DNA of 63,849 bases, the filler included, from Reclinomonas americana ATCC 50394 (taxonomy: Eukaryota), in the NCBI GenBank assembly GCA_048213135.1. It is 3 parts of 2 records of this genome, joined end to end, with 100 filler letters (N's around TTAATTAATTAA, not from the genome) between each part and the next. Parts side by side here need not be neighbours in the genome. Positions count along the whole stretch, not along the records: positions 1 to 27,757 come from PS015024.1; 2 more parts are not named here. One strand, given 5' to 3'. Below the pieces are notes generated by a model. That model was given only the letters and a program-made list of their open reading frames with translations, was not told the DNA's origin and searched no databases. This document shows, piece after piece, positions 1-63,849 of this stretch. The first letter of the stretch is position 1. Each line of letters begins with the position of its first letter. The translations under genes were made by a program, and so were the position numbers.

Positions 1-3000
1 CCGGGCTTCGACCTGCCAGCCTCGTACAAGGACTCGACGAACAAGACGCCGCTGATCTTCGTGCTCAGTGCCGGTGCCGATCCGCTGGCTGATCTCTTTG
101 TGTTTGCCGATGAGATGAGGTTCTCCAAGAAACTCGACATGATCAGTCTGGGCCAGGATCAGGGCCCCATTGCCGAGCGCATGATCCAGGCCGCCGTGGA
201 GAACGGCACGTGGGTGCTGCTGCAGAACTGTCACTTGGCCGTGTCGTGGATGCCCGCACTCGAACGCATCTGCGAGGGCCTGGAGGATGGCAGTATTCAC
301 CCGAACTTCCGTCTGTGGCTCACGTCCATGCCGTCGGATAAGGTCAGAAAGGGGAAAGGAGGACAGGGGAGAGGGGAAAGGGGAAAGGGNNNNNNNNNNN
401 NNNNNNNNNNNNNNNNNNNNNNNNNNNNNNNNNNNNNNNNNNNNNNNNNNNNNNNNNNNNNNNNNNNNNNNNNNNNNNNNNNNNNNNNNNNNNNNNNNNN
501 NNNNNNNNNNNNNNNNNNNNNNNNNNNNNNNNNNNNNNNNNNNNNNNNNNNNNNNNNNNNNNNNNNNNNNNNNNNNNNNNNNNNNNNNNNNNNNNNNNNN
601 NNNNNNNNNNNNNNNNNNNNNNNNNNNNNNNNNNNNNNNNNNNNNNNNNNNNNNNNNNNNNNNNNNNNNNNNNNNNNNNNNNNNNNNNNNNNNNNNNNNN
701 NNNNNNNNNNNNNNNNNNNNNNNNNNNNNNNNNNNNNNNNNNNNNNNNNNNNNNNNNNNNNNNNNNNNNNNNNNNNNNNNNNNNNNNNNNNNNNNNNNNN
801 NNNNNNNNNNNNNNNNNNNNNNNNNNNNNNNNNNNNNNNNNNNNNNNNNNNNNNNNNNNNNNNNNNNNNNNNNNNNNNNNNNNNNNNNNNNNNNNNNNNN
901 NNNNNNNNNNNNNNNNNNNNNNNNNNNNNNNNNNNNNNNNNNNNNNNNNNNNNNNNNNNNNNNNNNNNNNNNNNNNNNNNNNNNNNNNNNNNNNNNNNNN
1001 NNNNNNNNNNNNNNNNNNNNNNNNNNNNNNNNNNNNNNNNNNNNNNNNNNNNNNNNNNNNNNNNNNNNNNNNNNNNNNNNNNNNNNNNNNNNNNNNNNNN
1101 NNNNNNNNNNNNNNNNNNNNNNNNNNNNNNNNNNGGACAGGGGAGAGGGGAAAGGGGAAAGGAGGACAGATTGTGTGATGAGACGACTGTTGGTTGTCTG
1201 TGTGGTGTCGTGTGCGTGCACTCCCGCTGTGGATGTTCCTGTGCATGTGCGTGTCTGTGTGTGCGTGTCTGCGTGTTTGTGACTCTTGATCTCTCTTGCT
1301 CTCTTCCTCTCTCAGTTCAGGTATCCCGTGTGTATGCGTGCTACATGCCTGGCTGGTTGTTTTTCTCTATCTCATTCTTATTGTTCTTGCTGCTCCATTC
1401 ACGTATTTGTTCCGGTCAACGTGCCTCACTCAATGTTGTATCGTGTTCACGTACGCTTTTGCCTCACCCCCGCCCTCTTGTGCTCTCCTACAGTTCCCGG
1501 TCAGTGTGCTGCAGAATGGCGTCAAGATGACCAACGAGCCGCCCAAGGGCCTGCGTGCCAATGTGCGCTCCACGTACCAGCGCTTCACCGACAAGTTCAT
1601 GGAGCACTCGAAGATGTCGCAGCTGAAGCGTGTGCTGCTCGGCTTTGCACTCTTCCATGCCGTCATTCAAGAGCGCCGCAAGTACGGCCCACTTGGCTGG
1701 TGCGTAGAATGTTGGCGGTGGAGAGGAAGAATGAGACGGTCGTCACTCACTCGCCAATCGTGCAGGAACATTCGCTACGAATTCACCACTGGTGACATGC
1801 TCTGCGGTGTGAGCCAGCTGCGTCTGCTGTTGGACCAGTACGAGGAGCCGCCATACAAGGTCATCAAGACCCTCGTCGGTCACATCAACTATGGTGGTCG
1901 TGTGACAGACGACTGGGATCGCCGCGCGCTGATGACGCTGCTCGACGGTGTGTAATGCCACTCGTCCCCCCATTTGCATGCCTCGCATCGACTTACCATT
2001 CTGTGGCTGTGCAGACTTTGTCGGCGCGAAGCAGCTGGAGCTCGGTTACCAGTACACCCCGGTGCCAGAGTACTATGTGATTGAGAAGGAGACACAGCGC
2101 GAGTATCTCGACTGGATCCAGGAGCTGCCGATCAAGGCTGGTACGTGACGGGGACAGCGATGTGGTGCAATGCATTGGTTGTGTAGATTACGGTGCTCAA
2201 CCTCCACACACAGACCCGCAAGTGTTTGGTCTGCATGAGAATGCCGATATCACTTGTGCGCAGGCCGAGTCGTACGGCATGCTGGAAACGATTCTCTCAC
2301 TGCAAGCACGGTTCGTGTGTGTGTGCGCCTGCATAGTGTGTGTTGCCAAAGGCACTCACCTGTTTCCGTCTCCTTCGCCTCCACAGTGTGGCCACCAGCG
2401 GTGGACGCACACGCGAGGATGTGATTGGTGAGACCGCCAAGGAGATCCTCGACCGCCTACCGCCTGCATTCGACATTGAAATGGTGGCGGCCAAGTACCC
2501 GACGACGTACACGGAAAGCATGAACACTGTGTTGTTGCAGGAGGTGTGTGTCGCCAGCTGTTTGTGTTGACATGCATGTGTGTGTGAGTTACTCACTGTT
2601 CCCCTCGCGCCACACGCACACAGGCCATTCGTTACAACCGACTGATTATCATCATGAAGAAGACGCTGCCGGAGCTGCTCAAGGCTCTGAAGGGTCTGGT
2701 GGTCATGAGCGAGCAGCTGGAGAAGATTGCCAGCGGCATCTTTATCAACCGCGTTGCGTCTCCAGGGTCATTGCATTCTTCTCCAAGTCGTCATTTGCAC
2801 TCACTGCTGTCTGTGCGTTTATGCAGGTGCCTGTGGCTTGGGCGGAGAAGGCGTATCCGTCACTCATGCCTCTCGCCTCGTGGTACGAGGATTTGTTGAA
2901 GCGTCTGCAATTCATTCAGGTGCGCCGACCGCAGCTTGTGGCTGACATCGAGGTCAAAGGTTACTGACTGACTGTATTCTTGTTTGTGGCAGTCGTGGTA

Positions 3001-3063
3001 TGACCATGGTNNNNNNNNNNNNNNNNNNNNNNNNNNNNNNNNTCCTCCTCCTCCTCTCTCCTC

Positions 3064-3119
<56 letters not shown>

Positions 3120-3924
3120 TTCCCACTCACTCTCACTCCGCAAATCGTTGCACGCTCTCCTCTACCCCTCTCTTCTCCTTCCCTTCTTCCACATCCCTCT
3201 CCTTTCAACCCCCTCCCCCCTTCCCTTTCCCTCCACAAACCTCCACAGTGAGCACATAGTTCGTCGAGTGACCCGTGGTCGACAGCGTGCCGGCACGGGT
3301 GAGCGTCTTGTACACTGGGCACAGGTAGATGCCGGTGGTGGGCTTCTCGCGCAGCACCTCGGGCTTGAGCCAAATGACGGGCATGTCGGTGTACAGCTCC
3401 TTTGGTCTGGACTCGTCCAAGTAGCCAGCATCCAGATTCCATCGTGCGCCTTCCAGGAACAGACCGCGAATGTACACGCCGTCGGGTGGTGGTGTCGTCA
3501 GCGACGCCCACGGTTCGCGCACAATCACAAACGAGAAGCTGACGGTATCGATCGACACTTGGTGGCGACGAGCATAGTTTTGCAGCGTGCCTGGTGATGC
3601 ACACAGTCAGCCAAACCGCATGCTTCCTCAACAAAATGGCACACGCATCGCACCAGTGAGGAAAGCCTGCGGGAAGAAGAATCCGGAAATCCAGAAGCTT
3701 GGTGGCGTNNNNNNNNNNNNNNNNNNNNNNNNNNNNNNNNNNNNNNNNNNNNNNNNNNAATAGAAAGGGGGGAGAGAGAAAGAGAGATTGTGGATGTTCA
3801 TGGATATGGTGAACGAGTGACTGACGATCTCTTCCCTTTGTGCCCTCTGCAGTTGCCATCGGCGCAACCCGACAGCCACTGGATCAAGCGTGGTGTGGCG
3901 TTGTTCTGTGCACTAGACTTTTGA
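1..3924 (+). CDS. Axonemal (inner-arm, DNAH1-like) dynein heavy chain, 3' part, multi-exon, 5' end outside window
   Basis: AAA6/C-terminal motifs PLIFVLSAGADP, ISLGQDQGP, WVLLQNCHLA, FRLWLTS, NEPPKGLRAN, NYGGRVTDDWDRR, FGLHENA, YTESMNTVL; last exon LPSAQPDSHWIKRGVALFCALDF* (TGA 3922-3924). GT-AG introns keep frame. Two exons lie on a flipped contig. Confidence 0.95.
3241..3708 (-). CDS. Two penultimate dynein exons on a mis-oriented contig
   Basis: TPPSFWISGFFFPQAFLTG and TLQNYARRHQVSIDT...GLFLEGARW...CPVYKTLTRAGTLSTTGHSTNYV; joins seamlessly to SWYDHG at 3010 when reversed. Confidence 0.93.
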
Positions 3925-4036
3925 GCTGTAGTTTGTTTGTTGTGTTTTTTCTCCCCATACTCTGTTTATGCAAACAAAGAAAAAGTGTACACATTTTCCC
4001 CCCTTTCATTAGTTGTGCATTGATGATGATTGATGA

Positions 4037-5779
4037 TTACAGTGGCGTCAGGTATCCATTCGACTTGTTGAGGATGGTGAGCTCCTCCACAAAGTCTTCG
4101 GCGCGCAACTCACCGTGCGCCATGAGGTCCAAGATCTCCTCCGTGGTGAACCACGAGGCTTGCAACGAGTCCAAATCGGCCTGAGAAGGAACACGTCAGC
4201 TCATGGGTGCAATCACCAGTGTATGCAACCAGCTGCGTCACTCCACCTCTTCAATGGTCTTCAGTGTGCCGCCAGTCAACCTAGTGCAGCACAAAGCAGT
4301 GTCAGAAAAAGAAGCAGTCCAGGAGGCAAGGGGAAACAGACTCACTTGCCCGTCACCGCAATCCGCAGCCAGTCTTGATCACCTGCGCGCGCTACATTGG
4401 TGAGCACAACTCAGACACTCTGACGCCCTCACCACACATTCATGCGCACCACTGTAGTGGGTGACCTTGACAATGTGCGTCGGCTTCAGGTCCATGCCGG
4501 CCTCGGCTTTGCAACATCTGATCGCCGCGTCGGGGAACGTCTCGCCCACGTTGACTTGCGCGGCCGGAGCGTACCATCTGGGGTTCACGGGGATCGTGAG
4601 GGGAAGGGGGATGGAGGGAGAGGGAGAGGGAGAGGGAGGAGAGGGGTGAAGAGAGAGAAGGGAAGGGACAGAAGCATGCAAGCAGAGTGAAGAGCCAGCA
4701 GAGAAGGAGGAAGGGAGAGAAGGCACAGTGGCATGCGAGTAGTGCGGAAGAAGTCAGGAGATCATCACAGAGGGGGAAGAAAAAGGACAGAAGCATGCAA
4801 TCACAGAGGGAAAGAACCAGCACAGAACGACATAGGGAGAAGGAGAGGGGGGATGGGAGAGAAAAGGGAGCAGCGAACAACAGAGAGAGACAGCAGGGAC
4901 AGATGCAAGAAGAGAGGGGTGTGCCGGCAGAGAACAAGTTAAAGAGAGAGAGACAGAAGGAAAGGAAAAGGGAAGCATGCAAGCAGAGAAGGAGCGGAGC
5001 AGAGAACAAGTGAAGGAGAAGCAGACAGGAAGAGAAAGGAATTGTCAGAATTATGCAACCACGGCACAGAAGGGGAGAAGACGAGGAGAAGAAGGGAGAA
5101 ATAGTATCGAAGCATTATGGCAGACAGAGGGAAAAGCAAGCAGAGAACGAGTGAAGGAGAGGGAGATAGGAAGGGAATGGAAAAGGGACGAAGCATGCAA
5201 GAAGAGAGGGGTGTGCCGGCAGAGAACGAGTGAAGGAGAGGGAGATAGGAAGGGAATGGAAAAGGGACAGAAGCATGCAACCAGAGAAGGAGCGGGGCAG
5301 AGAACAAGTGAAGGAGAAGCAGACAGGAAGAGAAGGAAAATTGACAGAAGTATGCAACCAGAGAGAGCAACCAGCAAAAGAACGACACAGAACGGCACAG
5401 AACGGCACAGAAGGGGAGAAGAAGAGAAGAAGGATAGAAGCAAAAGCAGAGAGAGCCAGAATAGATCGACACAGAGAGGAAGGTGCAACAAAGAACGGGG
5501 AAAGCGACCGAAACATAAGCAGAGAACGACAGAGGAGAAGAAGATGCGAGAAAGAAACCAACAAGCAGGCATGCGACAGGCACACCGCTGACGTAACTTG
5601 CCACGCGACGACTCCTACGATGCGCATATGTGTCCAGGAAAAAGCACGGAGAGACAAAGATTCGATGTTGGTGGACAGGGGAACACACACAGACGCAGGA
5701 ACACGCACACACCTTGGACTCTTGAATGAGGAGCATGCGTCCTTCATCGTCCTTGATGATGCACGACACGATCAGGCGT
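4037..5779 (-). CDS. NUDT18-like Nudix-fold protein with degenerate Nudix box (5' exons uncertain, possibly to ~6400)
   Basis: Spliced product RLIVSCIIKDDEGRMLLIQESK/ESSRGK/WYAPAAQVNVGETFPDAAIRCCKAEAGM...WLRIAVTGK/LTGGTLKTIEE/ADLDSLQASWF resembles NUDT18 (LLIQEAK...WYLPAG...TGGILKT...ADAESLQAAW); TAA at 4037-4039. Confidence 0.8.
4600..5575. repeat. Purine-rich degenerate intronic repeat array
   Basis: Recurring GACAGAAGCATGCAA and duplicated blocks such as AAGAAGAGAGGGGTGTGCCGGCAGAGAAC inside the Nudix intron. Confidence 0.8.
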
Positions 5780-6520
5780 CTGCACGCACACGCAGTCAGG
5801 TTGTCATGAGTGACAGGAATGATTGGGGCGACGACGGATTCGGCAACCCGCCGCCTTGTTGCCCATCATCAATGCGGTCGCCTCGCGCAAAGAGAATCGC
5901 ATCCACGAGCGCATCACACACACATACATACACACACGAGGAGGACACGAGCACAGGAAAAGGGAGGAGGAGGAGGGAGAGGGAGAGGGAGAGAAGAGTG
6001 TATCACGAACACACAAAGGCAAAAGAGAAACGCAACACTCGATGCATGGTGTGTTGGAAAAACTGGGAGGGAGCCGGCTGAGCGAGCGAGAGAGAGCGAG
6101 AGTGTGTGAGTGGCGCAGACAGCGAAGAGAGAGAGAGCACACAGGGCGTGTCCGCGCTGTGTTTTGTGTGTGTGTGCGCGCCGAGTGACAGTGTGCGCAA
6201 CTTTGGAGAGAACACTGGTGCGAGAGTCTACGAGCGCGGAAGGTGTTGAACGGGTGGTGCGCGATGAGAGAAAGCAACGAGAGCAGAGCAACGAGTGCGC
6301 ACAAGACTGAGCGATTGATTGATTGATTGGTGCGTTCGAAGTCTCGGACCCGGACGCCTTGCGAAGGCAGCGCAGTGCTTATCCCTGCGCCACAGTGCAA
6401 ATGCATCTAACGAAGCTTCACCCCGAATAATGTCCACATCTCCATTCTCTGTACACTCATTTTTCTACGTTTTTTCAACCTTGTTGCATTGCAAGTCGGG
6501 GCGCATCTTCTCGTCCTCGT

Positions 6521-7249
6521 TTACACCGCAACGACCTGCGTTCCGTGGCCCACGCTGCTCTTCAGCACCTTGCGCAGGTTGGCAAGCAGCTGCGGGAATT
6601 TCGGGGAAATGAGCACGCGCGCAGAGGGTGTTATCAAAATGAAGAGGCACTTGTCACGACGCAACGTTGTAGTGGAAGTCAAAGTACTCCTCAAAGGTGA
6701 TCTTGCCGTCGTGGTTGGCGTCCAGCTCGCTGTGGATGGCCAAGCGTTAGTGTGTGAGTGAGAGACAGAGAGAACACAGAGAGAGGAGAGAAAAGAACGC
6801 ACGAAAAGTGCTTGTTGACGTGCTCCTCCTGATCCGGCGTCAGCGCGCTGGCGCTGCTCTGCTTGGTCCAGTAGTTGGCAAAGAGGCGACGCTGTGACAC
6901 ACAACACGTACGTGGTGGCGTGTGAGAGACGTCACAGTCAACACACACTGATTGTTGTCGCGCGCACAACGCACCAGCTCGGAGATGTCAAGCGTCTGGT
7001 TGCGGTCGGCGTCGATGAGGTCGAACTCCATGCGGCAGTCGCTCTTCAGGCGCTGTTTTGTGCGGTGGGAGAGGTGAGAAGGGATGATGTGCGGCACGCG
7101 TCGTGGGGAGGAGGAGAAGAAAACGCAACGTCAACGTTGGTCAGCTGCTCGTCGAGCCATTGGATCTGTGGTGAGAGGTGAGGGGGTGAGAGAGAGGAAG
7201 GGTGGAGGGTGGGAGGGTGGGAGGGAGACGAAACGTAAGCGTCAGACAT
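6521..7249 (-). CDS. Small two-EF-hand calcium-binding protein (6 exons)
   Basis: MSDAY/IQWLDEQLTN/RLKSDCRMEFDLIDADRNQTLDISEL/.../ELDANHDGKITFEEYF.../LLANLRKVLKSSVGHGTQVVAV*; two canonical EF loops. Confidence 0.85.
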
Positions 7250-7324
7250 GTTTTTCTTCTCTCGCAAGACAGTTATCGAACGGCGGTTTCAATGTGTCGG
7301 CCGGTTTTGGAGGAAATCGCGGGT

Positions 7325-8821
7325 TTAATTGGCAAATCGTAGTCTACAGTACGACTCAATGCTGTTTCCTGCTAACAAAAACTCAACAGCCTCTGCGTCG
7401 ATGTCAAACGCAGCGTCCACGGACCGGCCATCAATGGCAACTGTCTGGCCACCGGAAATGCGATTGAGATGGTACAGTTTCTTCTTCTCCAGCTCGAAGA
7501 AACTCAGGCCGACACGGCGCGGCCCCGATTTCACCGGGTGCGGATAGATGTGCCACTGTCCCCAGTCTCCGAGGCACACGGTGATGTGAAGCGGGTCGGC
7601 TGCGTGCTTGTACAAGCCGGCGGATAGAAAACGCCTCGACGGGTCACACGCATCCCACAGTGCACGGAACAGCTCGGCTTGTCGGCGTTGATGATCTCCG
7701 TTGCTTTTGCACGTCTCCAGGAACTCGAGGAGTTTCTTGCCCGTGATATGGTGCCTGGATCCGGAATAACCGGTACCGTGAAACACGCCCTTCTCGTCGA
7801 CCAGGCCCACCGCCTGGCCGCTGTCACCGAAGACGGTGAAAGGAACCTGCAACGTAATGCAATAAGAACAGCGGTAGCAACTGCCGCTGATGAGAAGCAG
7901 AACCTTGCGAACGACACAGTAGGCCTGTTCGTATATCCTTGCCCTCGCCAGTCGCTTTCCCTCGAAGCTCAAGCCGACTTCGTCAAACGTGAACATGCGC
8001 CGAAGGTCCGCGATGTCAGGGATGAAATTGCCGGTCCGCCTCGTGTACTCGAGCCTGACGTGTTGGCGTTGCTGCTCCCGTACGTCTTCATCTGTGGCAC
8101 TCTGTGCGACGAAAACGACGACGAGATCACGAAATCAATTGCATCGAAATCTGCGCAGCGATGCTGCGAAAGAAGGCTGCTCTCACCGACGAAGAAGCAC
8201 CATCAGCGGAAGCTGAGCTGCTTGAATACGAAGTAGAACGGCTTGACGTGGCATTAGACGCAGTCTCATCATCGTCGTCGTCATTGTCTGTGGGCACCAC
8301 ACGCCGTCTTGGCGGTTCTGAGAAGGATCTCGCAATTCTTCCGTCGTGGTGAACTCGAGTCTGATCGGCCGGAAGGCGGCGTCTGTCGGCTCGAGAACGG
8401 CATGGCCCCTTCACCAGCTCCTCCCACTCAGCCTGACCACCTGTGGGGTCCTCAACCACAGTGTGCTCTCCACCTGTTGCAGCAGCAACTGCAGGCACCG
8501 CCGCCAGCGGTGGCTGCAATCGCGATCGCCATAATCAGTTCGAATTCATCGATCACACCTCAACAACGCAGCGACCGCGACATGCAGCATGAGGACATTC
8601 ACCTCAAAGCCCTGAAGAGTGCACTCCTGGGGACCCCTCTCTTGTGTCAGGCACGACAGAGCTGGCGACACATCTCTCACACGACTTGTTTGCAAGCCGG
8701 CGGCACAATCAATCGCGACTGCAGAGGTATGGCCGGCGCCAGACACTGGTGCCGCCGACAGCGCCCAGTGCGACACTGAATAGGAATCAGCCTCCTGGTC
8801 CACACCACTGCCGCTCGCCAT
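7325..8821 (-). CDS. Hypothetical protein (low-complexity N-terminus, globular C-terminal ~240 aa)
   Basis: In-frame exons linked by GT-AG introns (...SSASADGASSS/SATDEDVREQ...RRMFTFDEVG...YCRLRFAN*); family not recognised; 5' exon structure tentative. Confidence 0.55.
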
Positions 8822-9183
8822 CGCAATCGAAACAAACTCAAACTGGTGGAATTTCACAATCCGCACGCCTGGATCGATCCGGATAGCGCCTGCGCTATGC
8901 AGCTGTCACTTGCCAACACGTACACTTGTCACGAGCTTCCACGAAGATCACCAGCAAGTCTTATGTGCCCCATTTTCCAGAGAAACCGCCTTATGTAAAC
9001 ACACTGCCAGCAGGGAAAGCACTCGTCACCAGCAGCAGCGATCACCAATGGACACCTATCGTGGTGCATCAGGTGTTGATTGTACTCGTGAACAGGAAAC
9101 TGCACGCTGCGCTGCGACGCCATTCTGATGTGCCACCATCTACAGAAACGGAAGCGATAGACCGACGTCATCACTTCCCTTGC

Positions 9184-9805
9184 ATGCTTTCGAACGCCCT
9201 CACCGCGCTCTCTCTCTTCAGCACCTCCGCCACCGTCTGGTGGTGGTTCTCCGCCGCCATCCTCGTCGTCGCCCTGGCCGCCTGGTGGCTCATCTCCTAC
9301 ACCACCTCTCTCGCACAACCTCCCGAACTCTACCACGCCCCCACCGACCGCAACCGCGAGCTCGTGCGCCGCTGTCCCTCGCTCAATCAGCGCTTCTATC
9401 CCACACCTTGGGCCACCAATGGTCACCTGCAGAGGTGTGCGCGATGTGTGTGAGAGAGAGTGATGACATCACACAATTTGACTGATGCACTTGTGTGTGC
9501 ATGCAGCATTCTGTACTCGCAACGCATGGCGCCAGAGACCAAGATCGAGCGGGACTTTATCCGCGCCTATGATGGGGGTTAGTTGTGAGAGAAGAAGGGA
9601 GAGAAGGGAAGAGGGGAGAGTGATGCAGTAAGAAGGAAGAGCTTGTGATGCAGTGAGAAGGAAGAGTTTGTGATTGCAGTGAGTGAGTGAGAGAGTGGAG
9701 AGTGAGTGAGAAGGGAGAGTGAGCGATTGCAGTGGTTGCAGCGACGAGAGGAAGACAGAAGAAGAGAAGGAAGATTGACGCATCAATGATCACTGATTGC
9801 AGTGT

Positions 9806-9861
<56 letters not shown>

Positions 9862-10212
9862 AAGAAGAGAGAGAGNNNNNNNNNNNNNNNNNNNNNNNNN
9901 NNNNNNNNNNNNNNNNNNNNNNNNNNNNNNNNNNNNNNNNNNNNNNNNNNNNNNNNNNNNNNNNNNNNNNNNNNNNNNNNNNNNNNNNNNNNNNNNNNNN
10001 NNNNNNNNNNNNNNNNNNNNNNNNNNNNNNNNNNNNNNNNNNNNNNNNNNNNNNNNNNNNNNNNNNNNNNNNNNNNNNNNNNNNNNNNNNNNNNNNNNNN
10101 NNNNNNNNNNNNNNNNNNNNACGTACGTAGGGTAGTAGAGAGAAAGGAAGGAGTAGAAGGAAGGAGGGAAGGAGGAGAGAGAGAGAAGAGAGAGTAGTCG
10201 TAGAGTAGAGAG

Positions 10213-10262
<50 letters not shown>

Positions 10263-12612
10263 AATAAAAGGAGAGTGAGCGATTGCAGTGATTGCAGCGA
10301 CGAGAGGAAGACAGAAGAAGGAGAAGGAGGATCATTGGGCACATCAATGATCGCAGTGAGTGACCAGATTGCAGTGCGAGAGAAGAGAGAGAGAGAGAAG
10401 AAGGAAGCGTGAGCGACAGTGAATGCAATGAGGGAGAGCCAGGGATACTGAGAAGAAGAGAGAGTGAGCGATTGCAGAGAGTGAGAGAGTGGGATTGCGA
10501 GAAGAAACAGAAGACGATTAGATGGGAGAGAGCGATTCCAGCGACAGCAGTGAGTGAGAGAGCGACAAGAAGAGAAGAAGAGAGTGAGTAATACAGTGAT
10601 CGCAGCGACTGGAGTGACTGCAGAGAGAGTGAGATGCATGCAGAAGTAAGAGTGCGGTTGCAGCGAATCACAGTGTGCAGCGTTTGAGAGAGAGAGAGAG
10701 AGTGTTAGAGTGTGAGAGAGCGAGGTGGCGATTGAGAAAGTGAGGGAGTGAGTGAGTGTTCTTGTGCATTCTGGTAACATCCGTGACGTATGCAGAGCAC
10801 TTGGTGTTGGACTGGACGTGCGAGCCATCGGTGGCATGCTACGAGTGCACACCAGTGGCGATAGTTCTGCATGGGATCACAGGGCACTCGGAGCAGCCGA
10901 CGTTGCGTCTCGCCGTCTCTCTTCGTCTCTTGGAAAGTGCGTGGTTGTGACGCCTTTCGTCTGCTGCTGGCAGGATGCAATGCCTGGCGACGTCGCTGGC
11001 CTCGGTCGGGTTCCGTGCGGTGATCTTCAATCGCCGTGGCTGCCATCATGAGGCGCCGTTGCAGAAGCCGGTGACGTATGCGTATGGCGACTTTGTGGTG
11101 CGTCGGGCGACCAGGGAGTCAAAGAGATGGATGCAAGGGAGGGGCAGCGCATCGGCGTATCTCTCATTCTCTGCCTTGCTGTTTCTTCGTCTTTCGCATC
11201 TCTCTCTCTCTCTCTCTTGTCACTCATCGAGACACCATCGTCTTGTTTTGGTGCCCCCTCTCTCACATTCCATCCTTCTGTTTGTTGCGTGTTATTACTC
11301 CCCTTTCGCGTGCACATTGATCTCTTACACCCTCTCTGCATTCATTCAGGTCTCGCTCTCTTGCCCCTTTCTTTCTCTCTCGTGTATTCTTGTGGAGTCG
11401 CTCTCCACTATTGTTTATTGCGAGTTCTTTATATCCTTCTGCACCGCGTCATCCTCACTCACTCTGATTCTGTATCCTCCTGCTACTCTTCCTCACCTTC
11501 CTTGACCTCCGTACTCTCCCTGACCGAATGTTGTATCCCTTGGCTTCTTTCTTGCTCACCGACTCGTCTTGTCCTTGTTCTTCTCTTGATTCGCCCCTTC
11601 CCTTCCCTCTCCTCTCCCTCCCCCCTTCCTCATCATTCCGCTCTGCACGCCCCACAGGACATGGACTGCGTCGTGGAGCACGTGCACGACCGCTTCCCCA
11701 AGGCACCGATTGTGGCCATTGGTGTGTCGTGCGGAGCCAACATTCTCGTGAATTTCATGGGTGCCGCTGGCGAGGTGAGCGGGAGTGTATGCAATGCGAG
11801 CATGTGGGACGGGCACTGACACACACACACACACGCACACTCGATGCAGCATTGCCGCTTAAGTGCAGGCATCTCGGTCTCCAATGGCTTCCGCATTCGC
11901 GAAGGTGTTGGCCAGCTGCCGTGGGTCTACGACATGCTGTTGGCACAAATGTGCAAGGGCTTCTTTGTGGAGCGACACATGCATCATTTTGAGCAGCACC
12001 CGAAGGTCAACCTCGATACCGTTCGTCGTGTGCGCTCCGCACGCGAGTTTGATGTGAGCTGGAGGGTGGATTGTTCGGGGATGTAGGATGGCAAGCCGGG
12101 TTTCTACATGTTCAGTGTCGATGCTTACGACTTTGTTGACGGAGTTCTCTTTGTCTGGCTCTCTGTGCTCGCTCTCTGCTCGCTCGTCTCTCACTCTCTC
12201 TACTCGCTCGTCTCTCACTCTCTCTGCTCGCTCGTCTCTCACTCTCTCTGCTCGCTCGTCTCTCACTCTCTCTGCTCGCTCGTCTCTCACTCTCTCTGCT
12301 CGCTCGTCTCTCACTCTCTCTGCTCGCTCGTCTCTCACTCTCTCTGCTCGCTCGTCTCTCACTCTCTCTGCTCGCTCGTTTCACTCTCTGCTCGCTCGTC
12401 TCTCACTCTTTGCTCGCTCGTTTCACTCTTTGCTCGCTCGTTTCACTCTCTGCTCGCTCGTTTCTCACTCTCTGCTCGCTCGTTTCTCACTCTCTGCTCG
12501 CTCGTTTCACTCTCTACTCGCTCGTTTCACATTCTCTACTCGCTCGTTTCACACTCTCTACTCGCTCGTCTCTCACTCTCTACTCGCTCGTTTCACTCTC
12601 TCTGCCGCTCAT

Positions 12613-12650
<38 letters not shown>

Positions 12651-13104
12651 NNNNNNNNNNNNNNNNNNNNCGTTTCCTCTCACATGCTCACCCTCACATC
12701 GTTGCAGTTTTACGACGCCCAGAGCTCGGCGGCCTTTTTGAGTTTCGTGAATCTCCCAAAACTTAAGCCTCCCTCGCCCACTCTTCTCACTTCCTTGCCC
12801 CTACCAACAGACCGCGTGGCCAGACCACTCCTCATCCTCAACGCTCGTGACGACCCGCTCATCGACCCCAAGCTGTTGCCGATTGATGAGCACCAAGCGA
12901 ATCCCAATCTCATCTTTGCTGTCACCGAGTGGTGAGCCTGTGTGACTCGCAGTGGTGCTGTGGAGGAGAGAGGAGTTGCTGACATACCACCACCGCCTGC
13001 GCAGTGGTGGACACGTGGGCTACCTGCAGGGTTTCAATAACGCGCGAACATATGTCGACCGTGTGGCTGGCGAGTTTTTCCACGCCGTATTGCAGTGCAC
13101 ATGA
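9184..13104 (+). CDS. ABHD1/2/3 (YheT-like) alpha/beta hydrolase
   Basis: N-terminal hydrophobic anchor, FYPTPWATNGHLQ, LHGITG, FNRRGC, nucleophile GVSCG, NARDDP, GGHVGY; one exon probably lost in the 12651-12670 gap. Confidence 0.9.
12168..12600. repeat. Intronic 24-bp minisatellite (TCTCTGCTCGCTCGTCTCTCACTC)n, decaying to shorter units
   Basis: Visible tandem copies; gives the spurious RVRDERAE ORF. Confidence 0.9.
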
Positions 13105-13169
13105 GCCACACACACGCTTTTCCCCTCCCGTGAAAAAATGGATTGTTCAGCTGTTGTTTTTATAACTTA

Positions 13170-15135
13170 TCATGACGCTGGCGGTGGAGTTGGTGACGTG
13201 GGTGGTATTGGCGGCATCTCTTCGTCTGCCATTGTCATTTCTGCTGCTGTTGCCGCCGCCGCTGCCGCTGTCTTTTCCCCTGCCGGTGGTGGTGATGGCT
13301 CTTGTCGTGGCTGCTTGCGTTGTTTGCCAATCTCCAGCACACTGTGCTGATCCACCCACGGCACCCAGTCGAACTGGTGGTAGCACACTGTCGGCGCGGC
13401 GACACCCTCGCCCGGCACAATCTGTGCGTACACGAATCGCTTCCGAGCGTTGTTGGCGACACGCGTGGCCGACAGCACCATCGGCAACTCCACGGTATCG
13501 CCTTCGCACAGTCGCACAATGTAGGCCGCGTGGAACTCACTCGGTGGACCTACATTAAGGAATGAGACACCGTCTTGCGGATTGCATACGTGAGAATGGA
13601 GTGTGCCACACCATAGTACACCAAGAAATCGCCTCCAAACATGTCGCCTGCGGTGACATACAAGCCGCGTTCCCACAGATCACGATACACCACGAGCCGC
13701 CGCCTCTCCAACTCACTCAGTTCTGTGGACCGATCAAGGTGGTGAGTGTGAATAGACGCTGGGGAAACAGAAATGGACGCACCAAGTTCGCCAAGACGCA
13801 GTGGTGGTGGTTCAGACACGTCCTTTTCGTGCCACTGGACAGCGTCGATCAAGCTGATGAAACCTGTGGCGAGAGAGAGAAAGCAGGAAACAAGTGAGAT
13901 AACTCTGTCATCGTCATGAGTTGATTGAGTTGTCTCTCGTTTCCCAGATCGCCAATGAGCAGAGCTGTTCCTAATCAGCAGCGATGCTGTCTCTAATCTC
14001 TTCTCACGAGGAAGCTGTCTCTCGTTTCTACAATCGTCATCTCGCATTCTTTCAACACAAGCTGCTGTTCCTAATCAGCTGCGATGCTGTCTCTCCTCTC
14101 TTCTCACGAGGAAGGTGTCTCTCGTTTCTATGATCGTCATCTCGCATTCTTTCAACACAAGCTCCTGATCCTAATCAGCTGCGATGCTGTCTCTCATCTA
14201 TGGAAGCCTCTGTTCTCACGAGGAAGCTGTTGGGGGTTCAAAGATCGTCAACGCGCATTCTTCCAATCCAGGCTGCTGTTCCTAGTCAGCTGCGATGCTG
14301 TCTCTCATCTATGGAAGCCTCTCTTCTCACGAGCGAGCTGTTGGGTATTGTCTCTCGTTTCAAAGATCGTCATCGCTCTTTCTTGCAACCCAGGCTGCTG
14401 TTCCTGATCATCTGCGACACGATGAAAGGATGCTCCGAAAGGGCGAGTTGTCTCGTTTCAAAGATCGCCAACGTGTCTCGTATCAACAAGGACAGCTGCT
14501 CCTTGGCAACCATGAATAGACAGAGATCGACTGCCTTCTGACAACAGCTGCATGAAACGAACCAGTGTCACGCTCCAGCGCTCATTCTCTCCCCTCCCCT
14601 TCTCTCTCTCTCCCCCTCCCCTCCCTTCCATTTCGCCTCACCCTTCTCCACACACAACGCCGCCTCCACCACCATCAGATACAGTGGCGGACTCTCCGCC
14701 ACCGGCACCGCTCCCATGCGACCCCACACCCGCCTCTCCGCCGATCGCAGCACCGCGATATCTGCGCAAAGAGAGAGAGAGAAGAGAGAGAGAGAGAGTG
14801 AGGAGGGGAGAGAGTGAGGAGTGAGAGAGTGAGAGTGAGTGAGTGAGAGAGAGTGATGGAATGAGTGATGGAGTGAGCAGAGAGAGGGAGAGAGTGATGG
14901 AGAGAGTGATGGAGTGAGTGATGGAGTGAGTGATGGTGTGTGAGAGAGTGAGAGTGCGTGAGAGAGTGAGAGTGAGTGAGTGAGAGAGAAGAGTCTCTCA
15001 TCCCTCTCACTAGTCTCTCTCCTTGCCGTCACTTGTCTCCCTCTCCCTCTCCCCCTCCCTCCCTCCCTCCCACACACACACACCCTTCTCCTTGAAGATA
15101 AACACCGAGTTGTCTGCCTGCCGAAAAGCGTGCAT
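13170..15135 (-). CDS. TSEN34: tRNA-splicing endonuclease catalytic subunit Sen34
   Basis: MHAFRQADNSVFIFKEK/DIAVLR...PLYLMVVEAALCVEKG/...VYRDLWERGLYVTAGDMFGGDFLVYY/GPPSEFHAAYIV...RVANNARK; Tyr-His-Lys triad present. Confidence 0.85.
13961..14500. repeat. Intronic tandem array of ~5 diverging 100-122 bp units
   Basis: Units start at ~13961, 14061, 14161, 14272 and 14394, sharing GCTGTTCCTAATCAGCTGCGATGCTGTCTCTC...TCTCACGAGGAAG...ATCGTCA. Confidence 0.88.
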
Positions 15136-15237
15136 TCTCGTCTTCTCTCGCCCAACCCTCCAAATTCACAGTTTGATTGGTCGGATCACACAACGTTCTT
15201 GTCTTTGTGTGTGTGTGTGTGTGAGAGAGCGCGCGCG

Positions 15238-18200
15238 ATGGATCGGTTGGCGGTGCAAGGCCGTCGTCTTGCTGATCGGTGAGTGCACTGTGTCTATGTC
15301 TGTCTGCGCGCCTCCTCTCTCTCTGTGTGCGCGTTTGTGTTTGTGTGTTTGAAGATGGCTGTTGTCTGCGGGGTGAGATGTCACACACACTTGCTCTCAC
15401 TTGCACACACACACACACACGCACACACACTTGTCTGTGCATGCGCGTGTCGCTCTCTCTTGTGTTGTCTTGCGCGTGCGCGTGTGTGTGTGTGGTTTGT
15501 GGTTGCGTGCCGTCCGTTGACTTAGGCGCGCTCTCTTGTGGTGTGTGTGTGTCTCTCTCTCTCTCACTCTTCCTCACAGAGGAAGCAATGGAGCGGCCGC
15601 GGGTCTGACTGTCGATGCAATGGGAATTGTGCCGGCGGCGGTTCCACTTGGCGCACGATCCGCCGAAGACGTGGATCTGGTGTGATCACACACACACACA
15701 CATACACCTCTCTCTCTCTCTCCCCCTCACCCTCTCACTGACTCTCTCTCTCTCTCATTCATCGTTAGCCTGACTTGGAGCTCGCTGCGGAGGATGAAGC
15801 AGCGGGCCCTGTGGAGCCTTTTCTGTTGCCTCCGGAGCTCGTCAGTCACATGCTGTCGTTCCTCTCGCAAGACGAGTGTCTGGCGTCGCCAGTGCGAGTG
15901 TGTCGCGAGTGGCAGGCGATTGTGTTGGAGCCGCACTTTTATTCTCGAACCAATTTGCCCTTCAAGCTGCTGTCGGTGACGGCGTTGGAGAAGATTGTGC
16001 AGCATGCGACCGTGCCCATGTCGCGACAGTGTCTCCTCCGATCGTTTGTGGTCTTTGGCAAGGTGCGGCACACACGCACGTTAGGGAGGGAGAGCGGGCG
16101 TAGGCGAGCGGCTCAATTGTGCTTGTTGTTGTTGTTNNNNNNNNNNNNNNNNNNNNNNNNNNNNNNNNNNNNNNNNNNNNNNNNNNNNNNNNNNNNNNNN
16201 NNNNNNNNNNNNNNNNNNNNNNNNNNNNNNNNNNNNNNNNNNNNNNNNNNNNNNNNNNNNNNNNNNNNNNNNNNNNNNNNNNNNNNNNNNNNNNNNNNNN
16301 NNNNNNNNNNNNNNNNNNNNNNNNNNNNNNNNNNNNNNNNNNNNNNNNNNNNNNNNNNNNNNNNNNNNNNNNNNNNNNNNNNNNNNNNNNNNNNNNNNNN
16401 NNNNNNNNNNNNNNNNNNNNNNNNNNNNNNNACAGACCTCTGCTGGTCGTCGCCGACGACGATGCGATTCGGGTCGCCTTGAGCGTCGTGAGAGCAGTGC
16501 GGAGGACGGTCGTGCGGCGCCATTGGCCTCGCCATTCTGCGACGGCGCACCCGTGCCCGACGCCGCACCATTGCCAGCAGCCGCCCCCTCCGATCCCGCA
16601 GCACCAGCTCCACGCGGCGCAGAGGCAGCAGCAGTAGCGCGCTCGACCTGCGGCGGCGCCGTGATTCGCTTGCGATCCGCGGTCAGGAAGCGCGACACAA
16701 GCGGATACAACGAGGAGATCTTGGAGTCGGAAATGTTGAGTTTCCGCAACGCCGTGCACATCTCCAGCGGCGCCAAATCCGCCACCGCCGTGTGGCCCAC
16801 CGACAGCTCACGCAGGTTGCGCGCCAACCGCAGCGGTTCCAGCGAGATGAGCTTTTCCGCGTTGGGATTACCCTAATGATATTCGCGGAACAACNNNNNN
16901 NNNNNNNNNNNNNNNNNNNNNNNNNNNNNNNNNNNNNNNNNNNNNNNNNNNNNNNNNNNNNNNNNNNNNNNNNNNNNNNNNNNNNNNNNNNNNNNNNNNN
17001 NNNNNNNNNNNNNNNNNNNNNNNNNNNNNNNNNNNNNNNNNNNNNNNNNNNNNNNNNNNNNNNNNNNNNNNNNNNNNNNNNNNNNNNNNNNNNNNNNNNN
17101 NNNNNNNNNNNNNNNNNNNNNNNNNNNNNNNNNNNNNNNNNNNNNNNNNNNNNNNNNNNNNNNNNNNNNNNNNNNNNNNNNNNNNNNNNNNNNNNNNNNN
17201 NNNNNNNNNNNNNNNNNNNNNNNNNNNNNNNNNNNNNNNNNNNNNNNNNNNNNNNNNNNNNNNNNNNNNNNNNNNNNNNNNNNNNNNNNNNNNNNNNNNN
17301 NNNNNNNNNNNNNCTTTTTCTTATTCCCGCCCTTTTTCGCCGTCTCCCTCACTGTTTTCCCCCGTTTTTCCACACACACGCAGGCTGGTGAAGCGGGCTA
17401 CAGGGAGTTTGCGGATGAGCCGGGGCACAACGGGTCGGGCTCGCGTGTGGATCCTGTGCAAGAGTGGAGCACGTCCTCGTCGGAGGAGGACATGTCGCAG
17501 GATGAGGATTTGGATGAGGATGCCGACGAGTTGATGGTGGAGGATGATTCTGCGTCGGAGCCGGGTCGCTGGCAATCACTGCTGGAGGAACTGCGAGTGT
17601 GCATGTGTGTCAAGCTGCACGACATCACACCGCTGCTGTACTGTGAGAACTTGCACTTTGTGGATCTCGCACACACCTCCATCAACAATGTGGCGGCACT
17701 GGCCGCCTGCACACGACTGCAGAAAATCTACGTGCGCAACACCGCCGTCACCGATGTGGGACCGCTGCGCAATTGCCCGCTGCTGCGCACTGTCGACATT
17801 GCGGGCACGGCCGTGATGGACATTAGTCCGCTCGCCTCGTGCCCCGACATTGTCAAGTTTGACCTGTCGTCCACGCGCGTGTCGAGCCTGGAGCCGCTCA
17901 CGTGCATGCCCAGAGTGCGCAAGCTGATGCTGAGCAACACTCCCATCACGGTGTGTTTGGCCACATGTCTATCTGGCTGACTCCTTTCTTTTTCTATTGG
18001 CGCTCACGTTTCACGCACAGGATTTGAGGCCGCTGCGCTCGTGCCAGAATCTGGCCAAGATCGACGTCAGTCGTACCCGCATCGAGTCACTCGAACCGCT
18101 GCACGGTCTCACCCAGCTGCGCTTTGTGGTGTGCTCCTACACGGTGATTCGCGATGTGCAGCCACTGGTGGGCGCACCCGAGTTGTCGTACGTCGATGTG

Positions 18201-19160
18201 GGATCGACACAGGTGAGCGAGGCATAATTGTCCTCTTCATGATCTTGCCAGCAAAACCCTTACCCTGATCGCAGGTCACGGATGTCAACGAGTTGGTGGC
18301 CTCGTGTCCGCGACTGCGCATGATTGATGTGTCGTCGTCTGGCGTGACCAGTGTCGACGTTTCACGAGCCCGACAGAATGTGCGCGTACGAGGAGTGCTG
18401 CGCCGCGAGTGGGGTCGCGAGACGTCGAGCTACGATGCCACGTTGACGCCGACGGCGCGCGCCGAGTACCAGCGTTTGCGCGAAATCGGCTGCAGCGAGG
18501 AGGCCATTACGAGACGAGTGTGGGAACGACCACAGCACGTCGAAGTCGGCGACTGGCTCGCCGCCAACGTGGCGTTCTTCTTTGAGCGCTGCATCTTGCT
18601 GTTTCAGTCGGTGTCGGCTCACTGCCGTGACGACACGTGCCTGCAGATGATGGGCAGTGTGCAGTTTCGTCGATTTTGTGTTTCTATCTCTCTTGCCATC
18701 TGTGTTTGTAACGCATGTGTCTGTCTTTCTCTCCCTCTCTCCAGCCACGAGTACTTGTGGAGCGACGGCAAGAATGTGAAGCGTCCAGTGCGCATGTCGG
18801 CGCCGGCCTACATCAACTCGCTCTTCACGTGGATCAACAATCAGCTGTGCGATCAGCGCGTGTTTGGCAACTACGAGAAGAAGCGTTTCTACGATGCGGT
18901 CAAGTACATTTTCCGCCGCATGCTGCGCGTGCTGGCGCACATTAACTTTGTGCACATGCAACATCTCGACTTGATACAGTTGCGTGGCGTGTGCTTTTCT
19001 CCCTCTCGTCGGTGCAGGGTCTGATCCTGTGAGCAGGAAGCGACGAGAGTTCCTCTACACGCTGCAGCACTTTGTGCAGCTGTGTGAGCGCTACAAGTTG
19101 ATTTCGGATCGCGCCGACTACGACCCGGTACTGGTGCTCGTGCAGCAGTGGCTCTCGTAG
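15238..19160 (+). CDS. F-box + leucine-rich repeat + C-terminal MOB1/phocein domain protein
   Basis: F-box LPPELVSHMLSFL...VCREW; about 10 LRRs (e.g. LHFVDLAHTSINNVAAL); MOB motifs DWLAANVAFFF, HEYLWSDG, MSAPAYI, IFRRMLRVLAHINFVH; TAG 19158-19160. Start codon tentative. Confidence 0.85.
16438..16872 (-). CDS. LRR exon of the F-box/LRR/MOB gene on a mis-oriented contig
   Basis: GNPNAEKLISLEPLRLARNLRELSVGHTAVADLAPLEMCTALRKLNIS...; flanked by TAG acceptor and GTCTGT donor on the minus strand; contig end overlaps the upstream (GTT)n. Confidence 0.85.
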
Positions 19161-19573
19161 TGGGGTGGGGAAAGAGGCGGGCGTGTGAAGGAGAACGTGT
19201 GGTCAGATGTGTGTGTCCGTGCCGGCAGCAGCCGGCCGTGATCCAGCGACTCTGTTCCTTTTTGTCTTCCACGCCACGGGAGGGGACAAGCCGCGCGCGC
19301 GCGTTCGTGCGCGTGCTGTCTCCAAATCTACTCAAACGTGTTATTATTTCCTTTGTCTCTCGTTTGTCTGTCTGTGTGTTGTGTGTGTGTTTGCATTGTA
19401 TCTGTGTAATGGTTGGCGAATGTGTTTTTGCGCTGAGTAAAGACAGCGCGACGATGTGCAGAAAAATGGTACAAGCATTTCTGTTTCACTTGTGGATGAG
19501 AGATGCGGGGTAGGAGGGGAAGGGGGAGGGCGGTGTGTGGAGGGGGAGGGAGATGGTGGTGGGTCAGTCAGTC

Positions 19574-20459
19574 TCACACTTCCGCGATGAAGTTGCGTAT
19601 CCGCTCCAGCAGCTCCTGCTTCACTTCCTCAGGCACCGACGCTGTGGGGGGGAGAATGGGGGAATGTGAGAAGGGGGTAAAGTGGGAAGGGGGGAAAAGG
19701 GGAAAGGCTGAGGTGCTGTTCGTGGAGGAGTTTATCAAACAATATAGCGAGCGTGCAACATTGACTAATCTTCGGGTCTTCTCTCGTGCCCTCTGCGTGC
19801 GGCGTTTCTCTTCATGGCTGACAAGCAAGAGCACTCGGCCGTCCTCTTGTTGACGAGGAACAGGCTGCGACATCGACTTCTCTCGTTCAAATCACCTCTC
19901 TCGCGCTCTCCATCTCTCTCTCTCTNNNNNNNNNNNNNNNNNNNNGGCTCATCTCAATCTCCTCTCAAGCACACGCCCCTGTCACTCCAGCGCGCTCTCC
20001 CTCCTCCCAACTCCCTTCTCTCTCTCTCTCTCTCTTACAGAGTCGGCACGCAACATCGTCCAAACGGCGTGATCTCCGACACCAAATCATCCACCGTCGT
20101 CGCCTCCAATCCCTTCGACTTGATCACCTCTGCACACACGCACACACACATCAACACACTCACTCACACTCTCTCACACACACACAAAAATCAAAAACAA
20201 AACGCAACGTTTGCAATGCTGCTTCAAACTGTCTCTCCATCCACTCTCCCGCAAGCGAACCTCCAGCAGCTCCTTCAACCTACACACACACACGCGCACG
20301 TGAGATCAAAGTGACTTTCAACTCACACTTGCTCTCACTTTTCTCTCCACTCTCTCTCACATTCACTCACCGATCAAGCTCGCCAGTCTCCGCAAGCTTC
20401 TCATAGATCGTTTGCCGCACTTGCTGCTCTCGTTGTTTGCGCTCTCCCAGTGTGTCCAT
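19574..20459 (-). CDS. ENY2: Transcription and mRNA export factor ENY2/Sus1 (4 exons)
   Basis: [100 protein letters not shown]. Confidence 0.92.
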
Positions 20460-20482
20460 TGCAAAAAAATGTCAAACTGAAT

Positions 20483-21153
20483 CTACCAATGGACTGAATT
20501 CAGCTGCTTTGTTATGTATAATGTAGCGAGTCCCTTCATGCCTCGCATACCATCGTGGTCCAGTGCTTCCGAGTTCCTTGTGTACACCTTGGTCACTTTC
20601 ACTTTCTTTGCATCATCTGGGAATGATACAAATCACAAACTCAACAACAATGACACAATTGCAAGTCGTCGACGGCATATGCGAAGAACGCAAGCCAGTT
20701 GCCTCCACGTTGGACTCCGAAAAGAGCGACATAGGAGAGGCAAAGAAGGCGACGAAAACCGAGACTGCTGAAGTGAGCTGGAGCAAGGGAGTTGCTGTCT
20801 GCCGCTCATGATCAGCGACCGCGAAAGCACTTGCACGCTGCGCCGCGCAGTCAAACTGTTCCTTGACCGCGACAAGGGTTGCCAAACCGGCTGTTGGTTC
20901 CCTCAGCGCTCACTCGCCGGCTGCGTCAACTGCGACGGCCTGTTCGCTCCCACAATGAGTTTTGCGAACTCCAGAGTCATCAACTTTCCAGTGCCCACAG
21001 GGTAATCCTCCGCTAGGCGCGGCAATGGAACACAATGTCACCTCTCACACAGGGGGTAGCAACAGTTGCGTTGCAGGACGACACACCTCGCGCTCTGAGG
21101 TCTGTCGGCAACCTGACGCGTTTTCCCTGGTAATCGCGATCGGTTCCACTCAT
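20483..21153 (-). CDS. Possible small hypothetical spliced gene
   Basis: Non-repetitive ~1 kb between ENY2 and the FYVE gene with splice-compatible open segments (MSGTDRDYQGKRVRLPTDLRAR/AEDYPVGTGKLMTLEF...); no family recognised. Confidence 0.3.
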
Positions 21154-21580
21154 TTCTTGGCGACTGGCCAGCTATTCTTTGCGAGAGCAATGAGCGATCC
21201 ATGTGGTGGTAACGTGAGGAGGAGTGCACAAAGACGAAAGAGTCATTGCATGAGATCTGCGTAAACAACGCAATGCTCAACGCAGACAGAGGCAGCACAC
21301 ATGCACACATGCGACTCTTTGCCCAACACACCCCAACGCAGCCACACACAACGAGCACTGCCCCCACGACACACAAGAGAAAACAACACACACATTGAAA
21401 CTTCCACTTATAGCGATGCGAATGCTCACACAACGCAACACACCCCAGTCACATGCACACGCCACGCACAACGCTCACCGACGAAGTTGCCACTGCGATT
21501 GAAGTGTGGTCAAAGTCAAGGGCCGTCAAGTCATCCATCGATCGCGATCGCCGATCCACAACCCCTCACTTCAACTCCAA

Positions 21581-22576
21581 ATGGCTGAGACGGCGGCGGC
21601 AGCGGCTGCGGCTGCGGCTGCGGCAGTCGACTCGCTGCTCCCGCCACTGGACGCGCCACAGTGGGTGCCCGACAGCGCCGTCATCCACTGCCATGCCTGT
21701 CACCGCGAGTTCACCTTTTTCCGACGCAAGGTCTGCACACACTCTCTCGCACGCACACACACAGCAGATAGAGACAAGCGCGCACACGATGCACTGAGAA
21801 GAAAGGCAGAGCGGGTGGAGTTTGTGATGGTCATCTCTCATCACTCACTCACACGCGCAGCACCACTGTCGCCGCTGTGGCATGATCTTCTGCGGCGACT
21901 GCACGCCACATCGTCTGGTGATCCCGCGTCTTGTCGGCACCGGGTGCGATGTGGCACCGGTGCGCACGTGTGACACATGTCGACGTCGATGTGAGGAGGA
22001 GGAGGTGCTCGAGTCGCAGCATCTGCTCTTCTTGGCCGAGGGCGGCAAGTTGGAGTTGGAGGTGTCGCATGGCTATGTGCCGGCCATGAGAAAGGTGGGG
22101 TTCATGGATGGGCGTGAGTTTGCAGAGAGAGCTGACTGACTTAGCAATGATAGGTGTATGCGCGTGTCGACTCGTACATGTGCTTGATGTGGACGTCGAA
22201 CCATGGGAGTGGAGGCAGTCGCGAGTCGCGAGTGCCACTCAACGAAGTCCGCAGTGTGATTGCGGAGGAGAGTGGTTGCGTTGATTCCGGATCTTCAATG
22301 CATTATTTGCCTCTGTGTATTCAAATACTTTCGTGCATAGATCGCGAGTTTGTGGTCAACACAATGGGTGGTGAGCGGTTCCACTTCCGTGCCAATTCGG
22401 TCGATGATGCAGCGCGGTGGGTGTCGGCGTTGCAGTCGGTCTCCAAGTATCTGCGCACGGAGAAGCAGCAAAAGGAGCAGCAGTTGCTGAAGCAGCAGCA
22501 GCAGCAGCACTCGGTAGATGATCGGGCCACACATGGTGTGGATGGGGAGGCGACGAGCGATGGTGGGCTCAGATAG
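21581..22576 (+). CDS. FYVE zinc finger + PH-like domain protein
   Basis: WVPD...CHAC...FTFFRRK/HHCRRCGMIFCGDC...VRTCDTC; C-terminal RFHFRANSVDDAARWVSALQ PH helix. Confidence 0.9.
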
Positions 22577-22978
22577 ACGGCAGGCGGTGTTTCTGTACAG
22601 AGAGAGAACGGGAGAGTGTTTTGTTGCGATTGAAGAGGTATTGGTTTATGTTCTTCGACTGTGTGCTTGGAGATGACGGTGGCGGTGATCGTCAGTGTCG
22701 ATGAGCGATGATTGGCACAGATAGATTATGACTGAGGTATCTGTACGGAGAGTGCTTTGTTGCGATGTATGTTCTCCCGCGGTGCGTTGAGAGACGATAG
22801 TCGGCGCTGATCGTGAGTGGCGACGAGCGATAGTGGGCATTGATAGATGACGGATGCATTTCTGTACTGTGTCTGCAGCTGAAACGGCAGGATTGCTGTT
22901 CTCTCCTTCCTTGCGTTGGTCAAATAGAAGGCGGTTGTATTGCGATTGATTTCACGATCTCTCATTTGTGTGTCGTGC

Positions 22979-24003
22979 TCACTTGTCGCGCTTGGAGACA
23001 AAGCCGGCAGTCGGCGGCGCAATGTGAATCAGCAGGAACTGCGCCGCCAAGTACGTCAGCATGACCCACGTGTGCTGGAAGGGAATGGTGGCGGCACCAA
23101 AGTTGCCAATGGTCAGCAGCAGATCGGAGACCACAAAGCTGAGGCCACCGAAACGCGACAGCGAGCCGACCATGGGCGAGGCCGAGGAGCCGGCATCGAG
23201 TGCACGCCAGGCGGTCGTGGTGAGGAACGTCACATAGACAACGCACGGAATGCGGATATCCTCCGGCACGTACTCCCACAGCCAGAAGCGGAAAATGCTG
23301 TGCGTAATCGCCTCCAGCACGAGCAACGTCACCCAATTGCGCGGGTAGCCGCGGCCGCCAGGTCCACCGAAAGTGAAGGCGTAGAGGTAGCCGAAATGCG
23401 CAATGAGGAACGACACCATGCCCAGCATGAAATACAGCATGTCGCCGGCGAAGAGCAGGAAGGCATCGCCGGCCAGCGAGAACACCGTGGCCAGCAGGCG
23501 GCTCCAGCGGAACCATGCCGGCGCCGGCTCTTGCAGGACCTGCACAGAGAGAGAGAGACAGGTGAGGGAGACAACGAGACTCGAGTAGTGTGGTCTTGTC
23601 TTGCGCGCAACGTAGATCGAGAGAATCTGTGACGTTCAATCAGCCAAAAAAACAGCGCACAAGAGGACGTAAGGCACGTGTGACGTACCACAAGCGGCCA
23701 CAGTTTCTGCATGAGAGACAAGAGACAAGAGAGAGTGCAGGTGTGTGAGACAAGACAACAATCGGACACGGGTCATTTCTCTCACCGTGAGGAAACCCGG
23801 TCCGTGGTTGATCTCATTGAGCAGATGCAGCGCCGAGGCGGCAATGTACGACGAGCGCACCAGTGTCTGTGTGCGCGTGTGAGTGTGAGTGACAGACAAT
23901 GTCCCGAAAAACGTACACGCGCACATGCAGAACGCTCTGCGGCACTCACACACAGACTCTCTCTCACCAGTGAGGCCGACGCCTGTTTCTTCTCGGAATG
24001 CAT
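22979..24003 (-). CDS. YhhN/TMEM86 lysoplasmalogenase-family membrane protein
   Basis: FSLAGDAFLL, GMVSFLIAHFGY, FVVSDLLL, VMLTYLAAQ motifs; includes an 18-nt (KLWPLV) and a 15-nt (ILSIY) micro-exon. Confidence 0.88.
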
Positions 24004-24209
24004 GATTGATCGGGTTACAGTTATCATAATCCGAAATTACATAACAAATCGGTAACCTCTTTCTAACGCGGCGCTGTGGTCTGCTTCCATCGTCCTCCTT
24101 CTCGTCCACACGCCTCTGCACGTTGCTGACCTCACCAGCGCAGTGCGCTTTCTCAGTGGTGGCGCTGCGATTCCACCGTCCACTCCATTGGTCTGCCAGT
24201 ATTGCGCGG

Positions 24210-24228
24210 AAAGGTAGGTGGGTCAACT
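24210..24228 (+). repeat. Left terminal inverted repeat
   Basis: AAAGGTAGGTGGGTCAACT, the exact reverse complement of 27584-27602. Confidence 0.95.
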
Positions 24229-24709
24229 GATGTAAGCCGACAGCGCAAAATCCCGTCGATCGGCAATCCAAACTGGACTTCTCAGACACATGGTGGTCGC
24301 GGCGGCGGAGGTGGTGCGGGCCCAGTGAAGGTGCACGCGTGGACTGTATTGGCTCATTCTGTAGCCAATGAAACGAGCTACAAGGTGACGCTTGCGGATC
24401 TGCTCGGCGACCTTCCGCCGAGGAGAGCGGTGCGTCCAAAGTCAAAAGTGCTGATTTTTCGCCAGAAATCGACCTTGTTGTCGCCGTGCCGACACCTTCC
24501 TCCGAGGCGCTGAGGTCACACCGAGGGTCATCTGAAAGGCCTCTCGCTGGGCTACTGTGTAAATTCAGAAAAAACAACGCCACTATTTCCTGTCGTCCAG
24601 GAGGACTGAAACACATGCCGAGATCCTCATTTCGCGCGCGCGCGAAACGCGTTGCCTCGGAAATAACAACTCTGTCTTTTTTGTGTCGCGAGAGGGGGCC
24701 AACAGGGTC

Positions 24710-26971
24710 ATGTGGGGGGCGCCGACCATGGCCAGCGGCCATGATGTCGAGATGCATGACCGCGCGTCGCGATCGTGCCTCGTGTCTCCGCCAGCGCCCA
24801 CTCGGCATTGGCGCCGGCAGTCTCCTGTCACCTCCACCGGGGCACAAGCCGCCGCAGCTGCAGCGCACGTTGCACGAGCAAGTGTGCATGCATCAAACGG
24901 CAGTGACAGCGGTGTCGCGCAGCTGCAGGTGAGAACATGCCTGCCTGCCTCTCGACACCGAGTTGTCTCTCTCACTGTTCCTTGACCACAGTTTGGCGCA
25001 CACCCCTCCGCCTCAGCCGCACGCGTTCTGGCGTCGTCGTCAGACCCCCAGTTCACCATGCCGATGCCCAGTGATGCCGTTTTGTGGTCCCCGATGTTGC
25101 CGACGCCTCCTCAATCATTTCCGGTCAGTTTCCCGCTCGGAAGTCCGCCACAGCTGCCCCCTTCGCTCTACGGTCACCAGTGGACCCCTCCCGCGGTTGG
25201 CATGTCATCCGTGGTGCAGACGTACGGTGACGCTGCACCGAGCACCGTCACCATCAACTTCAGTGGCACGCCGGAAGGACAAGCCACGTACGACGTCGCC
25301 TCCCTCTCTCGCTTGCCTCATGGTTTGGGCGCGGATGCCAGTGGCAGCTTGTTCCTGACACCGACGTCACCGTTGTCGCCGCCGCCGCCCCCGCCGCCCG
25401 CTGCTGCCGCCGCGTCGCACACATTCGTCAAACTGGTGCGCTACCCTGGACTGCTCGCCAAACTCGTGTGCTCCTTGGTCAAGGCCCCGTCGTCGGCGGA
25501 CGGAGTCGCCTGTGATGTGCGTGCATGTGCATGTGTGTTTGTGTGTGTGTGAGAGAGAACGGTTGTGAGCTCATTGTCGTGCATTCTCCCTCCTCAGCCC
25601 GAGTTCACGCCTTTTGCGGCGAGAGTGCAGTCGTCGCTGTGCACGGACCTGTCAGCGACAGTGGTGGACATGCTGTGCGCGCATCAGCGTGACGGCCGTG
25701 CACCTGCGCGGCAAGGTCGAGCCCGCGTAAGGCCGACATCGCTCGCCGAGGCACTTGTCGAGAGGCTTGTCGACACAGTGCAACAGATCCCCAGTTCCAG
25801 TGACGACGACGACGACGACGACGGCCTACAGTTGCTAGCCGAGCGCCGATCGCTCACCGCTGTCCTCTTCATCAACCACTACCGTTGCAACAGCCGTGGC
25901 TGAGCACGTGGCACGTCTCCTCGCGATCGATTACGGTGTGGAAGTCGGTCGGCTGTTGCGTCTTTGTGTGCGTGTGGGAAAGGAACCAGAGTGGCGATTA
26001 TTCCTCACATGTGTGCCGCCCTCTGTGCGTAGGGAGCCGAATGCGGCGATGCTGTGGGGTACTCATCACGAGGACTGCGCACTTCTCACGTTCTGTCTGA
26101 ATCACCCCCACGAGAAGGTGCTGAAGACGGGAGGGTATTTGCGAATCGCACACTGCCCGGTGCAGGATGCACACGGCGGGCAAGTTACTGTACCCGTTGA
26201 GGTGTTCGCCTCACCAGATGGTAGGTCATCTGGTTGCTTGTTCTTCGCATCATCACATCGCTCTGTTGCTCATTGATAGGTGTCACGCTGCGCGCAGCAA
26301 TGAGCGCCACTGATGGTGATGGGTATCACTACTTGCTGGAGGTCAAGTGTCCGTCACCATTCTCCGCCACCTCCTTCGCTCTGTCGAAACCGCCACGTCG
26401 CTTCGTTTCCGCCCAGTACATGGTTCAAGTTCAGCTCCAGCTCTATGCGACGGACTTTCCCTTGTGAGTGCGCCGTATCGATGCGGTACCGATTCAGCCA
26501 ACTCATCAACCGTGTGCACAATGCAGGGCAAAGTTGCTGTCGTGGACGCCGAGTGGCATGTTCGTCTTCGAGATCCCTCGCGATGACACACTCCTCGGGC
26601 TGCTGTTCCCGCTGCTGGGCCACATGGCTGGTGTTGTTCAGCGAGTATTCGAGTACAGTCGCGATCGCGGTCACGACTCACGCAGCACCGACGTCAAGTT
26701 CCCGGCCGAATGGGGCGACGATCCACATACCTGGCGACCTCTACAGGCCACTACCGAGATCATGGAGAAGTTTGAGCGCTTTGTGTGCCGCCTCTCGCGT
26801 GCCTGTCGAAAGGCCGAGGAAACCTGTCGAGCCTACAAGGACGTGTACACTGGGCCGCTGGGCAGACTGTGGGTGCGTAGCGTGGCTCCTATGGTGCCGC
26901 CGATGCCTGCGGCGGACGTGAAGATGGCCGCGGCCGAGGCGGTCGGTCCCAACGGCGCGCATGCGCAATGA
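24710..26971 (+). CDS. YqaJ-like / lambda-exonuclease (PD-(D/E)XK) family protein, spliced
   Basis: NAAMLWGTHHE, FASPD/G, LLEVKCP, YMVQVQLQL motifs joined by frame-preserving GT-AG introns (26221-26279, 26464-26526); Pro/Ser-rich N-terminus. Exon structure near 25730-26030 is ambiguous (stop at 25901-25903). Confidence 0.85.
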
Positions 26972-27583
26972 TCTTCCGATAATGTAATGCAAGAGCCTTC
27001 CTTTCCTCCATCAGCAAATGCTTTGCTGCTCCGTTTCACGTGCAATGGTGGGAGAGAGAGTTTGGGTATGGTTCCCTCTTACTGGAATAGTCGCGAGGCT
27101 GCGAGGAATCATGTCATGGGGGGTCGGCGACGATGCATGAAATGTGACGAATTCATGACCAAAAAAAAATTGACGGACTTCTCGGTCGCTCTTGGTGTCA
27201 CGCGCGCAGCGCGACACCCACCGACTCACTCGCCGATGTTCTGAATTTACACACTACCTGAAGCGCTGCTCTACACGCTCATATGACGCACGTCGCCACA
27301 GACGAGGGCAGATGTGTCGGCACGACGCACACTTTGAGCGCTTCGATTTTTTCGCGCCGAAACTTGCGAGCTCCTGTCGTTTTTCTCGCGCCACGAGTAA
27401 GCACGGCGGTCGTGCCGAGGCTCAGCAGGTGCGCCCGTGAGTCGCGCGTCGAATGGCCTTAGTCAGGGCGCAAGGAAGTGCGTGGGTGACGAGAACCGGC
27501 AATTTTCGCGCGAGGGGGGTGTCGATCTTTGACTCAGCCGATTTTCGCGCCCGACCTCTGTCGGCTTACTGACAAATCGACGA

Positions 27584-27602
27584 AGTTGACCCACCTACCT
27601 TT
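27584..27602 (-). repeat. Right terminal inverted repeat
   Basis: AGTTGACCCACCTACCTTT followed directly by ATTGCGCGG. Confidence 0.95.
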
Positions 27603-27801
27603 ATTGCGCGGGAAAGTCAGTCGTTCTCACGCGCGTTGGTGTGTGTGTGTGCGCGTGTGTGTGTGAGTGTGTGTGAGAGCGGGCACACTACACACTCATG
27701 GAGAAGCTCACGGCGTTCATGACGGAGGTGCGGCAGTTGACTCACTTGTTTCTTCTCNNNNNNNNNNNNNNNNNNNNNNNNNNNNNNNNNNNNNNNNNNN
27801 N

Positions 27802-27813
27802 TTAATTAATTAA
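27802..27813. other. Artificial contig linker TTAATTAATTAA
   Basis: Palindromic six-frame-stop 12-mer between N runs; identical copy at 56834. Confidence 0.92.
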
Positions 27814-27970
27814 NNNNNNNNNNNNNNNNNNNNNNNNNNNNNNNNNNNNNNNNNNNNGTCTCTCCCTACTTCGATCTTTGATTCTCGTTTCCCCCTCCGT
27901 TTCTTCCCCCTCTCTACCTTCTTCTTTACTTCTCCCTCTTTTCTTATTCGATTGTTGATTGCCGTCGCAG

Positions 27971-29667
27971 GGTCGAATCGCCACGGTTGGAGGAGCTCCA
28001 GTCGAAGGAGTACTCATTTGATCTGCTCAATGCTGGTGCGTCGATGTTGATCTCGTGCTCTCTCTTTGCTCGCTTCTCACCATTTGTGATCCGCACAGGC
28101 CAACTTCGACGGTACGCACACTATTTTTGCACCTTTTTCTGTGCATCATCTCTTCTGTTGTTTTGTTGCGGCGCAAGATACGAGCATACACACTTCTTAC
28201 CTGCAGTGATGTGCTGATTAGGCGGCGACCTGACGATGCTCGCTTTGCGAGTGGCGTCGACAGTGACGGTGGTGTTGGCGTTGATGTTGCGTGGCTTGCA
28301 ACAACGACAATTATCGTTTGCTCTCGTTGGTTCCGTCTCTCAAGTCGTGATGGTCACCATATGCACAGGGAACACCTCGCGCTCCCTCCAACAGTCGTGT
28401 GGTGAGCTGCTCCACCCGAGAATCAGAGTGTTGCGTGATATTATTGTCTCACACTTCGCCCACCCCACCGCAGCGCCCTGTCAGCGCTGGCTCACCCAGC
28501 CGCGGTCATTCGCGACGGTCCTCGACACTCGACGCAGCCGGCGAGTACCGTTGTGTCTCTCTGGCGGTTGTCGATTGCGGTGTGCAGTTGCTCACGTCGG
28601 CTCTCCCCGTCACAGAGTTTGGTCCCGACCAGGAGTACATGATGCGCTACCGCCAGCTGTACGAGGAGGCTCTGCGTGGCAATGCATCGTCACGGTGCGC
28701 AAATGCGTGTGTATGTGTCTTCATGTCACTATCATGCGCCTCGTATTCATCGCCACCTTTGCTTGTCAGCGCACGAGCCGAGCAGACCGCGCAACAGCAG
28801 CTGCACGATTTGCAAATGTTGCACGAACTGCAGCACCTGCAGAGATTACAGATGATGGCCATGGCCGCCGCCACTGATGGAGGTGGACATGCGATGCATG
28901 AATCGGCGGCTTCGCGGTCACGATCGCCCGCCGTGGTACGCTCTACGGGTCTCATGGCTTCGGCGGGAATCACCACCACTGGCGCCCTCGCTGTCGACGT
29001 CTATCATCCCGGCCGCAGTCAGCCTGGGGCGCCAGTGGGTGGCGCGTCCTCCACGGGTGCCTTTGCGACGGCTTCGCCTCACGAGCGCAGAGCTCCATCT
29101 GTGCAAGGGCAAAGCTCGTCGCCGTTGCGTTTGTGTGTCATCATTCCTCACAAAGCACCAATCGGGGTGTGTGTTTGTAACTCACGAATATCTGTATTGC
29201 CGTGCCAGTGCCGTGCCAGCAAACCCCATGTCGACAGCCGCCGCTGTGGCCGCCGCTGTGGCCGCCAGCGCTGCTGCGGCGACAGCATCGTCTGCACCAC
29301 CTGCCAGCGGCAGCAGCAGCAGTCGCCCGACCTCAGGCGTCTCCCGACCCGGGTACTATGCGCTGACGCCGGCTCTGTACCGCTCCGAGATTGCTCTGGT
29401 ACGTGCAAGTGAGAGGGGGCGGGGACGGGCGCCGGAGGCAATGTGACTCACCCACTCTCTCACATCATCGCAGGATGAGATGATGAACTCACCTGCATCG
29501 CCATCGCATCCTGCTCGACCAACTGCCAATGTTGCGTGCGATTGCCGTGTTGTCGAATTTTGTGTGTGGCTCACACTCTGCGTGCACAGTTGCCGCGGCT
29601 CGTCTCCAAGGTCAAGTCCGTGAAGTGGCGACCAAAGGACGACAAGTATGATGTGCGGTTAACGTGA
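27971..29667 (+). CDS. Hypothetical low-complexity multi-exon protein (an exon MEKLTAFMTE at 27698 lies across the linker)
   Basis: Chain of splice-compatible exons VESPRLEELQSKEYSFDLLNA...EFGPDQEYMMRYRQLYEEAL...YRSEIAL/DEMMNSP.../LPRLVSKVKSVKWRPKDDKYDVRLT*. Confidence 0.55.
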
Positions 29668-29984
29668 TGTGCTGATGTATGATGAAGAAGAAAGTGTATG
29701 TACAAAACACCGACAATCTCCCCTCCTGGCAGCATGCTGAGATTATGTTGTATACATGTCGATTGCGAATGACAACAAACAACTCGGAAGGAGAGAACAA
29801 AGACAAAAAAGGAAGGAAAGATAATAGAGAGTAGGGCGAAACAGTTAGTGGGTAGAGTGGTGAGGATCAACAAGAGAAGAAGAGTACACACTAAAAGACA
29901 ATTGCTTGTATGCGCCCATCGAGTCCGCGTGGTGGACGCGAGGGTCAATCACTTTTTCTTGTATCCATCGCGCAACCGTCAGCG

Positions 29985-32501
29985 TCATCTCGGGGTAGGA
30001 GGGCCGCTGCGCGATTTTCTGTGTGCGACAGCAACAAGACGGGATCAGCTCATGTTACACACGCACAAGCTCTGTTGCATCACCAACCCTTGCGAGGATT
30101 TCGTAGGTCTCAAAAACCTGTCCAGACCAGCCGCCGGCGGTGGCATCGCCGATGGCGCGCCACGTGCTGACATGTTGCCGGCGTTCTCCTTGTTCACCAC
30201 CGTCGTGCCACGAGGTGTCATCAGCGGCTTCTCGGGCTCTGCAGCACGGGTTCATGTTAGCGCTGCTGTTGTGGTACACGGATAACCAAAGTGTGCATGG
30301 TCTCACCAGTCGACGGCGTGCGCTTGAGGTCGGCACTCGATCCAGACCCGCCTTGAGCGTTGGACAGGCCCTTCAGATTGATGCTCACCACATGTGGAGG
30401 CTCTGCATTCACGATTAGCAACACTATCAATGTCGTAAAACAGCAGATACACAGTTAACTCACCATCCTTGCGGTTGCTGTTGCTGCCGGCGGACGACAA
30501 AATCTTGTGCTCGCTGTTGGCACGGCGGCGTGCAGACAGCGGCGGGACGAGCGACGCTTCCGTGGAGCTTGCAGCACCGTTCTCATCCGCCTTGCCAGCC
30601 GCAGCGACGAGTGTTGTCGGCGTGGCCGTGGTGGTCGGAGCAGCGGCACCGCGATGCAACAGGAGGCTCTCTCGGCGATTGCGCCGACCAGCCTCTTGTG
30701 CTGCTGCTGTTCCGTCCGTACCAGTCGCCGCCGCTGTCGCTGCAGTCGTGTCAATCGGCAGCCCGTGGCCCACCGACGCGAGCAGCTTCTGTGTGGTGGC
30801 AGAGAACTTCTTGAACACCTCGCTGATGGGCTCTGGTGTCGACGGATCCGAGTTGCGTCGCAGGTTCAGGGTCGGCACCTTGATGCTCGACGATGGCGTG
30901 CGTGCCGACAGTGGAGGCGGCAACGAGGGCGAGTCGGGGCTCATCGGGAAGCTGGCGTCGCTGCCGGGGGAGCCGGACAGGTTGTGAGCTGTGCTGCTGT
31001 CAACCGCCGGTGTGCCTGCTGCTGCAGCCGCTGCTGTGGTGGCAGTCGGAAGTGCGAGCGACACGGCCGACAGGGCTGCCTTGATAGGGACGGCCGACGG
31101 GGCTGCCACAGACGACAGATCGGGCGACGACTGGTGTGCGCGCATGTGCTTGGAGGCCTTGCTGCGCAGGCGGCGAGCCTTGTTGGACGGTGCTCCGTCG
31201 GGAGTGCTTGGACCAGTGGCCGAGGCAAAGTTCGGCACCATCGACGAGCCGGTGGGACTGGCCGGCACACTGCCAGTCTGCGGCGCAGGGGCGATCTTGG
31301 CCGTGCTCTTGATCTTGGCCTTGCTGGCCGCCGTCGGCGCCATGAGACGCGCCGACAGTGGTGCCGCAGCCGACGGTGCTGCCGGCACGGCAAATACGAC
31401 ACCAGCTGACTCGATGTGCTGCTGACTCTTGATGTGGGCTTGGACCGCGGGCAGATTGAAGCTGATGGCCGGCACTGTCGACGCTGCCGCAGAGCCAGTC
31501 GTCGAAATCGACGACGACTCATCCAGCGGAATGGCCAGCTCCACCAGCTTGCGTGTGGACTCGGACAATTCGATCGTGCTGCGGCTGTCGTCGCCCTCCA
31601 GTGCCGCCGTCCTCGCCGACATGGTGTTGGATTTGAGCTGCCGTGGTGGTGAGAAGGCTGGCTTGTTCAGACCGACACTCGATCGCCGCGGGCGACGTGC
31701 ACCGCGCGAGAGAGTGATGTTTGGCGAGACCTCGCCCGCCTGCGGTGCAGCAGCCATGGCCGCTGCCACTGCCATTGGAATCGCCTTGCCTGCGTCGGGC
31801 TCGGGAGTGGCCCATGCTTGCGACTGCAAGGGAATAGCAGAAAAATGAGAAGGAAACATCATTTTCAGTGGATGTGACACGACAAGCGACGCACCGCCAC
31901 CGGCAGAATGTCGGGCAGTCGCACCAACGAGCGCGTGATGGAAGGAGTGGGTTGGGCAAACTCCAGCGGCGAGCGCGGGAACGGCTCGTCCTCGAAGCGG
32001 AACGAGACAGACTCGTGCAGACGTGTCTTGAGCGGCGTGACCAGGAAGGAGGAGATCTCGGTGCAAAAGTTCTTCACGTCATCGTTGACAGTGAGGTATG
32101 TGTGTGCTGTAGCAGTGATGGTGAGTGAGTGACACAAAGGTGGCACACCAGCAAATGATATGCAAGCAGAAGACTCACCACCAAGCTCCTGCTTGAGGTT
32201 CTCGCCAAAGGACGAGTGGAAGAAGCGCAGTGCGACATTGTACTCGACATTCATCTCCGCGTCGACCAGGTTGTGATCTGTGGTCGCGCAAGTGAGTCGC
32301 TTTTGCTGGTAGTCTCCCAACACATGGCATGTCGCACTCACCGGACAGGAGGCGATGCTGAGTGCGCAGCAAACGCTGCAGGCTCTCCATCTGCTGCGTC
32401 ATATCCTCGTATGTGCGCTGGTACAGGCTCAGGGTCTTCTCGTAGCGATCCTTGCTGCGCTCCAACTCCATGGAACGCATGTCGGCCTGCAGCTCTCGCA
32501 G
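29985..32501 (-). CDS. Kinesin-8 C-terminal coiled coil and disordered tail exons
   Basis: LRELQADMRSMELERSKDRYEK continues the stalk of the flipped motor contig; Ala/Ser/Pro-rich tail with RLMAPTAAS, NKEN and RFLRPTKSS; 3' exon tentative. Confidence 0.7.
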
Positions 32502-32730
32502 CTGTGCGGTGAAAAGTGACCAAAGATGAGCAAATAAACAAAACAGCAGCAGGCACCTCCGCGAAAGATACAAANNNNNNNNNNNNNNNNNNNNNNNNNN
32601 NNNNNNNNNNNNNNNNNNNNNNNNNNNNNNNNNNNNNNNNNNNNNNNNNNNNNNNNNNNNNNNNNNNNNNNNACGCGCAGAGCGACAGTCAGTGCGCAGC
32701 CGGGGAAACTCACACTTGTCACCGGTGCAG

Positions 32731-34456
32731 TCTGCGACCGGAGAATGAGCGTGAGAAGAACGGGCCATTCCACCGACTGGTGCGCGCCGTCGACACCAAC
32801 GTGGTGGTGTTTGATCCGTCAGACGAGGAGCCGGCCAAGTGCACGCCGTCGGGTGTTGGAAAGCCGCTGTTTGGCCGCAAGCCCAAGGACATTCGATACG
32901 CCTTTGATCGCGTTTTTGACGAACGCACCACGCAGCTGGAGGTGTACCAGAACACGACTCGCTTCCTGCTGCCGGGTGTCATGAACGGATTCAATGCCAC
33001 CGTGTTTGCGTACGGTGCCACTGGTGAGTCTCCATTCCTTACTCCTTCTCCTGCGGTCCTGTTGCCAACTCTGCTGGCGAGTGTGCAGGTGCCGGCAAGA
33101 CGTTCACGATGAGTGGCTCCGACGAAAGCGGACCCGGCGTCATGGTGCTGACCATGCGCGACCTGTTCAAGGCCATTGACGCCAAGCGTGACGAAGTGAC
33201 CTGCCGCGTCTCCATGCAATATCTCGAGGTCTACAACGAGACGATCAAGGATCTGCTCCTGCCGCACGACAGCCGGAAGGGACAGAACCTGGAGTTGCGC
33301 GAGGACAAGGATCGCGGCATGACCGTGGCCGGCCTCACCGAGTACTTCCCGAGCACGGCCGAGGAGGTGCTGCAGATGTTGCAGTTTGGCAACTCGAACC
33401 GCACCAAGCACCCGACCGAGGCCAACCAGGAATCCAGTCGCTCGCACGCCGTGCTGCAGGTGAGCCGCTCTCCTTCGGTGCGAGTCATGCGACACAGTGA
33501 TTTTCTGACCCGCCTGTCTGCAGATCCTCGTGGAGCAGCAGCCGCGCACCGCCGATGTTAAGGCCGACGTGCGCATCGGCAAGCTCTCCCTAATTGATCT
33601 GGCTGGCAGTGAGCGTGCCGCCATGACCAAGAACGAGGGCGCCCGGCTGAAGGAGGGCGCCAACATCAACAAGTCGCTGCTGGCACTCGGCAACTGCATC
33701 AACGCTCTGACCACGGGCAAGCGGGGCGCCTACGTGCCCTACCGTGACAGCAAGCTGACGCGTCTGCTAAAGGACTCGCTCGGCGGCAACTGCCGAACCA
33801 TCATGATTGCGAATGTCAGCCCGTCCAGCATGTCGTACGAGGACACCTACAACACCCTGAAGTATGCCAACCGCGCCAAGAACATCAAGACGCGCGTCTC
33901 CCGCAACGTCCTCAACGTCAACTTCCACATCAGCGAGTACAACCGCATCATCCAGGAGCAGCGTGTGGAGATTGAGGAGCTCAAGCGCAAGATCACGGAA
34001 CTGACCGAGAGCCAGCGAACGCCAGACTTTGAGGCCGAGCAGGAGGCCGAGAGGCGGCAGGTGGAAGCCATGCAGCAGCGCATGCGCGACCACTACAGCG
34101 AGCGTATGAAGGTCAAGCGGAGCCTCATGGTGTTGGAGGAGCGCGAGCGCCTCAACAAGTTCTACCTGTCGGAGGCCAAGGAGAAGATTGACAAATTCCG
34201 CTTGGCGAATCCGCACGCCGACCTGCCACTCAGCCTGTACACGCTGCAGCGACACATTGTGGCGTGGCAGAGCGAGATGAATGAGGATTTCAAGCTGATG
34301 GAGGAACTCATGCAGCAGGACATGGAACTCGGTGAGCCTGTCTGTGCTCAGACTTTTTCCTGTTTATCATCTCGCCCTCCTCATTCATGCGCTTTTCGTG
34401 CAGATGCCGAGTGGAAGCAAGTGGATGAAGACATGCACAACCTGAAGGACTGCTCT
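32731..34456 (+). CDS. Kinesin-8 (KIF18/KIF19-like) motor and neck, on a flipped contig
   Basis: YAFDRVF, FAYGATGAGKT P-loop, [79 protein letters not shown]. Confidence 0.93.
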
Positions 34457-35542
34457 GTGGTTTTCGCAGTGGNNNNNNNNNNNNNNNNNNNNNNNNNNNN
34501 NNNNNNNNNNNNNNNNNNNNNNNNNNNNNNNNNNNNNNNNNNNNNNNNNNNNNNNNNNNNNNNNNNNNNNNNNNNNNNNNNNNNNNNNNNNNNNNNNNNN
34601 NNNNNNNNNNNNNNNNNNNNNNNNNNNNNNNNNNNNNNNNNNNNNNNNNNNNNNNNNNNNNNNNNNNNNNNNNNNNNNNNNNNNNNNNNNNNNNNNNNNN
34701 NNNNNNNNNNNNNNNNNNNNNNNNNNNNNNNNNNNNNNNNNNNNNNNNNNNNNNNNNNNNNNNNNNNNNNNNNNNNNNNNNNNNNNNNNNNNNNNNNNNN
34801 NNNNNNNNNNNNNNNNNNNNNNNNNNNNNNNNNNNNNNNNNNNNNNNNNNNNNNNNNNNNNNNNNNNNNNNNNNNNNNNNNNNNNNNNNNNNNNNNNNNN
34901 NNNNNNNNNNNNNNNNNNNNNNNNNNNNNNNNNNNNNNNNNNNNNNNNNNNNNNNNNNNNNNNNNNNNNNNNNNNNNNNNNNNNNNNNNNNNNNNNNNNN
35001 NNNNNNNNNNNNNNNNNNNNNNNNNNNNNNNNNNNNNNNNNNNNNNNNNNNNNNNNNNNNNNNNNNNNNNNNNNNNNNNNNNNNNNNNNNNNNNNNNNNN
35101 NNNNNNNNNNNNNNNNNNNNNNNNNNNNNNNNNNNNNNNNNNNNNNNNNNNNNNNNNNNNNNNNNNNNNNNNNNNNNNNNNNNNNNNNNNNNNNNNNNNN
35201 NNNNNNNNNNNNNNNNNNNNNNNNNNNNNNNNNNNNNNNNNNNNNNNNNGCTTGCCACGAGCCCGCAGACGATCGCAACATTGAACAGACGATGGCCGAC
35301 CGTTGAAACGGTCAGCAAATTTCAGGATTTTTCTATTATCGTGCAGTGCGAGAGAAGGCACGTTTCACCGCACACGCCACCGTGCCACACGCCGCCGTGC
35401 TCTCGCTGACTTGTGTACGTCTTGCGTGTGTGTGGCTCTCTGTCTGTTTGTGTGCGTGCGTGCGTGCGTGTTGCAGGGTACTGCTTTGTGTGAGCTGAGA
35501 CGAACGAGTGCCGCAACGTTTTCCGCAAAGTGACCGTTCGAT

Positions 35543-35766
35543 ATGCGACGAGGCGCCGTGCGTGCACGTGATGGGGCGGAGCGGCCGCTGCCGCGTTTGG
35601 GAGGAGTGGTCCCGGCATCCGCACGCAGTGCGGCGGGCCGCCCGGCAACTGCATCGTCCATGATGTCGACGTCGCACATGCGCCCGACATCAGCCGTCGA
35701 ACGTGAGAATCAAAAGTTCACCGAGCAGTTGGAGCAGGGCAGTTCCAACATCCTTGTTGCCGTGCG
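35543..35766 (+). CDS. Kinesin-8 first coding exon, on a separately flipped contig
   Basis: Ends SSNILVAVR with a GTGAGT donor and splices in frame to LRP at 32731; contig ends share ACGC. Confidence 0.85.
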
Positions 35767-36565
35767 GTGAGTGGATAGTACGCNNNNNNNNNNNNNNNNN
35801 NNNNNNNNNNNNNNNNNNNNNNNNNNNNNNNNNNNNNNNNNNNNNNNNNNNNNNNNNNNNNNNNNNNNNNNNNNNNNNNNNNNNNNNNNNNNNNNNNNNN
35901 NNNNNNNNNNNNNNNNNNNNNNNNNNNNNNNNNNNNNNNNNNNNNNNNNNNNNNNNNNNNNNNNNNNNNNNNNNNNNNNNNNNNNNNNNNNNNNNNNNNN
36001 NNNNNNNNNNNNNNNNNNNNNNNNNNNNNNNNNNNNNNNNNNNNNNNNNNNNNNNNNNNNNNNNNNNNNNNNNNNNNNNNNNNNNNNNNNNNNNNNNNNN
36101 NNNNNNNNNNNNNNNNNNNNNNNNNNNNNNNNNNNNNNNNNNNNNNNNNNNNNNNNNNNNNNNNNNNNNNNNNNNNNNNNNNNNNNNNNNNNNNNNNNNN
36201 NNNNNNNNNNNNNNNNNNNNNNNNNNNNNNNNNNNNNNNNNNNNNNNNNNNNNNNNNNNNNNNNNNNNNNNNNNNNNNNNNNNNNNNNNNNNNNNNNNNN
36301 NNNNNNNNNNNNNNNNNNNNNNNNNNNNNNNNNNNNNNNNNNNNNNNNNNNNNNNNNNNNNNNNNNNNNNNNNNNNNNNNNNNNNNNNNNNNNNNNNNNN
36401 NNNNNNNNNNNNNNNNNNNNNNNNNNNNNNNNNNNNNNNNNNNNNNNNNNNNNNNNNNNNNNNNNNNNNNNNNNNNNNNNNNNNNNNNNNNNNNNNNNNN
36501 NNNNNNNNNNNNNNNNNNNNNNNNNNNNNNNNNNNNNNNNNNNNNNNNNNNNNNNNNNNNNNNNN

Positions 36566-37178
36566 GTGGTTGCAGGTGCGTCGCGGACAAACTGACTCCT
36601 GCGCTTCGCGCTTTAGACTCATCCCACAGACACTCCAAACAGAGACTTCTCTCGGCCGACTCGGTGCTCAGTGGTGCGATCTGCAACCGCGATGGCCTGC
36701 TCCACGCGGCCACTGAGGACATGCAGGTCACTCCTATCACCCACACGCACACATACTCCTGTTCTCTCTCTGCCTCACACACCATGTTGCAGCCTTCCCG
36801 ATCGGAGCTCGTGACGTTGGTGGATTTCTTTGTGAATCCCGACGGCCATGTGGACGACACGTTCACAGTGGCCGGCCTGCTGCTCCAGTCCACTGCCACG
36901 GGGACCGACGTGCTGATGGCCAGGCAGCCACTGACCGACGAGGAGTCGCAGCAGCAGAAGCGACTCGGATTCGTGTGCATCGCCACGAACAAGCTGCTGG
37001 TCATGGTGACGTACAACTTTCGCACGCAGGCGCCGGGTCTCGTGATCGGTGAGCCCTCTCTTCACGTTACAATCCACGTTTCATGTACATTCTTGCTGCT
37101 GTTGCTGTTGTTGCTAAAGCACAACACGCAGACGCACTGCAACAGGTGACCGATGCGCTGCGCCACGAATCTCTCTGA
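36566..37178 (+). CDS. Profilin-family protein (first codons MLRSSAGSWQA at 35281-35250 minus, on the flipped contig)
   Basis: SWQAWLQ/RLLSADSVLSGAICNRDGLLHAA...FTVAG...GFVCIATNKLLVMVTY...PG...LQQVTDALR follows the profilin pattern; TGA 37176-37178. Confidence 0.78.
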
Positions 37179-37185
37179 GCCTCAT

Positions 37186-40100
37186 TCATGAGTGCGTGCT
37201 CGACGACGCCGTGCGATCGCGCGGCAGCATGGCGCGATCCGTGGCCGCAGTATCGGCGCGGCTGCCGTTGCTGCTATCGTGTGGCCTTCGATCGAGAAGC
37301 GCCACCACTCGTCGCAGCTCATCCTGCATTTTTTCACGCGCGTCACAACGACAGTGTGAGTGAGTCGCCCCCCGGCGGTGCACCGACGTACCTGGCTCAC
37401 GTGCATCTCGTCGCGCGCCTGTTGCAGCTGCTCTCGCAGCTTTGCGTTCTCCTGGCGCAGCGCGCCCGTCACCTCCGACGCAAACACTTGCGAATTGCCC
37501 GTCTGTGCCGTGATCTGCACCGGAAGAGAGAGTGAGGAGGGGGGTGTGCACGATCCACTGGGCGGTAGCCACGGGCATGTTGCGCGTACCAGCTGCTCCT
37601 GCAGACGCTCCACTTCGGCCTCCAAGTCGTACAGACGACGTGCCGCGTTGGCGTCACCCTGCGCAACCATTGATAAGTAAAATAACAATAACCGAAGATC
37701 ATCAACACCCTCTTCACGGATGCACACCATGGTGGAGGCCAGCACGTCGTTCCACTTTTCCAGCTCTTCAATGCGTGTTTCTCTGCAAGGCAGACGACTG
37801 TGAGTACCCTGTGAGTCCATCATTCCACCACTGCACACACTCAACTTGCTGGCGACAGCAGCTCGCATCTCGTCACGCTCGCGTGCAAACATCTTCATCT
37901 TGGAGTCGAGAATGTCCTTGAGCGTGGCCCGCTGCTCCTCTAGCTCCCGCAGTTGCAACGAGAACTGGCGATGCTCACTGTGTAGTAGACGATGGTCGGC
38001 ACCAACAGGCACACCACGCCCGTTCCCCCATTTGTGACTGACTGACCTGTCATCCCCGGCGTGAGCGCGCAGCGCATCACGCTCTGTCGTCAGCGTCTGA
38101 ATCAGCTGCTCAGTGATCTCTGCCTCCTGCTCGTAATCGTGGATCTGCTCCTCCAGCCTGCAGAACCAGGCGATGAGATGGAACGTGGTGGCAAGCATGC
38201 GACGCCTAGGCGACGGAAACGAAACGTGCGCACGGTCTCCGCCAAGTGCAAACGCTCAGCCTCCAACCGCGTCCGCGCAGCCATGGCCTCCTCCAACTTG
38301 GAATGCAAGAGCTCCTCACGCGCCGAGCTGGCCACCAGATGCGCCTCCGCTTGGGCTAATCTCTTTTGCAGTGATTCCACACCTCCCGAAGCACTGTTCT
38401 GCAGTTCCACCAGCCGTTCTTGCAGCTCAGCTGCGCAGGCAAGACGTGAGCGTCGCACGCGAGGTGCATGCCGCCTCGCAACGATCACGCACCGTGCTCA
38501 TTCAGCAGCGCTCGATTCTTCTCACACGCGTGGTCATATTGTACCTTTAGCTCCTTCAGTTGATGGTGGGTGGCCTCTGTGTGGAGAAGGTAAACAATGA
38601 GGAACAAAATCCAGACGACACGCTGCGCAGTGATGACACGCAACTGGCTTCACTCTCTAATAGATCGGCTCGCTGGTGCGCCATGAGCAGCTCCTGTGAG
38701 AGCGACGTGGCATCTTGGTCGTGCTTCTCTGCTCGGCCACGAGTGAGTACACGAAATGCGGCGCACAAATGGGACAAGAAGCGGAAACGAACCAAACAGA
38801 TCACGCAGTCGCTTGTTCTCCTCGACAAACTGACGCAGTGTATCGGCTTCAGCACGGGCCTGCTTTGCAACCTTGTCCGACTTTTCTTGCTCGGAGGAAG
38901 CTTGATGGACGCGTCGTTGCATCTCCTGCTGCAGCTCATCGCACATTTGTTGCAGGCTTTTGATCGCCAGCCGGTGAGCAAGATAGGAGCACCGCTCATT
39001 TTGATTCTCATCAGGCACAACGCACCGAATTACTTCAGCCTGGTACGTAGTGTTGGCACTGCTCCACTCGTCCATCTGACGCTCAAGTTTCGCCACATAG
39101 GTATTCATGTTGGTCTGGGTGTGCCGAGTGCGCTCCGCCTACAGCGACGAGTCAGTGAGCGTGAATGTCACAAGAGGAAAAGCAACCCCGCATGAAAGTG
39201 TTACAAACCAAGGTCGAGTACTCGCTGATGAGTGACGTGGCCTGCACACCACACTCGCACACCTCCTCAATCAACAATTCCGCCACCGGCAACAGTTCGC
39301 CAGCACCTGCCACGATATGTGTTATGATTGCAAGAGCAAGTGTGGCGTTGTAGTGCTTGTCGACGCAACTCATGCGCGAGAGCGGCTGCTGCAAATCGAC
39401 GCGACTCGTAATGTGCGCCGGTGGTCGACTCAGTCCCTCTGGCCGACTGCTGGTCAGCGTCTCGGCAAACTGGCGATGCATGCGCTGGAGTCGCGGAATA
39501 CTCTGTGTGGTCAAACCCGTCGTCGTCAGCCAGCCACCCGTGATGAACAAGAGAGAGCGAGTGCCACCACCCCTCACAGACCATGTGCAGCATGCGCTCC
39601 AACTGCTCCTTGGTGGCCTCGAGCAGGTGTGAACCCTGCAGAATGGTCGCATTCGCGCGTTCCACTTGCCGCAATTGCTCAGCAGTGATGTTGACTTGCG
39701 CACGCAATTCGTCGGCCTCGGAGCGAGCGGCAGGCGGCGAGCTGAGTACAACGTGATGCTCGCCGCCTCCACTGCCACCACCACTGCTGGAAGAGCCGCC
39801 ACTTCGTTTGCTGCTGCAGTGCGACGCGTGTCAGCTCCAGACATTACCAGGCGATACAGCACAGGGACGCACCTTGTAACCAGGTGGCGCAGATCTTCAA
39901 TGGATTCCGCCAGCAGCGGGAACTCGCGCACCAGCAGTTCGTCAGTGACACCCATGGGTGCGACGGGCTGTGCGCAGACAAAAACAAATCAAACATAAGA
40001 TAACTGGCAAATGAAGGAATGCAGTGATGTTTGCGAACCGATGGAAGCGACGCCGAGTGCGACGTGGTGGCCAGTGCCTGCGATATTACGCTTGTGAATC

Positions 40101-43100
40101 GAACAGCTGCAAGCTGAATAGATATCACATACAAACCTTCACATGCACAAGTTTCTGAATCACAAAGCGAATAATGGCCTCCAGCTTCTCGGCCTGCGAG
40201 CAGCACGCCCGTCAGCAACAAAAAGCGAGATGATTTCATACACAGCAAAACTTGCACATGCCTTTCGTGTGAACTTGGTGCGTTCCGCAGCCATGAAGCC
40301 ATTCTCCGTCATGAGTGCCTGTCGTTGCGCCGTCGCCGCCTCCAAGGCCTGCTCCAGGATGCGCACCTCCTCCGTCGACTCGTTCAACTTGGTGGTGCAC
40401 CTGGTGAGCGCCGCCTTGGCATCCTCTGCAGCAGGTTGTGAGCAAACAGAGTCACCACGCACATGTATACATGTGAGGCGCAGTACGCACCACACTCTCC
40501 CTTCACGTGAGCGAGTTTCTCCTCGGCGTGGCGCAGCTTGAGGGAGACATCCTCGAAGGGCTTGGAGAAGCGCTCAGATGCCTCCTGAATGAGACGCTGG
40601 ATGCGCTCATTGCTCTCTCGCTGCACGTTGACCAGACGCTCTTCGTACTCCGACACCACTTTGGTCTCGCGTTGTGCCACTTCGCGCTCCACACGCTCGC
40701 TCTGCGACTGCACCTCGGCCGTCGCCTTGTCGAGTCGGTGCAGCAGATTGGCGCGGGACTCATTCAGGGTAGTGCACCGCAGCTCGGTCTCCTCCAGCTG
40801 CTGGAGAATCTCTTCCGCCTGTCGCAGAGTCTCACTGGCAGCCTCGGGTAGTGACTGTGTGTCGCGATAAGAATCAACACCAACGTGTGAATGCGCAACT
40901 ACGGCGACACGAACCATCTCCGATGGCGGTCGGCTGTACGTCTCGGCCACGTCACCGGACTCCAGTGGCGAGCGTCGAAGAGCTTTGCGCCGTCGTGTGT
41001 CGAGTCGCACCAAAAAGCGCTCCATACTCTTGCGTGCACTGCGAAAAGTACGTGCGTGAGTACTTTAGCGACGAACAGAGGGAGATGTCTGGCGACGCAC
41101 CTTTCTGTGTCTGCACTCAACACCTCCACTTGCGACTTCAAGCCACCGACACCTGAGTGGATAAACGAATGAGAAATACGCGGCGAGCAGACAACAGAGA
41201 ACGACAGTATCTTTCGCACCAGTGGTGACGGCAAATTTCTCATGCTTCAGTTCCTCGACGGTCAGCGCCAGCGACGCGAGCTGTCGCTCCTGTTGCACTA
41301 GCTGCTCGCGTGCTTCACGCAGTTCCTTGTTGAGCTCCTCGTTCTCCAGTGACTTGGCCTCGCGCACGGTGACGAGCTTGGCAATCCGATCCTTGCAGCG
41401 CGCCACCTCCTCGTTGAGGAAGACGACACGCTCTTCCATTGCAGCCTTTTCACTGTGTGGAGGAGAAAGGGGGTGTGAGGTGCGTCAGCATGCTGGTGAT
41501 GCTCGACTGGCCACGCAACACAGCGAGTGCCTGCATGGCGGTGTCCTTGNNNNNNNNNNNNNNNNNNNNGATTTGGAGGCGTTGCGTCTCTGTCCTCCTG
41601 GCGCGCTCCGTGGTGCGTTCGTCTCACTCTGGTGAGTGCAGGTTGGTGAAGCAAAGTGAGGACGCGCGACACGAGACAGAGCGAGTGCATGCTGCGCTCG
41701 TCGACGAGCAAACGCAGCGATCGCACAACGTGTCGGAGGATCAGACCGCCTTGCGTGAGCAGCTGTCGGATGCCAACCGGCGACTCAAGGTAACGACTGC
41801 ACGAGTGCTCCACCTCATAGGTGCACACATTTCGCTGATTTCATGTCTCGGCACGCGGTAGGAAATGGAGATCTCGCACAACTCGGTGGCGCAGCAGTTG
41901 GAGAGTGTTCGCGCGGAACGATCACACCTCGTGCAGCTGGTGGACTCGCTGAACAACGAGATCGGTACTCTCACTGGCCGGGTGGAGGCCCTTCGATCGC
42001 AGAACATCCATCGCGAGGCACAGCTCGTGGACGAACGCAATGTTGCGTCGTCCTGTGTCTCTGTTGCGTGCGCGAGTGAGAAGTGTGCTCACGTCTTTCG
42101 TCGCACAGCGCCTGAGTGACAAGGTCACATTATTCGAGCACGACCGATCACAGCAGCTGGCTGTNNNNNNNNNNNNNNNNNNNNNNNNNNNNNNNNNNNN
42201 NNNNNNNNNNNNNNNNNNNNNNNNNNNNNNNNNNNNNNNNNNNNNNNNNNNNNNNNNNNNNNNNNNNNNNNNNNNNNNNNNNNNNNNNNNNNNNNNNNNN
42301 NNNNNNNNNNNNNNNNNNNNNNNNNNNNNNNNNNNNNNNNNNNNNNNNNNNNNNNNNNNNNNNNNNNNNNNNNNNNNNNNNNNNNNNNNNNNNNNNNNNN
42401 NNNNNNNNNNNNNNNNNNNNNNNNNNNNNNNNNNNNNNNNNNNNNNNNNNNNNNNNNNNNNNNNNNNNNNNNNNNNNNNNNNNNNNNNNNNNNNNNNNNN
42501 NNNNNNNNNNNNNNNNNNNNNNNNNNNNNNNNNNNNNNNNNNNNNNNNNNNNNNNNNNNNNNNNNNNNNNNNNNNNNNNNNNNNNNNNNNNNNNNNNNNN
42601 NNNNNNNNNNNNNNNNNNNNNNNNNNNNNNNNNNNNNNNNNNNNNNNNNNNNNNNNNNNNNNNNNNNNNNNNNNNNNNNNNNNNNNNNNNNTTGCACACG
42701 GCGGCCGAGCAAATCACGTTCATCCGACAGCTCGCGGATCCTCCGCTGCGCCGCGTCCGACTCGTTGACGATGCGCACCTCCAACTTGTTCTTGTCATTG
42801 GTGACAGCCGTCAGCAGCTGCAACGCGGGAGTGAGTGAGTGAGGCCACACAGACGAGACGAGCGAGTTGTTGCGCGACACCCACCGCCTTTTGCACTTCC
42901 AAATCACTGGCCAGTTTCGTCTTCTCGACGTGCAGCGCACGGCCCTCGCTGACGCACTGCTCGAGCGACGATTGCACCTTCTCCAGCTGCTGCTGCAACA
43001 CTCCCTTCTCGGTCTCCAGCAATTTCACCTGTCGTCGCAGTCGATTGTCGTGTTCCTACGATGCGCCACTATGCTTGAGTGCCAGACCAGTGCAGGGCGC

Positions 43101-44451
43101 GGCAAAGGCGCTCTCACCTTGACTGCGTCGAGTTCCTGTCGCAACTGCGACTTTTCGTGCGTCTTGCTGTCCTGGTCACTCGACAGGAGCTCGAACTGCA
43201 GGCGATATCGCTCCAGATCTGCATGGAGTAAATCAATCAGCAGAGTTTGTCGAGCACAGGCGACTTCTTTTTTCACAACGCACCGAGAGACATGGAGTCC
43301 CGCAGCGATCGCTCGCGGCTCAGCTCCAACGACAACTCCTTCACGCGTGTCGACAATTCCTCGCAGTCGAGTCGCGAGCTGCCAGCAAATGGCACGTCAG
43401 AAGATGCACACACGCACGCATGTGTGCTCGGCAAGAGGCGCGCAACTGTTCATGCTTGTGCAGCAAATCATGGAGACGCCGCTGCAGTTTTTCTCGGCTG
43501 TTCAGCACCGCATGCAGCGTCTTGCGAATGTCGTGTTGCGAGGACTGTGCACACGACGACAGCGTCAGTGCGTGTACGCGAACGAGAACGAGGATTACTC
43601 TCGTGTTGCACACGAACATCGTCCTTGTGGAGGCCGGCGGCCGCCATGAGCGCCGCCACTGCGTTGCTGCCCGGTGACCCGTCCGGCGTCACCGAGCGAC
43701 TGCTGAACGCACTGCCGGCCAGCGACGACGCCGCCGTAAAGGTACCGGCAGTCACCGCCGAGTTCACCTCCTCCAGTCGCGCTCGAATGCTCGTCAGCTC
43801 CTGCTCCATGTCGGCATTGTGCTGCTGAAACAAGAGGTTCTGCTCGCTCAAATCCGCCACTTGTCGCTCCTTGTCCGCGCACGCCTCGATGAATCGCACA
43901 AACGAGTACCACGTCGACAGCGACGATGCACTCAGTCGTTCCTGCGCGAGTGCGTGGGGATGTTGAGAGTCATCCCCAGTGATCTTTGAGTGACAGAGTG
44001 AGACAGACCTTGATTTCAGAGGGCAGATCGGCCGAGAGTGCATGTGGATAGGCGCCCTGTGTGACCGCCTGCTCACTGACACTCCCAATGGCATCGATCA
44101 GGGCTTGCAGTGGCTGAGTACACACAGAGAGGGTGAGCGAGCGCGCGAGTGTGAGCGAGCACACTGGTGAGCGGGCCCACCTGCAAGTGCTGCTCAATGT
44201 CGGTCTTGTGTCGCGCCTCAGCGAGCTCCAACTGTGTCTGGAGCATGCGCGTCGACTTTTCAAACTCCAGGTTGTCACTGTGTGTGCGTGTGCGTGTGTA
44301 AGTGGAGAGAGGACGAGAGAGGCGGGATCTTGTATCTCTCTCACACACGCGCGCGTTCTCTTTTGTCTCTTTTGTGACACACTCACTGTTCAAGTGCGCT
44401 GATCAGGCGATCCTTTTCTGCCAGCACTCGTTGAACATCGCTGGTCTCCAT
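37186..44451 (-). CDS. Very large multi-exon coiled-coil protein (exons at 41570-42164 on a flipped contig; may be more than one gene)
   Basis: Starts METSDVQRVLAEKDRLISALE; many heptad-rich E/Q/L/R exons; flipped contig joins in frame at both ends (GRRVQ-DLEAL; QQLAV-KDTAM). Confidence 0.7.
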
Positions 44452-44539
44452 CGTAACGATGGACGATCGACCTTGTAAGAGGACGGGACATTTTTAATGC
44501 CCTTTTCTTCTCTGCCTCCTCCCACTCTTCTCCCACTCT

Positions 44540-46521
44540 CTATTCAGTGATCCAGGACGGCTTGGTGCAGCGCGCTGGCGTGGTCATGGTGGCCTCGTAC
44601 ACGCAGCGACTCGGCTCCTCGAACGTCAAAATCTTGTTCTCGTTGCCGCACGTGAAGTTGAGCTGTGTGTCACAGGAACAGTATGAGCGATATTCTGGAG
44701 GAGTGGGTGGGAGTGGGCATGTGCTGTGGCAATGCTAACCTTGAGAGAGCGTGGCGGTCCTTGCCAGCACTGCTCGCCAAACTCAAAAACGCCGTACTCG
44801 AGATCCATGTTGCCCCAGCGCATCCAGCGGCTGCATGGGCGAGTGAGTTTTTGCGTGCAGCGAGCGAGTCAGCATGAACGGAGCATACACACCCGAGCCG
44901 CGTGGTGGAGCCGGAGCCCTTGGAGATTTGCTTGGCTTCCGCGAACGGGCACACCTCGTACGTGTACCTGATTGACTGGTTGTCAGCATCGACGTGATGG
45001 GATGGGGTATAGGACGGGGTAACAACGCAACTCGCGAGTGTCGTACTTGAAGCACTTCTCCCACAGGCCAAAGTACTCGAAGCTCTCGCCCATCGGCTTG
45101 CTCATGAACTCGCCGACCTCGTTCATCTTCTGCGTCCAGCCAAACACCTTTTCGCCCAACTTGTCCTTTTCCTCCTTCAGCTTCTCCAGCTCTGCACAAA
45201 ATGACAAAGTGTCAGACCAAGTCGCGAGAATGGGATAATGATTCTCTCTCTCCCATTTGCGCTACTGCTATGCAATCCGATAATTCACACTCGTGCACCT
45301 GACCGCCCCCACACCCTGTCCCAGAGACGACGCACGGAGCCCACAACAAGAGTGTCGTACCCGAGGGCGCGATCAACACGCTCGCGCAACGACGACACTC
45401 GCCCTCCTTCCTCCACCACTTTTTGCTTCTGCTCCTCTTCGGGGGCAGCAGTGGAAGGAGCAGGAGGCGAAGAGGGCGGAGGAGTGGAAGGAGCAGGAGG
45501 CGAAGAGGGCGGAGGAGTAGGAGTCACTCGCCCTCCTTCCTCCACCACTTCTTGCTTCTCCTCCTCTTCGGGAGCAGCAATGGAAGGAGCATGAGGTGAA
45601 GAGGGCGGAGGAGTAGAAGTCACTCGTCCTCCTTCCTCCACCACTTCTTGCTTCTCCTCATCTTCGGGGGCAATGGAAGGAGCAGAAGGCGAAGGTGGAG
45701 GAGCAGGAGTTGAATCTTTTCTTCTCCTCCTCTCCCTCTTGCTCCCACTCCTCCTCCGCCTCCTCATCGTGCCCTTTGTACGTGCTCTCGTATCCCCATC
45801 ACTCCTCTTCACCGACGCCATTTCGGCATCGGTGCTCGTCTTGCCGTGCGCAGGTGCTTGCAAGCGCGTGCATCAACAGGCGGTGCGAAGAGAAAGAGGA
45901 AAGAGGGAGAGAGAGAGAAAAGAGGCCCGAGTCGGCAACACGACAATACAAACACAAGCACCACCACCCAACAAGACTCACCACCCTCCAGTTCCTCGCG
46001 ACGCTCCATGACACCCCTGTTTCGTACAAGAGAGACGGCACGTTCAGAGAGCTGTTCACAATAAAACGAAACAATAACAGGAATGGCCAACGCAACTCAT
46101 CGTCCACGTCGGTCGGCAGATCGTCCAGCTCCTCCTCGTACTCGGCAATGAGCTCTGCAGCCAGCAACAACACGCGGAGTTACAACTGGAAACAGTAGAA
46201 CAAAGACGCGACTCTGTGGCGCAACTCTCGACCTCGCCCTTGCGCGTCTCGGCCGCCTGCTGCTCGGTGCGGAACCGCTGCTGCCACTCGACCTTTTCGG
46301 CATAGTACGCCGCGCCCTCCTTCATGTACTTGACCTTGATGCGCCAGCCCTGCAGGCAGATCGTGCACTCAGTCACCGGAGAGGGAAAGAGAGAGGGAGA
46401 GAGAGAGAGAGAAAGAGCGATAGAGGGGGAGAGAGAGAGAACGGCGGAGGAAGAGAATGAGAGAGAGAAAGGAGCGATTGAGAGAGAGAATGAGAGCGAT
46501 TGAAGCAAGAAAGAGACAGAC

Positions 46522-46574
<53 letters not shown>

Positions 46575-47598
46575 ATAGAGGAGAGCGACACACACACAGA
46601 CAGAGAGAAGGAGAACGATGGAGAAAGAGGTCAGAGCGATAGAGGGAGGGAGAACGATTGCAGCGCAACAAGAGGAAAACAATAGAGAGAGANNNNNNNN
46701 NNNNNNNNNNNNNNNNNNNNNNNNNNNNNNNNNNNNNNNNNNNNNNNNNNNNNNNNNNNNNNNNNNNNNNNNNNNNNNNNNNNNNNNNNNNNNNNNNNNN
46801 NNNNNNNNNNNNNNNNNNNNNNNNNNNNNNNNNNNNNNNNNNNNNNNNNNNNNNNNNNNNNNNNNNNNNNNNNNNNNNNNNNNNNNNNNNNNNNNNNNNN
46901 NNNNNNNNNNNNNNNNNNNNNNNNNNNNNNNNNNNNNNNNNNNNNNNNNNNNNNNNNNNNNNNNNNNNNNNNNNNNNNNNNNNNNNNNNNNNNNNNNNNN
47001 NNNNNNNNNNNNNNNNNNNNNNNNNNNNNNNNNNNNNNNNNNNNNNNNNNNNNNNNNNNNNNNNNNNNNNNNNNNNNNNNNNNNNNNNNNNNNNNNNNNN
47101 NNNNNNNNNNNNNNNNNNNNNNNNNNNNNNNNNNNNNNNNNNNNNNNNNNNNNNNNNNNNNNNNNNNNNNNNNNNNNNNNNNNNNNNNNNNNNNNNNNNN
47201 NNNNNNNNNNNNNNNNNNNNNNNNNNNNNNNNNNNNNNNNNNNNNNNNNNNNNNNNNNNNNNNNNNNNNNNNNNNNNNNNNNNNNNNNNNNNNNNNNNNN
47301 NNNNNNNNNNNNNNNNNNNNNNNNNNNNNNNNNNNNNNNNNNNNNNNNNNNNNNNNNNNNNNNNNNNNNNNNNNNNNNNNNNNNNNNNNNNNNNNNNNNN
47401 NNNNNNNNNNNNNNNNNNNNNNNNNNNNNNNNNNNNNNNNNNNNNNNNNNNNNNNNNNNNNNNNNNNNNNNNNNNNNNNNNNNNNNNNNNNNNNNNNNNN
47501 NNNNNNNNNNNNNNNNNNNNNNNNNNNNNNNNNNNNNNNNNNNNNNNNNNNNNNNNNNNNNNNNNNNNNNNNNNNNNNNNNNNNNNNNNNNNNNNNNN

Positions 47599-47629
<31 letters not shown>

Positions 47630-47697
47630 TCTCTCTCTCTCTTTCTCTCTCTCTCACACACACACTCACTCACTCACTCACTGCACACACACACACA

Positions 47698-47733
<36 letters not shown>

Positions 47734-48140
47734 GTGACATGCATGCACGTAAGAATGATGACGCAACTCATCATTGACTGCCCATCCGGGGATTGTCGCC
47801 TTGGCATCCAGACACACAAACATCTCCGAGGCATCAGCGTACTCTTCGCGCTCTGCACATGAGAGAGAGAGAGTGAGAAGAACGAACTTGCACACAACAT
47901 GTCACACGCAGACTCTCTCTCTTGTGCAGCAGAGCACGAGGGAGGATGCATGCACGACACACACTCTCTCTATGTGCTCTCTTTCTCTGTGTGTTGTGTG
48001 TGCGCGCAACGTTCGGGGGGAACGCCACGTGTCCGTCGTGCCACGTCCTCATCCTTCTTCTTTGCAGCGGCCACGGTGACCACCAGCAGTGCCAGCAGCA
48101 GCACTGCCATAAGAAGAGTCACGTGCACTGTGCGCGTCAT
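44540..48140 (-). CDS. Glucosidase II beta subunit-like (PRKCSH family, MRH domain)
   Basis: Signal peptide, RGVPP, FVCLD...VND, acidic/Pro repeat exon, CFKYDTREYTYEVCPF...Q, RLG.W, GEQCWQGPPRS, EPSRCVY...TPARC; middle exons in a gap. Confidence 0.85.
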
Positions 48141-48269
48141 GGTGGCAGTGAGGAAAGAAACGACGAGGATGAAAGAGAGAGCCGCGCAGGACAGTTCTTC
48201 GGAAGGCGACTTCATGCAGCTGTCGTGGTGGCAAGCACAAGCAGGTGCGTGAAGGCAGCTGCTAAGTGT

Positions 48270-48660
48270 TCCCACCTGCACCTCTGCAAGCGATCTGCAT
48301 CGAAGAGCGGATTTATCATGCCAGTTACGCCCGTTTCCTCGCCAACTTCATATTCCGATGTTCCCACCTGCCTTTACGCTCACTTTTTCTGCCGCTTGAC
48401 CATCTGCACTTCTGCAAGCGATCTGCATCGAGCAGTGAATGATTCACGCACTTGCCAAGCATGAATTCGAAGATCGATCCCGTTTTCTTCATTTCCCGAT
48501 ATGCTCACTTCTTCTGCCGCTTGACCATCTGCATCTTTGCAAGCAATCTGCATCGAGCATTGTATCTGATGCACTTACATGCATGAACATCGATCGAGAG
48601 TTCGCCCGTTCCTTCATTTTCCGATATGCTGCCCTTCACGCTCACTTCTTCTGCCGCTTG
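48270..48660. repeat. About 3 tandem 125-137 bp degenerate duplications spanning the ANP32 stop codon
   Basis: GCTCACTTYTTCTGCCGCTTG at 48378, 48503 and 48640. Confidence 0.85.
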
Positions 48661-49503
48661 GTCTCCGGCGCCCCTTCCTCCTCCTCATCGCCCGATCGCT
48701 TACGCGATGCACTGCCCTCCTCGCCACCCTCTGCCTCCTCGCCCTCGCTATCATCATCATCATCAGCAGCTGCATCGCCATACTCCTCATCGTCCTCATC
48801 ATCNNNNNNNNNNNNNNNNNNNNNNNNNNNNNNNNNNNNNNNNNNNNNNNNNNNNNNNNNNNNNNNNNNNNNNNNNNNNNNNNNNNNNNNNNNNNNNNNN
48901 NNNNNNNNNNNNNNNNNNNNNNNNNNNNNNNNNNNNNNNNNNNNNNNNNNNNNNNNNNNNNNNNNNNNNNNNNNNNNNNNNNNNNNNNNNNNNNNNNNNN
49001 NNNNNNNNNNNNNNNNNNNNNNNNNNNNNNNNNNNNNNNNNNNNNNNNNNNNNNNNNNNNNNNNNNNNNNNNNNNNNNNNNNNNNNNNNNNNNNNNNNNN
49101 NNNNNNNNNNNNNNNNNNNNNNNNNNNNNNNNNNNNNNNNNNNNNNNNNNNNNNNNNNNNNNNNNNNNNNNNNNNNNNNNNNNNNNNNNNNNNNNNNNNN
49201 NNNNNNNNNNNNNNNNNNNNNNNNNNNNNNNNNNNNNNNNNNNNNNNNNNNNNNNNNNNNNNNNNNNNNNNNNNNNNNNNNNNNNNNNNNNNNNNNNNNN
49301 NNNNNNNNNNNNNNNNNNNNNNNNNNNNNNNNNNNNNNNNNNNNNNNNNNNNNNNNNNNNNNNNNNNNNNNNNNNNNNNNNNNNNNNNNNNNNNNNNNNN
49401 NNNNNNNNNNNNNNNNNNNNNNNNNNNNNNNNNNNNNNNNNNNNNNNNNNNNNNNNNNNNNNNNNNNNNNNNNNNNNNNNNNNNNNNNNNNNNNNNNNNN
49501 NNN

Positions 49504-49599
<96 letters not shown>

Positions 49600-49873
49600 A
49601 ACTCGAACGAGTTCCGGAAGCGATGGGAAGCCCTCGAGTGACTTGAGTTTGCACACGTTCAACTCGAGCACTTGCAGCTTGTTGGCCAGCTCCTCGCCCA
49701 AGTCAGCCACCGCAGGCACGCGTGGCAACTGAGTGCAAGAGTGAGTGAGAGACAGTGAGCGTGTGTGTGTGTGAGAGAGTGTGCACCTTCTTGTCGAGGA
49801 TGCACAAGGCGGTGCCGGTGTCGTCGGAGTACATGGCGAGTGCCTCGCGAACAACATCGCTCAAGTCGCCCAT
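48642..49873 (-). CDS. ANP32: ANP32-family acidic leucine-rich nuclear phosphoprotein
   Basis: LQVLELNVCKLKSLEGFPSLPEL LRR, D/E-rich tail, terminal NLS ETKRQKK*; centre lies in a gap. Confidence 0.82.
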
Positions 49874-49981
49874 GGTGAGTGTGGTGTGTGAGGGAAGGGA
49901 AAGGGGGGGACAGTGTGCGCCATGTGCGTGACTCACTCTTTCACTCACACGCACGCACGCACACACGAGGAAGAGCGCAGC

Positions 49982-50031
49982 ATGGACGGCCCTCAGTTGA
50001 CAGCGGTATGTGTGTGTGTGTGTGACTCTTG

Positions 50032-50063
<32 letters not shown>

Positions 50064-63849: not shown

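Follow-up and report, generated by a model that had tools for sequence, protein, structure and literature searches.

A Terminal-Inverted-Repeat Element with a Spliced YqaJ-Type Nuclease Gene and No Detected Transposase in Reclinomonas americana

Nucleases and Target Duplications in Described DNA Transposons

Among described DNA transposons, the ISL2EU elements possess an ORF2 with a YqaJ domain (PMC4482050, PMC4122938), whose role in transposition is stated to be unknown in the survey of the PHIS superfamily (PMC4482050). According to the same survey, in the passages drawn on here, ISL2EU elements generate a 2-bp AT duplication, their terminal inverted repeats (TIRs) usually start with GG, and the autonomous copies have a DDE/THAP transposase (PMC4482050). 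In the cited part of the Kolobok study, KolobokE is described with an accessory PD-(D/E)xK, lambda-exonuclease-like nuclease that sits downstream of its transposase domain; KolobokD and KolobokP are also reported with nucleases, and Kolobok duplications are TTAA-specific and 4 bp long (PMC9587614). The initial annotation of the locus studied here had named YqaJ exonucleases as accessory genes in ISL2EU and some Kolobok elements, which is borne out by these sources as far as they are cited (PMC4482050, PMC4122938, PMC9587614).

Target-site duplications (TSDs) of about 9 bp are found in other groups. The TSDs of Mutator-like elements (MULEs) are given as 8–11 bp, with long TIRs; MULEs acquire host ORFs, their transposase-less derivatives are common, and Pack-MULEs carry gene fragments (passages of PMC6446971). 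Merlin elements are reported with 8- or 9-bp TSDs and with TIRs that have a conserved terminal 5'-GG (excerpts of PMC8101967). For AcademH a TSD of 9 or 10 bp is stated, and Academ lineages are said to have helicase or nuclease partners (PMC10045372, a secondary source, in the section cited). The earlier view that TSDs of 9–10 bp with long imperfect TIRs typify MULEs agrees with the MULE range and with the long TIRs of that group, but the ranges given for Merlin and AcademH overlap with it. In the literature searched, no YqaJ gene was described in any MULE, Merlin or Academ family, and the word “exonuclease” had 0 occurrences in the MULE survey (PMC6446971).

Borders and Sub-terminal Structure of the Element

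The element comprises 3,393 bp between the outer ends of a 19-bp TIR (24210–27602) in R. americana ATCC 50394, and its features are collected in table 1. All positions refer to the whole stretch of DNA analyzed, which is called the window (63,849 nucleotides, filler included). Both the perfect 19-bp TIR and the 9-bp TSD of the initial annotation were confirmed by direct reading and complementarity. It had also stated correctly that the element is free of internal N runs and that a 10-bp TSD is possible; this alternative is visible in the flanks, where a T precedes the left copy and the right arm would share its final T.

Table 1. Positions of the borders, repeats and exons of the element in the window
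Feature	Position	Strand	Evidence or remark
Left TSD copy, 9 bp, ATTGCGCGG	24201–24209		Read directly; also flanking duplication in TIR+TSD scan
Left TIR, 19 bp, perfect, AAAGGTAGGTGGGTCAACT	24210–24228	+	Inverted-repeat pair 100% complementary; adjoins left TSD
Sub-terminal block 2, left, 12 nt, 23–34 nt from left end	24232–24243	+	Exact partner 27558–27569
Sub-terminal block 3, left, 11 nt, 276–286 nt from left end	24485–24495	+	Exact partner 27314–27324
Sub-terminal block 4, left, 15 nt, 347–361 nt from left end	24556–24570	+	Exact partner 27239–27253
18-nt palindrome, two opposed TTTCGCGC motifs	24630–24647		Self-match; ~80 bp upstream of first in-frame ATG
Tentative exon A, start codon 24728, low-complexity N-terminus	24728–24928	+	Open frame; coding status uncertain
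Tentative exon B, 175 codons, Pro/Ser/Ala/Gly ~50%	24992–25516	+	Open frame
Tentative exon C, 3' boundary (intron 3) tentative	25598–25895	+	Frame-preserving GT..AG pairs
Exon D, predicted N-terminal half of nuclease domain, ends in ASPDG	25990–26220	+	5' boundary uncertain
Exon E, predicted catalytic ExK (LLEVKCP) and Q/Y-rich helix of YqaJ domain	26280–26463	+	Pfam PF09588
Exon F, predicted end of nuclease fold and ~100 further residues; stop 26969–26971	26527–26971	+	Phage-YqaJ profile alignment
Sub-terminal block 4, right, 350–364 nt from right end	27239–27253	-	Exact partner of 24556–24570
Sub-terminal block 3, right, 279–289 nt from right end	27314–27324	-	Exact partner of 24485–24495
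Right sub-terminal region, three TTTCGCGC motifs, starts 27350, 27504, 27543	27350–27550	+	
Sub-terminal block 2, right	27558–27569	-	Exact partner of 24232–24243
Right TIR, 19 bp, exact reverse complement of AAAGGTAGGTGGGTCAACT	27584–27602	-	Adjoins right TSD
Right TSD copy, 9 bp, exact ATTGCGCGG	27603–27611		Read directly; also in TIR+TSD scan

At up to 3 mismatches, the TIR sequence had two matches in the whole window, while 0 were expected (100 shuffles). A third copy was absent from the window at this threshold, and two unrelated sites differed by 4 and 5. The whole window was also scanned for exact inverted 10-mers within 12 kb with an exact flanking duplication of 7–11 bp, and the element was the sole structure returned from the 63.8 kb.

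The surroundings can be described briefly. The element ends 146 bp short of the scaffold end, and the assembly is fragmentary. Tandem repeats are microsatellites only, and a search of the element against Rfam gave only a sub-threshold microRNA match within the GT microsatellite of the right flank.

Beyond the TIR, three discrete, colinear and exact inverted blocks were found, as against a mean of 0.4 blocks, the longest of 12 nt, in the shuffle control. Between the blocks, the two ends show little or no likeness (z = 2.1, 0.6, and -1.5), so the blocks fit putative conserved binding sites and not a young long repeat. Of the long imperfect TIRs proposed earlier, the extended ends can be retained, but they are better described as a 19-bp TIR with three discrete inverted blocks. 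A continuous long TIR that has decayed was ruled out, because the between-block sequence is not alike. Two separate MITEs around a host gene were ruled out as well, since the outer repeat is the only one at each end and the whole unit is flanked by a single TSD. Five of the six window occurrences of TTTCGCGC fall in the non-coding ends of the element, and the 18-nt palindrome formed by two of these motifs might belong to a promoter or be bound by a protein.

It might be argued that there was no insertion, and that chance or mis-assembly produced the inverted ends and the direct repeat on the two sides of an ordinary host gene. The state of the assembly and the short distance to the scaffold end would agree with this, as would the single match that 6 of 100 block shuffles gave at the minimal scan criteria. 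The element, however, lies far above these criteria: by-hand arithmetic puts the expectation for a 19-bp perfect inverted repeat adjoining an exact 9-bp duplication at ~1e-8 per window. Considering also that the three further blocks are exact and lie at matching distances, and that the interior is free of N gaps, we regard this explanation as scarcely credible.

The Nuclease Gene and the Search for Its Relatives

One multi-exon gene lies inside the element, and together with 518 bp of upstream and 631 bp of downstream sequence it takes up the space between the ends. Intron 3 has 15 frame-preserving GT..AG pairs, which neither the phage profile described below nor Atlas tells apart. The other introns are 63, 81, 59, and 63 bp long, all GT..AG; the one after exon A (63 bp) reads GTGAGA...CACAG. 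A host kinesin gene in the window has two introns of 65 and 64 bp (GTGAG..TGCAG), and compared with these the introns of the element gene are host-type in size and boundaries. In exon A, GC3 is not above GC and no domain was found; exon B matched no Pfam or NCBIfam family, and the Atlas feature search with exon C gave no usable match. Pro, Ser, Ala, and Gly make up ~50% of exons A and B. In the Pfam/NCBIfam profile searches, the N-terminal half (~340 residues in the tentative model) had no DNA-binding domain; judged by its composition, it looks disordered, unlike a DNA-binding or RNase-H-like fold.

The C-terminal part is different in that a domain can be recognized. Only 1 of the 47 six-frame ORFs of the element matched a recognizable domain, namely YqaJ (PF09588). 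Exon E alone matched this profile with an E value of 5.8e-05 (23.8 bits, cut-off 22) over profile positions 104–149 of 150; it also matched TIGR03033 (E = 0.0014, below its cut-off) and a PHROG exonuclease (E = 0.022). Exon D alone had no Pfam, PHROG, or NCBIfam match. In Atlas, 26 of its 30 matches belonged to the YqaJ set (top score 0.95, 191 shared features), with a recognition value of 2140, under the mark of 2300. A local profile was built from 120 phage YqaJ exonucleases, a narrow set whose members each share 51% identity or more with a single phage protein. It crosses the D/E and E/F junctions without a break (23 bits), with asPDG, lEiKcP, and YyaQiqvQl aligned, and the catalytic residues are in register (ASPDG vs. 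asPDG, LLEVKCP vs. lEiKcP). The C-terminal part of the product is therefore assigned, by sequence, to the YqaJ/lambda-exonuclease PD-(D/E)XK domain, with the predicted D...ExK motifs intact. Both the ORF profile search and the alignment across the junctions confirm that a spliced YqaJ nuclease is the sole recognizable cargo, as had been proposed.

The element gene and phage or viral YqaJ/lambda exonucleases (PF09588, TIGR03033) have in common the catalytic D...ExK core and the Q/Y-rich helix after it, and the likeness in sequence is marginal (23–24 bits). In contrast to these enzymes, the gene of the element is spliced and eukaryotic, it has a long low-complexity N-terminal extension, and no annealing-protein partner gene neighbors it. 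A tblastn search against phages gave one phage exonuclease (two database records) with E = 7, which served as the profile seed. HMMER was run with exon E, the intron and exon F read through (X at the stop) against 1.84 billion representative proteins, and no credible nuclease relative was obtained; the sole match, a repetitive animal-type protein matched in nine stretches, was judged spurious. Exon F had no relative among the longer proteins of the protein library, and a sequence search of the PDB with exon E returned 0 matches at E ≤ 10. As a control, the kinesin was searched: the best among 120 listed matches was 59% identical, and there was no self-match. The proteome of the lineage is thus absent from the library, and the negative nuclease searches are silent on paralogues in the own genome. 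Because no relative of the nuclease was detectable in these collections, there is no tie to any transposon-borne nuclease clade.

The gene might also be what is left of an integrated virus, such as a giant virus or a polinton-like virus, reduced to its YqaJ gene. Giant viruses and virophage-like elements are reported to possess YqaJ genes commonly. Among viral contigs, however, exon E gave 29 and exon F 12 pattern matches, 0 of which were confirmed as relatives, and the 19-mer of the TIR had 0 matches. Neither the element nor the window contains another viral gene, the introns are spliceosomal and of host type, and clean TIR and TSD borders enclose the 3.4 kb. A viral remnant is on these grounds extremely unlikely. 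In metagenome contigs the 19-mer was found at one locus, which was set aside as chance (31% GC, single copy, no further similarity).

Proposed Movement of the Element and the Place of the Nuclease

Within the element, 47 six-frame ORFs have 50 aa or more; none of these matched a transposase family at E ≤ 0.1, and there was no DDE_Tnp_IS1595 match among them, so the statement that no DDE transposase lies inside the element is upheld. Outside the element, a transposase domain was found in 0 of 150 window ORFs of at least 135 aa; these were what remained of 165 ORFs with 130 aa or more once the 15 shortest had been dropped.

We compared the element with the described families, as characterized in the passages of the sources cited above. 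It resembles ISL2EU (PHIS superfamily) as a TIR DNA transposon with a YqaJ-domain protein, but its TSD is 9 bp, its ends start with AAAGG, and no transposase ORF lies beside the YqaJ gene. It shares with KolobokE the carriage of a lambda-exonuclease-like PD-(D/E)xK nuclease; however, neither border has TTAA and no transposase lies upstream of the nuclease. The 9-bp TSD is within the Merlin range of 8–9 bp, whereas the ends, which start with AAAGG, lack the terminal 5'-GG and an IS1016-like transposase is missing. In the features tested, the element fails to agree with ISL2EU, Kolobok, and Merlin. With AcademH the element agrees in TSD length (9 bp, or 10 in the alternative reading, vs. 9–10), and neither transposase nor helicase domains were found in it. 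The duplication by itself fits MuDR, Merlin, or AcademH.

With a non-autonomous MULE, as this group is portrayed in the cited survey, the element shares a 9-bp TSD within the range of 8–11 bp, extended ends, an extra ORF, and the lack of a transposase. It differs in that its ends consist of a 19-bp TIR and discrete blocks, not a continuous long TIR, and in that no MURA-type DDE transposase was found (0 of 47 ORFs); this absence would be expected in a non-autonomous member that depends on a MULE. The label “Pack-MULE-like” given at first is a poor fit, because Pack-MULEs, in the passages cited, carry fragments, whereas the cargo here is a whole gene with flanking regions and apparently intact catalytic motifs. 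The same difference tells against the main rival to our reading, host gene capture, in which a non-autonomous, MULE-like element with a 9-bp TSD took up a complete host YqaJ gene and the nuclease is irrelevant to transposition. Capture would explain why the introns match those of the host in size and boundaries, it agrees with the acquisition of host ORFs by MULEs (as reported in PMC6446971), and the low-complexity N-terminal half, in which no DNA-binding domain was found, is in keeping with it. On the other hand, GC3 of the nuclease-gene exons (0.63–0.73) is well below that of the neighboring kinesin (0.81–0.89), more transposon-like than in a well-adapted host gene, as judged by this one host gene, and nucleases recur as accessory genes of DNA transposons in the sources considered. 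We consider capture unlikely, although it deserves more weight than any other rival.

Based on its anatomy, the element is very probably a non-autonomous TIR transposon (class II, cut-and-paste) moved in trans; with a single copy known, we infer this mobility from that anatomy alone. A transposase encoded elsewhere in the genome would have excised and inserted it, recognizing the 19-bp ends, probably together with the sub-terminal blocks, and would cut the target with a 9-bp stagger, as do MuDR/MULE, Merlin, or AcademH transposases. Most likely, the element belongs, as an internal-deletion or “helper” form, to a family in which autonomous copies would comprise a transposase and this nuclease. 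The nuclease may then have an accessory function like those of ISL2EU and KolobokE; where excision leaves double-strand breaks, it would resect their 5' strands and so steer donor-gap repair or the processing of excised DNA, and would not itself perform strand transfer. Taken as a whole, with movement in trans and the nuclease as an accessory gene of the family's own, this reading has in our estimate about an even chance of being right.

Alternatively, the element could be the first member to be seen of an undescribed eukaryotic TIR lineage with a 9-bp TSD and a lambda-exonuclease-type hallmark gene, which we hold to be improbable. In a two-component form of such a lineage, the nuclease and the transposase would reside on separate elements sharing the same ends; in a bolder form, movement would proceed without a DDE transposase, via nuclease-made breaks and host repair. 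The extreme version is an autonomous element of a new DDE-free class, whose YqaJ protein would recognize the ends and make the breaks, with host repair completing the insertion. The nuclease is indeed the only gene between the ends, with its predicted catalytic motifs intact; its ~340 N-terminal residues without assigned function might serve in end recognition, and the conserved sub-terminal blocks would need a binding protein. But YqaJ/lambda-exonuclease enzymes are processive end-resecting hydrolases, for which neither sequence-specific cleavage nor strand transfer is known, and an exact duplication of 9 bp bears the signature of staggered strand transfer of the transposase type. The N-terminal half, moreover, looks disordered, and our searches found no relatives linking such a protein family to such ends. 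A nuclease-driven, transposase-free mechanism is unsupported, and an autonomous element of this kind is very improbable.

Accessory nucleases recur across the ISL2EU, Kolobok, and Academ superfamilies. The element in R. americana keeps the nuclease only, with its motifs apparently intact and with perfect ends and TSD, and so would represent a natural case of “separation of function.” Were the gene a captured host gene, interest would fall to that of a transduplication of unusual completeness in a protist lineage that is poorly sampled. As a non-autonomous transposon with an accessory gene of its own, the element would add a YqaJ-carrying family to the superfamilies with TSDs of ~9 bp, for which none is described in the literature searched. 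If further copies and a partner exist, the need for the nuclease in trans would become testable for excision, gap repair, and gain in copy number.

Terminal repeats and sub-terminal modules

The 3,393-bp element is framed by perfect TIRs and an exact duplication (table), and direct reading of the sequence bore out the TIR and 9-bp TSD reported in the initial annotation, with the same borders. The alternative 10-bp duplication proposed there is also readable, with one T shared, and no run of N's lies inside the element, as had been claimed. Just two matches to the 19-mer of the TIR were found in the whole window at up to three mismatches (expected 0, 100 shuffles), and allowing five mismatches added two unrelated sites and nothing else. 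The whole window was also scanned for exact inverted 10-mers within 12 kb with exact flanking duplications of 7–11 bp, and the element was the sole return. The same minimal criteria gave one match in 6 of 100 block shuffles; the real structure of 19 plus 9 bp far exceeds them. Immediately outside the right duplication, 9 of 15 bases agree in register with the start of the left TIR, a likeness that is part of a direct-repeat family of the window and may reflect chance or target preference.

Counted inward from both ends, four colinear blocks are exactly inverted between the two sides of the element. Shuffled sequences averaged 0.4 such blocks (longest 12 nt), and the direct-orientation control gave one block of 9 nt. 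The sequences between and beyond the blocks were unlike or barely alike (z = 2.1, 0.6, −1.5 and −1.3 against shuffles). Therefore, a continuous long TIR in decay was rejected, and the ends consist of a short perfect TIR and discrete conserved modules, the pattern that would be expected for protein-binding sites. The octamer TTTCGCGC, which resembles the E2F-type consensus, occurs six times in the window, and five of these copies lie within the non-coding ends of the element. An 18-nt palindrome some 80 bp ahead of the first ATG is built from two of these five. The octamer may act as a promoter element or be bound by a transposition protein.

Coordinates of the element and of neighbouring features in the window
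Feature	Position	Strand	Remark
9-bp duplication ATTGCGCGG	24201–24209 and 27603–27611		both copies exact
19-bp TIR AAAGGTAGGTGGGTCAACT	24210–24228 and 27584–27602		right copy the exact reverse complement; directly inside the duplications
Block 1	1–19 nt from each end
Block 2	23–34 nt from end		right copy displaced by 11-nt insertion
Block 3	276–286 nt from end		3-nt shift between sides
Block 4	347–361 nt from end		3-nt shift between sides
Palindrome of two TTTCGCGC copies	24630–24647
Other TTTCGCGC sites in the element	27350, 27504, 27543
Nuclease exon D (approximate 5' boundary)	25990–26220	+
Nuclease exon E	26280–26463	+
Nuclease exon F	26527–26971	+
Segment resembling the left TIR	27612–27626
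Stop-free frame across the left TIR	23636–24892	−	418 codons
YhhN-family ORF	22982–23635	−
Kinesin-8-type gene	32675–34471	+
Spacers, N44-TTAATTAATTAA-N44	27758–27857 and 56790–56889		adjacency across them artificial

A single YqaJ-type nuclease gene

The element is overlapped by 51 stop-to-stop frames of 50 aa or more, and 47 of these were compared with Pfam; three of the others are located largely in the left flank, and the fourth enters the N gap. YqaJ was the single family of note (E = 5.8e-05), and none of the 47 frames matched a family of transposases, integrases, helicases or DNA-binding proteins at E ≤ 0.1, in agreement with the earlier description of the element as transposase-less. 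Exon E alone matches YqaJ with 23.8 bits against a curated cut-off of 22. The matches of the nuclease to TIGR03033 (E = 0.0014, below that model's own cut-off) and to a PHROG exonuclease family (E = 0.022) agree with this assignment. Exon D had no profile match; in a language-model search 26 of its 30 nearest clusters were YqaJ and the top cluster scored 0.95 with 191 features in common, the recognition value being under the tool's mark. A YqaJ profile made from 120 relatives of one phage YqaJ exonuclease gave an uninterrupted alignment with the spliced product, from ASPDG via LLEVKCP and a Q/Y-rich helix into exon F (23 bits). This alignment supports the predicted D/E and E/F splice junctions, and the catalytic Asp and Glu-x-Lys are present at the aligned positions of the predicted protein. 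Together with the GT..AG introns, it upholds the spliced YqaJ nuclease first proposed from the sequence. The stop-free frame that crosses the left TIR, from the element interior to the flank, had no family match and was taken as spurious in GC-rich DNA.

Four introns could be assigned (63, 81, 59 and 63 bp), all of them GT..AG and lower in GC than the exons; the neighbouring kinesin gene has two of 65 and 64 bp (GTGAG..TGCAG). The tentative exons A–C would encode a low-complexity N-terminal part of about 340 residues, about half Pro/Ser/Ala/Gly in A–B, and gave no family match in profile and language-model searches. Intron 3 has 15 possible frame-preserving solutions, so that the predicted product ranges from 592 to 645 residues, and its start is uncertain. 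The introns are host-like, which fits the main rival to the origin favoured below, namely that the element captured a resident host YqaJ gene. However, the GC3 of the element exons (24728–26971; 0.63–0.73) is well under that of the neighbouring kinesin exons (0.81–0.89), and Pack-MULEs carry fragments, not whole genes (PMC6446971).

Genomic surroundings and searches for relatives

The spacers mark the window as a series of separate scaffolds, and the element stops 146 bp short of a scaffold end at one of them. On its left, the YhhN-family ORF (Pfam E = 5.5e-31) begins 566 bp from the insertion site. No start codon precedes its domain, so that the first exon or promoter of this gene must lie towards the element, which may be inserted in the gene's 5' region or first intron. 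The rest of the window contains ordinary host genes, including those for kinesin, dynein heavy chain, Mob1, LRR, Tim10, tRNA-intron endonuclease, profilin and a PH-domain protein. Of the 165 ORFs outside the element that reach 130 aa, all but the 15 shortest were scanned, and none of these 150 (each 135 aa or longer) encodes a transposase; the window holds no further copies of the element's ends, blocks or nuclease gene.

No credible relative of the nuclease was found among 1.84 billion representative proteins, in a library without this lineage's proteome, and none in a viral contig collection. The single protein match, a repetitive protein aligned in nine stretches, was judged spurious. An exon of the host kinesin-8-type gene, whose named relatives include heterolobosean amoebae and a jakobid, served as a control: it gave no self-hit, and the best identity was 59% among the 120 matches listed. 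Therefore, this lineage's proteome is absent from the library, and negative protein searches are uninformative on copies in this genome. The host lineage is poorly represented in protein libraries. Among metagenome contigs, the exact 19-mer was present in one only (L001, 5141–5159), which has 31% GC and no other similarity to the element, and it was regarded as a chance match.

Mobility and comparison with known families

The element has the anatomy of a cut-and-paste insertion: its ends are perfect, its duplication is exact and of fixed length, and its sub-terminal modules are conserved. The duplication implies that the target would be cut with a 9-bp stagger, the mark of transposase-type strand transfer. 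Lambda-exonuclease-type enzymes resect the 5' strand from DNA ends and are not known to cleave site-specifically or join DNA. Since the element encodes no transposase and its nuclease is of this type, it reads as non-autonomous and moved in trans. Our preferred reading is a derivative of a two-gene family, formed by deletion or serving as a helper, whose nuclease would act on the breaks left by excision. The reasons are that the gene is complete, keeps its catalytic motifs intact and, with its own flanks, takes up the element, and that DNA transposons repeatedly carry nucleases as accessory genes, as described for ISL2EU ORF2 (PMC4482050, PMC4122938), KolobokE, KolobokD and KolobokP (PMC9587614) and Academ (PMC10045372). 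A nuclease-defined or transposase-free lineage seems quite improbable, since it would be founded on the single copy known.

ISL2EU has a 2-bp AT duplication, GG termini and a transposase, whereas the element has none of these (PMC4482050), and it has neither the TTAA duplication of Kolobok nor a nuclease fused behind a transposase (PMC9587614). It agrees with Merlin in TSD length but lacks the terminal GG (PMC8101967). MuDR/MULE elements have TSDs of 8–11 bp, extended ends, extra ORFs and many transposase-less derivatives (PMC6446971); the element fits them in TSD length, as it does the 9–10-bp TSD of AcademH, a range taken from a secondary source (PMC10045372), and both families are candidates. 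In the literature searched, we found no MULE, Merlin or Academ element described with a YqaJ gene and no TIR element with a YqaJ-type nuclease as its only gene. The element is a real, rather clean transposon insertion with an unusual cargo, and it is best filed as a non-autonomous TIR element with a 9-bp duplication that retains or carries an accessory-type nuclease.
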